Below, piece after piece: positions 1 through 64,000 of a stretch of DNA of 64,000 nucleotides; the first letter of the stretch is position 1; every line of letters begins with the position of its first letter. The stretch spans positions 8,331-72,330 of the forward strand of contig JAYTOA010000182.1 of assembly GCA_043748015.1 (NCBI GenBank), in the 5' to 3' direction. The DNA is from Flavobacteriales bacterium (lineage in GTDB: Bacteria; Bacteroidota; Bacteroidia; Flavobacteriales_D; Sanyastnellaceae). Made by a program: the position numbers and the translations under genes. Under the pieces are notes generated by a model. The model was given only the letters and a program-made list of their open reading frames with translations. It did not search any database and was not told the origin of the DNA.

Positions 1-975
1 TAGTCCCGGATGCTCTGTATTATAAGTGAAGGCACTGCAAAACAAAGCCAACTCTTTCTCATCAACCAAAGCACTGTTCAGCCTTGAACTCTCTCCATCG
101 GAAAGCAATTTGTTCAACATGTCAACAGCGTAGTATTCTTTCGTTCCCTGCGCCGGAATATGGAATGCTTGCAGGATCAATGGCAATTTATCTTTTACCC
201 AAACTGTATCCCTCACTTCACCCGGATTCAACGGTTCTACCTGCGTAGGACGTGGAATTGCAATTGTTCCCTTTGGTATGCCTCCGAAATATTTCTCAAC
301 CAGCTTCTTGGTTTGCTCTGCAGTTATATCGCCCGCTATGCTAAGCACAGCATTGTTTGGCACATAAAAAGTATTGTAGAATTTTTTAAAGTCTTCTTCC
401 TTCGCGGCATTCAAATCTTCCATACTGCCGATTGGAGGCCAGTTGTAAGGATGCACTTTGAATGCATGTCCAAGCGCCTCCAGAAACAATGTTCCATAAG
501 GCTGATTATCGATACGTTGTCTTTTTTCCTCTTTCACGACTTCACGCTGTGTTTCGATTCCTGCAATTTCAACTTTAGCATGCATCATGCGCTCACTCTC
601 CAACCATAAGCCAAGTTCCAGTTGATTGCTTGGTAGAAGGTCATAGTAAAACGTGCGATCCTGCGATGTATTGGCATTCAAACCACCACCGGCATTCTCA
701 ACATATTTTGCATACTGCCCTCTACCGATATTGTCAGATCCCTCGAACAGCAAATGCTCGAAAAAATGCGCCATACCGGAGCGACCAGCGGTTTCATTTT
801 TTGATCCAACATGATACATCACTGTGACAGCCACAATGGGAGTGCTATGATCTTCGTGAAGGATGACATGCAGACCATTCTTCATATCATATTCTACGAA
901 ATTGATTTTCTGAGAAAACCCAACGACCGGCATTGATAGCAAGGCTGTCAGTAAAAAAGATTTGAATAGTTTCAT
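1..975 (-). CDS. M16 family (insulinase-like) zinc peptidase, N-terminal part; the 3' end runs off the window
   Basis: Absent from the ORF track because it is open at the window edge. My minus-strand translation from the ATG (complement of 973-975) gives MKLFKSFLLTALLSMPVVGFSQ (signal peptide) then GRSGMAHFFEHLLFEG (HxxEH inverted zincin motif). The frame stays open to position 1 (325 codons). Confidence 0.8.
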   Translation of the reverse strand, partial: MKLFKSFLLTALLSMPVVGFSQKINFVEYDMKNGLHVILHEDHSTPIVAVTVMYHVGSKNETAGRSGMAHFFEHLLFEGSDNIGRGQYAKYVENAGGGLNANTSQDRTFYYDLLPSNQLELGLWLESERMMHAKVEIAGIETQREVVKEEKRQRIDNQPYGTLFLEALGHAFKVHPYNWPPIGSMEDLNAAKEEDFKKFYNTFYVPNNAVLSIAGDITAEQTKKLVEKYFGGIPKGTIAIPRPTQVEPLNPGEVRDTVWVKDKLPLILQAFHIPAQGTKEYYAVDMLNKLLSDGESSRLNSALVDEKELALFCSAFTYNTEHPGL

Positions 976-1154
976 TGCTCCGGAATTTTACGGGATGCGA
1001 ATTTAGTAGAAGCTCAACTGTAAAATACTCACGGCTGACCAATGGTTGATTATTCGCTTGGACGGTAAGACTCGAATTTCAATGAAATCAAGTACTAAGA
1101 GCAGTTTTATCTCTTCTCTATTGACTTCAATATTTCATTAGGCCTTGTTATAAC

Positions 1155-2657
1155 TTGCGCGTCCATTCAATACAGATAACTGTGAATCATCCATCCATTG
1201 ATATTTCAAAACCAGTAAGTCCTGAAGATTTTATTCGTGACTTAAACTCCGGTATAACTTTGCAACTCGCATCCGACGCGATTGCGCTTATTCAGAAAAG
1301 TCGCGATTTCCTCGACAAAAAAACTGCAGGACATGATTCGCCGATCTATGGTGTGAATACAGGTTTTGGTTCTTTGTGCAATACCGTGATCGACAACAAA
1401 GATCTAAGCACTCTACAAAGCAATTTGCTGCTTTCGCATGCATGTGGTGCCGGCGAAGAAGTGCCACAGGATATTGTCCGTTTGATGTTATTGCTCAAAA
1501 TCCGAGGACTTAGTTATGGCAATAGTGGCGTTCAGCTTGAGACAGTGCAGCGACTTATCGATTTTTTCAATTTGAAAATTACTCCTGTAGTTTATCAGCA
1601 AGGATCACTTGGTGCGAGTGGTGATCTCGCTCCATTGGCTCATCTCAGTTTACCATTGATTGGAGAAGGCGAAGTTTATTTTGAAGGAGTGAAAATGAAG
1701 TCTTCAGATGCGTTGGCAAAATGCAATCTGTCTCCATTGAACCTAAAAAGTAAAGAAGGATTGGCGCTGATCAATGGAACGCAGTTTATGAGTGCTTATG
1801 CGACTTGGTGTGTAGTGAACGCAAATAAGATCAATGAAAAAGCAGCATTGATTGGCGCGATGTCATTGGATGCTTTTGATGGAAGAGCAGAACCTTTTGA
1901 CGATGCAATTCATGCAACTCGTCCGCATGTTGGACAAAGAAAATTTGCAGGCATGATGCGTCTCAATCTGGATGGAAGTGAAATCATTTCGAGAAAAAAA
2001 GAACATGTGCAGGATCCATATAGTTTTCGTTGCATGCCGCAAGTGCATGGAGCAAGCATGGATGTCATCAAATATGTCTACGACATTGTTTCGATTGAAA
2101 TCAATTCTGTGACAGACAATCCTGTGATCATTCCCGACGAAGACAAAGTAATTTCTGGTGGAAATTTTCATGGACAACCGCTCGCGTTGGCTCTCGATTT
2201 TCTTGCAATTGCATTGGCTGAACTGGGAAGCATTTCCGAAAGAAGAACATACAAATTGATAAGTGGTCAGCGAGGTTTGCCTCCATACTTATCAAAATCA
2301 CCGGGATTAAATAGTGGATTTATGATTCCTCAATACACCGCAGCGAGTATTGTTTCACAAAACAAACAACTATGTACTCCCGCGAGCATTGATACAATCG
2401 ATAGCAGCAATGGCCAAGAAGACCACGTGAGCATGGGAGCAAATGCGGCTACGAAATGTTTTCGTGTAGTAGAAAACCTGCGCAGCATTATGGCGATAGA
2501 AATTTTTACGTCAGCACAGGCACTTGATTTCAGAAGGCCGCTACGAAGTTCCAATGCAGTAGAAACCTTTCATAAAAAAGTGAGGACGTTGGTTCCCTTT
2601 ATGGAACAAGACGGGATGATGGCCGATAACATGAAAACATTGCGATCGCTTATTTGA
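1155..2657 (+). CDS. hutH: Histidine ammonia-lyase
   Basis: The 500-aa ORF carries GSLGASGDLAPLAHL (the Ala-Ser-Gly MIO-forming triad) and LLLSHACGAG (an HAL-type SH selectivity pair rather than the PAL/TAL type). The start is uncertain: TTG at 1155 or GTG at 1182. Confidence 0.9.
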   Translation: MRVHSIQITVNHPSIDISKPVSPEDFIRDLNSGITLQLASDAIALIQKSRDFLDKKTAGHDSPIYGVNTGFGSLCNTVIDNKDLSTLQSNLLLSHACGAGEEVPQDIVRLMLLLKIRGLSYGNSGVQLETVQRLIDFFNLKITPVVYQQGSLGASGDLAPLAHLSLPLIGEGEVYFEGVKMKSSDALAKCNLSPLNLKSKEGLALINGTQFMSAYATWCVVNANKINEKAALIGAMSLDAFDGRAEPFDDAIHATRPHVGQRKFAGMMRLNLDGSEIISRKKEHVQDPYSFRCMPQVHGASMDVIKYVYDIVSIEINSVTDNPVIIPDEDKVISGGNFHGQPLALALDFLAIALAELGSISERRTYKLISGQRGLPPYLSKSPGLNSGFMIPQYTAASIVSQNKQLCTPASIDTIDSSNGQEDHVSMGANAATKCFRVVENLRSIMAIEIFTSAQALDFRRPLRSSNAVETFHKKVRTLVPFMEQDGMMADNMKTLRSLI

Positions 2658-2670
2658 TCAACGCTTAAAT

Positions 2671-4092
2671 TTATTTACCGGAACCTTTCAACACGATGGC
2701 TATGGTGTAAAATAGGATTTTAAAATCCATAGCGAGTGACATATTCTCGATGTAAAGAATATCGTATTTGAGTCGCTGTACCATCTGATCGACATTCTCT
2801 GCATAACCAAATTTCACTTGACCCCAGGATGTAATTCCTGGACGGACGCGATGAAGATGGCTATAGTGCGGCGCGCGACTTTTGATGAGATCTATGAAAT
2901 ATTTTCTTTCTGGTCTTGGGCCAACCAATGACATATCTCCTTTCAGCACATTGAAAAATTGAGGCAATTCATCCATACGCGTTTTGCGCAATAATCTGCC
3001 AACACCTGTGACACGCTCATCATGTGTCGAACTGAGCTGTGGCCCATCTTTCTCCGCATCATGCACCATCGTTCTGAATTTATAAATTCTAAACGGCTTG
3101 CCGAATTTTCCAATCCGCATCTGAGTAAAAAATACTCCTCCGGAAGATGTAAATGCTATGGCCAAAGAAATGATGATGAGAGCCGGCGAAAGGATCAACA
3201 AAGCGATGAATGAAACGGCAACATCAATCATCCTCTTGACCGAGAATTGCCATGTGGGCATAATCTCATGATTCACCCTAATCAGAGGAACACCATATAT
3301 GCTGTTCATCTTCACCGATCCACTAAGTATGTCGTACATATCCGGTATAATGTTTACGTTAACTTCAGTTTCTTCAAGGAGTGAAAGAATACTCTCTAGG
3401 TCCTTATGATCTCCGCTCTCCACAGCGATGATCACCTCTTCTACTTTTCTTTCCCTTATCAATTTTGGTAATTCATGATACTTACCAAGCAGTGGTATGT
3501 GCTTCGTCAAAAGATCGTCTTGTCCATTCACCCTAACAAATCCTTCAAACTTATAACCGGGCGATGTTCTCATTGATGCTATCTCCTCGTACATGCTCAA
3601 CGCTTGCGCATTACCACCAACAATGATGGTTTTGAATCCAATTTTTCCACTATGAACAAGAGATACCGTTCTTGAAGTAAGTATGAACCGTTCAATCAGC
3701 GTAAGGGTAAAGTGTGAACAAAAAAGAACAAGCAGCGATTCGTAGTAATTTCTGTAATGCTTTATCTGATCATCCAAGAGCAATACAAAAAATATGATCA
3801 ATACCCCTACCAACGAGGTGATCGTAATTTGTCCGAATTCCTTTAATCTATGTCTTCTGAATATGCGCGAGTAATGTCCACTTATGTAATACAGCCCAAT
3901 CCAGAACAACGGAATCAGCAATAATCCAAGGATATAATTGGTATCAAATTCCATCCGCACATTATCGCCAAATCGCGCGGGTTCGAGATATTTCTTTCTG
4001 AACATGTAGAGAATGGTCCACGCACCTGCGGCTGCAAGAAAATCTGCAGTTACGTACTTTGCTATTTGTCTTGAACTATTCAAAATTCTCAA
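2671..4092 (-). CDS. Polyprenyl glycosylphosphotransferase (bacterial sugar transferase, WbaP/EpsB-like)
   Basis: The 473-aa ORF has N-terminal transmembrane segments and a C-terminal sugar-transferase core (KFRTM...DELPQFFNVLKGDMSLVGPRPE...RPGITSWGQV). It uses a TTG start. Confidence 0.85.
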   Translation of the reverse strand: MRILNSSRQIAKYVTADFLAAAGAWTILYMFRKKYLEPARFGDNVRMEFDTNYILGLLLIPLFWIGLYYISGHYSRIFRRHRLKEFGQITITSLVGVLIIFFVLLLDDQIKHYRNYYESLLVLFCSHFTLTLIERFILTSRTVSLVHSGKIGFKTIIVGGNAQALSMYEEIASMRTSPGYKFEGFVRVNGQDDLLTKHIPLLGKYHELPKLIRERKVEEVIIAVESGDHKDLESILSLLEETEVNVNIIPDMYDILSGSVKMNSIYGVPLIRVNHEIMPTWQFSVKRMIDVAVSFIALLILSPALIIISLAIAFTSSGGVFFTQMRIGKFGKPFRIYKFRTMVHDAEKDGPQLSSTHDERVTGVGRLLRKTRMDELPQFFNVLKGDMSLVGPRPERKYFIDLIKSRAPHYSHLHRVRPGITSWGQVKFGYAENVDQMVQRLKYDILYIENMSLAMDFKILFYTIAIVLKGSGK

Positions 4093-4100
4093 TCAGAAAT

Positions 4101-4961
4101 TCACCAGTTTACTATTTTGATATTGTCCAGAAACACTACCGGTGAACTTGTTTCATTTGATATGCACTCTATATAAAGTCGATGATAATTGGCGTTGGGA
4201 TTCTCGCCTGCTACAACACCCAGATCAATGTAAATCTTTTTCCATGTCGGAGTTTCACCATTATCTGTTGTGGTCGGAGTGAGATAGATAACCGGATTTT
4301 TGCGTGTATCGCCATTTTCAATTGTGAACATACCCACGATAAACGTGTTATTGCAACTGTAGTTCATTTCCAGAAAAATTGTATTACCGGCCTGCATGAT
4401 GATATTGGTGTCATCAATAAAATTCATGTAATTCAATGGTGGAGTAAGTGTGGTCTTACCAAACCTTGCGCCATCCACGGCCAACGCCGGATTATTGATC
4501 ACTTCTATAGTAGCGCCGTTATTTGGTCCGGACTGAAAAAAATTACCTCCTTCAAAATCTCTGCTGGCATCCACTTGCGCTGCCGAATGATACCGAAACA
4601 CAGGTGAAATGCGATAAGATTGAAGCGGTTGTAGATCAAGAATTGTATCGTATACAGTATAAAACGGATAACGAATACGTGTTGAACCTATGCCGTTGTT
4701 CTTAATCCCCGCATAAACAGAATACTTATTTCTTCCGGTTCGCAATACAGGAACTTGTGAAGGCAAATCAAAAACGCCCTGGATATCATCATTCGCATAA
4801 TTCCATAATTCAGTAATGGCCGTACTCGATGATCCTTGATTAGAAAGTGGCTGAAAAGAATAAGAGTCAATAAATACGAAAGAAGGATCCTGTTCTTTAG
4901 GATTCAAAATATTACAACCGGTAAGAATCAACAGAGCAACAGAAAACAAGAGTAGCTTCAT
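4101..4961 (-). CDS. Hypothetical lipoprotein
   Basis: The ORF is trimmed to its ATG. The N-terminus MKLLLFSVALLILTGCN is a lipoprotein signal with a lipobox Cys. I recognise no family. Confidence 0.6.
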   Translation of the reverse strand: MKLLLFSVALLILTGCNILNPKEQDPSFVFIDSYSFQPLSNQGSSSTAITELWNYANDDIQGVFDLPSQVPVLRTGRNKYSVYAGIKNNGIGSTRIRYPFYTVYDTILDLQPLQSYRISPVFRYHSAAQVDASRDFEGGNFFQSGPNNGATIEVINNPALAVDGARFGKTTLTPPLNYMNFIDDTNIIMQAGNTIFLEMNYSCNNTFIVGMFTIENGDTRKNPVIYLTPTTTDNGETPTWKKIYIDLGVVAGENPNANYHRLYIECISNETSSPVVFLDNIKIVNW

Positions 4962-5180
4962 AAAATCAGCTGATAAGGTCAAAAAAATATAGGTTGGCGA
5001 AGGTAATCAAAGCCCCGGTCGGGCATGTTCGTTTAACGCACAAACATTGGATTATTGTTCATACCTGAATTTTTGAATGAAATGATTTTACATGGAATGA
5101 TTTCTTCAAGTCCATCGAGATTGATACTGAATGGTCTAACAAAAAATTCACGTGTAAAATGTTTGAGTTGAGAGCTCGAC

Positions 5181-6188
5181 TCATTCATCGTCTTCCTGAA
5201 GCAAAACGTGTTGACTCATTTTTTCAAGCACCTGAAGAGCTACATCCAAAGCACGTGTGCCGTCCTCAAGACTTACCACAGGGAATTTATCTTCGTTTAT
5301 GCAAGTGGCGAGCGATGCCAATTCATCACGAATCGCATTGGTTTCAGGGATGTCGGGCTTGTCGAAAATAATCTCTTTCATTCCTTTGCCAGGGCCGAGA
5401 TCTATGGTCACCGAAAATGGATCAGGTTCGCCGATCACTTCCTTCATTCGCACTATTTCGGATTCCTTCTTCAAAAAATCCACGGCGATATAGGCGTCTT
5501 TCTGAAAGAAGCGCGATTTGCGCATGGCCTTCAACGATATACGACTGGCTGTGAGATTCGCAACACAACCATTGTCAAGTTCTATACGCGCATTTGCGAT
5601 ATCCGGAGTATCACTCAAAACAGAAACGCCACTCGCCGAAATGCGTCGGGCATTGGCTTTTGTCACGGAGAGAATGATGTCAATGTCGTGAATCATCAAA
5701 TCAAGCACCACTGAAACATCAGTACCGCGCGGATTAAACTGCGCCAATCGATGTGTTTCAATAAATTTTGGTTGATGCAGGTATTCTTTTGCAGACACAA
5801 ATGCGGGATTGAATCTTTCCACGTGACCTACTTGCGCTTTGATTCCGGCTTCCTTCGCAAGCTTGATCAATATCCGCGCTTCATCTATAGATGTCGTAAC
5901 CGGCTTTTCAATGAAAACGTGCTTCAATTTTTTTATCGACGCAACTGCGCACTCAAAATGCTGAGTCGTTGGAGTGACGATATCCACCACCTCAACTGCT
6001 TCGAGCAGCGATTCCATGCTGTGAAATGGCATGAGTCCAAACTGGTCGGCAGCAGATTTTGCGTTGCTGATATTGGGATCGAAAAATCCAACAAGTTCAT
6101 ATACCTCAGGCAATTCACGAATGCACTTCATGTGAATTTTGCCCAAATGACCTGCCCCCAAAACACCAATTTTCAATGGTTGACTCAT
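5181..6188 (-). CDS. Gfo/Idh/MocA family NAD(P)-dependent oxidoreductase
   Basis: The ORF is trimmed to MSQPLKIGVLGAGHLGKIH (Rossmann GxGxxG). The layout is typical for this family, including VGHVERFNP. Confidence 0.8.
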   Translation of the reverse strand: MSQPLKIGVLGAGHLGKIHMKCIRELPEVYELVGFFDPNISNAKSAADQFGLMPFHSMESLLEAVEVVDIVTPTTQHFECAVASIKKLKHVFIEKPVTTSIDEARILIKLAKEAGIKAQVGHVERFNPAFVSAKEYLHQPKFIETHRLAQFNPRGTDVSVVLDLMIHDIDIILSVTKANARRISASGVSVLSDTPDIANARIELDNGCVANLTASRISLKAMRKSRFFQKDAYIAVDFLKKESEIVRMKEVIGEPDPFSVTIDLGPGKGMKEIIFDKPDIPETNAIRDELASLATCINEDKFPVVSLEDGTRALDVALQVLEKMSQHVLLQEDDE

Positions 6189-6286
6189 GCTACAAAAGTT
6201 TAAAGAACTACAGTCTACAATGCATCGTTCATTATTAATTTTCAACATCGAAGGGAGTATGAAGCACATTTCTAGATTTGAGCATT

Positions 6287-6940
6287 ATGCTTACAGATTC
6301 TTACAAACACAAAGGCCTCAGAAATAAACTGGTAGATGAAATAAAACGCATGGGAATTTCTGACCAGCGTGTGCTAGACGCGATTAACAATGTGCCGCGA
6401 CATCATTTCCTTTCCAGCGCATTTCTGGAATTTGCATACGAGAACAAAGCTTTTCAAATTGGTGCAGGCCAAACGATTTCGCATCCCTATACCGTAGCAA
6501 CACAATCGCAGCTTTTGCAGGTAGAGCCTGGAATGAAAGTTCTGGAGATTGGCACAGGCAGCGGATTTCAAACTGCGGTTCTTTGTGAGCTAGGCGCTAA
6601 AGTGTATTCCATAGAACGCCACAAATTGCTCCATGATAATTCTAAACATCTTTTGACGAAGATGGGATATCGTCCTCAATTGGTTTACGGCGATGGTTAC
6701 AAAGGACTTCCGGCTTTCGCACCTTTTGATCGTGTGATTATTACTTGCGCAATACCTCGCGTTCCTGAGCAATTGCTTTTGCAGATGAAACCAGGCGGAT
6801 TACTGGTGATGCCTTTCGGTGAAGGTGAAGTACAACAAATGATGGTGATTCAAGAACTGGAAGACGGCACATTCAAATCAGAACTCCACGGCAATTTCTC
6901 GTTCGTGCCTATGCTTGAGAAAAGAAACTCCGTGCATTGA
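6287..6940 (+). CDS. pcm: Protein-L-isoaspartate O-methyltransferase
   Basis: The ORF shows VLEIGTGSGFQTAVL (SAM-binding motif I), QTISHPYTVA and a typical length of about 217 aa. I prefer the ATG at 6287 over the TTG at 6278. Confidence 0.85.
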   Translation: MLTDSYKHKGLRNKLVDEIKRMGISDQRVLDAINNVPRHHFLSSAFLEFAYENKAFQIGAGQTISHPYTVATQSQLLQVEPGMKVLEIGTGSGFQTAVLCELGAKVYSIERHKLLHDNSKHLLTKMGYRPQLVYGDGYKGLPAFAPFDRVIITCAIPRVPEQLLLQMKPGGLLVMPFGEGEVQQMMVIQELEDGTFKSELHGNFSFVPMLEKRNSVH

Positions 6941-6944
6941 AATT

Positions 6945-8816
6945 TCAATACATGAATTCCCAGGCGGTGCGATAAGCGTTGATTGATTCTGCGAAAGTCA
7001 GAAAATCTGAGTAGAATCGATCGTTGCCCAAAGTTGCGCTATCACCGACAATTACAAGTTTTTTCTTTGCGCGTGTCATTGCAACATTCATGCGGCGATA
7101 ATCTTTCAGAAAGCCAATCTCGTTCTTGTCATTGCTACGCACCATGCTGATGTAAATGATATCACGCTCTTGCCCTTGAAAACTGTCGACGGTGTTTACT
7201 GTAACGAAATTCTCAGGTGCGAATTCATTTTGCAACAATTCCACTTGCGCACGATAAGGTGAAATGATACCAACGGAATATTTGTGCTCATTTCCTTCAA
7301 ACATGTGATCGAAGTGTTTTCGAATCAATTGTACTTCTTCCGGATTGCATCGAGATGCGCCTTCATCACCTGCTTGTTCTTCATAGCTGCAGCCGGCAGT
7401 ATCCACAAACTCTAATACCTGAGGTGAAAATGGAATGTGCCAATCCCTTACTGTTTCATGGGCTTCTAATTTATTATCATAGAATTTCAAATTGGAAAAC
7501 GACATGATCTGATCGTTCATTCGGTATTGCGTCCTCAAAAGATTGATACGGTCGTGTCTTTTAATTGTCTTTTCCAACAACGTCACGCTCAATCCTTGTC
7601 GATCGGCATCCTGACTCTTAACTGTTGGTGGTAACTGGAATGGATCACCGGCCATCACTACTTTCTCTGCACGAAGTATTGGCACCCAGCACGCCGGCTC
7701 AATCCCTTGTCCAGCTTCGTCTATTACTACTGTTGCAAATCTTCTGTCTTTTAGATAATCCGAAGTTGAGCCAATCAAAGTGCAAGCAATCACATTTGCT
7801 TCATCCAAAATTTTCTGCACGAGATAATTTTCCAGTTCACGCGCTTCACGATGGATATTTTTCGCTTCGCTGAAAATCAATTTGCGTTGCTCTGCTTCCT
7901 CTCTTCCAAAACTTCTCTTGTACTTCCCTCCCATCTTTCTCAATTCCACAGCGCGTTTTTTCAATTCGCGAATCTGTTTGAAATCTTTTTCCTTTTGTAA
8001 AAGCGCGTCTAACGTCAATGCCGAATTATCCGTTTCCACCTTGGCGAGGTTACCAATTCGTACCACGCGTAATCCCTTATTGGCAAGACTTCGAGCTAAA
8101 TGATCGGTGGCTGCATTACTCGGAGCGCACACCAACACCTGCTTTTGATCCTTTGCTATTTCTGCAATCGACTCCACCAGCGTTGTTGTTTTTCCTGTTC
8201 CCGGAGGACCATGAACTATGGCGAAATCTTCGGCTTCAATGATGGATTGCAACGCTTCATTCTGCGATGCATTCAATAGTACAGAACTGCGTAAATTCTG
8301 CTTGTGAAAAGTCGGGGTTTTCGCACCGAGAAGAATATCGCGTAATTCTTTCAACCTGCCCTTTTCAACATTGATAACCAAGTTCAGTGCTTTGAACATT
8401 TCATCGTAAGTACGTGTATCAAAAAGCAAATTGACGCCCAATCTTCCTTCGTCAATCCAATCGGGTAGTTCATCCAGAAAAAAACTGATCTTCATTCGCT
8501 GATCATCCACATATCCGATAGTACCATTCACTGAAGCATTGTCGTTTCCCTCTGCAGCCGTGAACATACTGACCGGCGCTGCACTTTGAAATTTATGATC
8601 GAGCTTATCTCCGGGATTTCGCTCGACAACAATGAATGGATATGCACCCAAGCCAAAACCTGTCTCAACAATTTTTAGAGGAAACCATGTGATGCCATTT
8701 CGCTTGCGCTCACCAATGTTTGATTTCTTCAGCCATTCATTGTGAATTGCATAATCCTCTGATTGTTCGATGCGTAGTACACGCGCAAGTTTTCCTAATT
8801 CCTCTATTGGATCCAT
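6945..8816 (-). CDS. Superfamily 1 AAA/DNA2-Upf1-like helicase
   Basis: The 623-aa ORF has Walker [11 protein letters not shown], Walker B VVIDEAGQ, and the late SF1 motifs VDSFQGQERD and NVAMTRAKKKL. Confidence 0.8.
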   Translation of the reverse strand: MDPIEELGKLARVLRIEQSEDYAIHNEWLKKSNIGERKRNGITWFPLKIVETGFGLGAYPFIVVERNPGDKLDHKFQSAAPVSMFTAAEGNDNASVNGTIGYVDDQRMKISFFLDELPDWIDEGRLGVNLLFDTRTYDEMFKALNLVINVEKGRLKELRDILLGAKTPTFHKQNLRSSVLLNASQNEALQSIIEAEDFAIVHGPPGTGKTTTLVESIAEIAKDQKQVLVCAPSNAATDHLARSLANKGLRVVRIGNLAKVETDNSALTLDALLQKEKDFKQIRELKKRAVELRKMGGKYKRSFGREEAEQRKLIFSEAKNIHREARELENYLVQKILDEANVIACTLIGSTSDYLKDRRFATVVIDEAGQGIEPACWVPILRAEKVVMAGDPFQLPPTVKSQDADRQGLSVTLLEKTIKRHDRINLLRTQYRMNDQIMSFSNLKFYDNKLEAHETVRDWHIPFSPQVLEFVDTAGCSYEEQAGDEGASRCNPEEVQLIRKHFDHMFEGNEHKYSVGIISPYRAQVELLQNEFAPENFVTVNTVDSFQGQERDIIYISMVRSNDKNEIGFLKDYRRMNVAMTRAKKKLVIVGDSATLGNDRFYSDFLTFAESINAYRTAWEFMY

Positions 8817-8835
8817 TCAATACTAAAATAGAGTG

Positions 8836-8869
8836 CAAATAAAACGGCCCCACTTCAATGTGAGGCCGT
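8836..8869 (-). terminator. Rho-independent terminator after the T9SS cargo gene
   Basis: On the minus strand, ACGGCCUCAC-AUUGAA-GUGGGGCCGU forms a 10-bp stem with one G.U pair. It is followed by UUUUAUUU. Confidence 0.5.
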
Positions 8870-8891
8870 AATAATTTTATTAAAGTGCTTA

Positions 8892-11192
8892 TCAGTCTCT
8901 TAAGATGGTCACGTGGCCATCATAATATTTCATTCCTTTTATTTCGTTCACCCCTAGTATGTAGTAGTAAGTGCCGTCAGGAACATCTTCTGCAGACCAG
9001 CTATTCCTATAGTTCTTATTTTCATAAAGCAGATTACCCCAACGATTGTATACTTGAAGCGTACTGTTTGGAAAATCTTCAATACCCTTGATTTGAAAGA
9101 AATTATTTCCGTCAATGCCATTCGGTGTAAATACATTTGGTATGAGTATGGCACATGGCTTAATGATTACGCGATAAGGCGTTGATGACATGAAGTTGCA
9201 CACAGGTTCAAAAACATTCACGTAGTAATATCCACTCAATACATCAGAATGTGAACCATTATTATTTGTCTCCAACTGGGTGTACAACGTGTCATTCGAT
9301 GAGTAGTACCAAACATAATTGTTAGAGCTCGTCGCACCAGGTGCGAATAGATCATAAGTCACACCTGCGCAAGGCTCAATTGTATCAAGCGGAGCGAAAG
9401 CTGGATGAGGCGGAACAATTGCCAACAGTGTATCCCTAACTATACAATTCGGATCGTCTTGAGGATATACGCTGAAGACAAACTCCTGCGTTTCGTTGAA
9501 AGCATTGGCCAGAATTTGGGCGCTTGGTATATTTGGATTTGCAAGAAAATTTGCCGGACTCCATGAATAAATATAAGTGATGCCTGGTCCGGGATTGGTC
9601 ACAGACCCACCAATTTGCGTTTGTTCTCCACAATAATTCACATTGCCGGTAATGAGTGGAATTGGTCCTGCATAGGCTAATACTGAGATATTATCTGTGT
9701 AAGTACAACCGAAATCATCAATGGCGGTGTAGGTATATGTATAATTCCCTGCTGATGTTGCAGCGTATGTTGCGCTATCTGCGCTTGCGTTCATCGACAC
9801 CAAAAAAGGTCCTGAGATAAAGCTGGAATCGGCTCCAATACCAATACTCGGTGTGAATGAAATCAAATCCGGATACAAATTCGCTGCAAATTGTACTGAC
9901 CAATCGAAGATGAAACCGTTGTCAGAGGACCACAAATCACATATTTCCACAATCCATTCACCGTTCAAAGCGCAGCCAATCAAATTTGAAAAGGGTTGAA
10001 CACTTTGGTAGGTACCTGAAGGTAAAGTTGCGCCGGCGTTGGCTGACCATGTTCCATTGGTTGCTGTTGGCGACCAGAAATAATCATATCCAATACCGGG
10101 ATTCAAATCCGAATCAATGTCGATTGGTTCGCCAAGTAGTGTTCCGCCACCTCCCTGGTTATGCACCAATAACGAATTTCCATTTGGACAAATAAACTTG
10201 ATGGTGATATCACCCATGAAAGAATGCTCGAAATTGATGAAAAAATTAACAATATCCGCTTCACTTTGTATAGTTGCTCCAGGTGAAAAACCACCGAATG
10301 TCAGTGTATCAGAAAAACAAGCGCTTTGATCGTCCGGAATAAATAGTGCACCTCCAAAGTTGGCTGTAGGCATATCGGTCCATAACACAGGCGCTGCATT
10401 GCCTACAACATGATATTCTTGTCCAACGCATACTGTGTAATCATCAGAAGCAAAAGTAAAATCGGGAGTGGTTGAGACATAAACCAACTTATCCGGAAGA
10501 TTTCCATTGCTGCATTCATTATCATCAGTAAGCGACAATTGAATAACGTACGCACCGGCTTCACTGAAAGAGTGAGAAACGACAGGCCAACTGCTGCTGT
10601 TAGTAGTTCCATCATCAAAATTCCATGTGAAAGAGGCTAATGTCATTCCCTCAGCAAAAGTTGATGAATCACCGCTAAAATCAACAGATTCACCAACACA
10701 AATCCTTATTGGATTCTCTTCTGTTTCATCAGAGGTAATTATTGCATATGGTCGTGCACATGGGGTTGCGCATGAAATCTGGGCTCCAAAATTCCCAACT
10801 TCTGCATCGTCGTTTGAAACAAACACCAACGTAAGACATCCTGCAGGATTCGTTGAAGTAATATCAAGTCCTTGAATCTCTGTTCCGGTAAATGTGCCCA
10901 ATGAAGGTGCGCTGGTGCTGTTGCCATCGTAAATAGTCAATTCGTCGCCATTGCCCAAATCAAATACAACAAAATAGAGACTTATCAGATTCTCATCTGA
11001 ACCGTCCTGACAAATTGTACTTTGTAAATTCTGACTGGGTGAATAATCCGATGCACTTAAACCATTGTCAACAATGAAACCGACACAAGCCGTAACGTTA
11101 GTGCCAATGGCGTTTTCCTGCGCCATACTGCCCAACAAAGAAGTGCTGAACAATAAAGCCATCAAATATTTTGCAAGTTTAAACTTCTTCAT
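8892..11192 (-). CDS. Secreted multidomain protein with a T9SS type B (CHU_C/gliding-associated) C-terminal sorting domain
   Basis: The 766-aa ORF has a signal peptide and a CUB-like N-terminal module. It also has a PKD-like segment (WNFDDGTTNSS...), a proprotein-convertase P-domain-like segment (FEHSFMGDITIKFICPNGN) and the C-terminal IPNVFTPNGIDGNNFFQIKGIEDFPNSTLQVYNRWGNLLYE. Confidence 0.8.
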   Translation of the reverse strand: MKKFKLAKYLMALLFSTSLLGSMAQENAIGTNVTACVGFIVDNGLSASDYSPSQNLQSTICQDGSDENLISLYFVVFDLGNGDELTIYDGNSTSAPSLGTFTGTEIQGLDITSTNPAGCLTLVFVSNDDAEVGNFGAQISCATPCARPYAIITSDETEENPIRICVGESVDFSGDSSTFAEGMTLASFTWNFDDGTTNSSSWPVVSHSFSEAGAYVIQLSLTDDNECSNGNLPDKLVYVSTTPDFTFASDDYTVCVGQEYHVVGNAAPVLWTDMPTANFGGALFIPDDQSACFSDTLTFGGFSPGATIQSEADIVNFFINFEHSFMGDITIKFICPNGNSLLVHNQGGGGTLLGEPIDIDSDLNPGIGYDYFWSPTATNGTWSANAGATLPSGTYQSVQPFSNLIGCALNGEWIVEICDLWSSDNGFIFDWSVQFAANLYPDLISFTPSIGIGADSSFISGPFLVSMNASADSATYAATSAGNYTYTYTAIDDFGCTYTDNISVLAYAGPIPLITGNVNYCGEQTQIGGSVTNPGPGITYIYSWSPANFLANPNIPSAQILANAFNETQEFVFSVYPQDDPNCIVRDTLLAIVPPHPAFAPLDTIEPCAGVTYDLFAPGATSSNNYVWYYSSNDTLYTQLETNNNGSHSDVLSGYYYVNVFEPVCNFMSSTPYRVIIKPCAILIPNVFTPNGIDGNNFFQIKGIEDFPNSTLQVYNRWGNLLYENKNYRNSWSAEDVPDGTYYYILGVNEIKGMKYYDGHVTILRD

Positions 11193-11200
11193 ATTTCTAC

Positions 11201-11602
11201 TTATTTCTTATTGTTCTTATTGGTGCGTTGATACATAATTTCCAAACGCGCCTTCGAATAAACGAAGAGTGCGTTCGAACTTCCGGCAATCTTAAAATAT
11301 TGATGAGAATCGGCCAGAGGCTGAATATTGAGAAGCAGCGGGTTAAAGCTCTCTGTAGTGCACTGTGATTGACTTCCCAAATCGATAGTCGCCAGTCCGG
11401 ATGTCTTTTCCTCCGGCATTTCGCTGATGACACACATATTGTCTGCGATGAAATTTTTCCAGCGAAGGTCTTCATCACTCAAGGATGAGAGTTGCTTAGC
11501 GTTAAACGCAGCGCTCGTCTTTTGACTGGCTGTCGGGCGTTGTGCATTGATTCCCAATACACTGATAAACATTAGAATAATAACTAGTTTAATCTTTTTC
11601 AT
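11201..11602 (-). CDS. Hypothetical secreted protein
   Basis: The ORF is trimmed to MKKIKLVIILMFISVLGINAQ (signal peptide). I recognise no family. Confidence 0.5.
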   Translation of the reverse strand: MKKIKLVIILMFISVLGINAQRPTASQKTSAAFNAKQLSSLSDEDLRWKNFIADNMCVISEMPEEKTSGLATIDLGSQSQCTTESFNPLLLNIQPLADSHQYFKIAGSSNALFVYSKARLEIMYQRTNKNNKK

Positions 11603-11718
11603 ATCTGTTAAATGTACTTTCATGTGACTTGACAAATGTATCCATTCAAAAGTTGTATTGAAATTGAAATTAATCAGTATTTGCTTTCCTGATAAATTCG
11701 CGCCCTTCAAAATCGCAT

Positions 11719-12879
11719 ATGCCCATCCTCCAAGTAATTACCGCAACGCATCTTAAACAGTGGGAAGGTGTGCCTGATCTCATCTATAAAAATGACACAA
11801 ACTGGATACCACACATCAAACAAGATGTCGCAAGAATTTTCGATCCGGCGGCTAACAAATTATTCAATGACGGCAATGCAGCACGATGGATAGTTGCGAA
11901 TAATGATGGCATCGCCATTGGACGAATTGCCGCCTTTCATTCCAAAAAATATTCAGATGCCCAATCACAGAAGACCGGTGGCATTGGTTTTTTTGAATGT
12001 ATAGACGACGCCAATATTGCGAGTCAATTGCTGGATACTGCAGTCAATTGGCTCAAAACAGAAGGCATGCAAGCAGTTGATGGTCCTATTAATTTTGGTG
12101 AAAAGGAGGCTTATTGGGGATTGCTGGTCATGAATTTCACTGACATGAGCAGTTTTCGGATGAACTACAATCCACCTTACTATAAGAAGTTTTTCGAAGA
12201 CTTCGGATTCAAGACATATTACGAACAACTCTGTTATAAGCGCGATCTTCATGTTCCGGCACAGGAAGTTTTCGTGCGGAAAACCGATGAGCTAATGAAA
12301 GATCCCGGATACCGCATCGCCAATGCCCGTGGCCGATCAATTGAAGAAATTGCATTCGATTTCGTTACCATTTACAACGCCTCGTGGGCGGGACTTGCAG
12401 GATTCAAGGAAATGCATCCCGCTCAGGCATTGCAAGCCATAAGGACTATGCAAAGGGTTATGGACCCTGATATCATGGTTTTTGTTTATCACAATGAAAA
12501 ACCAATCGCCTTCTACATCAATCTACCTGAAGTGAATGAGTTTATGCAACATGTCAATGGAAATCTGAATTGGCTCGGCATCATCAAATTTCTCTATCAC
12601 AAACAATTCGGGAAAAGACATACGATGGTAGGAATTGTATTTGGTGTCAGCAGAGAATATCATGGAAAAGGAGTTGAAGGAGCGATGATCAAATGGAGTG
12701 AGGAAAACATAGTTACGCTGAATCGATATAATGAAACAATCATGACGTGGATTGGAGATTTCAATCCGAAAATGATGCACGTTGCGGAAAATCTTGGCGC
12801 ATCACTTTACCGCAAACTCATTACTTATCGAATGCTCTTTGATAAAAGTCAAGTTTTTAAACGACTTGAAAAGGCTTGA
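11719..12879 (+). CDS. Conserved hypothetical protein, possibly GNAT-like acyltransferase
   Basis: This is a long uninterrupted 386-aa ORF. The functional label comes only from my recollection of similar Bacteroidota proteins and is weak. Confidence 0.5.
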   Translation: MPILQVITATHLKQWEGVPDLIYKNDTNWIPHIKQDVARIFDPAANKLFNDGNAARWIVANNDGIAIGRIAAFHSKKYSDAQSQKTGGIGFFECIDDANIASQLLDTAVNWLKTEGMQAVDGPINFGEKEAYWGLLVMNFTDMSSFRMNYNPPYYKKFFEDFGFKTYYEQLCYKRDLHVPAQEVFVRKTDELMKDPGYRIANARGRSIEEIAFDFVTIYNASWAGLAGFKEMHPAQALQAIRTMQRVMDPDIMVFVYHNEKPIAFYINLPEVNEFMQHVNGNLNWLGIIKFLYHKQFGKRHTMVGIVFGVSREYHGKGVEGAMIKWSEENIVTLNRYNETIMTWIGDFNPKMMHVAENLGASLYRKLITYRMLFDKSQVFKRLEKA

Positions 12880-12957
12880 TAGGCAAGGGATTCGTGATCT
12901 TGCTCAAAACAATTTCGATTAATTCTCAACAAGAGTTGCAACGAAAAGTTGAGTGAG

Positions 12958-12972
12958 TATATTTGCGCCCGC
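12958..12972 (+). promoter_or_regulatory. Bacteroidota-type -7 box TATATTTG plus GC-rich CGCCCGC, upstream of tRNA-Lys
   Basis: TATATTTGCGCCCGC lies 18 nt before the tRNA-Lys 5' end, and a TTG sits about 19 nt upstream (12936-12938). The same 15-mer occurs before the CAT tRNA at 49496-49510 on the minus strand. Confidence 0.45.
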
Positions 12973-12990
12973 TTTTCAGGAAAGCGAGAT

Positions 12991-13063
12991 GATTCCGTAG
13001 CTCAGCTGGTAGAGCAATACACTTTTAATGTATGGGCCCTGGGTTCGAATCCCAGCGGGATCA
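12991..13063 (+). tRNA. tRNA-Lys (anticodon TTT)
   Basis: I folded the cloverleaf by hand. The acceptor GATTCCG pairs with CGGGATC and the anticodon arm is ATACA-CTTTTAA-TGTAT. The T arm is CTGGG-TTCGAAT-CCCAG, the discriminator is A, and no CCA is encoded. Confidence 0.9.
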
Positions 13064-13080
13064 CAAAAGCAGAAGAAATT

Positions 13081-13110
13081 CGAGGACAGCAAGTACTGTC
13101 CTCGTTTGTT
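13081..13110 (+). terminator. Hairpin plus T-rich tail between tRNA-Lys and tRNA-Leu(GAG); terminator or processing signal
   Basis: CGAGGACAG-CAAGTA-CTGTCCTCG forms a 9-bp stem followed by TTTGTTCTTC. Confidence 0.4.
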
Positions 13111-13129
13111 CTTCATCAAAACTGAATTT

Positions 13130-13214
13130 GCCCTGGTGGTGAAATTGGTAGACACGTACGTTTGAGGGGCGTATTTCGCAAGATGTGCTGGTTCGAGTCC
13201 AGTCCAGGGCACCA
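13130..13214 (+). tRNA. tRNA-Leu (anticodon GAG), type II, with encoded CCA
   Basis: The acceptor GCCCTGG pairs with CCAGGGC and the anticodon arm is TACGT-TTGAGGG-GCGTA. It has a long variable arm, a T arm GCTGG-TTCGAGT-CCAGT, discriminator A, then CCA. Confidence 0.9.
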
Positions 13215-13220
13215 ATGTGG

Positions 13221-13269
13221 TTTGCATCAGGAATTTTGTAAAGGACATTATTCCGGATGCAAATTTTCC
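13221..13269 (+). terminator. Rho-independent terminator after tRNA-Leu(GAG)
   Basis: TTTGCATCAGGAAT and ATTCCGGATGCAAA form a 14-bp stem with one mismatch, followed by TTTTCC. Confidence 0.5.
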
Positions 13270-13295
13270 AGACAAAAAATCATTCATACTTTAAG

Positions 13296-13513
13296 GGAGT
13301 GAAGTTCTCCTTCAAAAAAACTTCTGAGGCACGGAGCTGATGAGATCACTTTTTACCGAAGTGGCGGAATTGGTAGACGTGTCCCGACTGCAAGTCGGGA
13401 TGCCGAAAGATGTGAGGGAAATAAAATCTGGAGTGAAGTTCTCCATCAAAAAACTTCTGTGGCGCGAAGCTGATGAGATCACTTTTTACCGAAGTGGCGG
13501 AATTGGTAGACGT
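13296..13513 (+). repeat. Tandem duplication (period 134 bp) of a 65-nt upstream region plus the first 26 nt of a tRNA-Leu gene
   Basis: Segments 13296-13380 and 13430-13513 align with only about 5 differences. The shared sequence is GGAGTGAAGTTCTCC.TCAAAAAACTTCTG.GGC.CG.AGCTGATGAGATCACTTTTTACCGAAGTGGCGGAATTGGTAGACGTG. Confidence 0.8.
13355..13418 (+). pseudogene. 3'-truncated Leu-type tRNA-like gene carrying a palindromic anticodon-arm replacement
   Basis: The acceptor 5' strand and D arm are identical to the intact tRNA-Leu(CAG). They are followed by TCCCGACTGCAAGTCGGGA and a variable region. The copy stops after GAGGG (5' half of the T stem), so there is no T loop and no 3' acceptor strand. 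Confidence 0.6.
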
Positions 13514-13569
13514 GCACGTTTCAGGTGCGTGTGCTGCAAGGCGTGAGGGTTCGAGTCCCTTCTTCGGTA
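13488..13569 (+). tRNA. tRNA-Leu (anticodon CAG), type II
   Basis: The acceptor ACCGAAG pairs with CTTCGGT, giving a compensated A1:U72 pair. U8 is present, the D arm is GCG/CGT and the anticodon arm is CACGT-TTCAGGT-GCGTG. It has a long variable arm, a T arm GAGGG-TTCGAGT-CCCTT, discriminator A and no CCA. Confidence 0.85.
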
Positions 13570-13570
13570 C

Positions 13571-13600
13571 GAAGAGGTCGTCAGTAGTGACGGCCTTTTC
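13571..13600 (+). terminator. Rho-independent terminator of tRNA-Leu(CAG)
   Basis: GGTCGTCA-GTAG-TGACGGCC is followed by TTTTC. The upstream GAAGAGG can extend the pairing into the T tract. Confidence 0.6.
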
Positions 13601-13630
13601 AATTAAAAATCAAAAAGACAAGACGAAAAG

Positions 13631-13736
13631 GAATTGATAGACGCGTCCCGACTGCAAGTCGGGATGTTGTAAAACGTGAGGGTTCGAGTCCCTCCTTCGG
13701 TACGAAGAGGTCGTCAGCTTGACGGCCTTTTCAATT
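13631..13736 (+). repeat. Direct repeat, left copy: 5'-truncated Leu-type tRNA-like body (13631-13702) plus terminator (13704-13732)
   Basis: The copy starts inside the D loop (GAATTGATAGACGCG) and has no 5' acceptor strand. It contains the palindrome TCCCGACTGCAAGTCGGGA, the T arm GAGGG-TTCGAGT-CCCTC, CTTCGGT-A and a terminator. It is identical to 14028-14134 except for the terminator loop. Confidence 0.85.
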
Positions 13737-13760
13737 TACTTTTACTGAAACCTCTTTCCA

Positions 13761-14021
13761 ATGTATTTCTGCTATATCCTCTATTCCAAAAGTCTCGACA
13801 AATTTTATGTAGGCTCTTGTTCCGATCTGGAAAACAGAATTAGAAAACACAATCTCGGGCATGCAACATTTACGTCAACAGGCATTCCCTGGGAGCTGAA
13901 ATGGTCGCGTTCATTCGAAACAAATTCACTCGCTCTTCAATTCGAAAAATCTGTGAAGAAGAAAAAATCAAGAATCTATATTGAGAAACTAATCAAAGAA
14001 ACTTGGATAGAAATACACTGA
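13761..14021 (+). CDS. Small stand-alone GIY-YIG (URI-domain) nuclease family protein
   Basis: The 86-aa ORF has FCYILYS (GIY-like), FYVGSCSDLENRIRKHN (YIG-like plus the conserved Arg/His-Asn) and QFEKSVKK (conserved Glu). Size and motif order match the COG2827/YhbQ-like family. Confidence 0.8.
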   Translation: MYFCYILYSKSLDKFYVGSCSDLENRIRKHNLGHATFTSTGIPWELKWSRSFETNSLALQFEKSVKKKKSRIYIEKLIKETWIEIH

Positions 14022-14027
14022 TCCTTA

Positions 14028-14134
14028 GAATTGATAGACGCGTCCCGACTGCAAGTCGGGATGTTGTAAAACGTGAGGGTTCGAGTCCCTCCTTCGGTAC
14101 GAAGAGGTCGTCAAACATGACGGCCTTTTCAATT
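14028..14134 (+). repeat. Direct repeat, right copy: 5'-truncated Leu-type tRNA-like body (14028-14099) plus terminator (14101-14130)
   Basis: The first 86 nt and last 17 nt are identical to 13631-13736. Only the terminator loop differs (AACA versus GCT). Confidence 0.85.
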
Positions 14135-14282
14135 ATTAGAAACAAAAAAAATCGAATACGAATTTCACAGTTCGTATGCTGCGAATGGAATTGCGATCAA
14201 CTTTTAACTGTAGCCTTAACCGCTGCTAAGAACGAATGCGAACTTCAATGACTAATTTCGTGTTTTATTCCTAAAATTCAAT

Positions 14283-15404
14283 ATGCCGGAGCATCATCTG
14301 TCAAACATTCAAAGCGTTCATCGTTGGTGGCCTTCTACTTCAAAGCCTCTGCTCATCAGTGGTCCATGCAGTGTTGAAACTGAACTACAATTGATCACTA
14401 CAGCCAAGCAACTCGCCGCCACTCACAAACCACATTTTCTGCGCGGTGGAATATGGAAACCACGCACCCGACCCGACTCATTCGAAGGCGTCGGTGTAAT
14501 CGGTCTGGAATGGATGGTTAACGCGAAACGAGAAACCGGTCTACCGATTATCACCGAAGTGGCAACTGCCGAACATGTCGAGCTCTGTTTGAAGTTTGGT
14601 TTCGATGCACTTTGGATCGGTGCCAGGACAACGGTCAATCCGTTTTCTGTCCAGGAAATAGCAGATGCACTTAAAGGTGTGGATATTCCTATCATTGTTA
14701 AGAATCCAGTTAATCCCGACCTGCAACTTTGGATGGGTGCAATTGAACGAATTGCGCGCAGTGGCATCACTAAAATTGTTGCCATGCATCGCGGGTTTTC
14801 TCATTTCGGAGCAAGCATCTATCGCAACAAACCAATGTGGGAAATTCCAATTGCTCTCAAAACGCAATTTCCTGAGCTCGCCATTTTCTGTGATCCAAGT
14901 CACATATGTGGACGACGCGATCTTTTGCAACAGGTCGCTCAGAAAGCACTCGACCTCGGCATGGAAGGCTTGATGATTGAAAGCCATATCGATCCCGACA
15001 AGGCATGGAGTGATGCTGCACAACAAATCACTCCGGATATACTCTCCGAACTCATCAATAACCTTCATGTCAGAGTTGCCTCAACTGACGATGTTCACTT
15101 CACGAACGAATTACAATCACTTCGCTCGCGAATCGATAAAGTGGACGAGGAAATCATTCATCTTATTAAAGACAGGATGAATATTACCGAAGAACTTGGC
15201 CATTACAAGAAGGAACACAACATCACCATTTTACAAGTGGAACGATGGAAGGAAATCATCGAAACACGCACTATGCTTGCGGAAAAATTAGGACTCTCAT
15301 CCGAATTCATTGAGAGATATCTGGAGCTATTGCATAAAGAATCCATACAAACTCAGACACGTGTGATGAATGAAGACGTGGATATACCCGTTGCCAAAAA
15401 GTAA
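14283..15404 (+). CDS. Bifunctional 3-deoxy-7-phosphoheptulonate (DAHP) synthase / chorismate mutase type II
   Basis: The N-terminal part is a DAHPS/KDO8PS-type barrel (ISGPCSVE...FLRGGIWKPRTRPDSFEGVG...CDPSHICGRRD). The C-terminal 90 aa are a helical chorismate mutase (LRSRIDKVDEEIIHLIKDRMNITEELGHYK). Confidence 0.85.
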   Translation: MPEHHLSNIQSVHRWWPSTSKPLLISGPCSVETELQLITTAKQLAATHKPHFLRGGIWKPRTRPDSFEGVGVIGLEWMVNAKRETGLPIITEVATAEHVELCLKFGFDALWIGARTTVNPFSVQEIADALKGVDIPIIVKNPVNPDLQLWMGAIERIARSGITKIVAMHRGFSHFGASIYRNKPMWEIPIALKTQFPELAIFCDPSHICGRRDLLQQVAQKALDLGMEGLMIESHIDPDKAWSDAAQQITPDILSELINNLHVRVASTDDVHFTNELQSLRSRIDKVDEEIIHLIKDRMNITEELGHYKKEHNITILQVERWKEIIETRTMLAEKLGLSSEFIERYLELLHKESIQTQTRVMNEDVDIPVAKK

Positions 15405-15415
15405 AGCGCCGGAGT

Positions 15416-16030
15416 CTATTTAATTTTCACCTGAAACATTTTCTGGTCTCCGATAAATCCTTCGAGTTTATCATTTGCCACTACAGGACCAACTCCGGCT
15501 GGCGTTCCGGTAAAAATCATATCTCCAATTTTGAGCGTCATATATTTTGATATATGAGCGATGATTTTATCAAATGAAAAAATCATATCACTACTATTTC
15601 CGATTTGTATTTGCTCTCCATTCTTTTTCATGGTGAAAGAAATGTCATTCAGATCCGTGAATTCATTTGTTGCAATAAAATCCTGACTTATCACAGCAGA
15701 TCCGTCAAAACCTTTTGCCTTTTCCCAAGGAAGCCCTTTCTGCTTCAACTCTTCCTGAATATCCCGCGCAGTAAAATCAATGCCCAATCCAATCTCATCG
15801 TAATACCGCTTTGCAAATTCTTCGCGGATATTTTTACCAAGGCGTTTGATACGGATGACCAACTCCACTTCATAGTGTAGATCATTGCACCATTCAGGAA
15901 TAAAAAATGGATTGCCTTTCGGCAATATCGCGGAGTCCGGCTTGCAGAAAAAAACCGGTTCGGCAGGGACTTGATTGCCCAACTCTTTTGCGTGTTCTGA
16001 ATAATTTCTACCGATGCAAACTATCTTCAT
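15416..16030 (-). CDS. Fumarylacetoacetate hydrolase (FAH) family protein
   Basis: The ORF is trimmed to MKIVCIGRNYSEHAKELG. It contains YEVELVIRI, GFDGSAV and FTGTPAGVGPV, which are typical FAH-fold motifs. Confidence 0.8.
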   Translation of the reverse strand: MKIVCIGRNYSEHAKELGNQVPAEPVFFCKPDSAILPKGNPFFIPEWCNDLHYEVELVIRIKRLGKNIREEFAKRYYDEIGLGIDFTARDIQEELKQKGLPWEKAKGFDGSAVISQDFIATNEFTDLNDISFTMKKNGEQIQIGNSSDMIFSFDKIIAHISKYMTLKIGDMIFTGTPAGVGPVVANDKLEGFIGDQKMFQVKIK

Positions 16031-16107
16031 GACTTCAAGGAATTGATGCAATAGTAATGACAGAAACAAATAGCGCATTCCATTGCGCAGTTATACGAAG
16101 TGCACCT

Positions 16108-17460
16108 TCATCGTACGAACTCGATGGAAACTCTTCTGTCGCTATATGTTTCAGTGCGAGAATCTCTGTCACCAAAATACTTGGTAATAAATCGCTCTTG
16201 TGGTAAACCACTTGCGGCTAAAAATACCTTCACTTCATTCGCACGCTTTTGTGAAAGAAGAAGATTGCGTGCAGTATCTCCTGATTTGTCCGCATAGCCT
16301 GTAACGATCAATTTCAGCGAAGGACTTCGTGCAAGAATGTCGACGATTTCATTCAATGATAGTTTTGATCCCGCATCCAAAGCAAATGAACCGGTGGCGA
16401 AATAAATGTTCATTGATTGAGGAAGATTGCTCACTGTCCCTTCCCCTTTAGCGGGTGGTAAATTTGCGCGTCCGCCATCCGCGACATCACTACCGCTATT
16501 CATTTTCACGAGGGCAAACACCATCTCACGAAGGTCATCGATCTGCTTTTGCATGGTCAGATTTTTATCGTTCTGCTGTTGTTGCCACATTTTCATTTGC
16601 TCATTACGCAGATCATCTATCTGTTTCTGCATGCCGTCGAGCTTCGAATTATTTACTTCGAGTAATTTCAAAACCTGTGCTGCAAATTCGTTATCAGTAG
16701 TTGCTGCATTCTGTTGTGCAGAATCCTTCCCGATGATTGTCGTGTCCTTGAAATTGATCAATGCCATTGATTCATCGCTCAACTTCACCTTGATTGGATC
16801 CAATGGTTTCTTAGGATCGTAACTCGTATACTCTTTGATCAGTCGCTGCTTTGCTGCATCATCTATTACCGTTTCATCACTTGAAGAGACAATCAACAAG
16901 TTACCTTCGCCGAAAATTCCCAGCTCCATATTCACCAGCAATTTCAAATCGCTGAGTTCCTTCTGAAGATAAAATTTCTGCATGCGCAATTTCGAATCAT
17001 CATCAGCAGCACCTGCAGTATAATCGGTTGATGAAAAATCAAGAGCATCAATGGACGCAATTTTATTCTCTACCATTTTCGAGAATCCTTTAAAGTCTTT
17101 TAGCTTCTCGTATTCATAAAAATCCAATGCGCCCTTTACAATATTATTCAGATCGCGAATGGTTTCCTTTTTAGAATTCTTCAGTTTGACATCGCCGCCT
17201 TTTAGTTCTGCGCAACGATCGATATATAAATTGAGATAAGAACTTACGAGATCCTGAAATTGATCCAAGTGCAGCTGATCTGCCGGCTCGTAATAATTGA
17301 TGACGATTCGGTGTTCGGCTGTTCTTGTCGGCACCAGATCACTACCGCTCCCGGTTGTATCACTCGGAAAATGATTAATTACGGTGGTCCTTTGCGCGTA
17401 CATTTCTATACCACAAAAAATCGGAACCACTAGAATTATCAGCACTCTGAGCGCAATCAT
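16108..17460 (-). CDS. OmpA-family protein with a long coiled-coil N-terminal region
   Basis: The C-terminus has an OmpA-like peptidoglycan-binding domain (LKLIVTGYADKSGDTARNLLLSQKRANEVKVFL). The protein has an N-terminal signal/anchor and an internal duplicated MQKQIDDLR segment. Confidence 0.8.
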   Translation of the reverse strand: MIALRVLIILVVPIFCGIEMYAQRTTVINHFPSDTTGSGSDLVPTRTAEHRIVINYYEPADQLHLDQFQDLVSSYLNLYIDRCAELKGGDVKLKNSKKETIRDLNNIVKGALDFYEYEKLKDFKGFSKMVENKIASIDALDFSSTDYTAGAADDDSKLRMQKFYLQKELSDLKLLVNMELGIFGEGNLLIVSSSDETVIDDAAKQRLIKEYTSYDPKKPLDPIKVKLSDESMALINFKDTTIIGKDSAQQNAATTDNEFAAQVLKLLEVNNSKLDGMQKQIDDLRNEQMKMWQQQQNDKNLTMQKQIDDLREMVFALVKMNSGSDVADGGRANLPPAKGEGTVSNLPQSMNIYFATGSFALDAGSKLSLNEIVDILARSPSLKLIVTGYADKSGDTARNLLLSQKRANEVKVFLAASGLPQERFITKYFGDRDSRTETYSDRRVSIEFVR

Positions 17461-17630
17461 GTTAGGTCGTCAAATGTACTTTTTGAAGACCAATCTGCGA
17501 TTAATCTAGATGAATTAAGCGAGAATAATTATGAACGCGTTATGAACATGAAATACACTCGCGCTGAGGCCTGTTGCATTCCTCCAACCCAACAATTGAG
17601 AAGTTTTTATATTTCCGAAAAATTACTTCC

Positions 17631-18617
17631 ATGACTCAACGATTATCCATCTTAGGCATCTGTGTTGTCTTTGTGTCTTTTCTTTTTTCCTGCAAGAAAA
17701 AAGATGCAGAAGAAGTCATCACCACGCCTGCAACGCCTATAACTTGTACTCCCGCTTATGCATTCAACGCGGGTAGTAGCACCGGACCTCGTCTGATTTT
17801 TAAATTCAAATTCGATAGTACGCAAACGCGCCTCAACAATATTGGACAACCTGCGACAGTACCTTCCGGACATGCGGCGCAATCCCCGGATTTCAGATTT
17901 ATGAGTCAACATTACATTGAATTGGCAGGTGATTTTGACATGCTTGGAGCCGGACAAGTGTTGTATGTAGGACAAGAAACGACAGCAGGCGGGCCAAATG
18001 CTATCAACTATTGTTCATCAACTATTACAGGTAATGATGAAATATTTTTCTCAAAACCATTGAGTGAAATTACTGCGGGCTCCTACAAGTGGCTGCGCGT
18101 TTCCCTGGCCTATCAGAACTACGACATACTCTACAAATCTTCTTTACTACCCGGCAATCAAATCGGGCTTGGATCCATCGCATCATTTCTTGGATTCAGA
18201 ACCTATGTGAACAGCTATGACATGAATGGAACATCTTATGCTCCAAGCGAAAGCACTGGAGGACCGGGCAATCACAGTCAAGGATATTGGGGATTTGTTA
18301 CAAATGTTTTCGGAACGAATTTTTTCACTGATGGACAAGCGCCGGAAGGAGCCACAACTGTTCCGAATCCATTTATCGGCTCGCCTGTTCCGGCTGGAAG
18401 CTGTGTTGTAACAGGACAGTTTGTGAATGCGGGAATGATCAATTCACCGCTTGTGATTACGGGAAGTGAATCACAAGATATTGTTATCACCGTTTCACTT
18501 TCCACGAATAAAAGTTTCGAATGGATTGAGGTAACTGCTGACAATTACTTCCAACCGGAAATCGGAGAGGCAGTTGTGGACATGGGAATTCGCGGGCTGA
18601 TTCCGATGAAGAACTGA
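17631..18617 (+). CDS. Hypothetical lipoprotein
   Basis: The ORF is trimmed to MTQRLSILGICVVFVSFLFSCKKK (lipobox Cys). I recognise no family. Confidence 0.55.
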   Translation: MTQRLSILGICVVFVSFLFSCKKKDAEEVITTPATPITCTPAYAFNAGSSTGPRLIFKFKFDSTQTRLNNIGQPATVPSGHAAQSPDFRFMSQHYIELAGDFDMLGAGQVLYVGQETTAGGPNAINYCSSTITGNDEIFFSKPLSEITAGSYKWLRVSLAYQNYDILYKSSLLPGNQIGLGSIASFLGFRTYVNSYDMNGTSYAPSESTGGPGNHSQGYWGFVTNVFGTNFFTDGQAPEGATTVPNPFIGSPVPAGSCVVTGQFVNAGMINSPLVITGSESQDIVITVSLSTNKSFEWIEVTADNYFQPEIGEAVVDMGIRGLIPMKN

Positions 18618-18629
18618 TAGAAAAAAAAA

Positions 18630-19286
18630 TTACCAGCTCGCGATTACCGTCTCGTTGCCTTTGGTAATGTCCCCGATTTTCGTAATCACTTTACTGTTTG
18701 TAGGTAAAAAAATATCTACACGACTTCCAAACTTGATGAATCCGAACTGATCGTTGCGATTCACCTTGTCGCCGGGTTTTATATAGTAAACAATGCGACG
18801 TGCAACAGCTCCCGCAATTTGACGAAACAAAACCTCCTTTCCATTTGGATGCTCAACGACGATCGTTGTTCTCTCGTTTTCGGTGCTGCTTTTAGGATGC
18901 CATGCCACGAGATATAGACCTTTGTGATACTTGGCATATTTTACAACACCTTCACACGGCACCCAGTTGGCATGCACATTTAGCGGCGACATGAATATTG
19001 AAATTTGCTTTCTCTTGCCTTTGAAATATTCCTGCTCTTCAACGTCTTCTATCACCACCACTTTACCGTCACAAGGCGCTACCAACTCATTCGGTGCTGA
19101 TTGATTTGATCTTGAAGGGAGTCTGAAAAATTGCACTATCAGATAGAAAAAAACCGCAGTCGCTGATGTGAACAACCAAAACCAGATGGTGCAACATCCG
19201 AATAAATACGACCACAACCATACGAGTGAACTGCATAGAACAACTGCTCCTGCAATGATTTTGTAGCCTTCTTTGTGAATGGTCAT
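18630..19286 (-). CDS. psd: Phosphatidylserine decarboxylase proenzyme
   Basis: The 218-aa ORF has an N-terminal membrane anchor and an FGSRVD self-cleavage (G-S) site near the C-terminus. It overlaps cdsA by ATGA. Confidence 0.85.
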   Translation of the reverse strand: MTIHKEGYKIIAGAVVLCSSLVWLWSYLFGCCTIWFWLFTSATAVFFYLIVQFFRLPSRSNQSAPNELVAPCDGKVVVIEDVEEQEYFKGKRKQISIFMSPLNVHANWVPCEGVVKYAKYHKGLYLVAWHPKSSTENERTTIVVEHPNGKEVLFRQIAGAVARRIVYYIKPGDKVNRNDQFGFIKFGSRVDIFLPTNSKVITKIGDITKGNETVIASW

Positions 19287-20101
19287 AATGTGTAAATAAT
19301 TTTAAAATAAAAAATCAGTACCGGTAGCGTGAGAAATAATCCATCAAACCTATCGAGAACGCCACCATGTCCGGGAATAAGATTGCCACTGTCCTTCACG
19401 CCAAAAATGCGTTTCAGATGCGACTCAAATAGGTCGCCGAGATTTCCGAATATCGCAACGATTAATGTCATGATAAGCCAATCATTCAATGAAAGCATCA
19501 CGAAGTAGTTGGACAAAATATAACTAATCACGAATGCAAGCGCAATTCCACCGTACAATCCTTCCCATGTTTTATTCGGGGAAACCGACCCATACAATTT
19601 TCTTTTACCCAAAAATTTTCCGACAAAATATGCACCTGTGTCATTCGCCCAGAGGATGAGAAAAAACCCAAGAACAATTTCGAACTCAAATTGTCCATTA
19701 ACAACTGGCAGATAGTTGATCAACCCAAAAGGAATGATCACGTAAACCCATCCAAAAATTGTGACTGCAACATTCGACAACGCACTCTTATCAAGCTGTA
19801 TTAATTCCAAACAGAAAAACATTGGAACCAAGAGAGAGAGAACCCAAAGCCATTTCTTATCAATGCTGTCTGTAGCACTTAAGAACATTAATAAATAGGT
19901 GAGCACACCAATGAGCATTCCTACAAACCATCTGGGAGCATTTGATTTCTTATGTTGTAGTAATTCGTAGATTTCATACAGGCCAATCGCAGCAAAAATG
20001 AGAAACAGCAATCCTAGCGTCAATGGTCCGAACATAGCTGAACCAATGACTGCGATTGAAAATACAATGCCTGCTAAGGCGCGTACGACTAAATTGTTCA
20101 A
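19283..20101 (-). CDS. cdsA: Phosphatidate cytidylyltransferase
   Basis: This is a polytopic membrane protein with the CdsA signature SGNLIPGHGGVLDRFDG. It uses a TTG start. Confidence 0.85.
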   Translation of the reverse strand: MNNLVVRALAGIVFSIAVIGSAMFGPLTLGLLFLIFAAIGLYEIYELLQHKKSNAPRWFVGMLIGVLTYLLMFLSATDSIDKKWLWVLSLLVPMFFCLELIQLDKSALSNVAVTIFGWVYVIIPFGLINYLPVVNGQFEFEIVLGFFLILWANDTGAYFVGKFLGKRKLYGSVSPNKTWEGLYGGIALAFVISYILSNYFVMLSLNDWLIMTLIVAIFGNLGDLFESHLKRIFGVKDSGNLIPGHGGVLDRFDGLFLTLPVLIFYFKIIYTL

Positions 20102-20120
20102 TGTAGAAAAATTGCGGAGG

Positions 20121-20128
20121 CAAACTTA
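20121..20128 (-). promoter_or_regulatory. Candidate -7 box TAAGTTTG for cdsA-psd
   Basis: On the minus strand TAAGTTTG matches TAnnTTTG perfectly. It lies about 20 nt upstream of the cdsA start. Confidence 0.4.
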
Positions 20129-20352
20129 AGGGAAGATGCGGCAATCATGACTTCAATGCTATTCGAGAAACTCAGCGCAATGTTTCCCTGATGATGACCA
20201 CAGACTCAACCCTAAAAAAGGCAGGCGCACATTGCATTTGATTTTTTATTTATCGGAGCTGACGAATTGTAACTTTTTTACAGCAACGTTTGCGGGATTC
20301 TCAAATCCAGGGCATAAAAAAATTCATCATAGCACAGAATTGGGATGGAAAG

Positions 20353-20379
20353 AAAAAAGGCCTTCCACCATGGAAAGCC
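20353..20379 (-). terminator. Rho-independent terminator after ftsH
   Basis: On the minus strand GGCUUUCCA-UGG-UGGAAGGCC forms a 9-bp stem followed by UUUUUU. It lies 30 nt downstream of the ftsH stop. Confidence 0.5.
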
Positions 20380-20410
20380 TTTTCAAATTCAATTCTTTAA
20401 ATTCAATTTC

Positions 20411-22423
20411 TTACAATCCGATATTCGGAAGTGATGACGGAGTTTCCTTCACGTCAGGTGCAATGGTCGGAATGGCCTTTGGCGAAGTAGTTGGCGTCAA
20501 CTCGTGAATATGTCTATCGGCCCACTTTCTTGGCCCTAAGATTTCTTCAAGATCATCTTTGAAAATAACCTCTTTGTCAAGTAGCTTCCTGGCCAACTGA
20601 TCCAACTGCTCTTTGTGTCCAGACAACAAATCTTTAGCCTTTATATAAGCCAATTCAATAATCTTACTTACCTCTTCATCAATAACTCTGGCGGTTTCTT
20701 CGCTATAAGGTTTGGTGAATTGAGATTCGCCACTGCTGTCATAATAGCTGCGATTACCGATTTTTTTATTCAATCCATAAACAGAAACCATTGCATAAGC
20801 CTGCTTGGTTACTTTCTCGAGATCACTCAAAGCGCCGGTCGAAATTCTACCGAAAGCAACTTCTTCAGCAGCTCTTCCACCAAGTGCGGCGCACATCTCG
20901 TCGAAGATTTGTTCTGTTGTAGTGATTTGCCTTTCTTCGGGTAAATACCAAGCTGCACCTAATGATCTGCCGCGAGGAACGATCGTCACTTTCACCAGAG
21001 GCGAAGCGTGTTCCAACAGCCAGCTGATGATGGCGTGACCACTTTCGTGGTATGCAATGGTGGATTTTTCTTCGGGAGTGATCAGTTTATTTTTCTTCTC
21101 AAGTCCACCGATAATTCTATCGACAGCATCAAGAAAATCTTGTTTACCTACAGTCAGTCCACCTTTTCTTGCAGCGATCAATGCTGCTTCGTTACAAATG
21201 TTTGCGATATCCGCTCCACTGAATCCGGGAGTCTGGCGCGCAAGAAATTCTACATCTACTGATTGATCGAATTTCACATTTTTCAAGTGAACATGGAATA
21301 TCTGAACACGCTCATTGAGGTCGGGCATGTCCACATAGATCTGACGATCAAAACGACCGGCGCGCAATAGCGCTTTATCGAGAATATCCGCTCTATTGGT
21401 AGCAGCAAGAATGATAATTCCGCTGTTGGTCGCGAAACCATCCATTTCAGTAAGAAGTTGGTTCAGCGTATTTTCTCTTTCGTCATTGCTTCCGAAATTG
21501 ATACTCTTGCTTCTTGCTCTACCGATTGCATCAATCTCATCGATGAAAATGATGGAAGGTGCTTTTTCTTTTGCTTGTCGGAAAAGGTCACGGACACGGC
21601 TTGCACCGACACCGACGAACATTTCTACGAAATCAGAACCACTGAGTGAAAAGAATGGCACTTGCGCTTCACCTGCAACTGCTTTGGCTAGTAAGGTTTT
21701 TCCTGTACCCGGAGGACCAACGAGCAGAGCACCCTTTGGAATTTTCGCCCCAAGTTCTGTATATTTTTTCGGGTTTTTCAGGAATTCCACAATCTCTTGC
21801 ACCTCTTGCTTAGCACCTTCGAGACCTGCTACGTCATTGAAAGTTACCAACGTTCCTTTTCCTTTATCGAAGAGTTGTGCTTTTGATTTTCCGATGCTGA
21901 AAATTTGCCCACCAGGACCAGATGGACCACCAAGTCGACGCATAATTAGTACCCAGACACCGATGATCAATCCAAAACCGACGATCCAGAATAAAAGATT
22001 CTGACCGAATTCATTCACAGGTTTAAACTCCACCGCGAATCTGTTTTGATCACCGAGTTCTTCAATCTCATCAATCTTGTTTTCACTTGGCGGAATATTG
22101 AACCAAAAGTCGCTGGAGCGATTAAAACCTGTTACGATTGGCTGGTTGCCCAACTTACTCGCAAGTGCTGAACGCCCAATGGAATCAAGGTAAACTCTGG
22201 CAACGACGCCATTGTATTCAACCTTGCTGAGGTATCCACTCTCCGCATATGATTTAAACTCACGATAGTCTATTTGTTTTCCATCGTTACCACTACTGAA
22301 CACCATCATACCAATAAGTACCATGGCAATCAAAATATAAATCCAATAAAAGTTCATGGACTTTTTATCAACTTCACCCGGAGGCATTCCCTTCTTTCTC
22401 GGGTCTTTTTGCTCTTCTGACAT
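20411..22423 (-). CDS. ftsH: ATP-dependent zinc metalloprotease FtsH
   Basis: The 670-aa ORF has Walker [14 protein letters not shown], Walker [33 protein letters not shown] and the zinc site HESGHA. Confidence 0.95.
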
Positions 22424-22454
22424 TATATTCTTCTTCTGTTTATTTTTCTATTAT

Positions 22455-22880
22455 TTAATCAACTCTTTTCATTGCGGCGTCTGCCCATAAATCTTCTAGG
22501 GCATAAAAATCGCGGGCTTCCTTATCAAAAATGTGAACGACAATATCCACATAATCCAACAACACCCATTTCGCATTTTGAATTCCCTCCACGTGCCATG
22601 GCTGATCACCACAACTTTTCGCAGTTTCCTTTTCTACCGATTGTGCAATGGCTTTTACCTGCGTATTACTTGATCCATGACAGATTACGAAATAATCTGC
22701 CATTGTGTGATGAATAGTTCGCAGATCCAAAATCGTAATGTCGTTCGCTTTCACATCCTGCATTCCAACGATAACGGATTCGAGTAAATCAGGTGTGGCA
22801 CCAACAGGGTTCTTCTTCAATGAGATATTTTCTTTGTTTACAATGTTCGCAAATGTAGTAGCGCTCGACGCTGCAACCAT
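22455..22880 (-). CDS. rsfS: Ribosome silencing factor RsfS (iojap family)
   Basis: The ORF contains ITILDL...ADYFVICHGSSNTQVKAIA...WVLLDYVDIVVHIF, typical of RsfS. It lies directly upstream of ftsH. The exact start is uncertain. Confidence 0.8.
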   Translation of the reverse strand: MVAASSATTFANIVNKENISLKKNPVGATPDLLESVIVGMQDVKANDITILDLRTIHHTMADYFVICHGSSNTQVKAIAQSVEKETAKSCGDQPWHVEGIQNAKWVLLDYVDIVVHIFDKEARDFYALEDLWADAAMKRVD

Positions 22881-22966
22881 ACCAACTGTGGAATAATATT
22901 ATATGATCTTCAATAATTGTCGATCATAATCTACTTCCTTTGTACCTGAACTACTTCCTTTGTTTT

Positions 22967-23707
22967 ATGCTATTCAACGAAAGAGCCATTATCAGATTGG
23001 AGACGGTTGACTCAACCAACAACTATGCTGCCAATCTGGTTAGGCTGTCACTTCCGCCTGAAGGCACTGTCATTACGGCACAAGAGCAGACTTTCGGCAA
23101 GGGTCAAAGAAATTCAGATTGGGAAAGTCTATCCGGTGAAAATCTGCTATGCAGTGTTGTTCTTTACCCTAAGTTTCTCAGAGCAGAAAATCAATTCACA
23201 CTCAGTCAAACCATTGCCGTTGCCTTGCGTGAGATTTTCGAACACGAAATGGAAACGGAAGCTTTCATCAAATGGCCGAATGACATCATTGTAAACGATA
23301 AAAAAATCGCAGGAATCCTTATTGAAAATACACTGTCAAATCAACGGTTGTCAAGTTCAATAATTGGCATCGGCATCAATGTAAACCAAACTTCGTTCGA
23401 CACGTTGAAGGCTACTTCAATGAAGCGTGTCACCGGCAAGTTTCATGATGTTGAAGCATTACTATTATTTCTGATTCATTCGATTGAAAAGTATTATTTC
23501 AAACTACAAACCGTTGGATCTACCGAAATCACGCAGATGTACAACGAACACCTTTACAAGCTAAACCGGTTATCTGATTTTGTCTTCGAAAACCGACAAA
23601 TCAAAGCAACTATCACGGGCGTAGATATTTCCGGTAAGCTAAAACTTAAAAATGAAGACGGTCAACAGTTCTCATGCGACCTCAAAGAAATTTCAATGAT
23701 TCTTTGA
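22967..23707 (+). CDS. birA: Biotin--[acetyl-CoA-carboxylase] ligase (group I, no HTH domain)
   Basis: The ORF is trimmed to its ATG. It contains VDSTNNYA, QTFGKGQRNSDWES (a GRGRxGRxW-type loop) and KWPNDI. Confidence 0.8.
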   Translation: MLFNERAIIRLETVDSTNNYAANLVRLSLPPEGTVITAQEQTFGKGQRNSDWESLSGENLLCSVVLYPKFLRAENQFTLSQTIAVALREIFEHEMETEAFIKWPNDIIVNDKKIAGILIENTLSNQRLSSSIIGIGINVNQTSFDTLKATSMKRVTGKFHDVEALLLFLIHSIEKYYFKLQTVGSTEITQMYNEHLYKLNRLSDFVFENRQIKATITGVDISGKLKLKNEDGQQFSCDLKEISMIL

Positions 23708-23725
23708 AAAATATTTCCCTTAATT

Positions 23726-23739
23726 TTATGCGCGCATAA
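23726..23739. promoter_or_regulatory. Perfect 14-bp palindrome TTATGCGCGCATAA, candidate MarR operator
   Basis: This perfect inverted repeat lies 57 nt upstream of the MarR ATG, ahead of the marR-fad operon. Confidence 0.45.
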
Positions 23740-23795
23740 CAAATTTTGCACTTCATTCGTAGCATAAACATTTTTTGGACATACGAAAAGATTAC

Positions 23796-24239
23796 ATGAA
23801 GCCGGACGAAACAATTGATTTTCACATACGCTGGGCTTGGGCTAAAATTTCTAAAGCATACAATGCCGAAGCAGCTAAGAATGGAGGGACTATGGCCATT
23901 GGATATGCTTTACTCAACATCGACAAAGAAGGCACGCCTAGCACCAAATTAGGTCCAAAGATGGGAATGGAACCTACCAGTCTTTCCCGCATTCTTAAGA
24001 GTATGGAAGATCTCAAACTCATCAAACGCATTCCTGATAAGAACGATAAACGTGTGGTGAATGTATTGCTGACCAACAAAGGAAACGACATGCGCACTGC
24101 CTCTAAAGAAGCAGTTATTAAATTCAATAGTGCGATCGCTGAAAGCATTCCGCCGGACAAGTTGAACACATGTCTTGAAGTATTGAAACAAATCAATTTT
24201 ATACTGGAAAACAAAGTATTTGAATCTGAAACCCTATAA
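23796..24239 (+). CDS. MarR family transcriptional regulator
   Basis: A winged-helix region (PTSLSRILKSMEDLKLIKRIPDKNDKRVVNVLLTNKG) is present and the size of about 147 aa fits. It is the first gene of the beta-oxidation cluster. Confidence 0.8.
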   Translation: MKPDETIDFHIRWAWAKISKAYNAEAAKNGGTMAIGYALLNIDKEGTPSTKLGPKMGMEPTSLSRILKSMEDLKLIKRIPDKNDKRVVNVLLTNKGNDMRTASKEAVIKFNSAIAESIPPDKLNTCLEVLKQINFILENKVFESETL

Positions 24240-24263
24240 CCGCAACGGGAAATTATTATTGAA

Positions 24264-26669
24264 ATGAAAAGAACCATTAAAAAAGCAGCTGTCATTGGAA
24301 GTGGTGTCATGGGCTCAAGAATAGCCTGCCATTTTGCCAACATCGGACTTGACGTTGTGCTTCTCGACATCGTTCCTAGTGAATTGAACGAAAAAGAAAA
24401 AGCCTCAGGAAAAAAACTGGAAGACAAAGTAGTTCGCAACAGAATTGTAAACGAAGCTTTGGACGCGGCTCTAAAGTCGAATCCATCGCCGATCTATAAA
24501 AAATCCTTTGCTTCGAAAATCACAACCGGCAATCTGGATGATGATCTTTCGAAACTTAAAGATTGCGATTGGATTATCGAAGCAGTTACTGAAAGACTCG
24601 ACATCAAAAAATCAGTTTACACAAAAATAGAGGCCAATAGAAAACCGGGAAGTTTGATCACTTCAAACACATCGGGTATTCCAATTGGTATGCTGATAGA
24701 TGGACGAAGTGCTGATTTCAGAGAACATTTTTGTGGCACTCACTTTTTCAATCCACCTCGTTATCTCAAATTGCTGGAAATAATTCCATCACCCGAAACG
24801 TCGAAAGAAGTGCTTGACTTCTTTGCCGACTACGGTCAGAGATATTTGGGTAAAGTTGTTGTTCACTGCAAAGACACTCCGGCATTCATTGCAAATCGCG
24901 TGGGTGTATATAGTATACAAGCATTGTTTCATCTTGTAAAAGAGATGGATCTTTCAGTTGAAGAAGTGGACAAACTCACCGGACCGGTTCTTGGAAGACC
25001 AAAAAGCGCTACGTTTCGAACTTGTGATGTTGTCGGACTCGACACACTTGTGCATGTGGCCAATGGCGTCAAAGACAATTGTCCAAAAGATGAATCTGCT
25101 GAAACATTTGCCATTCCTGATTACGTACAGAAAATGGTCGAGAACAAATGGATTGGCGATAAGACTAGACAAGGCTTTTATAAGAAAACAAAAAACGAAA
25201 AAGGTGAAACGGAAATCCTTTCACTCAATCTTAAGACGCTGGAATATGGTCAACAGAAGAAGGCAAAATTTGCAACGCTGGAAGCGACAAAGCCTATCGA
25301 TGATCTACACAAACGCATTCCTGTTTTATACAACGGAAGCGACAAAGCAGGGGAATTTTACAAGAAATCATTCAGCGGATTGTTCGCATATGTGAGCAAT
25401 CGCATTCCTGAAATCAGTGACAATATTTATAGCATTGATGAAGCCATGAAAGCCGGATTCGGTTGGCAGTTAGGACCATTCGAAACTTGGGACCTTGTAG
25501 GCATTGCCAATGGTGTCAAAGATGCCGAAGCCAATGGAAAAAAAGCGGCATCATGGATTGGTGAAATGATTGCTGCCGGCCACACGTCATTCTATAAAAT
25601 TGAAGACGGAAAGAAAAAATATTACGATCCTTCATCAAAATCATATTTAACAGTTCCTGCTCCTGCCAAGCAAATCGTTTTGTCTCAACTTCCTGATAGC
25701 GCAACTGTTTGGAAGAACGCTGTTACAACAATTCGTCATCTCGGTGATGGTATTTTGTGTTGCAGCTGGAACACAAAAATGAATACCATCGGAGGTGAAG
25801 TCATCGAAGGTTTGAATAAAGCCATTGATCTCGCCGAAAAAGAATACCGCGGACTTGTGCTATACAACGACGGTGAAAATTTCTCAGCAGGTGCCAACGT
25901 CGGAATGATATTCATGTTTGCCGCAGAACAGGATTATGACGAACTCGACATGGCCATTCGAATGTTTCAAAATGTGGTAATGCGCATGAGACATTCAGCT
26001 ATTCCTGTTGTTGGCGCGCCTCACAATCTTGCACTCGGTGGAGGATGTGAATTGAATCTTCACGTTGACAAAGTGATTGCTCATGCCGAACTTTATATGG
26101 GTCTTGTGGAATTTGGTGTTGGTGTAATTCCAGGTGGCGCGGGGACGAAAGAATTCGCAGTTCGATGCAGCGATGAATTCAACGACGGTGATATACGACT
26201 TAACACTTTCCGCAATCGATTCCTCACCATTGGACAAGCGAAAGTTTCTACCTCTGCGTACGAAGCATTTGAACTCGGCTATCTTAGAAATGGAATCGAT
26301 GAAGTTGTTGTGAGTCGTGAATTACAATTGTCAAGAGCGAAAGAGGCTTGTCTTGAAATGGCGGATGCCGGTTACACTAAACCAACAATGCGCAAAGACA
26401 TCACAGTTCTCGGACAAGAAGCGCTTGGTATTGTTTACATAGGAGCCAACACCATGAAGAGTGGACACTATATCAGTGAACACGATCAGTTAATCTCTGA
26501 AAAATTAGGTTTTGTTCTTGCCGGTGGCGATCTGAGTGCTTCAACGCAAGTGAGTGAACAATACTTACTCGATCTCGAAAGAAAAACTTTCATGGAGTTG
26601 TGTCAGCAACGCAAATCTCTCGAGCGCATGCAATCTCTTATTACTACAGGTAAAATTTTAAGAAACTAA
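24264..26669 (+). CDS. Fused 3-hydroxyacyl-CoA dehydrogenase / enoyl-CoA hydratase (FadB/FadJ-like, dehydrogenase domain first)
   Basis: The 801-aa ORF starts with the NAD-binding site AVIGSGVMGSRIA and contains HFFNPP. The C-terminal half has a crotonase fold (FSAGANVG...GGGCEL). Confidence 0.85.
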   Translation: MKRTIKKAAVIGSGVMGSRIACHFANIGLDVVLLDIVPSELNEKEKASGKKLEDKVVRNRIVNEALDAALKSNPSPIYKKSFASKITTGNLDDDLSKLKDCDWIIEAVTERLDIKKSVYTKIEANRKPGSLITSNTSGIPIGMLIDGRSADFREHFCGTHFFNPPRYLKLLEIIPSPETSKEVLDFFADYGQRYLGKVVVHCKDTPAFIANRVGVYSIQALFHLVKEMDLSVEEVDKLTGPVLGRPKSATFRTCDVVGLDTLVHVANGVKDNCPKDESAETFAIPDYVQKMVENKWIGDKTRQGFYKKTKNEKGETEILSLNLKTLEYGQQKKAKFATLEATKPIDDLHKRIPVLYNGSDKAGEFYKKSFSGLFAYVSNRIPEISDNIYSIDEAMKAGFGWQLGPFETWDLVGIANGVKDAEANGKKAASWIGEMIAAGHTSFYKIEDGKKKYYDPSSKSYLTVPAPAKQIVLSQLPDSATVWKNAVTTIRHLGDGILCCSWNTKMNTIGGEVIEGLNKAIDLAEKEYRGLVLYNDGENFSAGANVGMIFMFAAEQDYDELDMAIRMFQNVVMRMRHSAIPVVGAPHNLALGGGCELNLHVDKVIAHAELYMGLVEFGVGVIPGGAGTKEFAVRCSDEFNDGDIRLNTFRNRFLTIGQAKVSTSAYEAFELGYLRNGIDEVVVSRELQLSRAKEACLEMADAGYTKPTMRKDITVLGQEALGIVYIGANTMKSGHYISEHDQLISEKLGFVLAGGDLSASTQVSEQYLLDLERKTFMELCQQRKSLERMQSLITTGKILRN

Positions 26670-26673
26670 TCAC

Positions 26674-27852
26674 ATGAACGCATATATCATAGCGGGTTAT
26701 CGCACAGCAGTAGGAAAAGCACCACGCGGATTGTTCAGGTTTTATCGACCTGATGATCTCGGTGCGGTCGTTGTCAAAAAACTCATTTCGGATTTTCCTC
26801 AACTCGACATCAATCGCATTGATGATGTGATTGTTGGTAATGCAACACCGGAAGCCGAGCAAGGTCTGAACATCGGAAGAATGATTTCGCTGATGGGACT
26901 GGATACGGTGAAAGTTCCGGGCATGACTGTCAATAGATATTGCTCGAGCGGACTTGAAACCATCGCCATCGCATCTGCGAAAATTCACGCCGGTATGGCA
27001 GATTGTATTATCGCAGGAGGTGTTGAAACAATGTCGCCAATTCCGTTTGGTGGATGGCGAATTGTTCCGAATTCAACAGTCGCAAAGAACAATCCAGACT
27101 GGTATTGGGGAATGGGACTTACCGCTGAGGCTGTCGCCAATGATTATAAAGTTTCTCGTGAAGACCAGGATATTTTCTCCTATCACTCACATCAAAAAGC
27201 GATTGGTGCAATTGAAAAGGGCTTGTGGAAAGATGAAATCGTTCCTGTGGAAGTGAAAGAAATTTTTCTTGACGCGAAAGAAAAACGTCAAGAAAGAAAA
27301 TATATAGTGGATACCGATGAAGGCGCAAGAAGAGATACTTCAGTTGAATTACTGGCAAAACTGCGCCCCGTGTTCGATGCACGAGGTAGTGTTACCGCAG
27401 GTAATTCTTCGCAAACATCTGATGGTGCCGCATTCGTGATGGTGGTGTCGGAAAGAATGTTGAAAGAACTCAACGTGAAACCTATCGCTCAACTGAAGAG
27501 CTACCACGTTGCAGCGCTGGAGCCACGCATCATGGGTGTGGGTCCAATCTATGCAGTTCCGGGCGCGTTGCTGCGTGCCGGTTTGAAAAAAGAAGATATC
27601 GATTTGTATGAATTGAATGAGGCTTTCGCATCGCAATCGCTCGCTGTCATCCGCGAACTCGGACTTAATCCGGATATCGTCAATGTGAATGGAGGAGCAA
27701 TTGCGCTTGGCCATCCACTTGGGTGCACAGGCGCAAAATTGTCGGTTCAACTCTTCAATGAAATGAGAAGAAGAAAAAGTAAGTACGGTGTTGTAACCAT
27801 GTGTGTGGGCACCGGACAAGGCGCAGCCGGAGTTTATGAATTACTCAATTGA
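26674..27852 (+). CDS. Acetyl-CoA C-acyltransferase (thiolase)
   Basis: The 392-aa ORF has the active-site NRYCSSGLE and the C-terminal NVNGGAIALGHPLGCTGA and CVGTGQGAA motifs. Confidence 0.9.
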   Translation: MNAYIIAGYRTAVGKAPRGLFRFYRPDDLGAVVVKKLISDFPQLDINRIDDVIVGNATPEAEQGLNIGRMISLMGLDTVKVPGMTVNRYCSSGLETIAIASAKIHAGMADCIIAGGVETMSPIPFGGWRIVPNSTVAKNNPDWYWGMGLTAEAVANDYKVSREDQDIFSYHSHQKAIGAIEKGLWKDEIVPVEVKEIFLDAKEKRQERKYIVDTDEGARRDTSVELLAKLRPVFDARGSVTAGNSSQTSDGAAFVMVVSERMLKELNVKPIAQLKSYHVAALEPRIMGVGPIYAVPGALLRAGLKKEDIDLYELNEAFASQSLAVIRELGLNPDIVNVNGGAIALGHPLGCTGAKLSVQLFNEMRRRKSKYGVVTMCVGTGQGAAGVYELLN

Positions 27853-27948
27853 TAAAATCTTCGAACAATAAATAACCGCTATCGTAGGTGAAATTTGATG
27901 CCTAGAGCCTAAAAATATTAAACCCACATAAATTTAAAAATCGACACC

Positions 27949-29742
27949 ATGTCAGAAACCATAACTACTAAACCAATCACCGGCGGAGAATTTCTGATCC
28001 GCGAAACATCCTTCAATGATGTATTCATTCCTGAAGAATTCAGTGAAGAACAAATGATGATGAAAAAAACCTGCGAAGATTTTGTTGCGCAGGAAATCGA
28101 TTCAAAGCTCGACGCCATTGATCATCAAGAAGAAGGATTGATGCAAAGCATTCTTGACAAAGCCGGCGAGCTAGGTCTTCTCGGAATCTCTGTGCCAGAA
28201 GAATATGGTGGCATGGGTATGGACTTCAAAACGTCAATGCTCGTGACGGAAGCACTCGGTGCAGGATTTTCGTTTAGTGTTGCTTACGGCGCACAAACAG
28301 GAATTGGAACACTTCCTATTCTTTATTATGGTAATGAAGCACAGAAGAAAAAGTTTATTCCGAAAATCGCTTCAGGTGAGTGGAAAAGTTGTTATTGCCT
28401 CACAGAGCCCGGAAGCGGAAGCGATGCTAACAGCGGAAAAACGAAAGCTGTACCAAGCGCTGACGGAAAAACCTATGTGATCAACGGACAAAAAATGTGG
28501 ATCACGAACGGCGGATTCGCCGATGTGCTCATTCTCTTCGCAAAGATTGAAGACGACGCAAACCTTTCTGCGTTCATTCTCACTAGAGATATGGAAGGCA
28601 TCACTTTCAATCCTGAAGAAAAAAAGATGGGCATCAAAGGCTCATCTACCAGACAAATATTTTTCAATAATGTGAATGTACCCGCTGAGAACTTACTAAG
28701 CGAACGAGGCAATGGCTTCAAGATCGCTGTGAACATCCTCAACATCGGTCGTATCAAACTTGGCGGAGGCGTGTTGGGCGGATCAAAAGCGACATTGACT
28801 GACGCAATACACTACGCCAACGAGCGTCAGCAATTCGGAAGACCCATCATGAAGTATGGCGCAATTCGCCACAAGATCGGTGACATGTGCATCCGCATTT
28901 TTGCTTTGGAAAGTGCGGTTTACAGAGCCACTCAGAATATCGACGATGCGATAAACGCTCTTGCAGCAGGTGGCATCGACAAAAGCAGTGCGGTGTTGAA
29001 AGGCATCGCCTCCTTCGCACCTGAGTGTGCGATACTGAAAGTGTATGGTTCTGAAGTGCTTGATTTCGTTGTGGACGAAGCTGTGCAAATTCATGGCGGC
29101 ATGGGATATAGCGCTGAAACCCGCGTGGAAAGAGCTTATCGCGATGCGCGCATCAACCGGATTTTCGAAGGAACAAACGAAATCAATCGTTTGTTGACAG
29201 TAGATATGGTGCTCAAAAAAGCAATGAAAGGTGAACTCGATTTAATGGGACCAGCGATGAAAGTTGCCGGTGAATTGATGTCGATTCCTGACTTTGGCGA
29301 TGCGCCTTCAAACCTTTTTGAAGAGTGTCACAAGTATCTCGCGAATTTCAAAAAAGCCATTCTGATGGTTGCAGGTGCTGCCGTGCAAAAACTGATGGCT
29401 CAACTTGACAAAGAGCAGGAAGTTTTGATGAACGTGGCCGACATGATTATTGAAACGTATTTGGCCGAATCACTTTTGCTCAGGGTTGAAAAACTTGCAA
29501 GCATGCATGGAGAAGATTCTGTTGCATTGCAAAAAGATATACTTAGCGTTTTCTTCTTCGATACAGCAGAAAAATTATCACACAATGGAAAAGAAGCATT
29601 GCTCGCATTTGGCAGCGGTGATGAATTGCGCATGATGATGATGGGGCTTCGTCGCTTTACGAAAACAGAACCTTTCAACGTGAAAGATGCGCGCAGAAAT
29701 GTTGCCGCAAAAGTGATCGAAGACAACAAATACAGCCTCTAA
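27949..29742 (+). CDS. Acyl-CoA dehydrogenase family protein (long form)
   Basis: The 597-aa ORF contains CLTEPGSGSDA, QIHGGMGY and RIFEGTNEI, plus a C-terminal helical extension. Confidence 0.9.
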   Translation: MSETITTKPITGGEFLIRETSFNDVFIPEEFSEEQMMMKKTCEDFVAQEIDSKLDAIDHQEEGLMQSILDKAGELGLLGISVPEEYGGMGMDFKTSMLVTEALGAGFSFSVAYGAQTGIGTLPILYYGNEAQKKKFIPKIASGEWKSCYCLTEPGSGSDANSGKTKAVPSADGKTYVINGQKMWITNGGFADVLILFAKIEDDANLSAFILTRDMEGITFNPEEKKMGIKGSSTRQIFFNNVNVPAENLLSERGNGFKIAVNILNIGRIKLGGGVLGGSKATLTDAIHYANERQQFGRPIMKYGAIRHKIGDMCIRIFALESAVYRATQNIDDAINALAAGGIDKSSAVLKGIASFAPECAILKVYGSEVLDFVVDEAVQIHGGMGYSAETRVERAYRDARINRIFEGTNEINRLLTVDMVLKKAMKGELDLMGPAMKVAGELMSIPDFGDAPSNLFEECHKYLANFKKAILMVAGAAVQKLMAQLDKEQEVLMNVADMIIETYLAESLLLRVEKLASMHGEDSVALQKDILSVFFFDTAEKLSHNGKEALLAFGSGDELRMMMMGLRRFTKTEPFNVKDARRNVAAKVIEDNKYSL

Positions 29743-30536
29743 AATTCGCTCATCGCACCCAAACCAAAAAGTGCGAAATCATATCTGACAGGATCTGTCG
29801 GATCAAATGACCGGAGTTGCGCGTCGAGTTCCTCAACCGCTTTCCGGTCATTTTGTTTTCGGTGCAGTAATTCCAGTTTTCGAGCAATGTTTCCAGAATG
29901 AATATCCAATGGAATTGACAGTGACGACATTGGAATGCCTCGCCATATTCCGAAATCAACACCCCGATTGTCGTGCCGTACCATCCAACGCAAAAACATA
30001 TTCAACCTTTTGGCTGATGAACCTTTGGATGGATCCGAAACATGTTTAAAACTGCGTGAAGAGGAAATGCCTTCGAAGAACTTCTCTTTGAAATTTGTGA
30101 TTGCCAGACAAGTGTTTTGTTCTTTTATCATGCCATCCGTGAAAATTTTTTCCATTCCTCCGGCGTCATTATATATGCGTTGTAAAGACTTTACGAATTG
30201 AAGGAGATCCGTTGCGTTAAAAGTTCTGTGGACGAAATTGTCAAGACGCTTCAAATCAGTTTTATTGTGATGCATAATGAACTGATGCGGCTCATTGTCC
30301 ATCAACAACATCATCTTGTTCGCATTGGCGACAATCGATTTTCTATTGCCCCATGAAATTGTTGCCGTTAGGAAACCTGAAATTTCTATGTCCTCCTTTC
30401 TTGTAAACTGATGTGGAATCGAAATCGGATCGTGCTCGATAAAAGCGTTTGTATTGAATCGATCGGCTTGCTCATCAAGAAAAGATTTGAGATCGACTCG
30501 TGACCATTGATCAAATTTAAAAGGCTTTGGCTTCAC
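29739..30536 (-). CDS. TIGR02757/DUF2400 family protein
   Basis: The 265-aa ORF has a GTG start. The family label comes from memory of the motif pattern (DPISIPHQF...EISGFLTATISWGNRKSIV). Confidence 0.6.
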   Translation of the reverse strand: MKPKPFKFDQWSRVDLKSFLDEQADRFNTNAFIEHDPISIPHQFTRKEDIEISGFLTATISWGNRKSIVANANKMMLLMDNEPHQFIMHHNKTDLKRLDNFVHRTFNATDLLQFVKSLQRIYNDAGGMEKIFTDGMIKEQNTCLAITNFKEKFFEGISSSRSFKHVSDPSKGSSAKRLNMFLRWMVRHDNRGVDFGIWRGIPMSSLSIPLDIHSGNIARKLELLHRKQNDRKAVEELDAQLRSFDPTDPVRYDFALFGLGAMSEF

Positions 30537-30543
30537 GCTTAAT

Positions 30544-31212
30544 CTACTTGTCTTCTGTTCCCATCAAAGCATATTGTAAAAGATTCGCTCCCATTCTAAG
30601 CGCCTTGGTGCGAGCTTCTTCGGAATCTTTGTGCACAGCAAAATCTTCCCAACCATCACCGAGATCGCATTCGAAATCGTAAAATACTACAAGCCTGCCT
30701 TCATACAAAAGACCAAATCCCTGTGGTGCCTTTTTCTCGTGTTCATGAATTTTCGGCAAGCCATTCTGGAAGTTGTAAGATTGATGATAAATAGGATGAC
30801 TGAAGGGCAATTCAATAAGATCCAATTCCGGAAAAATCTTTTTCAATTCTTTACGCACGAACTTATCCATTCCATAATTATCAGAAATGTGAAGGAAACC
30901 ACCACCAATCAAATATCTGCGAAGGTTTGATGCATCATCTGAGTTGAACACCACGTTGCCATGCCCAGTCATATGAACAAACGGATAATTGATGATCTCG
31001 GGACTTCCGGCATCGATGTAAGGCACTTCCGGATCAATGTTCATGCTGAGATTCTTGTTCACGAAATCCACGAGATTGGGAACGCTTGTAGGATTGGCAT
31101 AGTAGTCGCCACCGCCTTTATACTTCAACACAGCAATTTTATACCCCGGTGGATGAGTTGCAAACGAAGAGAACAAAATAAATAGCGCAATGGCTAGAGT
31201 TGATCTAAACAT
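30544..31212 (-). CDS. DUF4159 domain-containing protein
   Basis: The ORF is trimmed to the ATG (MFRSTLAIALFIL signal). It contains YKGGGDYYANPTSVPNL, HMTGHGNVVF and GGGFLHISDNYGMD. The family label is from memory. Confidence 0.6.
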   Translation of the reverse strand: MFRSTLAIALFILFSSFATHPPGYKIAVLKYKGGGDYYANPTSVPNLVDFVNKNLSMNIDPEVPYIDAGSPEIINYPFVHMTGHGNVVFNSDDASNLRRYLIGGGFLHISDNYGMDKFVRKELKKIFPELDLIELPFSHPIYHQSYNFQNGLPKIHEHEKKAPQGFGLLYEGRLVVFYDFECDLGDGWEDFAVHKDSEEARTKALRMGANLLQYALMGTEDK

Positions 31213-31314
31213 AGAGATGAATTTTCGTCTCAAAGATAATGTCGCAATGCAAGGCCAATCTTCAACGATTTTCCTAAATAGTGTTTCGCTGAACTATTTT
31301 AGTAAAAATTTTCC

Positions 31315-31701
31315 ATGAAGAAAATCATCTTTACCCCGAATGCACCTGAGCCAATTGGTCCGTATAGCCAAGCTGTTTTGACCAATGACATTTTATACAT
31401 AAGCGGACAAATTGCAATCGATCCTGTAACTCAAACATATGAGCCAAATGGAATTGAAGAAGAAACCACTCAAGTCATGAAAAATCTTGATTCGATTCTC
31501 AAAGCTGCCGACATGTCATTTTCAGATGTGATCAAGACCAGTATTTTTCTTGCCGATATGAATGATTTCGCTAAAGTGAATGCCATCTATAGTTTGCACT
31601 TCTCGAAAGATTTTCCTGCGCGGGAAACGGTTGAAGTTTCTGTTTTACCTAAAAACAGCAAAGTCGAAATTTCAATGGTGGCCATTGCTTCCAGAAAGTA
31701 A
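31315..31701 (+). CDS. ridA: RidA/YjgF family reactive-intermediate deaminase
   Basis: The 128-aa ORF contains PEPIGPYSQAV, GQIAIDP and PARETVEV. Confidence 0.85.
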   Translation: MKKIIFTPNAPEPIGPYSQAVLTNDILYISGQIAIDPVTQTYEPNGIEEETTQVMKNLDSILKAADMSFSDVIKTSIFLADMNDFAKVNAIYSLHFSKDFPARETVEVSVLPKNSKVEISMVAIASRK

Positions 31702-31777
31702 ATACTTCTACATTGAGTTCAGAATTCAATGAACCATGCTCAAAATCTATTGTTCTACGTTTAATCAAATCATCGCC

Positions 31778-31942
31778 ATGTTTCTCGAGAAAATTCTATA
31801 CTACCTCAATCCAAGAAATCTTTTCCGCAAAGAGAAAGCGGATTTGAATCTCCGATTCATGCACAGCATCAATAAGATTTCTATACTGATGTTTGTGATC
31901 TGCCTTGTAGTTCTTGTGATCCGATGGATCGGCAGACATTGA
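31778..31942 (+). CDS. Possible small membrane protein
   Basis: This 54-aa reading frame runs from an internal ATG and has one C-terminal hydrophobic helix (ISILMFVICLVVLVIRW). Support is weak. Confidence 0.35.
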   Translation: MFLEKILYYLNPRNLFRKEKADLNLRFMHSINKISILMFVICLVVLVIRWIGRH

Positions 31943-32536
31943 CTATTTCCAATGAATCGAATTGGTGATATGCATCACATCTTCTCTGAGGAATGAAAGC
32001 ACCGGCGCTATCGAATCTGTATTTGGCGTATTGTAGAAATACAAAGAGCCGCGCAGAAAATGATTCACGCTGTCGGTCAGAAAAAATTGCAATTGGGAAG
32101 CCGCGTCTCCTTCGATATCATAGACAATTCCATAAACGTGATTTGTACTGTCATTGATCATTGTTCGCTTCAATGCAGACGCTTTCATCTCGTGCTTTGC
32201 TGCAAAACCATACGAGTCGCGCAACAATTCACCCAGATTTTTCCCAACTGGCATATACGTGCAATGAAGTCTTGCATTCTGACCGGGAAAAAAAATATTG
32301 AACCAACAAGAGTCCACTGATATGTGTTCTTTGAATAATTCTACGTGCGAATACAATGGGATATCAAACTGAATTGGACAAGAGAATTGATGCAATTCAT
32401 ATTTTTTCTCAGGAAGATCTATTCTGAAATAACCACGCGGCTTAGGAATGTCGGCATTACGATCGGAAAAAAAATACCAATAGCTGCCGTAAACGAGAAG
32501 CGCCAACAACACTAGCAATAAAGTTCTTCGCATCAT
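31943..32536 (-). CDS. gldD: GldD-like gliding motility protein
   Basis: The 197-aa ORF lies directly downstream of the GldE-like gene, matching the ssb-gldE-gldD order described for Flavobacterium johnsoniae. It has the N-terminal PKPRGYFRIDLPEKKY motif. Confidence 0.6.
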   Translation of the reverse strand: MMRRTLLLVLLALLVYGSYWYFFSDRNADIPKPRGYFRIDLPEKKYELHQFSCPIQFDIPLYSHVELFKEHISVDSCWFNIFFPGQNARLHCTYMPVGKNLGELLRDSYGFAAKHEMKASALKRTMINDSTNHVYGIVYDIEGDAASQLQFFLTDSVNHFLRGSLYFYNTPNTDSIAPVLSFLREDVMHITNSIHWK

Positions 32537-32558
32537 AGTCGCTTCAATTTAAAAATTC

Positions 32559-33917
32559 TCATCGATCCTTTTCGACATCTCCAGTAACGCCAGATGGCAA
32601 AGTGATTTTTATTCTACTGATTTTTCTTTTGTCTGCGGCTTCGATGAAGAATTCAAACCCTTCAAATTGCACAACGTCGCCCTGTTGAAGGATACGACCG
32701 GCCTGCTCAATTAGAAAACCCGCCAGCGTGCTACTATCGCCTCGAGAATCTTCAAAAGATGAAGTGTCCATCTCAATTATTTTATACATGTCCACCAATG
32801 TCATCTTCCCTTCAACAAGGTATGTATGATCATCAAGCTTCGAGTATTGTAAATCCTCTTCATCGAATTCATCAGAAATATCGCCTACAATTTCCTCGAG
32901 TATATCTTCCAATGTCACAAGTCCTGATGTTCCTCCATACTCATCGACTACAATAGCCAGATGGATTTTTGCTTGTTGAAACTCTTGCAACAGATCATCA
33001 ATTTTCTTGTTCTCGGGAACGAAAAACGGTTGTTTGATCAATTGTTGCCAGTCATAATCTATCGCATCAATATGTGGCAACAAATCTTTGATGAATAAAA
33101 ATCCGGCAATCTCATCGGGTGAATCACTCATCACCGGCATGCGCGAATAGCCCTTCTCAAGCACAGTATTCAATACCTGGGCATAGGAATCTGTATTTCT
33201 CAAAAATGTAATGTCCATGCGTGATGTCATGATCTGACTCGCTTCCTTTTCGCCAAAAGTGACAATGCCTTCCAGAATTTTGTGTTCCTCCACTGTACGT
33301 TCGTCATCGGCCGTAAGCTCAAGAGCATGGCCAAGTTCATCAACGGAGATGTTGCTGTGAATTCTGCTTTTTATTACGTTTTCCAACAATGACGATGTGC
33401 CCATTAGAAACCAAGTAACCGGACTGAGCATTTTTTGTATGACTTTAAGTGGCCCGGACATCAAGCGTGCCACCTGCACGTTGTTCGCAGTTGCATATAC
33501 CTTGGGAATTACTTCGCAAAAAAGTACAATGACGAATGTGATCAACACTACATCAACAAGTGTTCTCATCCAATCAGGTGTGCCCAATGGAAGTAGATCT
33601 GTTGTCAATTGCGTTGCCAAAAGAATGATTGCAATGTTTACGGCACTGTTGGCAATGAGAATCGTTGCCAGCAATTTCTTTGGTCCTTGCACTCTGTCCG
33701 GTGTTTCAAGCAATCCAATGATCCGCTGATCGGCAGAACTCTTAGATTCGGAAAGTTCAGACTTCTGTGTGGGTGAAAGCGAAAAAAGTGCGACCTCACT
33801 GCTCGAAACGAGGGCGCTGCATATTAATAAAAGAAGCACAAGCAGAAATGGGCCTGTGCTACTTAATACACTTAGTATTATGATTTCGCTGATATGAACG
33901 AGCGGTATAGGTTCCAA
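32559..33917 (-). CDS. gldE: GldE (DUF21 - CBS pair - CorC/HlyC transporter-associated domain protein)
   Basis: The 452-aa ORF has an N-terminal DUF21 membrane domain, then a CBS pair, then a CorC_HlyC tail (EGFEFFIEAADKRKISRIKI). Synteny with ssb and gldD supports the call. Confidence 0.8.
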   Translation of the reverse strand: MEPIPLVHISEIIILSVLSSTGPFLLVLLLLICSALVSSSEVALFSLSPTQKSELSESKSSADQRIIGLLETPDRVQGPKKLLATILIANSAVNIAIILLATQLTTDLLPLGTPDWMRTLVDVVLITFVIVLFCEVIPKVYATANNVQVARLMSGPLKVIQKMLSPVTWFLMGTSSLLENVIKSRIHSNISVDELGHALELTADDERTVEEHKILEGIVTFGEKEASQIMTSRMDITFLRNTDSYAQVLNTVLEKGYSRMPVMSDSPDEIAGFLFIKDLLPHIDAIDYDWQQLIKQPFFVPENKKIDDLLQEFQQAKIHLAIVVDEYGGTSGLVTLEDILEEIVGDISDEFDEEDLQYSKLDDHTYLVEGKMTLVDMYKIIEMDTSSFEDSRGDSSTLAGFLIEQAGRILQQGDVVQFEGFEFFIEAADKRKISRIKITLPSGVTGDVEKDR

Positions 33918-33936
33918 ATAAGTCTTTATTATTTAC

Positions 33937-34371
33937 TTAAAATGGAAGATCGTCGTCATCAGCTCCGGAATGAACTACAGGAGGTGCTTCAGCGCGCTGA
34001 TTTGTGTTCTGCGTAGCATTCTCGCTGCCGGCTTTGCTTCCTGTAATAACCATTTCCACAACATTCACTTCAGTGAAATACTTGTTTTCACCTTCCTTGC
34101 TTTGGTACTGGCGCGTGCGAAGACTTCCCTCCACATACACTTGTGAGCCTTTGTGAAGATACTGTTGCGCAAGTTTCGCTAAACCTGCTCTGCCTACACG
34201 GATGTTGTGCCACTCCGTTGGAAGATCAATGCGCTGGTTCTTTTCGCGGTCCCAATAGCTTTCTGTAGTCGCCATTGTGAATGTGCACACTGTGCCGCCG
34301 TTCTCAAAAGTCTTGGTCTCCGGATCTTTGCCGAGATTGCCAAGAAGAATTACTTTGTTAATGCTTGCCAT
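33937..34371 (-). CDS. ssb: Single-stranded DNA-binding protein
   Basis: It has an OB fold N-terminus (MASINKVILLGNLGKDPE) and the acidic tip DDDLPF at the C-terminus. Confidence 0.9.
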   Translation of the reverse strand: MASINKVILLGNLGKDPETKTFENGGTVCTFTMATTESYWDREKNQRIDLPTEWHNIRVGRAGLAKLAQQYLHKGSQVYVEGSLRTRQYQSKEGENKYFTEVNVVEMVITGSKAGSENATQNTNQRAEAPPVVHSGADDDDLPF

Positions 34372-34469
34372 TTGTTTAAAGATTTTAGATAAATATTGTT
34401 TTTTAACGGAACAAACCTACATCGCCTTTTCCGCATAAATATGTCTAATTGGAATATGGAGTCACCAAG

Positions 34470-35540
34470 TTATGCCATAATATTTTTCCATGCAATATTA
34501 CTCTCAAGATACTTTTCAACCAACCGAGGTATACCATAGTCTTTCATGCTTTGCTTGTTGATACTTAAATAGGCATAACCTTTTATCGCCTTTGCATCCT
34601 TCAATATCATTTCAATAAAAACCGCATGAATTTTACGATGTGTAAGTACATGCTTGAATACTTCGCTTACACCTGTTACTACCATTTCCTTATTTATTGA
34701 ATGCGATTTGAAAAAATCGCTGATTGCAATTTTCTCTGAAATCGATTCGTTGGTTTCAATGAGAGGAAAGTCGTAAAGGCCACGCCATATACCCTTTCCC
34801 TCGCGTCGTTTCAGATAAACATTTTCCCCATGATGAATCACAAAGTAGTAATACCAAATATTCTTGACAGATGTTTTCTTTTCCTTTAGTGGAAAATCAT
34901 TGACGCGACCACTCTTGTATGCCACACATACAGCTGCGAATGGACACGATTCACAATCCGGACTTGAAGGCCTGCATTGTATTGCACCCAACTCCATCAT
35001 TGCTTGGTTGTGCTGTCCCGGTTGGCTTTTACTGATGATTTCAGCAGCAATTTTTTCAATAACCTTTTTTCCATCTGTGGAATCCACGGGCAATTCAACG
35101 CCGAATATTCTCGACAGCACGCGCATCACGTTGCCATCTATTACAGCCACTTTTTCACCATAACAAAATGAAGCAATTGCCGCTGCTGTGTATGGACCAA
35201 CACCTTTCAATTGTTCCAATCCCTTTGCACTTTCAGGAAATTTTCCCCCATTATCATGATGAATAAATTTGGCCGAAGCATGAAGATTCCTGGCGCGACT
35301 GTAATATCCAAGCCCCTGCCACGCCTTCAATACCTCATCCTCCGTTGCATTTGCCAAATCAGAAACTGTCGGAAATAAACGAGTGAATTTGTAGTAGTAT
35401 GAAATCCCTTGATGTACACGCGTTTGCTGTAAAATGATCTCTGATAGCCACACCTTGTAAGGATCATTCGTGTGTCTCCATGGCAAATCACGCTTATTTG
35501 CTTCGTACCAATTAATAAGTCGCTGACTGAAATTTCTCAT
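34470..35540 (-). CDS. mutY: A/G-specific adenine glycosylase MutY
   Basis: The ORF is trimmed to MRNFSQRLINWYEANKRDLPWR. It has an HhH-GPD region, a 4-Cys cluster (C..C..C...C) and a C-terminal NUDIX-like domain. Confidence 0.85.
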   Translation of the reverse strand: MRNFSQRLINWYEANKRDLPWRHTNDPYKVWLSEIILQQTRVHQGISYYYKFTRLFPTVSDLANATEDEVLKAWQGLGYYSRARNLHASAKFIHHDNGGKFPESAKGLEQLKGVGPYTAAAIASFCYGEKVAVIDGNVMRVLSRIFGVELPVDSTDGKKVIEKIAAEIISKSQPGQHNQAMMELGAIQCRPSSPDCESCPFAAVCVAYKSGRVNDFPLKEKKTSVKNIWYYYFVIHHGENVYLKRREGKGIWRGLYDFPLIETNESISEKIAISDFFKSHSINKEMVVTGVSEVFKHVLTHRKIHAVFIEMILKDAKAIKGYAYLSINKQSMKDYGIPRLVEKYLESNIAWKNIMA

Positions 35541-35654
35541 TTGAATTGCAAGAATAGTCTCTGAAGATGCTCTCTCCATCAACTGCTCGGCGGCTGAAAA
35601 TGGGACCGAAGGATCTGTTAATTTTTCATTCTGTAACTTTCAGTAAAAGAAGGG

Positions 35655-35684
35655 TTTGAATTTTAGAAATCGAGAGTATATTTG
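35655..35684 (+). promoter_or_regulatory. Candidate promoter of the HU gene (-33 TTTG, -7 TATATTTG, GC-rich downstream)
   Basis: TTTG at 35655-35658 and TATATTTG at 35677-35684 are separated by 18 nt. The downstream sequence is CCGCCCCC. Confidence 0.45.
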
Positions 35685-35736
35685 CCGCCCCCAATTTGAA
35701 AAGCAATTTTTATTCACTAATAAAAAAAATAGGATA

Positions 35737-36036
35737 ATGACAAAGGCGGATATCGTGACAGAGATTTCAAATAAAACCGGAATTGACCGGAATGACGTAC
35801 TAGCAATCGTTGAAGGATTTATGGGTACAGTGAAGAATGCCATGGAGAATGGTGAGAATGTATATCTCCGTGGTTTTGGAAGTTTCATCGTGAAGAAGCG
35901 TGCAGAGAAGCTCGGGCGTAACATTCTGGCTAAGACCAGCGTGGTAATTCCGGCACATTACATCCCTGCATTCAAACCTGCGAAGGAATTCATGGATGAA
36001 GTGAAAGCTAAAGTTAAAGTTGTTGAACATGCGTAA
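35737..36036 (+). CDS. HU/IHF family DNA-binding protein
   Basis: The 99-aa frame from the ATG reads MTKADIVTEISNKTGI...VYLRGFGSF...RNILAKTSVVIPAHYIPAFKP. Confidence 0.85.
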   Translation: MTKADIVTEISNKTGIDRNDVLAIVEGFMGTVKNAMENGENVYLRGFGSFIVKKRAEKLGRNILAKTSVVIPAHYIPAFKPAKEFMDEVKAKVKVVEHA

Positions 36037-36619
36037 ACACAGGCTCTGGCTTGTTTTACTTATTTTAGGGTCCCTGGGACTCATCGTTCTTTTTTTACAA
36101 TTACCTAAACAACCACCTGCTGCAGTCGATAAGATGCAACAGATGGATCCCGATTCGCTGAAACTTCGCCAAGCCATTGATCTGGTGGAAGGAGCAAATC
36201 CCATGGAGGGTATTATGCAATTGCGTGAGTTGATTACTAAAGACTCTACGAACGTTGATGCACAATATTATCTAGGATTGTTCTCAGTGAAAAGCGGACA
36301 ATACGATAAAGCCATTGATCGCTTTAATAAAGTATTGGCGCTGCGTCCCGACGATATTAAATATCAAGTGGAAGTTGGATACCAGTTGATGGTAATGGAT
36401 AGCGCAGTACTCGCATTGCGCTGTTTCGAAAAAGGACTGGAGTTGGATTCGACAGATAACAACTCTTTGTTTTTTTCAGCTCAGGCTCTGGAACGTTTGA
36501 ACAGGCCGGCTGATGCAAAAAGAAATTACGAAACGCTTTTGAGGCACAACACGGATAGTGTAGTTGCCGAAAAGGTGAACGAATTTATAGAAGTATTAAA
36601 TAAAAAATTAATCCCGTAG
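36029..36619 (+). CDS. Tetratricopeptide-repeat membrane-anchored protein
   Basis: It has an N-terminal anchor (RLWLVLLILGSLGLIVLFL) followed by TPR-like helical repeats. It overlaps the HU stop by 8 nt (ATGCGTAA). Confidence 0.7.
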   Translation: MRKHRLWLVLLILGSLGLIVLFLQLPKQPPAAVDKMQQMDPDSLKLRQAIDLVEGANPMEGIMQLRELITKDSTNVDAQYYLGLFSVKSGQYDKAIDRFNKVLALRPDDIKYQVEVGYQLMVMDSAVLALRCFEKGLELDSTDNNSLFFSAQALERLNRPADAKRNYETLLRHNTDSVVAEKVNEFIEVLNKKLIP

Positions 36620-36623
36620 TACA

Positions 36624-36719
36624 ATGCCTTGCGGTAAAAAAAGAAAGCGCCATAAGATGGCGACCCACAAAAGAAAGAAGCGCCTTAGAAAGAATCGTCA
36701 TAAGAAGAAAGTGCGCTAG
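36624..36719 (+). CDS. 31-aa Lys/Arg-rich peptide resembling AURKAIP1/COX24-like (bS22-type) small ribosomal proteins
   Basis: It is absent from the ORF track because it is under 60 aa. My translation is MPCGKKRKRHKMATHKRKKRLRKNRHKKKVR*. It sits in the 166-nt gap between the TPR gene and rng. Confidence 0.6.
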   Translation: MPCGKKRKRHKMATHKRKKRLRKNRHKKKVR

Positions 36720-36785
36720 GATCTTCGCGGGATTTCAACGTGGGAATGTTTCATTGCCACGCTGAATCACGCACCCATAGGGTGA

Positions 36786-38387
36786 ATGCTTTTGCATTCC
36801 CCTGTTTTTCATTTTCCAAATATTCCCTTCTTGACAGGCAACATCGAACTTGTTATTAACGCTACTCCAACTGGAGTGGAAATTGCTTTGCTCAAAGAGA
36901 AAGTATTGATTGAACTGCATCACGAACACCGTAATCAGGAGTATGCAGTCGGCGATATCTATTATGGCAAGGTGAAAAAAATCCTGCCGCATCTCAATGC
37001 TTGCTTCGTGGATGTTGGTTATAGTAAGGATGCATTTCTTCATTACCTGGATCTCGGTCCTCAATTCGCCTCGCTGAATTCTTTCAGCAGAAGAACAGCA
37101 AATGGCGAACAAAAAAGTTCTGATCTCATGAACTTTCCGGGTCTTGCTGACATCAAGAAGGAAGGGAAAATCAAAGACGTAGTAGGACAAGGTTATGCGA
37201 TTCCGGTGCAAGTTGCGAAGGAACCCATCTCTCAGAAAGGTCCGCGACTCACAGCTGAAATTACTTTGGCCGGTCGTTATCTGGTTCTTGTTCCATTCTC
37301 TAATAAAGTTTCTCTTTCGGGTAAAATCACCGAAGAGACCGAGCGCGAGCGCTTACGTAAGTTGATGCACAGCATTCGTCCGGCTAGCATGGGTGTGATT
37401 ATTCGCACGCAAGCCGAAGGCACGAGCGTTTCAGAACTCGATCAGGATTTACAAGATCTAGTGAAACGTTGGGATGAGATGTACAAGAACATGAAGACGG
37501 CGCGCCCTCCGCAGCGTATTCTTGGTGAGATCAACAAGACATCCTCTATCTTGCGTGATATCCTCAACGAGAATTTCACTGCGATTCATGTCAACGATGA
37601 ACAGATACAGTCTGAGATTAAGACTTATCTCAAAACGTTCAATCACGAGGAAAGCATCGTTAAGATGCATAAGATTCCGGACCTCTTTGATACTTTCAAT
37701 GTTTATCGACAGATCAAACAGAGCTTTGCCAAACAAGTGAATCTGAAAAGTGGTGCTTACTTAATTGTGGAGCACACGGAAGCTATGCACGTGATCGACG
37801 TGAACAGCGGTAATAGAAAAAATTCTACTGTCATCAATCAGGAAGACAACGCGTTCCAAACGAATATGGAATGCGCGAAAGAAATAGCGCGACTACTCAG
37901 ACTGCGCGATATGGGCGGAATTATCTGCATCGACTTTATCGATATGCAGAACAAAGACCACCAGAAAAAACTGAGTGATGTTCTTCGCGATACGATGAAA
38001 GAAGACAAGGCGAAACACAATGTTTTGCCTCCAAGCAGATTCGGTGTTGTGGAAATTACGCGTGAGCGCGTGAAGCCTGTTACAAAGGTGATCACTACAG
38101 AAAAATGTCCGAGCTGCGATGGAAAAGGTACCGTGCAATCGTCTCTTCTTTTCACGGAAGAAATTGAGAACAGCGTTCGTTTCCTGATGGAAGAAGGTCG
38201 TCACAAAGAGATCAAACTCCTCGTGCATCCTATGGTGGAGGCTTATCTCAACCGCGGAATTTTCAGTAGTATTTCCAAAACATGGAGAAAGAAATACAAA
38301 ATGAAATTAACGGTGGAAGCTTCTTCTAATTCTGCATTCCTCGAGTATCATATTTATGATAAAGAAGGAGAAGAGGTGAATTTCTAA
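36786..38387 (+). CDS. rng: Rne/Rng family ribonuclease (RNase G/E)
   Basis: It has an S1 domain (GDIYYGKVKKILPHLNACFVDVGY), a catalytic core (VIDVNSG) and a Zn-link CPSCDGKG. The true start may be the TTG at 36831. Confidence 0.85.
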   Translation: MLLHSPVFHFPNIPFLTGNIELVINATPTGVEIALLKEKVLIELHHEHRNQEYAVGDIYYGKVKKILPHLNACFVDVGYSKDAFLHYLDLGPQFASLNSFSRRTANGEQKSSDLMNFPGLADIKKEGKIKDVVGQGYAIPVQVAKEPISQKGPRLTAEITLAGRYLVLVPFSNKVSLSGKITEETERERLRKLMHSIRPASMGVIIRTQAEGTSVSELDQDLQDLVKRWDEMYKNMKTARPPQRILGEINKTSSILRDILNENFTAIHVNDEQIQSEIKTYLKTFNHEESIVKMHKIPDLFDTFNVYRQIKQSFAKQVNLKSGAYLIVEHTEAMHVIDVNSGNRKNSTVINQEDNAFQTNMECAKEIARLLRLRDMGGIICIDFIDMQNKDHQKKLSDVLRDTMKEDKAKHNVLPPSRFGVVEITRERVKPVTKVITTEKCPSCDGKGTVQSSLLFTEEIENSVRFLMEEGRHKEIKLLVHPMVEAYLNRGIFSSISKTWRKKYKMKLTVEASSNSAFLEYHIYDKEGEEVNF

Positions 38388-38420
38388 AAGATTTCACTCA
38401 CCGTTTTTCTTTACACTTTA

Positions 38421-39080
38421 CTAAAACAGAAATTCAAAGCCCAACATAGCGTTCGTGGAATTGAATTTTCTCGTGGTATTTTCAAGACGCAATGCATTAG
38501 TGATTCCCAACATATTGGTAAAGTCCAGATTAATACGAATTGTCTTGGCTACAGGATAAGAAAATCCAATTCCCGCAGCTATTCCTATATCTGTTTTTTC
38601 AGTACTCGAAGTGAAATCCAAATAAGATCCTGGTATAAACTCTCCTGATTGCATCAGTGAATAACTTCGGTAATTGTATGCACCATAACCGCCGGCAAAA
38701 ACCCTAAAATATTTTCTTGAGCCAAAAGATTTCTCCAACAAGGCAGAAAGTGAAACATATTCCATCCGCATCAAAAATGGAGACTTAGAAATAACAGCGC
38801 CGGTTTCATTGGTCCATGTAATTTCATCCTGCATGCCTTGCACAAGTTGCTGAACCTGCATACGCGCTGATAAACCGTGAGTAAATGCTCTCTTGTATCC
38901 GAGTGAATTCGTGTAAGTGATTGATGGTTCGAAAACATCCTTAATCAAGTCATTTCCCCGGAACAAACTGTAATTTGCTCCAGCGAGGAAGTAAATACTG
39001 TTGGATAGACTGTCTTGTGCTTTGGCGTCCGACATCATAAACACGAACAGTAAGGCTGTTATTGGTGTAATTGATTTCAT
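38421..39080 (-). CDS. Outer membrane beta-barrel protein
   Basis: It has a signal peptide (MKSITPITALLFVFMMSDAKAQ), alternating beta-strand patterns and a C-terminal aromatic residue (FEFLF). Confidence 0.6.
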   Translation of the reverse strand: MKSITPITALLFVFMMSDAKAQDSLSNSIYFLAGANYSLFRGNDLIKDVFEPSITYTNSLGYKRAFTHGLSARMQVQQLVQGMQDEITWTNETGAVISKSPFLMRMEYVSLSALLEKSFGSRKYFRVFAGGYGAYNYRSYSLMQSGEFIPGSYLDFTSSTEKTDIGIAAGIGFSYPVAKTIRINLDFTNMLGITNALRLENTTRKFNSTNAMLGFEFLF

Positions 39081-39108
39081 AGTATTGCGAAACTTTCCGT
39101 AACTAAAC

Positions 39109-40329
39109 TTATTTAACGTAAGCGATAAAGAATTTCTCCTCCAGCTTATTCAATGATGTAATGTTGAGGTGATCACTCACCATCGAAGCACCTTTCACTG
39201 TTCCATCTTTCATCAAAATCTTGATCGACTCACTTTGTGAATTGTATGCACGATTGTCAACGCTGGTGCTGATGACAAAATACGCCGCTTCATCATGACT
39301 CAACCTTAAACGCTCGGCAATACGTGTGATGTGATTCTCCACAACATCTTTTCCAACTGCTGATTGATGCAATTCGATCTTGAATAAATCACGTCGAATA
39401 ATTTTTTTCGACAACAATGAAAGAACAGTATCAGGATGATTCTGCCAAACCTTCATTGCTCCGGTCACGTCGAAGTCGTCCAGCTCTGCGTAAAACTCGA
39501 GCGCGTGTCGATCGTTTTTGAAATCTGCTGCTGACACAGAGTTGTAGAGAAAATATTCCAATGCCGGCGAGCAAAATAATTTTTCTCCTTTCGAAGCCAG
39601 TTCACGCGCTCTGCGCAATGCGTTTACCAGCATGAACTCCGCACTCAATACAGTCTTGTGGAAATACACTTGCCAATACATGAACCTGCGGGCAACAATA
39701 AATTTCTCGATGCTATAGATTCCTTTTTCTTCCACCACCAGCTCATCGTTGTGTACGTCGAGCATCTTCAGAATGCGCTCACTTCCTACTTGTCCCTCCA
39801 CTACTCCACTGAAAAAACTATCGCGTGCGAGGTAGTCGAGGCGATCCATATCCAGCTGACTACTCACGAGTTGGTGAAGAAATTTCTTGTGATAGCGGTT
39901 GTTGAATATTTCGATGGTCATGGACAATTGTCCTTCAAACTCCACATTAAGTTGTTCCATCATCAGTGTGGAAATATGCTCGTGGTGCATGGCATTGGCG
40001 ATAGAATATTCGAGAGCATGACTAAAAGGTCCATGTCCGATATCATGCAAAAGCACGGCGGCGAGAAGGCTCACCTCTTCTTGTGCAGTGATGTCGTTTT
40101 CTTTCAATCGAAGCTCGTCAATTGCATTTTGCATCAAATGCATTGCTCCGATAGCATGCTGATATCTGTTGTGCAAAGCGCCGGGATAAACGAGATGCGA
40201 CAACCCAAGTTGCGCAATTCTCCTCAATCGTTGAAACCAGGGATGATCGATCAGCTCAAGGATGAACGTATGTCTGATGGTTATAAATCCATAGACCGGA
40301 TCGTTGATGATTTTACGCTTTGTTTTCAA
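39109..40329 (-). CDS. HD-domain phosphohydrolase (dNTP triphosphohydrolase-like)
   Basis: The 406-aa ORF contains RYQHAIGAMH...LLHDIGHGPFSH...DMDRLDYLARD. It uses a TTG start. Confidence 0.75.
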   Translation of the reverse strand: MKTKRKIINDPVYGFITIRHTFILELIDHPWFQRLRRIAQLGLSHLVYPGALHNRYQHAIGAMHLMQNAIDELRLKENDITAQEEVSLLAAVLLHDIGHGPFSHALEYSIANAMHHEHISTLMMEQLNVEFEGQLSMTIEIFNNRYHKKFLHQLVSSQLDMDRLDYLARDSFFSGVVEGQVGSERILKMLDVHNDELVVEEKGIYSIEKFIVARRFMYWQVYFHKTVLSAEFMLVNALRRARELASKGEKLFCSPALEYFLYNSVSAADFKNDRHALEFYAELDDFDVTGAMKVWQNHPDTVLSLLSKKIIRRDLFKIELHQSAVGKDVVENHITRIAERLRLSHDEAAYFVISTSVDNRAYNSQSESIKILMKDGTVKGASMVSDHLNITSLNKLEEKFFIAYVK

Positions 40330-40454
40330 ATGAATTCGAGAATATTATGTGTTGTCAAAAATATTCATCCATTCACACAGTTACCTTATATAATCCCTTA
40401 ATCTGCTCATCGTAGCTTTGAGCACATATTTAGCTACCAACAAAACTCTCGTGA

Positions 40455-42008
40455 ATGTCAAATGAACGAATACTCTGGGCCGATGATGAAATCGACCTGC
40501 TCAAACCTCATATTCTTTTCTTACAACAAAAAGGTTACGAGGTAGTAACCGTCAACAATGGCGTTGACGCCATAGAAAACGTACGAAAGCAGGTTTTCGA
40601 TATTGTCTTCCTCGACGAAAATATGCCCGGCGTAACAGGACTTACTGCTCTTACAAAGATTAAAGAAATTGATCCTTCGCTTCCTGTGATCATGATCACC
40701 AAGAGTGAAGAAGAACATATCATGGAAGATGCCATCGGATCGAAAATTTCCGATTACCTCATCAAACCCGTTAATCCGAATCAGATTCTTCTTTCACTGA
40801 AAAAACACCTTGATGAAAAAAGATTGGTCAGTGAAAAAACAACCAGCGATTACCGTCAGGAATTTCGCGAAATCTCTATGCGCCTCAGCGATAGAATGGA
40901 CGCAGAAGAATGGGGTGAATTCTACAAAAAATTGGTGCGTTGGAGCATGGAACTTTCAACGACACAAGATGAAGGCATGGCGGAAATCTTTCGGTCACAG
41001 CGTATGGAAGCGAATGAGCAATTCTCCAAGTTCATCAAGAACAATTATCTGGCTTGGCTGAAGAATCAAAACAGTCCTCCCGTTCTTTCACACACACTTG
41101 TAAAAACCAAAGTTGCTCCGATCTTGAAAGCGGGAAGCGAAACGGTGTTCATGTTAGTGATCGACAATCTGCGCTTTGACCAGTGGCGCGTGATTCAACC
41201 CAAGCTGAAAGAATATTTCAGATCTGAATCTGAAGAACTTTTCTACGCCATACTTCCAACCGCAACACAATATGCGCGTAATGCCATCTTCGCGGGATTG
41301 ATGCCGAGTGATATTGAAAAGACGATGCCCAACTTGTGGGTAGGCGAAGACGATGAAGGCGGAAAGAATTTGCACGAGGAGGAATTGATGGCGTCGCAGC
41401 TCAAGCGTTTGGGCTTTGATATCAAGTGGAGTTACAACAAGATCACCAACCTGAACGCAGGAAAAAAACTGAACGATTCGTTTTCGAATTTGATGAACAA
41501 CAAACTGAATGTGATCGTTTACAATTTCGTGGACATGCTCAGCCACGCGCGCACGGAGATGGAAGTCATTAAAGAACTGGCGGATGATGAACCGGCGTAC
41601 TTGAGCATTACATCTTCATGGTTTGACCACTCACCTTTGCTCGATATTCTCAAAAAAGTTTCGGAAAACAATTGCACGCTCATCATCACCACCGACCACG
41701 GCACAGTGCGTGTTGAGAATCCGGTGAAGGTGATTGGCGACAGAAATACGAACTCCAACCTTCGTTACAAAGCAGGAAAAAACCTGAACTACAACGCCAA
41801 GGAAGTTTTTGAAGTGCGCAATCCAAGTGATGCGTTTCTTCCTAAAACAAATGTGAGCACGTCATACATCTTCGCACAGAAGAATGACTTTTTTGTTTAC
41901 CCCAACAACTACAACCAGTTCGTCAACCTTTATCAGAATACTTTTCAGCACGGCGGTATTTCGATGGAAGAAGTGATGATTCCTTTTTGTGTGTTGAGGT
42001 CGAAGTAG
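40455..42008 (+). CDS. porX: PorX-type response regulator (CheY receiver fused to a PglZ/alkaline-phosphatase-like domain)
   Basis: The 517-aa ORF has the receiver ILWADDEIDLLKPHILFLQQKGY...FLDENMPG...DYLIKPV, followed by a PglZ-like domain. Length and architecture match PorX. Confidence 0.75.
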   Translation: MSNERILWADDEIDLLKPHILFLQQKGYEVVTVNNGVDAIENVRKQVFDIVFLDENMPGVTGLTALTKIKEIDPSLPVIMITKSEEEHIMEDAIGSKISDYLIKPVNPNQILLSLKKHLDEKRLVSEKTTSDYRQEFREISMRLSDRMDAEEWGEFYKKLVRWSMELSTTQDEGMAEIFRSQRMEANEQFSKFIKNNYLAWLKNQNSPPVLSHTLVKTKVAPILKAGSETVFMLVIDNLRFDQWRVIQPKLKEYFRSESEELFYAILPTATQYARNAIFAGLMPSDIEKTMPNLWVGEDDEGGKNLHEEELMASQLKRLGFDIKWSYNKITNLNAGKKLNDSFSNLMNNKLNVIVYNFVDMLSHARTEMEVIKELADDEPAYLSITSSWFDHSPLLDILKKVSENNCTLIITTDHGTVRVENPVKVIGDRNTNSNLRYKAGKNLNYNAKEVFEVRNPSDAFLPKTNVSTSYIFAQKNDFFVYPNNYNQFVNLYQNTFQHGGISMEEVMIPFCVLRSK

Positions 42009-42112
42009 AAACTGCTGTAATAGGTATTTTCAAATCCGATTTTCACCGTTCATAATATTCGCTCCGGCGATATAGAACGTCTATTTTACATTAGTCGCAA
42101 ATTCACCACAAC

Positions 42113-44263
42113 ATGAAATCAAATTTGATGCTCACTTTCTGTGCTGTCGCTGTAACATTTGCTTCCTGCAACGAAACAGCGAAAGCGCCTACTGTAACTC
42201 CTCTTATGAAAATTGCACAATACCCAACGACAGCCAAACAAGACAACGAACTCGATTTTTTCGGGACGAAAGTGAACGACCCTTACATGTGGTTGGAAGA
42301 TGATACGAGCGCACAGACTGGTGCGTGGGTGGATGCACAAATTGCAACGACACGCGGTTATCTCGACAGTATTCCATTTCGCGATAAGATTGAAGCGCGC
42401 TTCCGTGATCTTTTCAATTTTGAAAAAGTAGGCGCGCCGATGAAAGTGGGCGATTATTATTTCATCTTCAAAAACTCCGGACTTGAAGCACAGGGAAAAT
42501 ATTTTGTGCGCAAAGGTCTTGAAGGAACAGACGAACTTTTCCTCGACATCAACACGATTGCGGAAGGTGGATTGGCTTCCGCACAACTTCTAGGTGCGGA
42601 TGACGAGAACCGATACATGGCGGTGAACATCAACGAAGCGGGTAGCGATTGGAGTCGCATCGTGGTGTATGATGTAGTGACGAAAAAACAAATGACAGAC
42701 AGACTCGACTGGGTGAAATTCAGCGGTGCTGCCTGGTACAAAGATGGTTTCTACTACAGCCGTTATCCGCAACCTGAAAAAGGTACGGAGCTGAGTGGTG
42801 ACAATAAAAATCACATGGTGTATTACCACAAAATTGGCACGCCACAAAGTGCAGATGAGTTGATCTACAGCGATCCAAAAAGACCGGATATGTATCACAA
42901 CGTTTCTCTCACTGAGGACAAAAAATTTATATTCCTCGTTGCTGCACCGGGAACAGACACGTACGAAGTGTGGTATAAAAATCCGGCTGACAAAGCCGCG
43001 AAGTTCACTCCACTTTTTACGGATGACAAGCACCACACTTATCCTATCGAAAATACAGCAGACGGCATGCTCATCGTGAAGACGGATGTGGATGCGCCAA
43101 ATTCAAGATTGGTTTTGGTGGATCCAAAAAATCCTACACCGGCCAACTGGAAAGAAATTATTCCTACATCCACCAATTTGCTTGAAAGTGTTTCAACCTG
43201 CGGTGGTAAACTTTTCCTGAGTTACCTCGACAAAGCCAACACGCGCATTTTCGTTTGCAACTACGACGGCAGCGACAAAAAAGAAATCGCCATGCCGGAC
43301 AAAACAGGATCTGCAGGTGGTTTCGGCGGAAAGAAAGATGAAACGTACTGTTTCTACTCTTTCACCTCCTTCACTTATCCAAGTGTGATTTTCAAATATG
43401 ATATTGCAACAGGTGTGAGCACGGAGTACTACAAGATCAATGTGAAATTCAATCCTTCAGATTATGAAAGCAAGCAGGTGATGTACAAAAGCAAAGACGG
43501 AACGGAAGTGCCGATGTTTATCGTTCACAAAAAAGGTTTGAAAATGGATGGCAACAATCCGACATTGCTTTATAGCTATGGCGGATTCTCTATTGCCATG
43601 CAACCTGGCTTCTCTTCTTCGCGCATTATTCTTCTTGAAAACGGTGGTGTATTCGCGATGCCTTGCATCCGTGGTGGAAATGAATTTGGTGAAGACTGGC
43701 ACAAAGGAGGCATGCTCGATAAAAAGCAAAATGTGTTTGATGATTTTATCGCGGCTGCAGAATACCTCATCAAAGAAAAATACACGAGCAATCAAAAACT
43801 CGCGATACAAGGTGGATCGAATGGTGGTCTTCTAGTTGGTGCGTGCATGACGCAACGACCTGATCTTTTCAAAGTGGCGTTCCCCGAAGTGGGCGTGCTC
43901 GACATGTTGCGCTTCCATCGCTTCACTGTCGGCAAAGGATGGATTCCGGAATACGGATGTGCGGATAGTTCAAAAACGCAATTTGATTTTCTATATAAAT
44001 ATTCGCCTTATCACAATCTAAAAGCCGGTACAAATTATCCTGCAACGATGGTGATGACGGCAGATCACGATGATCGTGTTGTTCCTGCACACAGTTTCAA
44101 ATTTGCCGCGCGACTTCAAGAATTTCACAAAGGCGACAATCCTGTTTTGATACGCATTGAAAAAAGCGCCGGACATGGTGCAGGTATGAGCACCGATCAG
44201 GTGATCAAAGCGACTGCGGATAGGTATGCGTTTTTCTTTTATAATCTAGGGGTTAGGATTTAG
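42113..44263 (+). CDS. Prolyl oligopeptidase (S9A serine peptidase)
   Basis: The 716-aa ORF has a lipoprotein-type signal, a beta-propeller and a catalytic domain with GGSNGGLLVGA (Ser), DDRV (Asp) and GHG (His). Confidence 0.9.
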   Translation: MKSNLMLTFCAVAVTFASCNETAKAPTVTPLMKIAQYPTTAKQDNELDFFGTKVNDPYMWLEDDTSAQTGAWVDAQIATTRGYLDSIPFRDKIEARFRDLFNFEKVGAPMKVGDYYFIFKNSGLEAQGKYFVRKGLEGTDELFLDINTIAEGGLASAQLLGADDENRYMAVNINEAGSDWSRIVVYDVVTKKQMTDRLDWVKFSGAAWYKDGFYYSRYPQPEKGTELSGDNKNHMVYYHKIGTPQSADELIYSDPKRPDMYHNVSLTEDKKFIFLVAAPGTDTYEVWYKNPADKAAKFTPLFTDDKHHTYPIENTADGMLIVKTDVDAPNSRLVLVDPKNPTPANWKEIIPTSTNLLESVSTCGGKLFLSYLDKANTRIFVCNYDGSDKKEIAMPDKTGSAGGFGGKKDETYCFYSFTSFTYPSVIFKYDIATGVSTEYYKINVKFNPSDYESKQVMYKSKDGTEVPMFIVHKKGLKMDGNNPTLLYSYGGFSIAMQPGFSSSRIILLENGGVFAMPCIRGGNEFGEDWHKGGMLDKKQNVFDDFIAAAEYLIKEKYTSNQKLAIQGGSNGGLLVGACMTQRPDLFKVAFPEVGVLDMLRFHRFTVGKGWIPEYGCADSSKTQFDFLYKYSPYHNLKAGTNYPATMVMTADHDDRVVPAHSFKFAARLQEFHKGDNPVLIRIEKSAGHGAGMSTDQVIKATADRYAFFFYNLGVRI

Positions 44264-44392
44264 GAATTAGGATTTATGTGAGGTATTGGGTAGTTGGAAT
44301 TGGGAATTGGGAGTGTTGATGAGGACTCAATATTTTGAGTTCCGGCTATTCTTGAAAGTCAAATAGCCCTAATTGAATTTTGGAAAGTTCTT

Positions 44393-44953
44393 CTATAGTT
44401 TTTTCTTGCGTCTTAATGCGATGATGCGCGTGTTTTCTGCTGTCAATCGCTGAATGCGTGTCTTCGTGTATTTCTGCCAGGCGGGCGTGTAGAGTTCTTG
44501 CTGTGATTGAAGAAGGGTGATCAGTTCATTTTTCAATTCGGGAAATTGTTTGGCGGCTTTTTCGAGAATGCCTGCACAGTAATATTTTACACCAACGTCT
44601 GATTTTGGTTCCGACAATAATCGAAAACTAATGTCGATGAATTGACCCTGCTGATCATTTTTCAAAGGAATTTCATAAAGTGTTTTGAGCAATTCTCGTT
44701 GAACGCCACCTATGGTTGCACTTTGTAAAAGCTTGATAATTTTCGTTGCGTTTTTCGAAGCGAATGTCGGATTGACTTCTGAAACCGTGCTCAAAATCCA
44801 CGACGCTTTCATGGCAGGTGTTGTTTCTCCCTTCTCAATTAACTTGAGTAAATGGAGATACAGACTGTGGTCGAGTCCCACTTCTGTAGCTAGTTTGAGC
44901 ACTACAGTTTTGTTGAGTCCCTTTACCAGAAAAACTGAAATATCTTTTGCCAT
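44393..44953 (-). CDS. Hypothetical helical-repeat protein
   Basis: This is a clean 186-aa ORF. I recognise no family with confidence. Confidence 0.5.
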   Translation of the reverse strand: MAKDISVFLVKGLNKTVVLKLATEVGLDHSLYLHLLKLIEKGETTPAMKASWILSTVSEVNPTFASKNATKIIKLLQSATIGGVQRELLKTLYEIPLKNDQQGQFIDISFRLLSEPKSDVGVKYYCAGILEKAAKQFPELKNELITLLQSQQELYTPAWQKYTKTRIQRLTAENTRIIALRRKKKL

Positions 44954-44968
44954 GGTCGAATAAGGTAC

Positions 44969-44994
44969 AAAAAAAGCGGCATTTGCAGCCGCTT
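44969..44994 (-). terminator. Rho-independent terminator after the thioredoxin-fold gene
   Basis: On the minus strand AAAGCGGC-UGCAAAU-GCCGCUUU is followed by UUUUU. Confidence 0.55.
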
Positions 44995-45011
44995 TTCAGT
45001 GTGAAAAAATT

Positions 45012-46601
45012 CTATTTCTTGGGAGAACCACCGGGAGTGCCCTGCGGTTTTTGATTCATGTTTTTTCCGCCGGGACCAGGATGGTCTTCATCTTCGTACT
45101 CATGTTCCTTCATGATGCCAATGCTGCCATCACCCGCTTCAATTTTTTCAAGGAGTTCACCAAGTTGTTCCGCTCCTAATGATTTTGCAATCACTTTGTG
45201 ATCCTTGTCCATCAAGTAAACTTTCGGTGTACTGGTCACATCCCAGTATTGATGAAAATTCAAACTTTCAAGCGTAGTAATACCGCCATAGATCAATTTG
45301 GTTGCAGAATCCTGATTCATGACTCCCGATGTTCGTGAAACATTGGTGAATTCTATTTTTTCCTCTTCAAGAAACTTCTTCCATTTGTCTATTTCGAGAT
45401 TGTTGTGCACAGCATAAATTTCAAGTCCCTTTCCCTTCCACTCCTTGTACAACTCATTCAACTTCGGCAACTCTTTTTTACAATGGCCGCAGGTAGCTTC
45501 CCAAATGACCAGCAACGTATACTTTGATTTCAGATCATACATCGACTTCCATACGCCATTCGAATCGGGGAGAATGATATTGTAACCGACTTCTCCGCAA
45601 AGGCAATGACGCTTTTTGTCTGCCGCCTCTTTCATTTCCTTGATCTTATCATCTTTCACCCATGGACACAATCCCTTCGCATAATAATTATCTACCATAT
45701 AAACAAAGCCGGCATCCATACACATGATCTTCGATGTTTCAAAATTGTAGGTGAATTGATGAACAACATATTTGAATCCGTCTTCATTGCCGGCCATTTC
45801 ATCAAGCAGCAATTTCGCCTGATATGTCATGGTGTCAGGAATTTGCGGAAGCGTGACTGTTACATAACGTTCAATCAATTTATGAAACGCTTGATCACGA
45901 ACCAATCGAGGATCTTTCAAATCGAAATTGTCCCAATAATGCGCACGGTAGTAATAGTAAGACCATCTTTTTTTCGCGTCATCCGTTGAGTCTGCAGGAG
46001 CTTCAGGAATATCAACGTCCATCGACATTTTGATCATCTTATTCACCAGCAACGTAGGATTTTTGGAAATCATCAGCTTCTGATATGCGATTACCTCGTT
46101 GTTCATTTTGATGAGCTGCTGACGAAAAGGTTCTTTGTCGGCCTCGGACATTGTTGAATCTTTCAGTGCATTATCTATCGGTCCGCGACTCCGCATTTTT
46201 TCATTGATGAATCGGATGTATTCGTAAAAAATCTGGTTGTTCTTCGACTCCTTCACCTTAATGCCATCGATGCCACAATCCGCGGTGCAATCGATGACGA
46301 TGTTTTCTGTATCAACGATAATGTCGAAACGGTTAGTGCTAGGCATGACGATGGAATACTTTCCGCATTCATTGTATGGCTTTCCCTTGAAGGAATAATT
46401 GCCTTTACTATCGATACGTGTTGTGTCGTTGTAGTAAAGTTTGTTGCCGTAATAATTGGCGAGATAAACCACCGAATCTTTGAGTCCATCCACGTGACCA
46501 CTAATGGTGTATTTGATGGGTGCCTTTGTTTGAGATAAAGCGCGCATTGTCGAAAAAATGCACACCAATAAAATAAAAACGAATTTCAGATTTTTGTTCA
46601 T
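45012..46601 (-). CDS. TlpA-like thiol:disulfide oxidoreductase (thioredoxin fold) with a large N-terminal extension
   Basis: The ORF is trimmed to MNKNLKFVFILLVCIFSTMRALSQ. It has the CxxC site WEATCGHCKKELP and a low-complexity Gly/Pro/Lys tail. Confidence 0.75.
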   Translation of the reverse strand: MNKNLKFVFILLVCIFSTMRALSQTKAPIKYTISGHVDGLKDSVVYLANYYGNKLYYNDTTRIDSKGNYSFKGKPYNECGKYSIVMPSTNRFDIIVDTENIVIDCTADCGIDGIKVKESKNNQIFYEYIRFINEKMRSRGPIDNALKDSTMSEADKEPFRQQLIKMNNEVIAYQKLMISKNPTLLVNKMIKMSMDVDIPEAPADSTDDAKKRWSYYYYRAHYWDNFDLKDPRLVRDQAFHKLIERYVTVTLPQIPDTMTYQAKLLLDEMAGNEDGFKYVVHQFTYNFETSKIMCMDAGFVYMVDNYYAKGLCPWVKDDKIKEMKEAADKKRHCLCGEVGYNIILPDSNGVWKSMYDLKSKYTLLVIWEATCGHCKKELPKLNELYKEWKGKGLEIYAVHNNLEIDKWKKFLEEEKIEFTNVSRTSGVMNQDSATKLIYGGITTLESLNFHQYWDVTSTPKVYLMDKDHKVIAKSLGAEQLGELLEKIEAGDGSIGIMKEHEYEDEDHPGPGGKNMNQKPQGTPGGSPKK

Positions 46602-46902
46602 ACTACTCCTTTTGGAATTCCTACTTAGGACTTGCAACCTGCAACCGAGGTTGTGCTTAGCAAATAACTTTAACATTTCGTTGAAACTTGGTATGTGTTG
46701 AAAGATTTTTCAACGAGTAGACAATGATTGTTCCAAACGCCGGAAATCGCTTCTTATTCAGAGATTGACTGTTCTTGTGTAACTCGTTAAATTGATCGAT
46801 TGCAGAAAGTTCATAGTTCATAGTTCCTGGCTGAGGGCAACGATTGAACATTCTTGTAACGGTGAGAACATTTGTTCACTCTAATTCTTTCGAAGATTCC
46901 GG

Positions 46903-47511
46903 TTACGAAAGCAAGTCAAGGAATTCCTGTTGGAGGTTTTGTTGTTTGTCGCGAGCGTACCAGAGGTGGAGTTTTTCTTTTACGGCTGTTGCATCTAAGC
47001 CTTCCTGCTTCGCTGCTTCCATAGCTTCAAAAGCACCTGCAGGGCGTGGACCCCACTGCCACAAAATGTTCTTTGCAGCATCAAAACAGATTACTTTAGG
47101 GATGCTTTTTTTACCATTGGTTAGAAATTGCTGCATGATCGCATCATTGTCATCACGAAGGAGATATTTCGTTTTGATCAAACCGTTGTAGCTGCTGATT
47201 TTTTCAACTGCAGGCAAATTTTGAGCTGAATCTCCACACCAACCTTCAGTGATGATGAGCCAGGTTTGTTTCGTAGAAATTTTCTTCACAGCTTCAATTA
47301 ACTCTTCGGTTGGTTCGAAATGTTTGTCCCACCGATTCATCCGCTGAATGTTCATTTGGGTGTATGGCAAATATGTTTCCTTCTGTTCATGACCTGTAAC
47401 AATGTTCCTCTCGTACAGCTCATCGATCAGAGATCTGTATTCAACATAATTCATGGAAGATTCCAAAGTGGCATCTGAGATATCGATTTGTGTTTTCAAT
47501 TTTTCTGTCAT
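46903..47511 (-). CDS. Thioredoxin-like family protein
   Basis: The 202-aa ORF contains LIITEGWCGDSAQNLP, a thioredoxin-fold motif with a single Cys-Gly-Asp variant. Confidence 0.7.
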   Translation of the reverse strand: MTEKLKTQIDISDATLESSMNYVEYRSLIDELYERNIVTGHEQKETYLPYTQMNIQRMNRWDKHFEPTEELIEAVKKISTKQTWLIITEGWCGDSAQNLPAVEKISSYNGLIKTKYLLRDDNDAIMQQFLTNGKKSIPKVICFDAAKNILWQWGPRPAGAFEAMEAAKQEGLDATAVKEKLHLWYARDKQQNLQQEFLDLLS

Positions 47512-47628
47512 GGAAATAATTTTTCGTCCCGCAAATAGACAAATGTTTTTGAACGAACAAGGTGATACAAATCACCTTTTACAACTCAATCAATCAATTT
47601 CATGAATAATTTCACGGCATAGAATTCA

Positions 47629-48453
47629 ATGATGCTTTTTACAACCAACCTAAGGAAAATGCGCGCCAGTCTTGATGATCAGGGTGTGGCACAATATGAA
47701 CTACCACTTTTCGACGTGATTGAACAGAAGGGGAACTTTTTGATGAATCCATTGATTGGTGAAAAAATCACCATCCATTTCAACCAGGAAATTCATTGCA
47801 TTGAAACAGGAAAGAAAATCAAGAAGACTTTTGGTGAAGGGATGAGCTATGAAGCCTGGTTGAAATCTCCTGCTGCATCCCCAAGTATCATTCGCCCCGA
47901 ATTGAGTCGCATACATGAAGGCATTGCATTGCGAGACATGGAATGGGAAGAAGCGCATCACAATCAGCCGCACTATGTATATATCTCGAGGACCAGCGGT
48001 GTAAAAGTTGGTGTAACACGTGCGACCAACAAAATTTCGCGATGGATAGATCAAGGCGCTAGCGAAGGAATTCTGCTTGCAGAAACACCTTACCGTCAGC
48101 TTGCAGGTTTGATTGAAGTCGCATTGAAAGATCACATGTCGGACAAAACCTCCTGGCAAGCGATGTTGAAGAATGAGCGGTCATCAGATGAACCACTTCT
48201 CGCGGTGAAAAACAGGTCGCTCGATTTGCTACCCGCTGAGTTTGAGACATTTTTCTCTGATGATGACACTGTAACGACAATAAAATTCCCGGTGCTTCAA
48301 TACCCACTGAAGGTGAAGTCATTGAAGCTGGACAACATCACCGGTTTCAAAGGTGAATTGTGCGGTATCAAAGGCCAATACCTCATTTTTCGGGATGGCA
48401 CCGTGATGAATATCCGATCACATTCCGGATATAGGATAAGCATTGAAGCCTAA
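47629..48453 (+). CDS. Conserved hypothetical protein (possibly DUF2797)
   Basis: This is a clean 274-aa ORF. The family label is from memory only (LRKM...YELPL pattern). Confidence 0.5.
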   Translation: MMLFTTNLRKMRASLDDQGVAQYELPLFDVIEQKGNFLMNPLIGEKITIHFNQEIHCIETGKKIKKTFGEGMSYEAWLKSPAASPSIIRPELSRIHEGIALRDMEWEEAHHNQPHYVYISRTSGVKVGVTRATNKISRWIDQGASEGILLAETPYRQLAGLIEVALKDHMSDKTSWQAMLKNERSSDEPLLAVKNRSLDLLPAEFETFFSDDDTVTTIKFPVLQYPLKVKSLKLDNITGFKGELCGIKGQYLIFRDGTVMNIRSHSGYRISIEA

Positions 48454-48615
48454 ATCCACATTCTTTTTTTTGCCACTTGAGTACTTATTCATCAGAATAT
48501 GAATACATTTGACCCGACTTCACTGTTTTCAACATTTAGTTTTCTGTGTTTCATAGTCAATGTTTGTTGAAGTCCGTAGTTGTCATAATTAATATCAACA
48601 AACAGTTTTTATCAA

Positions 48616-49014
48616 ATGAACATTTTTGTTTCAGGGCTGAATTACAGCATGTCGAGCGAGGAGCTCACCGAAGTTTTTACTCAATTCGGCACCGTAGCAT
48701 CTGCTAAGGTGGTGACTGACCGCGCAACTGGTCGCTCACGTGGTTTTGGTTTTGTAGAAATGCCACAGGAAGACGAAGGTCGCGCAGCAATTGCGCAGTT
48801 AGACCAGACGGACGTAAACGGCAGAAAAATTAACGTAAAAGAAGCAGAAGATCGTCCAGCTCGCACTGGCGGCGGAAGCGATCGTCCACGCGGCAACTTC
48901 GGTAGCGGTGGTGGCGGTGGTGGTCGCAGAGAAGGTGGTTTTAAGCCACGCTTCAACCGTGACGGCGACGGCGGTAATGGTGGTGGTGGTTACGACAGAG
49001 GTAATCGCTACTAA
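48616..49014 (+). CDS. RRM-type RNA-binding protein with a Gly/Arg-rich tail
   Basis: It has RNP-2 NIFVSGL and RNP-1 RGFGFVEM. The C-terminus contains GGGGGGRREGG...GGNGGGGYDRGNRY. Confidence 0.85.
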   Translation: MNIFVSGLNYSMSSEELTEVFTQFGTVASAKVVTDRATGRSRGFGFVEMPQEDEGRAAIAQLDQTDVNGRKINVKEAEDRPARTGGGSDRPRGNFGSGGGGGGRREGGFKPRFNRDGDGGNGGGGYDRGNRY

Positions 49015-49041
49015 GATCTTCATTGTAAGATACTTTCAAAA

Positions 49042-49068
49042 AAGGCCTTCTTCGGAAGGCCTTTTTTA
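49042..49068 (+). terminator. Rho-independent terminator of the RRM gene
   Basis: AAGGCCTTC-TTCG-GAAGGCCTT is followed by TTTTTATT. Confidence 0.7.
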
Positions 49069-49370
49069 TTTGATTATTTGTTTGTTGTTTTCCGTTATTG
49101 ATGGTTGGGGAAATTGCGAAGCGTATGCTGTCTCTTGAATTTTGTTTGTTGTTATTTGAACATACTCCCTCTTCGACGTGATTCGCTTATGACCATCATG
49201 ATGGCACTCAATCGGGTTCGTCCATATCTCATTATCCAGTTTCTATATGCACTTCACGGAGAAACTTTTTGTTCCAATTTCTATGCATATATATGCTCCT
49301 CAGCGAATCTACGCGACCAAAAATCTTTAGAGCGTATTCCACGCTCAAATCGCAAATCAAAAATCACAAA

Positions 49371-49397
49371 TAAAAAAAGCCTGACTCTCGTCAGACT
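49371..49397 (-). terminator. Rho-independent terminator after the CAT tRNA
   Basis: On the minus strand AGUCUGAC-GAGA-GUCAGGCU forms an 8-bp stem followed by UUUUUUU. Confidence 0.55.
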
Positions 49398-49413
49398 TCC
49401 TTCATCTTTTTTG

Positions 49414-49487
49414 TAGCGGGAGGGGGGCACGATCCCCCGACCTTGCGATTATGAATCGCACGCTCTAACCAGCTGAGCTACCCCGCC
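49414..49487 (-). tRNA. tRNA with anticodon CAT (elongator Met, or Ile2 if lysidine-modified)
   Basis: The reverse complement is GGCGGGG-TA-GCTC-AGCTGGTTA-GAGC-G-TGCGA-TTCATAA-TCGCA-AGGTC-GGGGG-ATCGTGC-CCCCC-TCCCGCT-A. The cloverleaf is 74 nt. There are no three G-C pairs at the anticodon-stem base, so it is not an initiator. No CCA is encoded. Confidence 0.8.
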
Positions 49488-49495
49488 AAAAAATT

Positions 49496-49510
49496 GCGGG
49501 CGCAAATATA
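49496..49510 (-). promoter_or_regulatory. -7 box TATATTTG plus CGCCCGC upstream of the CAT tRNA
   Basis: The minus strand reads TATATTTGCGCCCGC, 8 nt before the tRNA 5' end. It is identical to 12958-12972. Confidence 0.45.
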
Positions 49511-49605
49511 GTCATCATCATCAACTGTCATAAATAAAGGAAAAATTCTTCTCATTTAGCAATAAAAAAGGGTTATCCTTGCAACTAGTAACCTAGACAA
49601 ATCCT

Positions 49606-49989
49606 ATGACTAAGACAAAAATCGAACTGGAATATCTCATTCGTACATCGGATACGATTCTTTATAACTGTATGTCGACGCCAAGCGGACTTGAAGAATG
49701 GTTTGCCCCTGAAGTTCACATCCGAGGTGATGTATTTACATTCTTGTGGGAAGGTGAAGAACAAAGTGCTCAACTTGTTTCCAAGAAAAAAGAGCAGTAT
49801 GTCAAATACCAATGGGTTGAAGACAACGACAGCGATTCCAATTACTTTGAGCTACGCATCAAGATCGATGAGATGACTGGAGAACTTGCATTGCTGGTTA
49901 CCGATTTCGCCGAAGATGGCGAAGAAGAAAATCAACGGATGACCTGGGATGAAGCAGTTGAGGAATTGAAAAGGCACATTGGAGGTTAA
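49606..49989 (+). CDS. START/SRPBCC-like (AHSA1-type) small protein
   Basis: This is a clean 127-aa ORF. The family assignment is from memory of the pattern (LYNCMSTPSGLEEWFA) and has moderate support. Confidence 0.55.
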   Translation: MTKTKIELEYLIRTSDTILYNCMSTPSGLEEWFAPEVHIRGDVFTFLWEGEEQSAQLVSKKKEQYVKYQWVEDNDSDSNYFELRIKIDEMTGELALLVTDFAEDGEEENQRMTWDEAVEELKRHIGG

Positions 49990-50109
49990 GCAGGAAATTT
50001 CTCTCAACTATTTTCTCTGCTTCTATTCTTGTTTTGACGCGCTAGGAAATATCAATCGTAAGTCTGCTCAATCGTTTTTATCTCCTCCTTCTAACTATCT
50101 TCATTTTTC

Positions 50110-50350
50110 TCACTCTTTGATCAATTTCCAAACATCGACAGGATTGTCGCTTGACATCACCACGTAGATTCCCGGACTGAGCTGAGAAATGTCCAGTATT
50201 CCATTGATTCCCAAAACACTTTGTGTTACGCACAACTTGCCAGTCAATTCGTAGATCTCAATGGATGAAATTCGATTGGTAGAATGAAGAAAATTCCTTC
50301 CGACCTCGGATTTGGCCATGCGCGCAGGTTTGTAGAGTTCACTTCTTCAA
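50110..50350 (-). pseudogene. Orphan, frameshifted relic of a T9SS type A C-terminal sorting domain
   Basis: The 69-aa ORF ends ...IEIYELTGKLCVTQSVLGINGILDISQLSPGIYVVMSSDNPVDVWKLIKE, a typical Por secretion tail. The expected WPNP start of the domain lies in a different frame just upstream. Stops occur in all frames further upstream, so no cargo domain remains. Confidence 0.55.
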
Positions 50351-50584
50351 GTATTGCTAAAGCGGTCAATTCATGCTTGTACAAATAAATAGAAGATACT
50401 TCAGCATACGTCCTGACAGGTTTGCTTATCGTGATATGATGAGCTACACAATTTTAATGCTATAGCTGATTTTCACTATACCATTCATGGAATGATGATA
50501 ACGAAGAAGAAGAATAGATTCACAATGAAACCATAGAAGTGTTACATCTTAGAAAACAGGATCAATTCATTGTGAAAAACAATT

Positions 50585-51304
50585 TCACCACTTCATATAA
50601 AACTCTTTCGTGAGTTGCTTGTAAGCCTCAGAAAATTCACCGGGATTTTTTTCTATCAGAATCGACTCCATCAATGGCTCTCCCGGTTCAGCAAATTCAA
50701 ATTCAATCATAACGCGCGTAGCATCTTTGTAGGCCAGCGTAAAGACGTGACAAATTCTTTCGGCGTGCATTCCTGTTTTCGCTGCTTCCTCAACCCAACG
50801 CTCCAATTGATTGACCGGAAGTATGAGTGTGACCATTCCTTTCGGTGTAAGAAGTGATTTGGCTTGCCGTAAAAAAGCATCTGCCGGCAGCGAGTCGTCG
50901 TGTCGTGCGGTATTTCTACTTGGATCGTTGCCCCGCAACGATTGCGAGAAATAGGGTGGATTGGAAATGATCAGATCAAATTTTTCCTTAGAGACAATTT
51001 TCAAAAAATCACCCTGATGCATCTTTAGCCTTTGTTTCCATGGAGAATTCTCGAAGTTGGTACGCGCATCCTCAGCGCTGCCTTCATGGATTTCAATCGC
51101 TTCTACAAATGCATTGGTATTTTTCTGAGCACACATCAATGCGATTACGCCTGTGCCGGTCCCAACATCTAAAATGTGTGAAGCACCAATGGTATCTGCC
51201 CATGAGGCTAAAAGCACAGCATCGGTGCCAACACGCATAGCACTGCGTCCTTGTTGAATTTCGAATTGCTTGAATCGGAAAGGTTTGTCTAAACTATTCG
51301 ACAT
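50585..51304 (-). CDS. tRNA (adenine-N6)-methyltransferase, YfiC/TrmN6-like
   Basis: It contains FRFKQFEIQQ, SAM motif I (ILDVGTGTGVIALM) and the catalytic IISNPPYF. Confidence 0.75.
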   Translation of the reverse strand: MSNSLDKPFRFKQFEIQQGRSAMRVGTDAVLLASWADTIGASHILDVGTGTGVIALMCAQKNTNAFVEAIEIHEGSAEDARTNFENSPWKQRLKMHQGDFLKIVSKEKFDLIISNPPYFSQSLRGNDPSRNTARHDDSLPADAFLRQAKSLLTPKGMVTLILPVNQLERWVEEAAKTGMHAERICHVFTLAYKDATRVMIEFEFAEPGEPLMESILIEKNPGEFSEAYKQLTKEFYMKW

Positions 51305-51370
51305 AAAATCGCGTGAAGTCTATGGCTAACATAGTGAATTTACATGGTAAGGCAGCAGACCATAACAAAA

Positions 51371-51970
51371 TCATTTACCCAATTCATTCCACGTCTTGTA
51401 ATCCCCACTTTGAATTTTTCTCCCCGGCTCCATCTCACGCAATGGCTCACAAGGCCGTAGTGTTTGACTACAATCTTCAGGCAATCTTTGATAAATTCCA
51501 GTCCCCTCGGATTTCCAAACTATCATTTCATCACTCACTTGCTTAACCACTTTACCCGGATTTCCTGCGAAGACACTTCGAACGGGAATTATCGTATCGG
51601 CCGGGACAAAAGACAAAGCACCTATAATGCTCTCATCACCAACGTCAACTCGATCCATAACTACGGCATTCATTCCAACTAAACAATTACGACCTATCGT
51701 AGCTCCATGGATAATTGCGCCATGACCAATATGCGCATCCTCTTTTAGTAAAACTGTGACACCCGGAAACATGTGTATGGTGCAGTTCTCCTGAACATTG
51801 CATCCATCGGAAATGATGATCTGACCCCAGTCGCCACGTAGAGCAGCCCCCGGACCGATATACACTTTTTTACCGATGATCACATTGCCTGTCACAGTTG
51901 CATTGGGATGTACGAATGCCGACTCATGGATGACAGGTTTGTAACCGTTGAATTCAAAAATATTGGCCAT
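51371..51970 (-). CDS. Hexapeptide-repeat (gamma-carbonic-anhydrase/PaaY-like) protein
   Basis: It shows left-handed beta-helix repeats. The N-terminus YKPVIHESAFVHPNATVTGNVIIGKKVYIGPGAALRGDWG is PaaY-like. Confidence 0.75.
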   Translation of the reverse strand: MANIFEFNGYKPVIHESAFVHPNATVTGNVIIGKKVYIGPGAALRGDWGQIIISDGCNVQENCTIHMFPGVTVLLKEDAHIGHGAIIHGATIGRNCLVGMNAVVMDRVDVGDESIIGALSFVPADTIIPVRSVFAGNPGKVVKQVSDEMIVWKSEGTGIYQRLPEDCSQTLRPCEPLREMEPGRKIQSGDYKTWNELGK

Positions 51971-52590
51971 TATTTTTTGATGTTTTTGTCAGCGTGTTTC
52001 AATAGACGATCAATTGTCTGATCAACTCTTCGCAATCGTGTTTCTTCCTTTTTTGCATCTGTAATCCATATCACATACTCTTTCTGATGTGAAGACGACA
52101 TTCCTTCAAAACTCCTCTTGGCAATTTTGTTTTTATTCAGCGATTTCAAAAAATAATCAGGAATCTCCAATTGCCTTTTTGATCTGAGTGATTCAATTTT
52201 CAAATCACTGTGATCTATTTGTACAGCCTCTATGATGTATTCACGCAGTATATTCAGATCAACATCTTCAATAGAATAAAACTTGATGTGCCTTGCGGAA
52301 ACATTGCCCCCCGGGCCTTCAGAGAGTACCTTGTATGGATCACTCAAAAGTGCTCCTTTGAAAAAATGAATGGCCGCATGTTTCTTGAATGACCAGATCA
52401 TGCAAACCAAACCCCTGTGACTGAAATTAGGCGAAGACCATTTCCATTCTTCAACAAGTCCAATATTCAATTGCTGAATGAGCCTTCTTATTTGTGAAAG
52501 AATTGGTTGTGCAAATGGCTCCGCATTACCAATGTATTCATCTATTTTTTTTGAAACATCCAAATTGATAATTGACTTTTTCGCAGCCAT
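51970..52590 (-). CDS. DUF1801 / YdeI-OmpD-associated family protein
   Basis: This is a clean 206-aa ORF. The family label is from memory of the domain pattern (C-terminal EYVIWITDAKKEETRLRR). Confidence 0.55.
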   Translation of the reverse strand: MAAKKSIINLDVSKKIDEYIGNAEPFAQPILSQIRRLIQQLNIGLVEEWKWSSPNFSHRGLVCMIWSFKKHAAIHFFKGALLSDPYKVLSEGPGGNVSARHIKFYSIEDVDLNILREYIIEAVQIDHSDLKIESLRSKRQLEIPDYFLKSLNKNKIAKRSFEGMSSSHQKEYVIWITDAKKEETRLRRVDQTIDRLLKHADKNIKK

Positions 52591-52593
52591 ATT

Positions 52594-53796
52594 TTACATT
52601 TTCTCTATTACCACAGCATACCCCTGTCCCACTCCAATGCACATTGTGCAGAGCGCATATTTTTTATTTTGCTTATGCAATTCGATGGAAGCTGTTTGAA
52701 GAAGTCGCGCACCACTCATGCCAAGTGGATGACCTAATGCAATGGCGCCACCATTCGGATTCAATCTTTGATCATTGTCATCAATACCAAGTTGTCTTGT
52801 ACACGCCAAAGCTTGCGCGGCAAACGCTTCATTCAATTCAATGATGTCAACCTGATCAAGACTTATTCCCGCACGCCTCAAAGCCAGTCTACTCGCACTC
52901 ACCGGACCAATTCCCATAATGCGAGGCTCAACACCCACTACAGCCGACGACAAAATGCGTGTCATCGGAGTGAGCATATTCTTTTTAAGCCCTTCTTCGG
53001 AAGCCAAGAGTAATGCAGCAGCTCCGTCGTTCAATCCTGAAGCATTACCTGCAGTTACACTTCCATCCTTCTTAAATGCAGGACGAAGTTTCGCGAGAAT
53101 TTCAATGGTTGTATCGGGTCGAATAAATTCATCATCAGAAAAAACGATTGGATCGCCTTTGCGCTGAGGAATTTTCACTGGCGTAATTTCTTCGGCCAGC
53201 CTTCCACTATTCATAGCTGCTGTCGCTTTTTCCTGCGAACGAAACGCGAACAAATCCTGATCATCGCGTGATATCTTGTAAAGCTCAGCGAGATTTTCCG
53301 CAGTCTCGCCCATTGCATCAGTTCCAAATATTTCTTTCATTTTTGGATTGATAAATCTCCACCCAAAACTGCTGTCGAACATTTGCGCATCTCTGCCAAA
53401 TGCAGAAGAAGTTTTGGAAATAACCCACGGACCGCGCGTCATATGTTCCACGCCACCTGCAATGAAAACATCACCTTCTCTGCTATTGAGAGCGCGTGCA
53501 GCACCGATGGCAGCGGACATTCCCGATGCACACAATCTATTAACTGTCTCACCAGGCACACTCATCGGTAATCCGGCAAGCAATAGTGCCATACGAGCCA
53601 CATTTCGATTGTCTTCTCCGGCCTGATTTGCGCAGCCCAATATCACATCGCTAATCACAGCCGGGTCAAGTGAAGGAAATTTCTCCAACAACTTTTGAAG
53701 CACCAATGCAGCAAGATCATCTGCTCGAACTGTCGAAAGTGTTCCCCCAAAATTTCCAACTGGAGTGCGGACTCCATCTACGATATAGGCATTCAT
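52594..53796 (-). CDS. Thiolase, 3-oxoadipyl-CoA thiolase (PaaJ/PcaF)-like
   Basis: The ORF is trimmed to MNAYIVDGVRTPVGNFGG. It has the active-site NRLCASGM and the C-terminal NPNGGAIALGHPLGMSGA and CIGVGQG motifs. Confidence 0.85.
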   Translation of the reverse strand: MNAYIVDGVRTPVGNFGGTLSTVRADDLAALVLQKLLEKFPSLDPAVISDVILGCANQAGEDNRNVARMALLLAGLPMSVPGETVNRLCASGMSAAIGAARALNSREGDVFIAGGVEHMTRGPWVISKTSSAFGRDAQMFDSSFGWRFINPKMKEIFGTDAMGETAENLAELYKISRDDQDLFAFRSQEKATAAMNSGRLAEEITPVKIPQRKGDPIVFSDDEFIRPDTTIEILAKLRPAFKKDGSVTAGNASGLNDGAAALLLASEEGLKKNMLTPMTRILSSAVVGVEPRIMGIGPVSASRLALRRAGISLDQVDIIELNEAFAAQALACTRQLGIDDNDQRLNPNGGAIALGHPLGMSGARLLQTASIELHKQNKKYALCTMCIGVGQGYAVVIEKM

Positions 53797-53959
53797 AACT
53801 CTTTGCTTTTGCGGCAAAGATGGTCAATCCAACTTAAAGGTGATCAGAATTTATTGATGTGCCAATAAAGCAAAATTCGCTTGTAATCACAAACAGATGG
53901 GCTCGCTTTCCTAAGCTTGCGATTCAATTAAACTTCTCACAAAACGAGTTGGCTTGTCA

Positions 53960-53967
53960 TAAGTTTG
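53960..53967 (+). promoter_or_regulatory. Candidate -7 box TAAGTTTG abutting the surE start codon
   Basis: This perfect TAnnTTTG match ends 4 nt before the ATG at 53972. Confidence 0.35.
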
Positions 53968-53971
53968 CCGC

Positions 53972-54751
53972 ATGAGCATGGAGAAAAAAAGGCCCCTGAT
54001 TTTGGTGACAAATGACGACGGCATTTTCGCGAAAGGAATATTGTCGTTGACAGAAGCCATGATGGAGCATGGCGATGTAGTAGTTGTTGCGCCTGATAAA
54101 CCTCAGTCGGGTATGGGCCACGCTGTTACCATCAACGACTTGCTTCGATTGAACAAAGTGAAATACGATCTGCCCGTGATGGCTGCTTACTCATGCAGCG
54201 GCACTCCGGTTGACTGTGTGAAGCTTGCCATTTACAAAGTGATGCATTGCAAACCGGATCTTGTGGTATCCGGAATCAATCATGGATCTAACTCTTCGAT
54301 TAACGTAATCTATAGCGGAACGATGTCGGCCGCGATGGAGGGCGCTGTCGAAAGCATTCCATCGATTGGATTTTCATTGCTTGATCACAGCGCCGATGCG
54401 GACTTTGACGCAGCCATGCAAACTGCAAAAACCATTGTAGGCAGCGCTTTAGAAAAGGGAATTCCGGAGGGCGTTTGCCTGAATGTCAATATTCCAAAAG
54501 GACTTTATTCTTCATTGAATGGCATCAGAATTTGCAGACAGGCCAAAGCATTCTGGGAAGATAATTTTGATATTAGAATAGATCCTTCAGGAAAAGAATA
54601 TTATTGGCTCACCGGTGAGTTTCGACATACCGATGATGGCGAAGGAACAGATGAGCTAGCCTTACAAAACAATTTTGTTTCCGTGGTTCCCGTTCACTAC
54701 GACCTTACAGCCTATCGTGCCATGGAACATCTTCAAAACTGGAATTTATGA
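53972..54751 (+). CDS. surE: 5'/3'-nucleotidase SurE
   Basis: It contains ILVTNDDGI, SGINHGSN and YSGTMSAAMEG. Confidence 0.9.
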   Translation: MSMEKKRPLILVTNDDGIFAKGILSLTEAMMEHGDVVVVAPDKPQSGMGHAVTINDLLRLNKVKYDLPVMAAYSCSGTPVDCVKLAIYKVMHCKPDLVVSGINHGSNSSINVIYSGTMSAAMEGAVESIPSIGFSLLDHSADADFDAAMQTAKTIVGSALEKGIPEGVCLNVNIPKGLYSSLNGIRICRQAKAFWEDNFDIRIDPSGKEYYWLTGEFRHTDDGEGTDELALQNNFVSVVPVHYDLTAYRAMEHLQNWNL

Positions 54752-55047
54752 TTAAAGCGTCAATCAATAAAGTATGGGTCGGCATCGTTGCCGGAATCCT
54801 TGGAGCCATTTTAGGATTCGTCATTTTTGGAATTGGTTTCGGATTGAAAAACGACATGACATTCAAATCTTTCGTCTTCGATGTTTTCCTTCAGGTAACC
54901 GATTTTCAAAGCCGAATTGTTACGTTTTCGATGTTGATCGATGTGATCCTATTCTTCATATTCATCAGAAAAGACTATCAGGAATTTTGCAAAGGACTGC
55001 TCGCTGTTCTTGTCTTGTCCGTAATAGCCGTGGTAGTGCTTTATTGA
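54748..55047 (+). CDS. Small integral membrane protein
   Basis: The 99-aa ORF has three hydrophobic helices. It overlaps the surE stop by ATGA, which suggests translational coupling. Confidence 0.5.
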   Translation: MIKASINKVWVGIVAGILGAILGFVIFGIGFGLKNDMTFKSFVFDVFLQVTDFQSRIVTFSMLIDVILFFIFIRKDYQEFCKGLLAVLVLSVIAVVVLY

Positions 55048-55086
55048 GATCACTACAGCAATACATTTACCCCAATTTCCAACTCT

Positions 55087-56202
55087 GTGAAGCTTTACAT
55101 TATAGCAGGCGAAGCATCAGGTGATCTTCATGGATCGAATCTCATTCGCGCATTTCGTGCGCAAAAAAGTGACATCGAGATTCGCTGTTGGGGTGGCGAT
55201 TTGATGAAAGAACAAGGCGCTACACTCGTTAAGCATTACCGGGATCTCGCTTTTATGGGATTTCTCGAAGTGCTTCTCAACATCAAAACCATCTTCAAAA
55301 ATCTTGCATTTTGCAAAAAAGACATTGAGACTTTTGCTCCTGATGCGCTTATCCTGATTGACTATCCGGGGTTTAATCTGCGCATTGCAGAATGGGCAGC
55401 GAAAAACAGGATCAAAGTTTTTTATTACATCTCACCACAAATATGGGCCTGGAAAGAAAATCGCATCCATCAAATAAAGCGTGACGTAGATAAAATGTTT
55501 GTCGTGCTTCCTTTTGAAAAAGATTTTTATCAAAAGCATCAAATGGATGTCGATTTTGTTGGACATCCTCTGCTCGATGTTATTTCAGAGCGCAAGAAAA
55601 ACACTGAAAAATTTCTTACTGAAAACAACCTGGTGAAAAAGCCCATTATTGCACTACTCCCGGGAAGCAGAAGTCAAGAAATATCTACGATGCTACCATT
55701 GATGCTCTCTGTAAAGAATGAATTCCCGCATCATCAATTCGTTATTGCCGGCGCACCGGGACAAGAGCCTTCATTCTACCATGCATTTTTGAAATCTGAT
55801 GACGTGAATATCATTTTTGGTAAAACGTATGATTTGCTCCTTCATGCAGATGCAGGATTGATCACAAGCGGAACTGCCACATTGGAGGCAGGACTTTTCA
55901 AATTACCACAGGTCGTTTGCTACAAAGGCAGTCAAATATCATATCAAATTGCAAGACGACTTATCAAAATCAAATACATATCGCTTGTCAACTTGATTTT
56001 GGATAAACCTTCCGTCAAAGAACTCATTCAAAACGACCTCAGCAAGAAAAACATCACTGCTGAATTGAAAGCACTTTTGAATGATCCCAAGCGCATAGGG
56101 CAAATGACAAAAGATTACGACAAATTGATTGAGATGCTCGGTGGAAATGGTGCTTCTGAAAGAACTGCCACAGGCATGTTGAAAATTATGGAACAGGGAT
56201 AA
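55087..56202 (+). CDS. lpxB: Lipid-A-disaccharide synthase
   Basis: It has a GTG start and contains KLYIIAGEASGDLHG, IDYPGFNL and SGTATLE. Confidence 0.85.
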   Translation: MKLYIIAGEASGDLHGSNLIRAFRAQKSDIEIRCWGGDLMKEQGATLVKHYRDLAFMGFLEVLLNIKTIFKNLAFCKKDIETFAPDALILIDYPGFNLRIAEWAAKNRIKVFYYISPQIWAWKENRIHQIKRDVDKMFVVLPFEKDFYQKHQMDVDFVGHPLLDVISERKKNTEKFLTENNLVKKPIIALLPGSRSQEISTMLPLMLSVKNEFPHHQFVIAGAPGQEPSFYHAFLKSDDVNIIFGKTYDLLLHADAGLITSGTATLEAGLFKLPQVVCYKGSQISYQIARRLIKIKYISLVNLILDKPSVKELIQNDLSKKNITAELKALLNDPKRIGQMTKDYDKLIEMLGGNGASERTATGMLKIMEQG

Positions 56203-56241
56203 TAGTGCCTGCCTTTGTCGACCTAATTTCGTTTCCTTCAC

Positions 56242-57387
56242 ATGCGCCTCATTTTTTTCATTTTTCTTGTCGGCTTTGCATCAAAAGCGTCGGCTGATCC
56301 GATTCTCGTTGGCATTCATTATGGTCAGGAGTATCTGCGCGCAACTATTACTATCAAAAAAGGAAGCTATGCTGTCACTGAAAACGGCAGAAATCTATTC
56401 ATTATCAAAGAGGGACAAACGGTTGATATAACCGCATCAGCAGGCAAGGTGAATGCTTTTTTCAATGGTGAGGATTATGCAGGCACCAACAAGTTGCATT
56501 TCTATTCATTGGCCACGTCTGCATTCAACATTCACCCTGCCGGGCACAAAACAAGCGCTCACGTTTATGAGGAAAATCTTGTTGCTTTTGCCTACAACGG
56601 AAGGCTGCAACTGGTAAATGAAATTGAACTGGAAAAATACGTGGCAGGAGTTATTGAAGCTGAAAGCGGCAAGGGTCAGGACCTGGAATATTACAAAGTG
56701 CAATCCGTCATTAGCAGAACTTACGCGCTCAACAATCTCGTCCGACACCAGGCTGAAGGCTATCAACTGTGTGATGCGACGCATTGCCAGGTTTACCACG
56801 GCAGACCGCAGAACGAGCCATCGGCCGCAATTGCAACAGATGCAACAAGAGATATAGTGATTGTAGATCATGAAATACGGTTGATTACTGCTGCATTTCA
56901 CAGCAACTGCGGAGGCACAACTGTCAACGCACAAGATGTTTGGTCAAAGCCTCTTTCCTATTGCGTCAGCAAAACGGATTCGTTCTGTGTAGATATGCCA
57001 CATAGTAAGTGGGAAAAAACCATCACAATGGAAAGATGGAATAACTATCTCATCAGCAAACGCAGTGATTACGCCATAGCAGGTGTGAGTGAAGTGTCGC
57101 CGAATGCAGGCGTGGATAGGCAATTCTACGTTGTGGACAGCACGCTAAAAATACCGACTCGGATGATGAGGGAAGATTTGAAATTGCGTTCGACTATGTT
57201 CGAAATGACGAGAACCGGAGACGACGTTCTTTTTAAAGGACAAGGTTTTGGACATGGTGTTGGCTTATGTCAGGAGGGTGCAATGAAGATGGCGATCCTT
57301 GATTATTGTTACGAAGAAATCATACACTTTTATTACAAAGATGTCCATTTGATTCCACGATACATGATGTGGTTTTTCCAGGAGTAA
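56242..57387 (+). CDS. SpoIID/LytB domain-containing protein
   Basis: It contains YVAGVIEAE...VISRTYAL, CDATHCQVYHG, FHSNCGGTT and GHGVGLCQEGA. Confidence 0.75.
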   Translation: MRLIFFIFLVGFASKASADPILVGIHYGQEYLRATITIKKGSYAVTENGRNLFIIKEGQTVDITASAGKVNAFFNGEDYAGTNKLHFYSLATSAFNIHPAGHKTSAHVYEENLVAFAYNGRLQLVNEIELEKYVAGVIEAESGKGQDLEYYKVQSVISRTYALNNLVRHQAEGYQLCDATHCQVYHGRPQNEPSAAIATDATRDIVIVDHEIRLITAAFHSNCGGTTVNAQDVWSKPLSYCVSKTDSFCVDMPHSKWEKTITMERWNNYLISKRSDYAIAGVSEVSPNAGVDRQFYVVDSTLKIPTRMMREDLKLRSTMFEMTRTGDDVLFKGQGFGHGVGLCQEGAMKMAILDYCYEEIIHFYYKDVHLIPRYMMWFFQE

Positions 57388-57599
57388 CAAGCGGTTTGGC
57401 GGCATTTGATCTGAGATTCATGACATTCAGATTTTGCATCGTCACCATTGGAAACGAATTTTCATGTTGACCGGTGATTGAAAACCATCATCATTCATCC
57501 ATAGACTTAACACTCTTTTTGACCGTTTAACACGCGACCTCGAACATCCAGAATTAAATTCGCTCAGCATTAACCCAACACATTTTTATTTTTATTCAA

Positions 57600-59264
57600 A
57601 TGAAAAAACACGCACTTCACTGCATGCTTCTGGCACTTCTTATGCTCACATTTTCGAATGCGTTTGCTCAGAACAAGGCACAGATACATGTAAAGAAAAA
57701 TCAGAATGGTGTTCAATCTGAAGAAACGCGAGAAATCATTCTATCAGAAAATCAAAACATTCAAGACTTATTGATTGAACTTGGAATTCTTGATCAACTT
57801 GGCAACCTTCACGAAGGGCAAGAATTGGAAATCAAGATTGAAAAATCACAAGGTGAAGGAAATAACCAACAGCTCGAGTTGATGTTTGGACCGGCTCCAA
57901 GAGCGAATAATTCACTGCCTGACTTTGCGCCGGCACCTGCCATGGAAAAGAAGCCATTCCTTGGCGTTATGCTGCGTGAGAACAAGCAGGAAATCAAAAC
58001 CAAATCGGGAGCTAAAGGAGTTGTGATAACGGAAATCGTTGAGGGGACTTCCGCCGAGAAAGCGGAGTTTCATGAAGGCGACATCATACTTGAAATCGAC
58101 AACAACCCGATGAGTAACACCCGAGATGTCATTGATCAGATTCAATCGCATCAAACGGGTGATAAGGTTACCGTGTTGATTTTACGCGATGGAAAAGAGA
58201 AAAAGATAAAGGCTAAACTCGGTGAGCGTGAGATGGAGAAAGACATTAATATTCGCGGCAAGCGAACAGAAAAAGACATAAAGACTATTGACGATCAAAA
58301 TTTCAGATTCCGATTCAGTCCTGATTCCATCACTATCTTTTCTCCCAATGCTTCAGGTGAAGATTTCCCGAATGACTCCATGAAAATTTGCCAGCCCTTC
58401 TCATGGAACAGTGAAGGAATGGTAATCACAGAAACTGCCTTTTTAGGTGTAACTCCGGCTGAAGAAATTTCCACAGAAGGCGTAAAAGTGAATGTACAAG
58501 AAGCAACATCAGCCGAAATAATGGGTATTCAAACCGGTGATGTCATTATTTCTGTGAACGGAACTCCTGTAAAAACATTCAATGAGCTTGCAGATCAAGT
58601 TACAAGAATGAAACCAGGAGACGTAGTGAAACTTGTGGTGCTTCGTGATGACAAACAAAAAGAAATTTCCGGTCCTATCGGGAAAAAAAACATCAGCGGT
58701 ATGGAAGACTTCAGAATTTTCCACGACTTCAAAGGGATGGACGAAGGTGGCAACTACTTCTATGATTTCGAATTTGACATGGACGAGAACGATCTCGAAG
58801 ATCGTATGCAGCAATTGCTGTTTGAACTGGATGAACAAAGGCTGCAGCTTGACGACGAGCGCAGTCGAATTGAGGATGAAATTGAAAGGCTTCATGAAAA
58901 CAGCGAGCGCATCAGCATCAAAATTCAAATCGCTGAAATCAATCCCGAAGAAGCCGCTAATGTTAACAAAACCGCTACACCAAAACTTTCTTTGTCCAAC
59001 GATCTTGCTATCGATGAAATTTCATTCTTCCCAAATCCAAACAACGGCATATTGAATTTGAATTTCAAGACGACGGAAAAGAAAGCTGTAAAAGTTTTAC
59101 TCTATAGCAGCCGTGGAGATATTATATATCTCGAAGAGAGATCCAATTTTGATGGTAACTATAGCAAAACGATTGATATTTCCAATGAACCAAATGGGTC
59201 ATACTATTTGCAGATCGTTCAGAATGGAAAAAGCTACAGTAAAAAAATCATCAAAGGTTCTTAA
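57600..59264 (+). CDS. Secreted double-PDZ protein with coiled coil and a T9SS type A C-terminal sorting domain
   Basis: It has a signal peptide and two PDZ-like segments (GVVITEIVEGTSAEKAEFHEGDIILEIDN; ATSAEIMGIQTGDVIISVNG). It also has an acidic coiled coil and a C-terminal FFPNPNNGILNLNF...GSYYLQIVQNGKSYSKKIIK. Confidence 0.75.
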   Translation: MKKHALHCMLLALLMLTFSNAFAQNKAQIHVKKNQNGVQSEETREIILSENQNIQDLLIELGILDQLGNLHEGQELEIKIEKSQGEGNNQQLELMFGPAPRANNSLPDFAPAPAMEKKPFLGVMLRENKQEIKTKSGAKGVVITEIVEGTSAEKAEFHEGDIILEIDNNPMSNTRDVIDQIQSHQTGDKVTVLILRDGKEKKIKAKLGEREMEKDINIRGKRTEKDIKTIDDQNFRFRFSPDSITIFSPNASGEDFPNDSMKICQPFSWNSEGMVITETAFLGVTPAEEISTEGVKVNVQEATSAEIMGIQTGDVIISVNGTPVKTFNELADQVTRMKPGDVVKLVVLRDDKQKEISGPIGKKNISGMEDFRIFHDFKGMDEGGNYFYDFEFDMDENDLEDRMQQLLFELDEQRLQLDDERSRIEDEIERLHENSERISIKIQIAEINPEEAANVNKTATPKLSLSNDLAIDEISFFPNPNNGILNLNFKTTEKKAVKVLLYSSRGDIIYLEERSNFDGNYSKTIDISNEPNGSYYLQIVQNGKSYSKKIIKGS

Positions 59265-59316
59265 TTGATTATCAGCAACGCTCTGCGTTTTGCTCAAACA
59301 AAATTTAGAATAGGCA

Positions 59317-59349
59317 AAAGCCATCAGTATTGAACTGATGGCTTTTTTC
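59317..59349 (+). terminator. Rho-independent terminator of the PDZ/T9SS gene
   Basis: AAAAGCCATCAGT-ATTGAA-CTGATGGCTTTT is followed by a T run. Confidence 0.65.
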
Positions 59350-59371
59350 GTTTTCCGCTAATATTGCACCC

Positions 59372-60259
59372 ATGCGTGCCCTCTTCATACTTAACGGCAG
59401 TAAGCGAAAAGCAAGGAGGATTCCTGAAGTGATGAATGCGCAGAAGTTGGAAGGTGAAGAATACAATTTTATTTTCACAAAACACAAAGGTGATGCTATC
59501 ACATTGACATTTGAAAACGCATCGACATACGATATTCTGGTCGCAGTTGGTGGCGATGGAACTATACATGAATGCGTCAACGGACTTATGCAATTGAAAA
59601 CGCTTCTCCCTGAAAAAAAACTTCCTGCGCTCTTACCTTGGCCTATGGGATCAGGAAACGACTTCGCAAGAAATTTCAAATGGACATCTGATGCTATCAC
59701 GATTCTCGCAAGATTTAGAAAGGGTGAAACGAAAAAAATTGACATTGGCCAAGTACAATTTCAAAGTGAGAAATCAATCTATTTCGTGAACGAATTGAGT
59801 TTGGGACTCGGTCCGAAAGTGGTCGAATTGGTTGAAAAATTTCCGCGTATGATTCCGGGAAGACTGAAATTTGGACCCGCCATTTTTCTCGCATTTCTAT
59901 TCTTTAAAAAGAAAAAAATCATTCTGCGATCAGAAGAATTCAACTCCGCCGATAAAGCAATTGCTGTAGTCATTGCAAATGGAAAATACTTCGGTAGCGG
60001 TATTGGCATTGCTCCGGAAGCAGCGTTGAATGATGGCTTGCTCAACTTAACAGTTATCGGAAATATTTCTCTTCTTGATTATTTGAAACATATCACAACG
60101 ATGAAACAATGCAAAAAAGTTGTTCATCCGCATGTGCACTATCATGAATTACAGATGATCGAGATAATGAATGAAGGAGCAATAGAAACAGATGGCGAGT
60201 TGAATGCACATGCACCGGCTAAAATTCAAATCATCAAAGCCGCTTTGGAAATAATGTAG
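59372..60259 (+). CDS. Diacylglycerol kinase-family lipid kinase (YegS/BmrU-like)
   Basis: It contains ILNGSKRK and VAVGGDGTIHECVNGL (the DAGK catalytic-domain motif). Confidence 0.8.
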   Translation: MRALFILNGSKRKARRIPEVMNAQKLEGEEYNFIFTKHKGDAITLTFENASTYDILVAVGGDGTIHECVNGLMQLKTLLPEKKLPALLPWPMGSGNDFARNFKWTSDAITILARFRKGETKKIDIGQVQFQSEKSIYFVNELSLGLGPKVVELVEKFPRMIPGRLKFGPAIFLAFLFFKKKKIILRSEEFNSADKAIAVVIANGKYFGSGIGIAPEAALNDGLLNLTVIGNISLLDYLKHITTMKQCKKVVHPHVHYHELQMIEIMNEGAIETDGELNAHAPAKIQIIKAALEIM

Positions 60260-60289
60260 GAATCTCTCTCTGAAATGCTCTGAAGTGAT

Positions 60290-60718
60290 TCATTCCAATA
60301 TCCACTCCTTGCCTGTTCTGAAAACTGTTCCTTTGAAATGTGCTACCGCGCGATTGTCCTGATTGAAAACAGTAATATAGTAGAGAGCAGTTCGCGTTGT
60401 CAGATTCATTTCTTTTACTTCCGCTGTTAAAACATCGCCCTCTTTCACCGGCAATACATGTGAAATGGATGTTTCAATTGAGACACTTTGAATGCCGTGA
60501 CTATTACTGGCAAATGCGAGGGCGCTATCAGCAAGTGAATAAGCAATGCCTCCATGTGCAATTGAAAATCCATTCAGCATTTCCTTGCGAATCGTCATGC
60601 GCAACACTGATATACCGGGACCGTCTTTAACGCGCTCGATCCCCATCCATTGAGACATTGGATCGTTGTTGTACATTTTATCTACAATTGACTTTGCTTT
60701 CTCTTCTTCGGTAGTCAT
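60290..60718 (-). CDS. paaI: Hotdog-fold thioesterase, PaaI-like
   Basis: The 142-aa ORF contains NGFSIAHGGIAYSLADSALAFA, typical of the PaaI/YdiI subfamily. Confidence 0.75.
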   Translation of the reverse strand: MTTEEEKAKSIVDKMYNNDPMSQWMGIERVKDGPGISVLRMTIRKEMLNGFSIAHGGIAYSLADSALAFASNSHGIQSVSIETSISHVLPVKEGDVLTAEVKEMNLTTRTALYYITVFNQDNRAVAHFKGTVFRTGKEWILE

Positions 60719-60847
60719 GGTGCAAATTTTGCTATCTTACAAAGTAAATCAACTTTCGCCCGTAAATTTGATCGACTGAAATTTCAATACGTGAATTACA
60801 TACCCAGCACAAATCACATCTTCAATTCGAAAATTATTGCAACGCAT

Positions 60848-61405
60848 ATGAAAAGGGCGATCTTTATTCTTCTGCTGACGATCACCTCTTTGATCTCTTT
60901 TGGACAAAAAACAACTGAAGACGATTACGCGACATCATCAAAAAAAGGGGATACAAAAACCGAGAAGAAAGTTCCACTTAAGGACCGACTGGTATTTGGA
61001 GGTAATGTTGGTGGATATTTCGGCAATCGATCATACTTCCAACTCAATCCTATGGTTGGTTACAAAATGAATTCCTGGTGGGTCAATGGTGTTGGCTTAA
61101 ATTATATCTACGCGTCAGGTGGAGGGATCAAACAGAATGTTTATGGTGCAAGCGTTTGGAGCAGGGCGTACGTCTTCAAATCTCTAATGCTTCACACAGA
61201 ATTTGAGATGCTGAAACTAAATTATAGCGCTCAAAACGGTTCCACCTTTCATGCAACTGTGCCAGTATGGCTAATTGGAGCGGGTTATCAAACCAGATCT
61301 CAAGGAATAGGTTTGGGATTTATGATACTATACGACCTCATTCAGGATCCTTATTCGCCGTATTCGTCCCCGGTATTTAGAATTGGCGGATTGATTGGTT
61401 TCTAA
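60848..61405 (+). CDS. Hypothetical secreted/outer-membrane protein
   Basis: The ORF is trimmed to MKRAIFILLLTITSLISFGQ. It is Gly/aromatic-rich with beta-strand-like periodicity and ends in F. Confidence 0.5.
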   Translation: MKRAIFILLLTITSLISFGQKTTEDDYATSSKKGDTKTEKKVPLKDRLVFGGNVGGYFGNRSYFQLNPMVGYKMNSWWVNGVGLNYIYASGGGIKQNVYGASVWSRAYVFKSLMLHTEFEMLKLNYSAQNGSTFHATVPVWLIGAGYQTRSQGIGLGFMILYDLIQDPYSPYSSPVFRIGGLIGF

Positions 61406-62361
61406 TCGGAAAGTGTATCAGAAACTGAAGGCTTCAGTTCTTCCTTGACATCTTCAGGCTTCAAGTCTTCATCCTCTTCTTCCGTTTCCTGTGTCGCATT
61501 CTTGACGGGACGCTCATCGTCGATAATCGCAGGCAAATCTTCCACTGGAACATCCTTCAATTTCTTTTCCGTTTCCTTTTCAATCTTCAACCGATCTTCT
61601 TTCGGTGTTTCCTTTTTATATCGCGTGAAATAGTCATCACCAATCAGACGCATCAGATTCGCGATTTGAGTCTGTCGCTTCTTCATGTATCCGCCGGGCT
61701 TGACTACGCTATACTTCGTTGGATTGGGGAGACATGCTGCAATCAACGCGGCCTGCTCACGTGAAAGTGATGATGCCTTTTCGTCGAAGTAGTCATGAGC
61801 TGCTGCACCGACACCAAATTTGCACGGTCCCATCTCAATCACGTTGAGGTAAACTTCCATGATGCGATCCTTTCCCCAGAAAAATTCAATGAGATAACTG
61901 AAGTAAACTTCAAATCCTTTGCGAATCCATTTATTCCACTTTGCTTTACCGGGCCATAGAAAAACGTTCTTCGCCGTTTGTTGAGTAATTGTGCTTGCGC
62001 CACGGTATTTCCCCTTCTTTTTACCAATTGTCTCGTTGTACTTTTTGGCTTTTTCCACCGCGCCCCAGTCTATACCTCCGTGCTTCATGAAGTTGTTGTC
62101 TTCACTTGCAACAACGGCCAACTTCATATGATTAGAAATCTTGTCGCCGTCCACCCACTCTTTGCGAAAAGTAGTACCCGCTGGACAATCACATGTAAAC
62201 TGCAAATAAGTTGTTGGAGGATTCACCCATTTATAAATCACTACCCATAAAACCGTAAAGAGAAAAAACGCAAGTCCGAATTTCCAACAAAAACGCCATA
62301 TGCGAAGCTGTATTGAACGCTTTTCGATATTGCTTGTTGATTTGCGAAACAAGGATTTCAT
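61402..62361 (-). CDS. mtgA: Monofunctional biosynthetic peptidoglycan transglycosylase with an acidic C-terminal extension
   Basis: It has the GT51 motifs EDNNFMKHGGIDW, GASTITQQTAKN and RIMEVYLN. The tail of about 75 aa is rich in Glu/Asp/Lys. Confidence 0.85.
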   Translation of the reverse strand: MKSLFRKSTSNIEKRSIQLRIWRFCWKFGLAFFLFTVLWVVIYKWVNPPTTYLQFTCDCPAGTTFRKEWVDGDKISNHMKLAVVASEDNNFMKHGGIDWGAVEKAKKYNETIGKKKGKYRGASTITQQTAKNVFLWPGKAKWNKWIRKGFEVYFSYLIEFFWGKDRIMEVYLNVIEMGPCKFGVGAAAHDYFDEKASSLSREQAALIAACLPNPTKYSVVKPGGYMKKRQTQIANLMRLIGDDYFTRYKKETPKEDRLKIEKETEKKLKDVPVEDLPAIIDDERPVKNATQETEEEDEDLKPEDVKEELKPSVSDTLSD

Positions 62362-62429
62362 TTGACTCTGTTGGTGTAACCTTATACAAGTAATTGAATC
62401 CCTGCAATCTAAATTTTGCGTAAAAGGAA

Positions 62430-63560
62430 TTAATGTATTCCCAATTTCGAGCGGATTTCTTTTGGAACAGCATCTTTGTGAACCATGATACCTATCGTCT
62501 TCATTTGAAAATAATTCTTCGACACGTATTGATATCCACCATAAGGATTATCGGGTCCCCAGGAATTCTTTGTCAAATAATAAATGGTTCCATTTTGATC
62601 TTTTGCCTTACCTGTCATGTGCATGAGATGGTCATCCGTCGTCTTTAAATGATCAAACTCCTCCTGACGATTTTGTTGAGTAACTATTTTCTCAGGCACC
62701 ACTACGGTGTGAAGATCATCTTTCGTCACTTTATCATCAGGTAAAACTCCGATGCCGGAACGAAACAAAAATCCCTTTTCGCTTACATCGGCGTCCCATG
62801 CCACAGTGAAACCATTGTCAATAGCATTGTCCATCACTTTTTGAAATTCATCCAAAGGCAAATTATAGTATGATCCCTTTCCCCAATTGTCGGGAACTTC
62901 TAGCACAAACGATTTGTAAAACGGATGATGGGTAAATGAAGTAAGCGTCACATAATCTGAAGCTTTCAATTTCATCGCATCTCGAAAAGATGCGGGCGTA
63001 AACTTCTTTCCCTCATACATGAAAGTCTCGGGCGTTTCCCCAATGTTGATGTTCAATATCTTTTCAACGGTCGACTTCCACTCCATTGAACCATCATTCG
63101 ATTTCTTTTCCAGAATCTCCTTCATCAATTGCTCGAGTGAAGTGTCCATTGAGGAATGATTGTACTCCTTTTTTCCTTCAGGAAGCCCTACGAAAGCGCT
63201 TTCCGGCACGATGCCAAATTCATCCATTACGGCAATTACATCGTGACTCAAACCTCCGGCGCTGAACTGCTGTTTCCCTTGATATCTGAGATATGAATCC
63301 GCTTTCTTCATATAAGTGATTCTCACGTTGTACATCTCCGACAAATCAACAGGCTTATTGCCTAAGCGCAAAATTTCTGATTCAAGAAACGACATCGTAG
63401 CGAAACTCCAGCATGTACCTGTAGCGCATTGATTTTCCACCTGACCGGCCGCGTTCTCCTTAATCTTAGTGAATTGATAGGGCGAATTAGACTTCTCAAC
63501 GGGCTGCGCCATCACATTGAGTACACAGAAACTGAGTACTAAAAGGCAAATTTTCTTCAT
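62430..63560 (-). CDS. C1 (papain/aminopeptidase C-like) cysteine peptidase
   Basis: The ORF is trimmed to MKKICLLVLSFCVLNVMAQ. It has the active-site QCATGTCWSFA, a later HLMHMTG (His) and NSWG. Confidence 0.85.
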   Translation of the reverse strand: MKKICLLVLSFCVLNVMAQPVEKSNSPYQFTKIKENAAGQVENQCATGTCWSFATMSFLESEILRLGNKPVDLSEMYNVRITYMKKADSYLRYQGKQQFSAGGLSHDVIAVMDEFGIVPESAFVGLPEGKKEYNHSSMDTSLEQLMKEILEKKSNDGSMEWKSTVEKILNINIGETPETFMYEGKKFTPASFRDAMKLKASDYVTLTSFTHHPFYKSFVLEVPDNWGKGSYYNLPLDEFQKVMDNAIDNGFTVAWDADVSEKGFLFRSGIGVLPDDKVTKDDLHTVVVPEKIVTQQNRQEEFDHLKTTDDHLMHMTGKAKDQNGTIYYLTKNSWGPDNPYGGYQYVSKNYFQMKTIGIMVHKDAVPKEIRSKLGIH

Positions 63561-63704
63561 TTTTTTTCTTTTGAAATATTCCGAATGCAATGATAACTCC
63601 ATCTGTCTTTCGTTTCAACCCTCATTTGTTCAAAGGACATGAGAATATCTGAACGGTATTGATCGCGTCCGATGCATTTTTGAGCAATACTTTATTTGGT
63701 TTCT

Positions 63705-64000
63705 ATGAAAAAAACTATAGCAGTCGTGTGCGGAGGATATAGCGGCGAATCGGCGGTCAGCTTTAAGAGCGCCGCCATGATCATGAACAATATTGATCGC
63801 GCGAAATTTGAACCTTATAAAGTAATTGTAACCAAAGAACGCTGGTTTGCTGAAATTGATGGAAAGGAGATTGACATTAACAGACATGATTTCAGTATTC
63901 CATTAATAACTGGTGCGATTATTTTCGATGGCGTCTTCATGATTATTCATGGAACACCGGGTGAAAACGGAATCATGCAAGGCTATTTCGAATTGCTGGG
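63705..64000 (+). CDS. ddl: D-alanine--D-alanine ligase, N-terminal part (runs off the window)
   Basis: It is absent from the ORF track because it is open-ended. My translation is MKKTIAVVCGGYSGESAVSFKSA...FMIIHGTPGENGIMQGYFELL. Confidence 0.85.
   Translation, partial: MKKTIAVVCGGYSGESAVSFKSAAMIMNNIDRAKFEPYKVIVTKERWFAEIDGKEIDINRHDFSIPLITGAIIFDGVFMIIHGTPGENGIMQGYFELL

What the first reader, a model, noticed from the sequence alone, without database searches (positions are those of the whole stretch)
13382..14061. Perfect 19-nt palindrome replaces the anticodon arm in three Leu-type tRNA-like copies; one register gives a Cys (GCA) anticodon on a Leu body
Seen in sequence: TCCCGACTGCAAGTCGGGA occurs at 13382-13400, 13646-13664 and 14043-14061. 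In each case it sits exactly where the intact neighbour tRNA-Leu(CAG) has its anticodon arm (CACGT-TTCAGGT-GCGTG). Aligned strictly to the intact gene, it gives a 5-bp stem with a 9-nt loop (ACTGCAAGT), or equivalently a 7-bp stem with a 5-nt loop. Shifted by one nucleotide, it gives a canonical 5-bp stem and 7-nt loop CUGCAAG, with U33 and A37 in place and anticodon GCA (Cys). That anticodon would sit on a type II body with a long variable arm and an A discriminator. Established knowledge: bacterial LeuRS does not read the anticodon and uses A73 and body elements, so such a tRNA, if complete, would be expected to carry Leu to Cys codons. Expanded anticodon loops are known from frameshift suppressors. 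Caveat: none of the three copies has both acceptor strands, so none encodes a complete cloverleaf here. The hairpin is identical in copies whose variable arms differ (TGCCGAAAGATGT vs TGTTGTAAAACGT) and whose D regions differ. This suggests it is either conserved or recently spread by gene conversion. Possible roles are a recognition or cleavage hairpin for the adjacent GIY-YIG nuclease, a recombination site, or a relic of a chimeric tRNA family.
Basis: partly seen in the sequence, partly recalled or inferred. Interest (0 to 1): 0.65.

Follow-up and report, generated by a model that had tools for sequence, protein, structure and literature searches.

The report
Nuclease-linked hairpin in pseudo-tRNA copies
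The three 19-base palindromes are not anticodon arms in use: they mark broken tRNA copies that travel with a tiny GIY-YIG nuclease gene living inside tRNA operons across the phylum Bacteroidota, a widespread cassette I could not find described anywhere.

Summary
TCCCGACTGCAAGTCGGGA occurs three times, each exactly at the anticodon-arm position of a partial copy of the neighbouring tRNA-Leu(CAG).

The Leu-body/Cys-anticodon reading is not supported:
- The 19-mer folds as an 8-bp stem with a 3-nt loop.
- No copy can form an acceptor stem.
- In about 190 related units the loop is 4-10 nt long.

What is there is one copy of a phylum-wide cassette: an intact tRNA, its terminator, an 80-95 aa Slx1/UPF0213-type GIY-YIG gene, and a 5'-truncated tRNA copy. 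In that copy the anticodon stem is replaced by an almost invariant stem, TCCCG(A)/(T)CGGGA. Extra 5' partial copies with the same hairpin often precede the tRNA.

The window has the layout: 5' pseudo-unit, tRNA-Leu(CAG), 3' pseudo-unit, GIY ORF, 3' pseudo-unit. A syntenic relative has the three tRNAs but none of these additions.

The outer five stem pairs never vary and inner pairs covary, although linked proteins are only 38-60% identical to the window's.

Best reading, by inference: the hairpin is the cis-acting site of the cassette's structure-specific nuclease, and the tRNA-derived repeats drive recombination. An RNA-level role remains a live rival. I found no description in Rfam or the searchable literature.

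The parts
12991..13064 (+). tRNA-Lys(TTT), first gene of the ancestral tRNA trio (context)
   Evidence: ARAGORN; Rfam tRNA 72.8 bits; present in syntenic relatives L117 and L115
13130..13214 (+). tRNA-Leu(GAG), second gene of the trio (context)
13296..13354 (+). Duplicate of the leader that precedes tRNA-Leu(CAG), belonging to unit A
   Evidence: Repeat families D4 and D6, 96% identical to 13430-13487
13355..13418 (+). Unit A: 5' pseudo-tRNA. It has the 5' acceptor strand and D arm of tRNA-Leu(CAG), the hairpin, an altered variable arm and the 5' T stem, and is cut before the T loop.
   Evidence: same type as the 5' units in L012, L014, L023, L027, L033, L077, L063, L119, L122
13382..13400 (.). 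Hairpin copy 1 (TCCCGACT-GCA-AGTCGGGA)
13488..13569 (+). Unit B: intact tRNA-Leu(CAG), the host gene of the cassette
   Evidence: ARAGORN; Rfam tRNA 47.8 bits; orthologue in L117
13571..13604 (+). Terminator hairpin after unit B. It is homologous to those after C and D; only the loops differ.
   Evidence: sequence; repeat family D5
13630..13702 (+). Unit C: 3' pseudo-tRNA. It runs from the D loop through the hairpin, variable arm, T arm and 3' acceptor strand, and has no 5' acceptor strand.
   Evidence: D1, D2; ARAGORN false tRNA-Cys call; below the Rfam tRNA threshold
13646..13664 (.). Hairpin copy 2
13704..13736 (+). Terminator after unit C
   Evidence: 13704-13732, 13 pairs, D5
13761..14021 (+). 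GIY-YIG nuclease gene, 86 aa, catalytic domain only, Slx1/UPF0213 type
   Evidence: Pfam PF01541, E 1.3e-15; PDB profile hits 1zg2, 1ywl and SLX1; catalytic Y5, Y16, R26, H30, E62 invariant in 96/96 relatives
14028..14099 (+). Unit D: 3' pseudo-tRNA, identical to C, directly after the ORF stop
   Evidence: D1 (100% over 86 nt); canonical position of the hairpin unit in 69/89 related ORFs
14043..14061 (.). Hairpin copy 3
14101..14134 (+). Terminator after unit D
   Evidence: D5

Best explanation
The three palindromes are the hallmark hairpin of 'stem-swapped' pseudo-tRNA units. These units belong to a selfish cassette that lives inside tRNA operons of Bacteroidota.

The core cassette is: an intact tRNA, its terminator, a minimal Slx1/UPF0213-type GIY-YIG nuclease gene with no room for its own promoter, and a 5'-truncated duplicate of the same tRNA. 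In that duplicate, positions 27-43 are replaced by a hairpin with the fixed stem TCCCG(A)/(T)CGGGA. The duplicate is followed by a duplicate terminator.

In the window the cassette has colonised tRNA-Leu(CAG). It has added one 5' pseudo-unit (A) and two 3' pseudo-units (C, D) around the nuclease gene.

The units are not tRNAs in use. The apparent GCA anticodon is simply the loop of the hairpin. That loop class probably originated on a tRNA-Ala(UGC) copy and was later flipped.

Inferred mechanism: the hairpin is the cis-acting site that the cassette's structure-specific nuclease binds or nicks, as a DNA hairpin or cruciform. The tRNA-derived direct repeats on both sides provide the homology for looping out, tandem amplification, gene conversion and re-insertion at tRNA genes.

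Shown: the anatomy, the association, the conservation and covariation, and the empty site. Inferred: that the nuclease acts on the hairpin, and that this drives mobility.
For: 1. Association found from the hairpin side. The exact 19-mer occurs in 33 loci of species-representative genomes. In 24 of them it sits at the anticodon-arm position of a tRNA-like copy whose body matches the neighbouring real tRNA: Val, Ala, Thr, Arg or Ile-Ala. A GIY-YIG ORF abuts it in 8 of these; a ninth (L002), cut at the locus edge, shows only what reads as the ORF's 3' coding end.

2. Association found from the protein side. The sample was 79 metagenome loci picked only by protein similarity.
- 47/60 have an intact tRNA within 200 nt upstream (43 Lys-TTT). 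The median gap of 41 nt is just the terminator.
- 69/89 ORFs have a TCCCGA-type hairpin within 70 nt of the stop.
- There are 132 hairpins in 182 kb, against 0.28 in shuffles.

3. Conservation.
- The stem is TCCCGA/TCGGGA in 168 of about 190 units.
- Pairs 1-5 are invariant; pair 6 is AU 46 / CG 5; pair 7 is UA 27 / CG 17.
- 94.6% of cells are paired, and 0/500 shuffles reach the covariation score.
- The proteins of other loci carrying the same 19-mer are only 38-49% identical to the window's.

4. Empty site. The syntenic relative L117 has tRNA-Lys, tRNA-Leu(GAG), tRNA-Leu(CAG), a terminator and then DAHP synthase. It has no pseudo-units and no ORF.

5. Local duplication. The 3' acceptor strand of the pseudo-unit follows the host variant in 35/39 loci. 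Locus-specific terminators are duplicated too.

6. Dynamics. There are identical 408-nt [ORF + unit + terminator] x3 repeats in Mangrovivirga cuniculi, other tandem arrays, and the same five-part layout in L023.

7. The nuclease is intact and of the structure-specific branch.

8. Symmetry. The centre is found in both orientations (19:19). Loops tend to complete the palindrome. The same hairpin is also inserted in D and T loops.
Against: - No biochemical or genetic evidence links the protein to the hairpin.
- An 86-aa catalytic domain has no obvious sequence-reading module.
- About 20% of related ORFs have no hairpin nearby, and many hairpin units have no ORF within 8 kb, so coupling in cis is not obligatory.
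- A nuclease that cuts the hairpin in its own cassette would not by itself explain spread into naive tRNA genes.
- The swap is exact (positions 27-43) in bodies as different as Leu and Pro. Loops often resemble the host anticodon loop. Simple homologous patch transfer does not easily explain this, and it hints that tRNA-like geometry, possibly as RNA, matters.
- Stem variants do not discriminate RNA from DNA: T.G wobble and C.A mismatch variants occur 3 times each.
- No copies were found on plasmids or viral contigs, so horizontal movement is inferred only from patchy distribution.
Confidence: 0.55

Rival explanations
1. RNA-level partner. The hairpin works as RNA, displayed on a tRNA-derived scaffold inside the tRNA-operon transcript. 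It could bind the GIY-YIG protein for autoregulation, or neutralise it in an antitoxin-like way. Repeated upstream units followed by a terminator and then the nuclease gene would resemble type III toxin-antitoxin loci. Alternatively it could stabilise or process the 3' end of the ORF message.
For: - The hairpin always lies in the transcribed sense orientation and exactly replaces the anticodon arm, keeping the tRNA register in six or more tRNA types.
- Inner pairs covary and G.U-compatible variants exist.
- Tandem arrays of 2-5 units lie upstream of the tRNA, followed by a terminator and the ORF (L077, L063, L081).
- Two salt-marsh metatranscriptomes hold contigs spanning tRNA-Lys plus the following hairpin unit of L059, but nothing over the ORF.
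- Loops often mimic the host anticodon loop.
- Published fusions of bacterial Slx1-like GIY-YIG domains to a TrmH-type tRNA methyltransferase hint at RNA or tRNA work (PMC1564403).
Against: - The outer five pairs are invariant in sequence, not just in pairing.
- The loop centre is flipped in half of the 19-mer class.
- 5' units lack half the T arm and 3' units lack the acceptor 5' strand, so no common tRNA fold is kept.
- GIY-YIG enzymes are DNases as far as is known (my knowledge).
- There is no match to PADLOC defence or toxin models.
- The RNA evidence is thin: low-depth contigs, and DNA carry-over is not excluded.
Confidence: 0.25
2. Inert debris. The three copies are decaying fragments left by duplications of tRNA-Leu(CAG). 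Their identity is due to recent duplication or gene conversion, and the hairpin has no function.
For: - None of the copies is a complete tRNA.
- C and D are identical, which fits recent duplication.
- Partial tRNA genes are common by-products of mobile DNA (PMC9897764).
Against: - The same stem is kept in about 190 units from many orders of Bacteroidota, next to proteins 38-60% identical to the window's, while loops, spacers and terminator loops diverge.
- Compensatory changes keep the pairing.
- The 5' unit plus perfect hairpin precedes tRNA-Val in loci from several Bacteroidales species, with diverged spacers.
Confidence: 0.05
3. First reader's headline. These are relics or members of a chimeric tRNA family with a Leu-type body and a Cys (GCA) anticodon or an expanded loop. 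If complete, such a tRNA would insert Leu at Cys codons or shift the frame.
For: - ARAGORN calls unit C, and several units in other genomes, tRNA-Cys(GCA).
- A few hairpin units elsewhere score as tRNA in Rfam: L112 55.7, L104 54.5 and L024 45.6 bits.
- One unit (L062) pairs 7/7 in the acceptor stem.
Against: - The predicted fold is 8 bp plus a triloop.
- Loop length is 4-10 nt and the centre is in either orientation.
- The hairpin sits on many body types.
- There is no selection for acceptor pairing: 90/105 units pair 5 or fewer of 7.
- The best-scoring units overlap or directly follow the 3' end of a GIY ORF.
- There is no intact Leu-body copy in any of the 122 loci.
Confidence: 0.02
4. Attachment-site duplicates of an integrase-type island that targets tRNA genes.
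For: Direct repeats of the tRNA 3' part flank inserted DNA. This is the classic signature of integration at tRNA genes (PMC9897764).
Against: - The insert is about 300 bp and encodes only a GIY-YIG domain.
- No integrase is present in the window near the site or in related loci.
- The repeats include the terminator and start in the D loop.
- The anticodon arm is replaced rather than serving as a crossover core.
Confidence: 0.03

Closest known systems
Free-standing GIY-YIG homing endonuclease genes in tRNA gene clusters (phage T4 SegB; recalled from Brok-Volchanskaya et al. 2008, not read here)
   Same: A small GIY-YIG nuclease gene sits between tRNA genes. It is present in some genomes and absent from the same site in relatives, and is presumably selfish.
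   Different: - Here the protein is only the 80-95 aa catalytic core of the Slx1/UPF0213 branch, with no DNA-binding domain.
- It is chromosomal in Bacteroidota; there are no viral copies.
- It comes with a host-matched pseudo-tRNA carrying a fixed hairpin, which Seg-type cassettes lack.
Slx1 and bacterial UPF0213 (BH0048 1zg2, EF2693 1ywl) structure-specific GIY-YIG nucleases
   Same: There is sequence-profile similarity: E 6e-10 to 1zg2, 2e-7 to 1ywl and 2e-4 to SLX1. The architecture is the minimal single domain, as described for prokaryotic Slx1-like proteins (PMC1564403).
   Different: In what I could search, these proteins have no described link to tRNA operons, pseudo-tRNAs or a conserved palindrome. 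Their bacterial function is unknown.
Partial tRNA genes created by integrative elements (attL/attR duplicates)
   Same: Direct repeats of the 3' part of a tRNA flank inserted DNA. Gene finders mis-call the fragments as tRNAs (PMC9897764).
   Different: There is no integrase, and the insert is a single about 260-nt ORF. The repeats reach from the D loop through the terminator. The anticodon arm is swapped for a conserved hairpin. 5' partial copies also occur upstream.
Type III toxin-antitoxin loci (ToxIN type; from my knowledge)
   Same: Tandem short repeats are transcribed from a strong promoter, followed by a terminator and then a nuclease gene (L077, L063).
   Different: The protein is not of the ToxN, AbiQ or CptN families (no PADLOC match). 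The most constant unit lies downstream of the ORF. The repeats are tRNA-derived. No toxicity is known.
REP elements with RAYT transposases and other palindrome-plus-nuclease pairs (from my knowledge)
   Same: A short conserved palindrome, often in arrays, is genetically linked to a small nuclease gene.
   Different: The nuclease is GIY-YIG, not HUH. With few exceptions the palindrome is embedded in tRNA-derived sequence, at defined loop or arm positions, rather than dispersed in intergenic DNA.

Membership tests
Functional tRNA (Leu body with GCA anticodon) | Complete cloverleaf with a 7-bp acceptor stem | tested here: not met
   A lacks the 3' strand; C and D lack the 5' strand. The Rfam tRNA model gives no hit. 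Across 105 related units, acceptor pairing is 5 or fewer of 7 in 90.
Functional tRNA (Leu body with GCA anticodon) | 5-bp anticodon stem with a 7-nt loop, U33 and purine 37 unpaired | tested here: not met
   The minimum-energy and centroid fold is 8 bp plus a 3-nt loop. Family loops are 4-10 nt. Pairs 6-8 covary, so they are selected to pair.
Functional tRNA (Leu body with GCA anticodon) | Conserved anticodon and body identity across relatives | tested here: not met
   The centre is GCA or TGC in equal numbers. The bodies are Val, Lys, Ala, Thr, Arg, Pro and Leu.
GIY-YIG nuclease superfamily, Slx1/UPF0213 branch | GIY and YIG motifs, and the conserved Arg and Glu of the catalytic core | tested here: met
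   Pfam PF01541, E 1.3e-15, covering residues 1-71. Y5, Y16, G18, R26, H30 and E62 are invariant in 96/96 homologues.
GIY-YIG nuclease superfamily, Slx1/UPF0213 branch | Closest relatives are UPF0213 and Slx1 rather than UvrC or I-TevI; single minimal domain | tested here: met
   The profile against PDB gives 1zg2 at 5.9e-10, 1ywl at 1.8e-7 and SLX1 7cq2 at 2.4e-4, with no UvrC or I-TevI chain listed. Length is 79-98 aa.
GIY-YIG nuclease superfamily, Slx1/UPF0213 branch | Structure-specific DNA cleavage | not testable with these tools
   This needs an enzyme assay.
Free-standing homing endonuclease cassette | Presence/absence polymorphism at a conserved site | tested here: met
   The syntenic locus L117 lacks the ORF and all pseudo-units. 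However, it is a distant relative (78% identity in the neighbouring protein), not a population-level polymorphism.
Free-standing homing endonuclease cassette | Nuclease with a sequence-specific DNA-binding module that cleaves the ORF-less allele | tested here: inconclusive
   Only the catalytic domain is present. Cleavage specificity cannot be tested here.
Integrase-type tRNA-targeting island | Tyrosine or serine recombinase gene within the inserted DNA | tested here: not met
   The insert holds only the 86-aa GIY-YIG ORF.
Type III toxin-antitoxin | Toxin of the ToxN, AbiQ or CptN endoribonuclease families | tested here: not met
   PADLOC gives only a weak 'HEase' hit, E 0.002.
Type III toxin-antitoxin | Tandem RNA repeats upstream of the toxin gene, separated by a terminator | tested here: inconclusive
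   This is seen in some loci (L077 x5, L063 x4) but in only 14/44 loci. The constant unit is downstream of the ORF.
Group I intron with a GIY-YIG ORF in a tRNA anticodon loop | Ribozyme core flanking the ORF inside the anticodon loop | tested here: not met
   No Rfam intron hit at E up to 1 in 12800-14300. The ORF lies between tRNA copies, not within one.
Described RNA family (Rfam 15) | Match to a curated covariance model other than tRNA | tested here: not met
   Searches give only tRNA-clan hits.

The most novel reading that the evidence does not exclude
The hairpin-bearing pseudo-tRNA is a functional RNA partner of the minimal GIY-YIG nuclease. In this reading, a tRNA-scaffolded hairpin binds, inhibits or directs the enzyme. 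That would make it a new kind of RNA-protein selfish, addiction or defence module built into tRNA operons. The host tRNA promoter would supply abundant RNA, and the terminator would throttle the nuclease.
Probability: 0.2. Interest if true: 0.9.

Novelty: new variant of a known kind. Interest (0 to 1): 0.7.

Why it matters
1. It corrects annotation. ARAGORN calls these units tRNA-Cys(GCA), or tRNA-Ala(TGC) on the opposite strand, in many genomes. This could seed false reports of odd tRNAs or recoding.

2. It exposes a very common but apparently undescribed cassette: more than 5000 protein clusters at E <= 1e-10. The cassette remodels tRNA operons across Bacteroidota and probably causes many assembly breaks, since many carrier contigs are only 0.5-1 kb.

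3. It gives the functionally obscure bacterial Slx1/UPF0213 nucleases a concrete candidate substrate, a 6-8 bp hairpin with a fixed stem. This can be tested directly with oligonucleotides.

4. If the hairpin works as RNA, it would be a natural tRNA-scaffold display of a protein-binding hairpin.

Tried and rejected
- Literature. I searched the 19-mer itself; GIY-YIG with tRNA gene, Bacteroidetes, Flavobacteri, tRNA-like or pseudo-tRNA; UPF0213; and YhbQ. I also read Dunin-Horkawicz 2006, van der Gulik 2023 and Weinberg 2017. None describes this cassette.
- Rfam at E <= 1 over the region, and at gathering threshold over 20 loci, gave only tRNA-clan hits.
- Viral contigs gave 0 hits for the 19-mer and for a Lys-type hairpin pattern. 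Plasmids gave no tblastn match to the protein. PADLOC and PHROGs gave nothing meaningful.
- RNA evidence. No RNA run holds the window organism. L097 gave nothing. Only the low-depth L059 contigs were informative.
- Metagenome contigs X1-X4 showed no ORF-less variant of the window locus.
- I considered the model 'cassette bounded by two hairpins carrying its own tRNA'. I dropped it as general, because only 14/44 loci have an upstream unit.
- I considered restriction-site-like recognition with fixed spacing, such as GAC-N5-GTC inside the 19-mer. I dropped it because loop length varies from 4 to 10 nt.
- I considered mimicry of the initiator-tRNA anticodon stem (three G-C pairs). The strand polarity is reversed, and I left it as a remark only.
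- Technical failures. Alignment A2 was too diverse for the search for related loci. P0016 is not on record.
Full report
OBSERVATION

The 19-mer TCCCGACTGCAAGTCGGGA is present at 13382, 13646 and 14043, with none expected by chance. The repeat analysis puts each copy in register with the anticodon arm of the intact tRNA-Leu(CAG) at 13488-13569.

The local layout on the + strand is:
- tRNA-Lys(TTT), 12991-13064.
- tRNA-Leu(GAG), 13130-13214.
- Unit A, 13355-13418. It is preceded by a 96% identical duplicate of the Leu(CAG) leader. It has the 5' acceptor strand, D arm, hairpin and variable arm, and is cut in the T stem.
- Unit B, the intact tRNA-Leu(CAG) plus terminator.
- Unit C, 13630-13702. 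It runs from the D loop through the hairpin to the 3' acceptor strand, plus terminator.
- An 86-aa ORF, 13761-14021.
- Unit D, 14028-14099, identical to C, plus terminator.

ARAGORN calls unit C tRNA-Cys(GCA). The Rfam tRNA model does not match A, C or D. The 19-mer folds into an 8-bp stem with a GCA triloop, both as RNA and as DNA. An independent assembly and the unitig depths in four sediment metagenomes confirm the arrangement.

THE HAIRPIN ELSEWHERE

An exact-match scan of one genome per species found the 19-mer in 33 loci. By my calculation about 4 are expected by chance in 596 Gb. The 7 hits in non-tRNA contexts fit that.

In 24 loci the 19-mer sits at the anticodon-arm position of a tRNA-like copy whose body matches the real tRNA next to it. 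Val(TAC) is the most frequent; Ala, Thr, Arg and Ile-Ala clusters also occur. The taxa are Bacteroidales, Rikenellaceae, Marinilabiliales, Chitinophagaceae isolates, Saprospiraceae, Flavobacteriales and one Calditrichaceae.

Three architectures recur:
- Type (i): promoter, 5' partial copy with the hairpin cut at the T stem or T loop, short spacer, intact tRNA.
- Type (ii): intact tRNA, terminator, small ORF, 3' partial copy with the hairpin, duplicate terminator.
- Type (iii): tandem arrays of either kind of unit.

A profile of the window's ORF family finds a GIY-YIG ORF next to the hairpin in 8 of these loci; a ninth (L002), cut at the locus edge, shows only what reads as the ORF's 3' coding end. 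L023, at a Bacteroidales tRNA-Val, has exactly the window's five-part layout.

THE PROTEIN SIDE

The ORF is a GIY-YIG catalytic domain and nothing else (Pfam E 1.3e-15). It belongs to the Slx1/UPF0213 branch: PDB 1zg2, 1ywl and SLX1 are the hits. The catalytic residues are invariant in 96 of 96 homologous ORFs.

I drew a sample of 79 metagenome loci chosen only by protein similarity.
- 47/60 loci have an intact tRNA no more than 200 nt upstream (43 Lys-TTT, 2 Thr-CGT, 2 Ala-GGC). The median gap is 41 nt, which is just the terminator and leaves no room for a promoter.
- 69/89 ORFs are followed by a hairpin with the stem TCCCGA/TCGGGA at the anticodon-arm position of a 3' tRNA copy.
- The hairpin pattern occurs 132 times in 182 kb, against 0.28 in shuffles.
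- The 3' acceptor strand of the copy follows the local tRNA's variant in 35/39 loci. Locus-specific terminators are duplicated as well.
- Upstream 5' units occur in 14/44 loci. A unit between the tRNA and the ORF occurs in 10/50.

The core module is therefore: tRNA, terminator, ORF, 3' unit. The family is very large, with more than 5000 clusters at E <= 1e-10. It includes cultured species. Mangrovivirga cuniculi has promoter, 5' unit, tRNA-Val, and then three identical 408-nt [ORF + unit + terminator] repeats.

WHAT IS CONSERVED

Among about 190 units the stem is TCCCGA/TCGGGA in 168. It is TCCCGC/GCGGGA, a double compensatory change, in three independent loci. It carries a T.G wobble in three loci.

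On an alignment of 51 distinct arms:
- Pairs 1-5 never vary.
- Pair 6 is AU 46 / CG 5.
- Pair 7 is UA 27 / CG 17.
- 94.6% of cells pair.
- No shuffle out of 500 reaches the covariation score.

Loops are 4-10 nt long and often complete the palindrome, as in TTTAAA, TTAA, AAGCTT and TGGCCA.

Loops tend to resemble the host's anticodon loop. Lys hosts have TTT in 68/81 loops. The real Ala(UGC) loop, CTTGCAC, is one base from CTTGCAG, the flipped form of the window's loop. The 19-mer class therefore probably arose on a tRNA-Ala(UGC) copy, was flipped (GCA 19: TGC 19), and later moved to Val, Thr, Arg and Leu hosts.

The window's protein is 50-59% identical to the Lys-linked clade. It is only 38-49% identical to the other proteins linked to the identical 19-mer. 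The hairpin is thus far better conserved than the gene next to it.

The same hairpin is also found inserted in D loops (L029) and, right after GGTTC, in T loops (L031, L041). GGTTC is also where many 5' units are truncated.

DIRECTION OF CHANGE

A syntenic relative, L117, has the same flanking genes, and its DAHP synthase is 78% identical. It has promoter, tRNA-Lys, tRNA-Leu(GAG), leader, tRNA-Leu(CAG), terminator and DAHP synthase, with no pseudo-unit and no ORF. L115 likewise has only the three tRNAs. A, C, D and the ORF are therefore additions in the window's lineage.

NOT A tRNA

- Of 105 hairpin units with a full T arm, one pairs 7/7 in the acceptor stem, 14 pair 6/7 and 90 pair 5 or fewer.
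- A few units reach Rfam tRNA scores of 45-56 bits, but they overlap or directly follow the 3' end of a GIY ORF.
- Loop length, flipped centres and the predicted triloop all exclude a conserved decoding function.

The Leu/Cys chimera reading is therefore rejected. So is the 'three isolated decaying fragments' reading.

MECHANISM (INFERENCE)

The only cassette-specific non-coding element is the hairpin. The only cassette protein is a nuclease of the structure-specific Slx1 branch. The hairpin shows sequence invariance of its outer pairs, selected pairing of its inner pairs, indifference to loop orientation, and a tendency toward perfect palindromy. This fits a protein-recognised DNA hairpin or cruciform.

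The ORF is flanked by direct repeats of tRNA 3' segments. These repeats must favour looping out, unequal exchange (the identical triplication in L122) and re-integration at tRNA genes.

I therefore favour a selfish, recombination-driven cassette whose nuclease acts at the hairpin (confidence about 0.55 overall, and about 0.9 for the identification of the units as cassette parts).

The main rival is an RNA role, at 0.25. Its supports are the exact arm replacement in very different tRNA bodies, the host-like loops, the upstream arrays before a terminator, and the metatranscriptome contigs covering tRNA-Lys plus the next unit but not the ORF. The variant spectrum does not separate DNA from RNA.

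KNOWN OR NEW

- Rfam has no model for this.
- Ten literature queries and readings found no description.
- There are no copies in viral contigs or plasmids.

The closest known things are:
- free-standing GIY-YIG homing endonuclease genes in phage tRNA clusters;
- Slx1/UPF0213 nucleases;
- att-type partial tRNA duplicates;
- type III toxin-antitoxin loci;
- REP/RAYT pairs.

Each shares one or two traits and fails on others (see the membership table). I rate this a new variant of a known kind, a selfish nuclease cassette at tRNA genes. There is a real chance that it is something more novel.

Noticed in passing
window 13216-13275: A long hairpin (TTTGCATCAGGAAT ... ATTCCGGATGCAAA) followed by TTTTCC lies after tRNA-Leu(GAG). 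The syntenic relative L117 has no such element between the two Leu genes.
   Followed up: partly
L034:1-66 versus window 12924-12990: The independent assembly is identical from tRNA-Lys onward but differs completely upstream of it, with a different promoter region. Either a second tRNA-Lys locus was joined at the repeat by the assembler, or this is a real rearrangement.
   Followed up: no
L032:~5100-5125 (- strand) and L047:~1775-1800: A second conserved hairpin type, with stem CCTGTC/GACAGG, is inserted in the T arm of pseudo-tRNA units in two unrelated loci. This suggests that more than one hairpin class colonises these units.
   Followed up: no
L029:5640-5910; L031:6950-7580; L041:1780-1810 and 2130-2160: TCCCGA-type hairpins are inserted in the D loop (L029) or right after GGTTC in the T loop (L031, L041) of pseudo-tRNAs, in addition to the one at the anticodon arm. 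GGTTC is also the usual truncation point of the 5' units.
   Followed up: partly
L042:840-1000: Two 5' pseudo-units of tRNA-Pro(TGG), with hairpin TCCCGATAGGAATCGGGA, precede the intact tRNA-Pro in the same operon that carries a Lys-linked cassette. Several tRNAs of one operon can therefore be affected.
   Followed up: no
L008:6700-6900 and L013:5700-6450: Arrays of hairpin units with their own terminators follow a tRNA-Ile(GAT)-tRNA-Ala(TGC) pair, the pair typical of rRNA operon spacers. I did not check whether these lie inside an rRNA operon.
   Followed up: no
window 13665-13677 and 14062-14074: The variable arm of units C and D (TGTTGTAAAACGT) can form a 3-bp stem closed by a GTAA (GNRA-type) tetraloop. 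The corresponding arm of unit A (TGCCGAAAGATGT) resembles the 3' half of the tRNA-Leu(GAG) variable arm, which suggests mosaic gene conversion among the Leu genes.
   Followed up: no
L122:1501-2725: Mangrovivirga cuniculi carries three 100% identical tandem copies of the 408-nt ORF + pseudo-unit + terminator block. This implies very recent amplification. It is also a cultured organism in which the cassette could be studied.
   Followed up: partly
window 11719-12879: A 386-aa ORF of unknown function lies upstream of the tRNA cluster. It is conserved in position in the relative L117 (387 aa, no Pfam hit on record).
   Followed up: no

Follow-up and report, generated by a model that had tools for sequence, protein, structure and literature searches.

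A GIY-YIG nuclease gene flanked by hairpin-bearing partial tRNA copies as a candidate cassette of Bacteroidota tRNA loci

A small nuclease gene in a tRNA array of a Flavobacteriales bacterium appears to belong to a chromosomal cassette that is widespread and is present here as a single unit. This cassette would have two parts: a gene for a single-domain GIY-YIG nuclease of about 80 aa located just 3′ of a live tRNA, and incomplete copies of the same tRNA with a stem-loop, in most cases exactly the anticodon arm (positions 27–43), swapped for a hairpin of the form TCCCGA-loop-TCGGGA. We lean modestly towards the view that this is an Ssn-like nuclease and hairpin pair that is resident at tRNA genes and spreads and amplifies by recombination between the tRNA-derived repeats. 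The cassette is akin to known kinds of element, and no earlier description of it was found in the literature searched, as the original prediction had supposed.

The window analysed here is a 64,000-nt stretch of one contig. The features on which the argument depends are given below, all on the forward (+) strand, with the evidence for each in brackets.

12991–13064 (+): tRNA-Lys(UUU), first of a conserved Lys-Leu-Leu array (ARAGORN; Rfam 72.8 bits, threshold 29)
13130–13214 (+): tRNA-Leu(GAG), intact (ARAGORN; Rfam 48.4 bits, threshold 29)
13296–13354 (+): leader copy 1, 59 nt, of the kind usually found before tRNA-Leu(CAG) (direct-repeat families D4 and D7)
13355–13418 (+): upstream scar, a 5′ fragment of tRNA-Leu(CAG) (repeat family D2)
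13382–13400 (+): hairpin HP-1, TCCCGACTGCAAGTCGGGA, within the upstream scar (motif scan)
13430–13487 (+): leader copy 2, immediately before the live tRNA (repeat families D4 and D7)
13488–13570 (+): live tRNA-Leu(CAG) with its native anticodon arm, CACGTTTCAGGTGCGTG, at positions 27–43 (ARAGORN; Rfam 47.8 bits, threshold 29)
13571–13604 (+): terminator of the live tRNA, a hairpin followed by a T tract (sequence; same terminator in relative L081)
13631–13736 (+): repeat R1, comprising D loop, hairpin, variable arm, T arm, acceptor 3′ strand and terminator (repeat families D1 and D5)
13646–13664 (+): hairpin HP-2, replacing tRNA positions 27–43 in R1 (motif scan)
13761–14021 (+), stop included: ORF for a single-domain GIY-YIG nuclease of 86 aa (Pfam, AlphaFold2, Foldseek)
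14028–14134 (+): repeat R2, the same as R1 except for the terminator loop (direct-repeat analysis)
14043–14061 (+): hairpin HP-3, in R2 (motif scan, DNA fold)

From position 12989 onwards the array is 100% identical to an independent ENA metagenome contig (L001), and thus the locus is not an artefact of one assembly.

The ORF between the repeats was first recognized as a GIY-YIG nuclease from short motifs, and Pfam bears this out: PF01541 is matched with an E value of 1.3e-15 (57.9 bits versus a cutoff of 22.6) and is the only domain above cutoff. An AlphaFold2 model (pLDDT of 90.2) has GIY-YIG topology with a beta-beta-alpha-alpha-beta-alpha core, comprising strands at residues 2–9, 14–20 and 44–52 and helices at residues 23–32, 36–39, 55–68 and 71–85. 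The best Foldseek matches to this model are UPF0213, Slx1 and I-TevI. Residues Y5, Y8, Y16, G18, R26, H30 and E62 (window-ORF numbering) are invariant or at least 90% conserved among 32 sequences, and the window ORF keeps the catalytic-core residues, namely the Tyr of GIY and of YIG, the Arg, the His and the Glu. All 86 aa fall within the catalytic domain according to both Pfam and AlphaFold2, with no DNA-binding domain. Inspection of the ORFs and flanks also upheld the earlier statement that the locus carries no integrase, transposase or intron: between 13571 and 14282 the GIY-YIG gene stands alone, and the flanking genes are housekeeping.

The repeats that bracket the ORF are as close as originally described. 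Positions 13631–13716 match 14028–14113 (86 nt, 100%) and positions 13720–13736 match 14118–14134 (17 nt, 100%), such that the terminator loop, GCT versus AACA, is the sole difference. The spacing is 397 nt, and the copies are separated by 24 nt, the 261-nt ORF (13761–14021) and 6 nt. Both repeats begin in the D loop and lack a 5′ acceptor strand, and the claim that neither is a functional tRNA holds in that both lie below the Rfam tRNA threshold; their only Rfam match is to tRNA-Sec (20.7 bits, threshold 47). No full cloverleaf at the Rfam tRNA gathering score occurs in R1, R2 or 13355–13418, and the three intact genes are the only members of the array above 29 bits.

What had been overlooked is that the repeat is not an ordinary tRNA 3′ segment, because its anticodon arm is replaced by a conserved hairpin. 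R1 and R2 are chimeric partial copies of the neighbouring tRNA-Leu(CAG) with its terminator, in which the anticodon arm has been swapped exactly. Both carry the resident terminator (called at 13704–13732 in R1) and the ancestral T stem; the live tRNA-Leu(CAG) differs from its relatives and from R1 and R2 at two places, GACGTG versus GACGCG and CCCTT versus CCCTC.

The hairpin TCCCGACTGCAAGTCGGGA is a 19-nt palindrome standing in place of tRNA positions 27–43, which read CACGTTTCAGGTGCGTG in the live gene, and is set in its surroundings as GAATTGATAGACGCG-TCCCGACTGCAAGTCGGGA-TGTTG. Folded as DNA, the R2 copy forms a hairpin of 9–10 bp with a dG of −9 kcal/mol and a z score of −5.1. Hairpins at 13646–13664 and 14043–14061 flank the ORF on both sides, and a third lies at 13382–13400. 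A motif scan recovered 194 hairpin copies in 567 kb of sequence, compared with a background of 0.3 matches per 64 kb in shuffled sequence, and the hairpin is essentially confined to nuclease-bearing tRNA loci. A fourth hairpin-like match in the window (49482–49500, beside a tRNA-Met) was set down to chance, as it shares bases with the acceptor 5′ end of this gene and has neither a tRNA-like copy nor a GIY gene near it.

Several other readings of the sequence around R1 were dropped. ARAGORN calls a tRNA-Cys(GCA) at 13622–13703, which is a forced call given that the repeats fall below the Rfam tRNA threshold. The loop CTGCAAG was also rejected as a Cys (GCA) anticodon, or as a CAA anticodon on a Leu body, since it belongs to a palindrome of 9–10 bp with a 3-nt loop and the same stem recurs in Lys, Ala, Met and Arg contexts. 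Neither the 26 nt before R1 (similarity p of roughly 0.28) nor the 11-nt filler after the upstream fragment (p of roughly 0.14) stands out as a remnant of a deleted ORF, the control value being 0.17.

The upstream scar preserves a 5′ portion of the tRNA. In order, positions 13355–13418 hold the acceptor 5′ strand, the D arm, the hairpin in place of the anticodon arm and the variable arm, with 3′ truncation after the T-stem 5′ strand (GAGGG). It is preceded by leader copy 1 (13296–13354), which is 96% identical to leader copy 2 (13430–13487) by direct-repeat analysis and homologous to the leader in relatives. Like-type 5′ fragments are also present at three other loci (L094, L024 and L030).

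A presence/absence difference at the orthologous site was anticipated and is found: the ORF is missing from 12 orthologous loci with the gene order Lys-Leu-Leu-DAHP synthase. Relatives L081–L095 share the Lys-Leu-Leu tRNA array, and one of the ORF-less loci, L094, carries the upstream scar alone. Because the relatives have a bare tRNA array, the roughly 570–600 extra bases 3′ of the live tRNA, together with the upstream fragment, would have been either gained here or lost there. Even the nearest ORF-less relatives are distant, with 64–75% aa identity in the flanking gene, and either direction of change would fit.

The same arrangement recurs far beyond this window. Clustered at 90% identity, the protein family runs to at least 7,071 clusters, with 4,114 representatives at E≤1e-10. 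Its members are chromosomal and occur in Bacteroidota and allied phyla only. Among the 600 pattern matches listed (one genome per species), at least 515 encode relatives; the cultured carriers include Algoriphagus aquaeductus T4, Algoriphagus sp. A40, Pontibacter rufus, Danxiaibacter flavus and Flagellimonas alvinocaridis. We compared about 80 related loci. A same-strand tRNA or tRNA-like copy lies within 200 nt upstream of the ORF in 59 of 70 loci (median gap of 44 nt), and a TCCCGA...TCGGGA hairpin lies within 150 nt downstream in 59 of 74, whatever the tRNA type; at the remaining loci, approximately 15 of 74, the pattern used did not match a hairpin. Thus, the proposal that nuclease, partial tRNA copy and terminator form a recurrent unit rather than a one-off has been substantiated by these counts and by arrays of up to seven units. 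At most loci a live native tRNA copy adjoins the nuclease gene.

The hairpin consensus TCCCGA-loop-TCGGGA is common to different tRNA types. In 41–42 of the 61 Lys-type downstream copies it is an exact replacement of positions 27–43, and the equivalent anticodon arm is replaced in Arg-, Met- and Leu-type copies and in most Ala-type copies. The hairpin sits instead in the T arm of Asp-type copies, of seven Lys-type copies and of a subset of Ala-type copies; one Ala-type copy (L031) has it in the T loop. Each arm is either native or hairpin, with zero intermediates. Compensatory stem variants occur (TCCCGC/GCGGGA, TTCCGA/TCGGAA and CCCCGA/TCGGGG), the first of them only with the sister proteins L003 and L021. 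The hairpin also marks the boundary between outer halves that are near-identical to the live tRNA and inner parts that have diverged from it.

Copy number varies among loci. Tandem arrays of seven, four and three units occur (L005, L044 and L067, respectively), another locus (L040) has five 159-nt units from which the ORF has been deleted internally, and L030 has eleven 92-nt units upstream. The 5′ acceptor strand is absent from many tRNA-like copies, and those upstream end before the T arm reaches its 3′ half, so that the acceptor 3′ strand is missing too. Two further features of the family were observed at the ends of the gene: the 3′ end of the ORF continues into tRNA 5′-like sequence, and in many cases the ORF starts right after the T tract of an upstream terminator, which leaves no room for its own promoter.

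Protein clades follow the tRNA type and the cassette is kept at one locus across Algoriphagus species. For these reasons, inheritance may be mostly vertical, with copy number changing locally, rather than marked by frequent movement. We found no relatives in 2.9 million viral contigs, no match to a PHROGs family and no plasmid vehicle, the single weak plasmid match being to B. subtilis yazA. A search with PADLOC for a link to defence systems gave weak matches only (E of 0.002 to ‘HEase’).

The closest parallel to this nuclease and hairpin pair is the Ssn family with its NTS repeats, described by Chenal et al. (Nat Commun 2025; PMC11893778). These enzymes attach to a hairpin and cleave single-stranded DNA immediately on its 5′ side; hairpins of this kind flank the majority of ssn genes, and RNA is not bound by SsnA (PMC11893778). 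That paper mentions neither tRNA nor Bacteroidota. As a proxy for the Ssn clade (CDD cd10448), we used a 95-aa family that was fetched with a probe sequence and validated by the exact NTS repeats that flank its genes. The window family aligns with this Ssn-type proxy with an hhalign probability of 97.8% (E of 1e-12). Cross-scores between the two are 24–45 bits compared with self-scores of 130–198 bits, and the window ORF itself scores 24 bits on the proxy profile, where proxy members score 176–198 bits. The score against UPF0213 is 40.8 bits, which places the family equally far from the Ssn type and from UPF0213. These profile comparisons indicate that the family is homologous to the Ssn nucleases yet is a distinct subfamily.

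The resemblance extends to gene architecture. In both cases a single-domain GIY-YIG protein of about 90 aa (86 aa for the window ORF) is encoded by a gene flanked by hairpin-forming palindrome copies of fixed orientation; the Ssn family is characterized by proteins of about 90–100 aa and by oriented repeats of 20–50 nt on one or both sides of the gene. The cores are also alike, ATTCCCGCG...CGCGGGAAT for NTS and TCCCGA...TCGGGA for the window family, with CGTC or CATC running into the stem. In contrast to NTS repeats, the window-family hairpins are not scattered genome-wide but occur inside partial tRNA copies at a single locus, in direct rather than inverted orientation, and the cassette forms tandem arrays. 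The hairpins also lie outside the published SRM pattern, HGTCWYN(0-2)YYVSBRHN(0-5)WNVSBRGN(0-2)RNCYNB, which has no match in the window and one in 499 kb of family loci, whereas both NTS copies were recovered in the positive control (L161).

By analogy with Ssn, the hairpin is probably the nuclease’s cognate site, and we infer a mechanism of hairpin-directed nicking followed by recombination repair. The nuclease would bind the hairpin folded in single-stranded DNA and introduce a nick a few bases to its 5′ side, whenever such DNA may be exposed: during replication, where strong transcription of a tRNA gene produces R-loops, or on DNA that enters the cell. Because the live tRNA does not have the hairpin, it would be spared and the host would retain the tRNA. 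Breaks would be repaired through homologous recombination between the tRNA-derived repeats, and this repair would duplicate, delete or copy cassette units, as was demonstrated by experiment for phage SegB in tRNA clusters. The outcome would be a cassette that persists and amplifies at tRNA loci, with ladders of hairpin-tagged tRNA fragments as its scars. Simple unequal crossing-over does not account for the first hairpin-substituted copy, nor for the 3′-truncated upstream fragments with filler.

The precedent for amplification comes from SegB, a free-standing GIY-YIG homing endonuclease of the tRNA cluster of T-even phages that cuts in tRNA genes and gives rise to tandem amplification of tRNA and segB through homologous recombination of a tRNA 5′ region with the segB 3′ end (PMC13096335). 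The likeness lies in a GIY-YIG gene among tRNA genes, an ORF whose 3′ end runs into tRNA 5′-like sequence, and arrays. However, SegB is a two-domain phage protein whose substrate is double-stranded DNA, cleaved at a T-loop-like motif, whereas the window family is a bare catalytic domain, chromosomal and absent from viral collections, with a dedicated hairpin. The UPF0213 proteins (BH0048, EF2693, YazA/YhbQ) and the Slx1 nuclease domain offer the best solved-structure matches and share the compact GIY-YIG core, although their similarity to the window family is just 20–41 bits. Slx1 requires partner domains, and to our knowledge neither UPF0213 nor Slx1 is tied to tRNA genes or hairpin repeats.

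REP/RAYT and IS200/IS605 systems likewise comprise a small nuclease gene flanked by hairpins that are recognized single-stranded and are presumably multiplied by the enzyme. Their enzymes, HUH Y1 transposases, work through covalent intermediates, whereas GIY-YIG enzymes only hydrolyse DNA, and therefore any copying of the cassette must use host recombination. The REP/RAYT-type analogy was raised by the Ssn authors for their own family (PMC11893778).

A bolder extension of the preferred reading, which we hold only tentatively and regard as a good deal less probable than the cassette itself, is that the hairpins are the ends of a new mobile element. Such an element would split a tRNA at its anticodon arm and carry a replacement tRNA along with an Ssn-like single-strand nuclease, moving or renewing itself by hairpin-directed nicking and host recombination alone, without a transposase or integrase. 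Repeated invasion and ORF loss would then leave 5′ fragments, each tagged with a hairpin, as the ladders that precede live tRNAs. The proposal is compatible with three observations: sequence outside the hairpin closely matches the live tRNA whereas that inside has diverged, L094 has the scar with no ORF, and two positions distinguish the live tRNA from the ancestral-type flank.

Classical homing, the model put forward originally, is the first of the rival explanations. A free-standing endonuclease would make a double-strand break in the intact tRNA-Leu near the D loop and be copied in during repair, with the tRNA fragments serving as homology arms or target duplications. The 12 ORF-less orthologous loci, the resemblance of the fold to the I-TevI catalytic domain, the weak PADLOC match to ‘HEase’ and the precedent of SegB, a GIY-YIG enzyme that cuts within tRNA genes (PMC13096335), are all consistent with homing. 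However, the protein has 86 aa and no DNA-binding domain, which known GIY-YIG homing enzymes require (PMC11893778), and a native copy of the supposed target sits beside the gene at most loci. Homing also gives no reason for a hairpin conserved across tRNA types, and the family is missing from the 2.9 million viral contigs and from PHROGs, and essentially from plasmids. We consequently find homing unlikely. The same holds for the originally envisaged cleavage of intact tRNA-Leu at the D-loop junction, given a bare 86-aa domain, an uncut tRNA adjoining it at nearly every locus and, as the closest characterized relatives of known substrate, the single-strand-cutting Ssn enzymes.

About equally doubtful is a module that operates at the RNA level, in which the hairpin-bearing tRNA-like transcript would be a processing or stability element at the mRNA 3′ end, or a decoy or antitoxin-like partner, with the RNA as either the target or the companion of the nuclease. 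The exact replacement of positions 27–43 keeps a cloverleaf-like layout, the stem changes are compensatory, the frequent lack of space for a promoter between the upstream terminator and the ORF hints that transcripts read through from the tRNA, and an older report noted bacterial Slx1-like GIY-YIG domains fused to a tRNA methyltransferase (PMC1564403). Yet many copies, including both repeats in the window, lack the 5′ acceptor strand, and upstream copies lack the T-arm 3′ half and the acceptor 3′ strand, which makes tRNA-like folding impossible. Furthermore, the hairpin loop is not of fixed size, ranging between 4 and 9 nt in almost every copy, and RNA is not a ligand of SsnA (PMC11893778).

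Two other explanations are very improbable. A single tandem duplication, confined to this locus and placed around some unrelated UPF0213-type housekeeping gene, with repeats functionally unlinked to it, would suit the 100% identity of R1 and R2 over 86 nt, as expected of a recent local event, and the UPF0213 protein as best solved relative, but the same layout and hairpin recur at dozens of independent loci with several tRNA types and in several phyla. Integrative elements that target tRNA genes, whether phage or ICE, duplicate tRNA 3′ segments and leave a partial 3′ copy beyond an intact, functional tRNA much as here, but a decayed remnant with R1 and R2 as attL- and attR-like duplications is hardly compatible with a 397-bp unit that has no integrase in the insertion or its flanks, with tandem arrays and upstream 5′ fragments, or with a substituted hairpin and an internal D-arm copy, which are foreign to att sites. 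The earlier analogy with the tRNA 3′ duplications of such elements therefore does not fit, as 5′ fragments exist and the copies are chimeric.

If the cassette reading is correct, the family would be a very large branch related to the Ssn nucleases, which were described only in 2025, and its nuclease and hairpin would be tied to one type of genomic site, the tRNA gene, across the roughly 80 loci examined. It would also provide a chromosomal counterpart to the SegB-driven amplification of tRNA loci in phages. In practical terms, the cassette would account for a frequent source of broken contigs and over-extended ORF calls in Bacteroidota assemblies, as well as of odd tRNA calls such as tRNA-???, tRNA-Stop and the false tRNA-Cys of the window. 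The family may in addition be a source of new hairpin and nuclease pairs for single-stranded-DNA tools. Its clean anatomy, with arm replacement, scar ladders, arrays and ORF-deleted units, together with the existence of cultured carriers, makes the effects of hairpin nucleases on genomes testable.

The original prediction described the 86-amino-acid ORF at 13761-14021 as a GIY-YIG nuclease gene, which a PF01541 match (E 1.3e-15) bears out. Direct-repeat comparison also reproduces the predicted repeats on either side: 13631-13716 equals 14028-14113 (86 nt, 100%) and 13720-13736 equals 14118-14134, with terminator loops GCT versus AACA. Neither repeat has a 5′ acceptor strand or reaches the Rfam tRNA threshold. 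The locus runs in the order leader, dead 5′ fragment, leader, live tRNA, terminator, R1, ORF and R2, and this whole arrangement is 100% identical in an independent metagenome contig.

Features of the locus
12991-13064, intact tRNA-Lys-UUU (ARAGORN and Rfam agree)
13130-13214, intact tRNA-Leu-GAG (ARAGORN and Rfam agree)
13296-13354, 59-nt leader copy, duplicate of 13430-13487
13355-13418, dead 5′ tRNA fragment: acceptor 5′ strand, D arm, hairpin and variable arm, ending after T-stem GAGGG
13382-13400, third hairpin copy, inside the 5′ fragment 13355-13418
13430-13487, leader copy ahead of the live tRNA, duplicate of 13296-13354
13488-13570, intact tRNA-Leu-CAG, the live tRNA (ARAGORN and Rfam agree)
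13631-13736, repeat R1
13761-14021, ORF
14028-14134, repeat R2

Alignment with the live tRNA-Leu(CAG) indicates that R1 and R2 contain a tRNA-derived D arm, T arm, acceptor 3′ strand and terminator, which agrees with their earlier description as a tRNA body plus terminator. That description overlooked a 19-nt palindrome, TCCCGACTGCAAGTCGGGA, that takes the place of the 17-nt anticodon arm (positions 27-43) in both repeats, as well as its third copy in the 5′ fragment. As single-stranded DNA, TCCCGACTGCAAGTCGGGA is predicted to fold into a hairpin of 9-10 bp (dG -9 kcal/mol, z -5.1), and shuffled sequence gives a chance expectation of 0.3 such hairpins per 64 kb. An ARAGORN call of ‘tRNA-Cys(GCA)’ at 13622-13703 was rejected: it corresponds to R1, whose acceptor stem had to be forced and whose palindrome was taken as the anticodon loop, and Rfam finds no tRNA match. 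R1-like copies at related loci receive similar calls (tRNA-???, tRNA-Stop(tta), tRNA-Phe or tRNA-Glu). Elsewhere in the window, the palindrome CCCGCCAAAAAATTGCGGG (49482-49500) overlaps the 5′ end of a tRNA-Met (49413-49487, minus strand); neither a tRNA-like copy nor a nuclease gene lies nearby, and this is probably a chance occurrence.

The flanking DAHP synthase/chorismate mutase gene was used as a probe for orthologous loci, yielding the presence/absence comparison at the tRNA-Lys/Leu locus that had been proposed with the prediction. Twelve metagenomic relatives (64-75% amino acid identity) carry tRNA-Lys, tRNA-Leu(GAG), tRNA-Leu(CAG) and DAHP synthase, and the GIY-YIG ORF is found at 0/12 of these loci; the gap 3′ of Leu(CAG) is roughly 90-330 nt in these relatives versus 712 nt in the window. 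In the closest relative, L081, the terminator is the same as in R1 and R2. Its D-stem and T-stem bases also match the repeats, whereas the live tRNA in the window carries two substitutions relative to R1, R2 and all relatives, GACGTG for GACGCG in the D stem and CCCTT for CCCTC in the T stem. Both substitutions yield G-U pairs, and the D-stem change is also present in the upstream 5′ fragment; the live copy could have been imported, or the differences could be plain drift. Another locus, L094 (3649-3793), carries an upstream scar only, comprising a 5′ fragment, the hairpin TCCCGATTTAGAATCGGGA, truncation at GGTTCGA and a duplicated leader, and has no nuclease gene. The ORF could have been lost there by direct-repeat recombination, or the nuclease could have acted in trans.

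The same association recurs among 79 related loci fetched for inspection, which span Bacteroidota (Chitinophagaceae, Saprospiraceae, Cyclobacteriaceae, Hymenobacteraceae, Flavobacteriaceae and Bacteroidales) and the allied phyla Ignavibacteriota, Cloacimonadota and Marinimicrobia. Upstream of the ORF, 59/70 evaluable loci have a tRNA or tRNA-like copy on the same strand (median gap 44 nt); most are Lys-UUU, with Ala-GGC, Asp-GUC, Met-CAU, Arg-UCU, Val-UAC, Lys-CUU and Leu-UAA also represented. Sequence 3′ of the ORF duplicates the local tRNA in part, and the final ORF codons often extend into the 5′ portion of this copy; a TCCCGA...TCGGGA hairpin lies within 150 nt downstream in 59/74 loci. 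The hairpin sits exactly at positions 27-43 in 41-42 of 61 Lys-type copies, and likewise in Arg, Met, Leu and most Ala types; part of the T arm is replaced instead in Asp-type, one Ala-type (L031) and seven Lys-type copies. When the segment between the D stem and variable loop was extracted without presupposing a motif, only two states were found, native anticodon arm or hairpin, with no intermediates across the copies. Compensatory stem variants occur, with TCCCGC/GCGGGA limited to two sister proteins. Nearly all of the 194 hairpins in 567 kb of loci fall within tRNA/nuclease clusters. Some copies have a tandem hairpin pair or a second perfect palindrome, TCCCGATAGCTATCGGGA, in the T loop (L007 2319-2356; L022 683-729; L015/L017 4268-4283), and thus substitution can affect more than one stem-loop of a tRNA-like copy.

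Within copies, the hairpin is a sharp identity boundary. Downstream copies match the live tRNA at a median of 100% to the right of the hairpin and 78% to the left, whereas upstream copies match at 99% to the left and 78% to the right. This pattern fits equally well with hairpin-bounded insertion into a resident tRNA or with the hairpin as a barrier to gene conversion.

Units are also amplified in tandem, with seven in L005, four in L044 and three in L067. At L040 (3130-3925), one full unit follows five tandem 159-nt units, in each of which the nuclease ORF is reduced to its first and last codons, alongside a hairpin-bearing tRNA-Met copy and the terminator; these look like non-autonomous derivatives that have been amplified all the same. 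Many loci carry ladders of 3′-truncated, hairpin-bearing 5′ fragments upstream of the live tRNA. One, in L024, has five 73-nt copies with most decay in the oldest; another, in L030 (2866-3903), has a 92-nt unit, composed of the 5′ part of tRNA-Leu(UAA), the hairpin CCCCGATTAAGATCGGGG and a decayed 3′ part, repeated 11.3 times in tandem immediately upstream of the live tRNA, and its 183-nt higher-order period indicates amplification as two-unit blocks.

The best relative of the window ORF is only 59% identical. The family is large: searches with a profile of 32 relatives hit at least 7,071 clusters (90% identity level) and 4,114 representatives at E<=1e-10, and scanning a single genome for each species yielded at least 515 confirmed relatives. 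No members were found in the viral collections or PHROGs searched, and essentially none in plasmids. Protein clades match tRNA type, and Algoriphagus species carry the cassette at one common locus in 1-3 units; thus, inheritance is commonly vertical, accompanied by local changes in copy number. Many database calls (P0262-P0408) are 100-136 amino acids long, their homologous part beginning at residue 23-55, which is the ORF extended upstream through the tRNA gene by gene callers. A few of 160-214 amino acids hold two matched stretches and are probably tandem units translated together.

Ssn proteins, single-domain GIY-YIG enzymes of about 94 amino acids, bind an oriented hairpin repeat called NTS (CGTCATTCCCGCGMAVGCGGGAATCYRG) and cleave single-stranded DNA immediately to its 5′ side, leaving double-stranded DNA and RNA uncut; such hairpins occur in 71% of regions around ssn homologues (PMC11893778). 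The authors raise a likeness to IS200/REP systems, and do not mention tRNA or Bacteroidota (PMC11893778). For comparison we retrieved a 95-amino-acid family with a probe. One member, L161, served as the positive control: on a 3.67-Mb, non-Bacteroidota-looking contig, exact Neisseria NTS consensus matches (1466-1493 and 1802-1829) lie inverted on either side of its GIY-YIG gene, a textbook NTS-ssn-NTS unit. The window family shares homology with this 95-amino-acid family (hhalign 97.8%, E 1e-12, 30% identity) but is clearly separate (cross-scores of 24-45 bits versus 130-198 for self), and is about equally distant from UPF0213. The tRNA-copy hairpin is missed by the published Ssn motif pattern, though its core resembles that of NTS (TCCCG...CGGGA, with CGTC/CATC leading into the stem).

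A second precedent is SegB, a GIY-YIG enzyme of a phage tRNA cluster that cleaves within tRNA genes and causes RecA-like-dependent tandem amplification of a tRNA-plus-segB unit, via homology of the tRNA 5′ region to the segB 3′ end (PMC13096335). A 2006 GIY-YIG survey, in its section on the Slx-1 cluster, describes fusions of Slx1-like GIY-YIG domains from bacteria to a TrmH-type tRNA (Gm18) methyltransferase (PMC1564403), which hints at a further connection of tRNA with small GIY-YIG domains of bacteria.

On the simplest reading, the hairpin would be the cognate single-strand site of the window nuclease. If the enzyme nicked DNA next to this site during replication or transcription, breaks would follow, and their repair between tRNA-derived repeats would duplicate units, delete them or copy them; the live tRNA would be spared because it carries no hairpin. 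The origin of the first hairpin-substituted copy, and of truncated upstream units with filler, falls outside this mechanism. The predicted selfish module of nuclease and tRNA fragment thus survives as a recurrent, dynamic cassette, given the 59/70 and 59/74 loci and the arrays, but without its classical homing-endonuclease mechanism, which is unlikely for this ORF. The literature that was searched contains no description of the tRNA-embedded form. We rate the cassette as a putative pairing of an Ssn-type nuclease with its hairpin, in which the tRNA locus would be remodelled in the manner of SegB. As expected of repeats, contig ends very frequently fall within a few hundred bases of tRNA/nuclease clusters (L084-L093 and many of L002-L080), and the repeats seem to be a systematic source of assembly breaks in Bacteroidota metagenomes.
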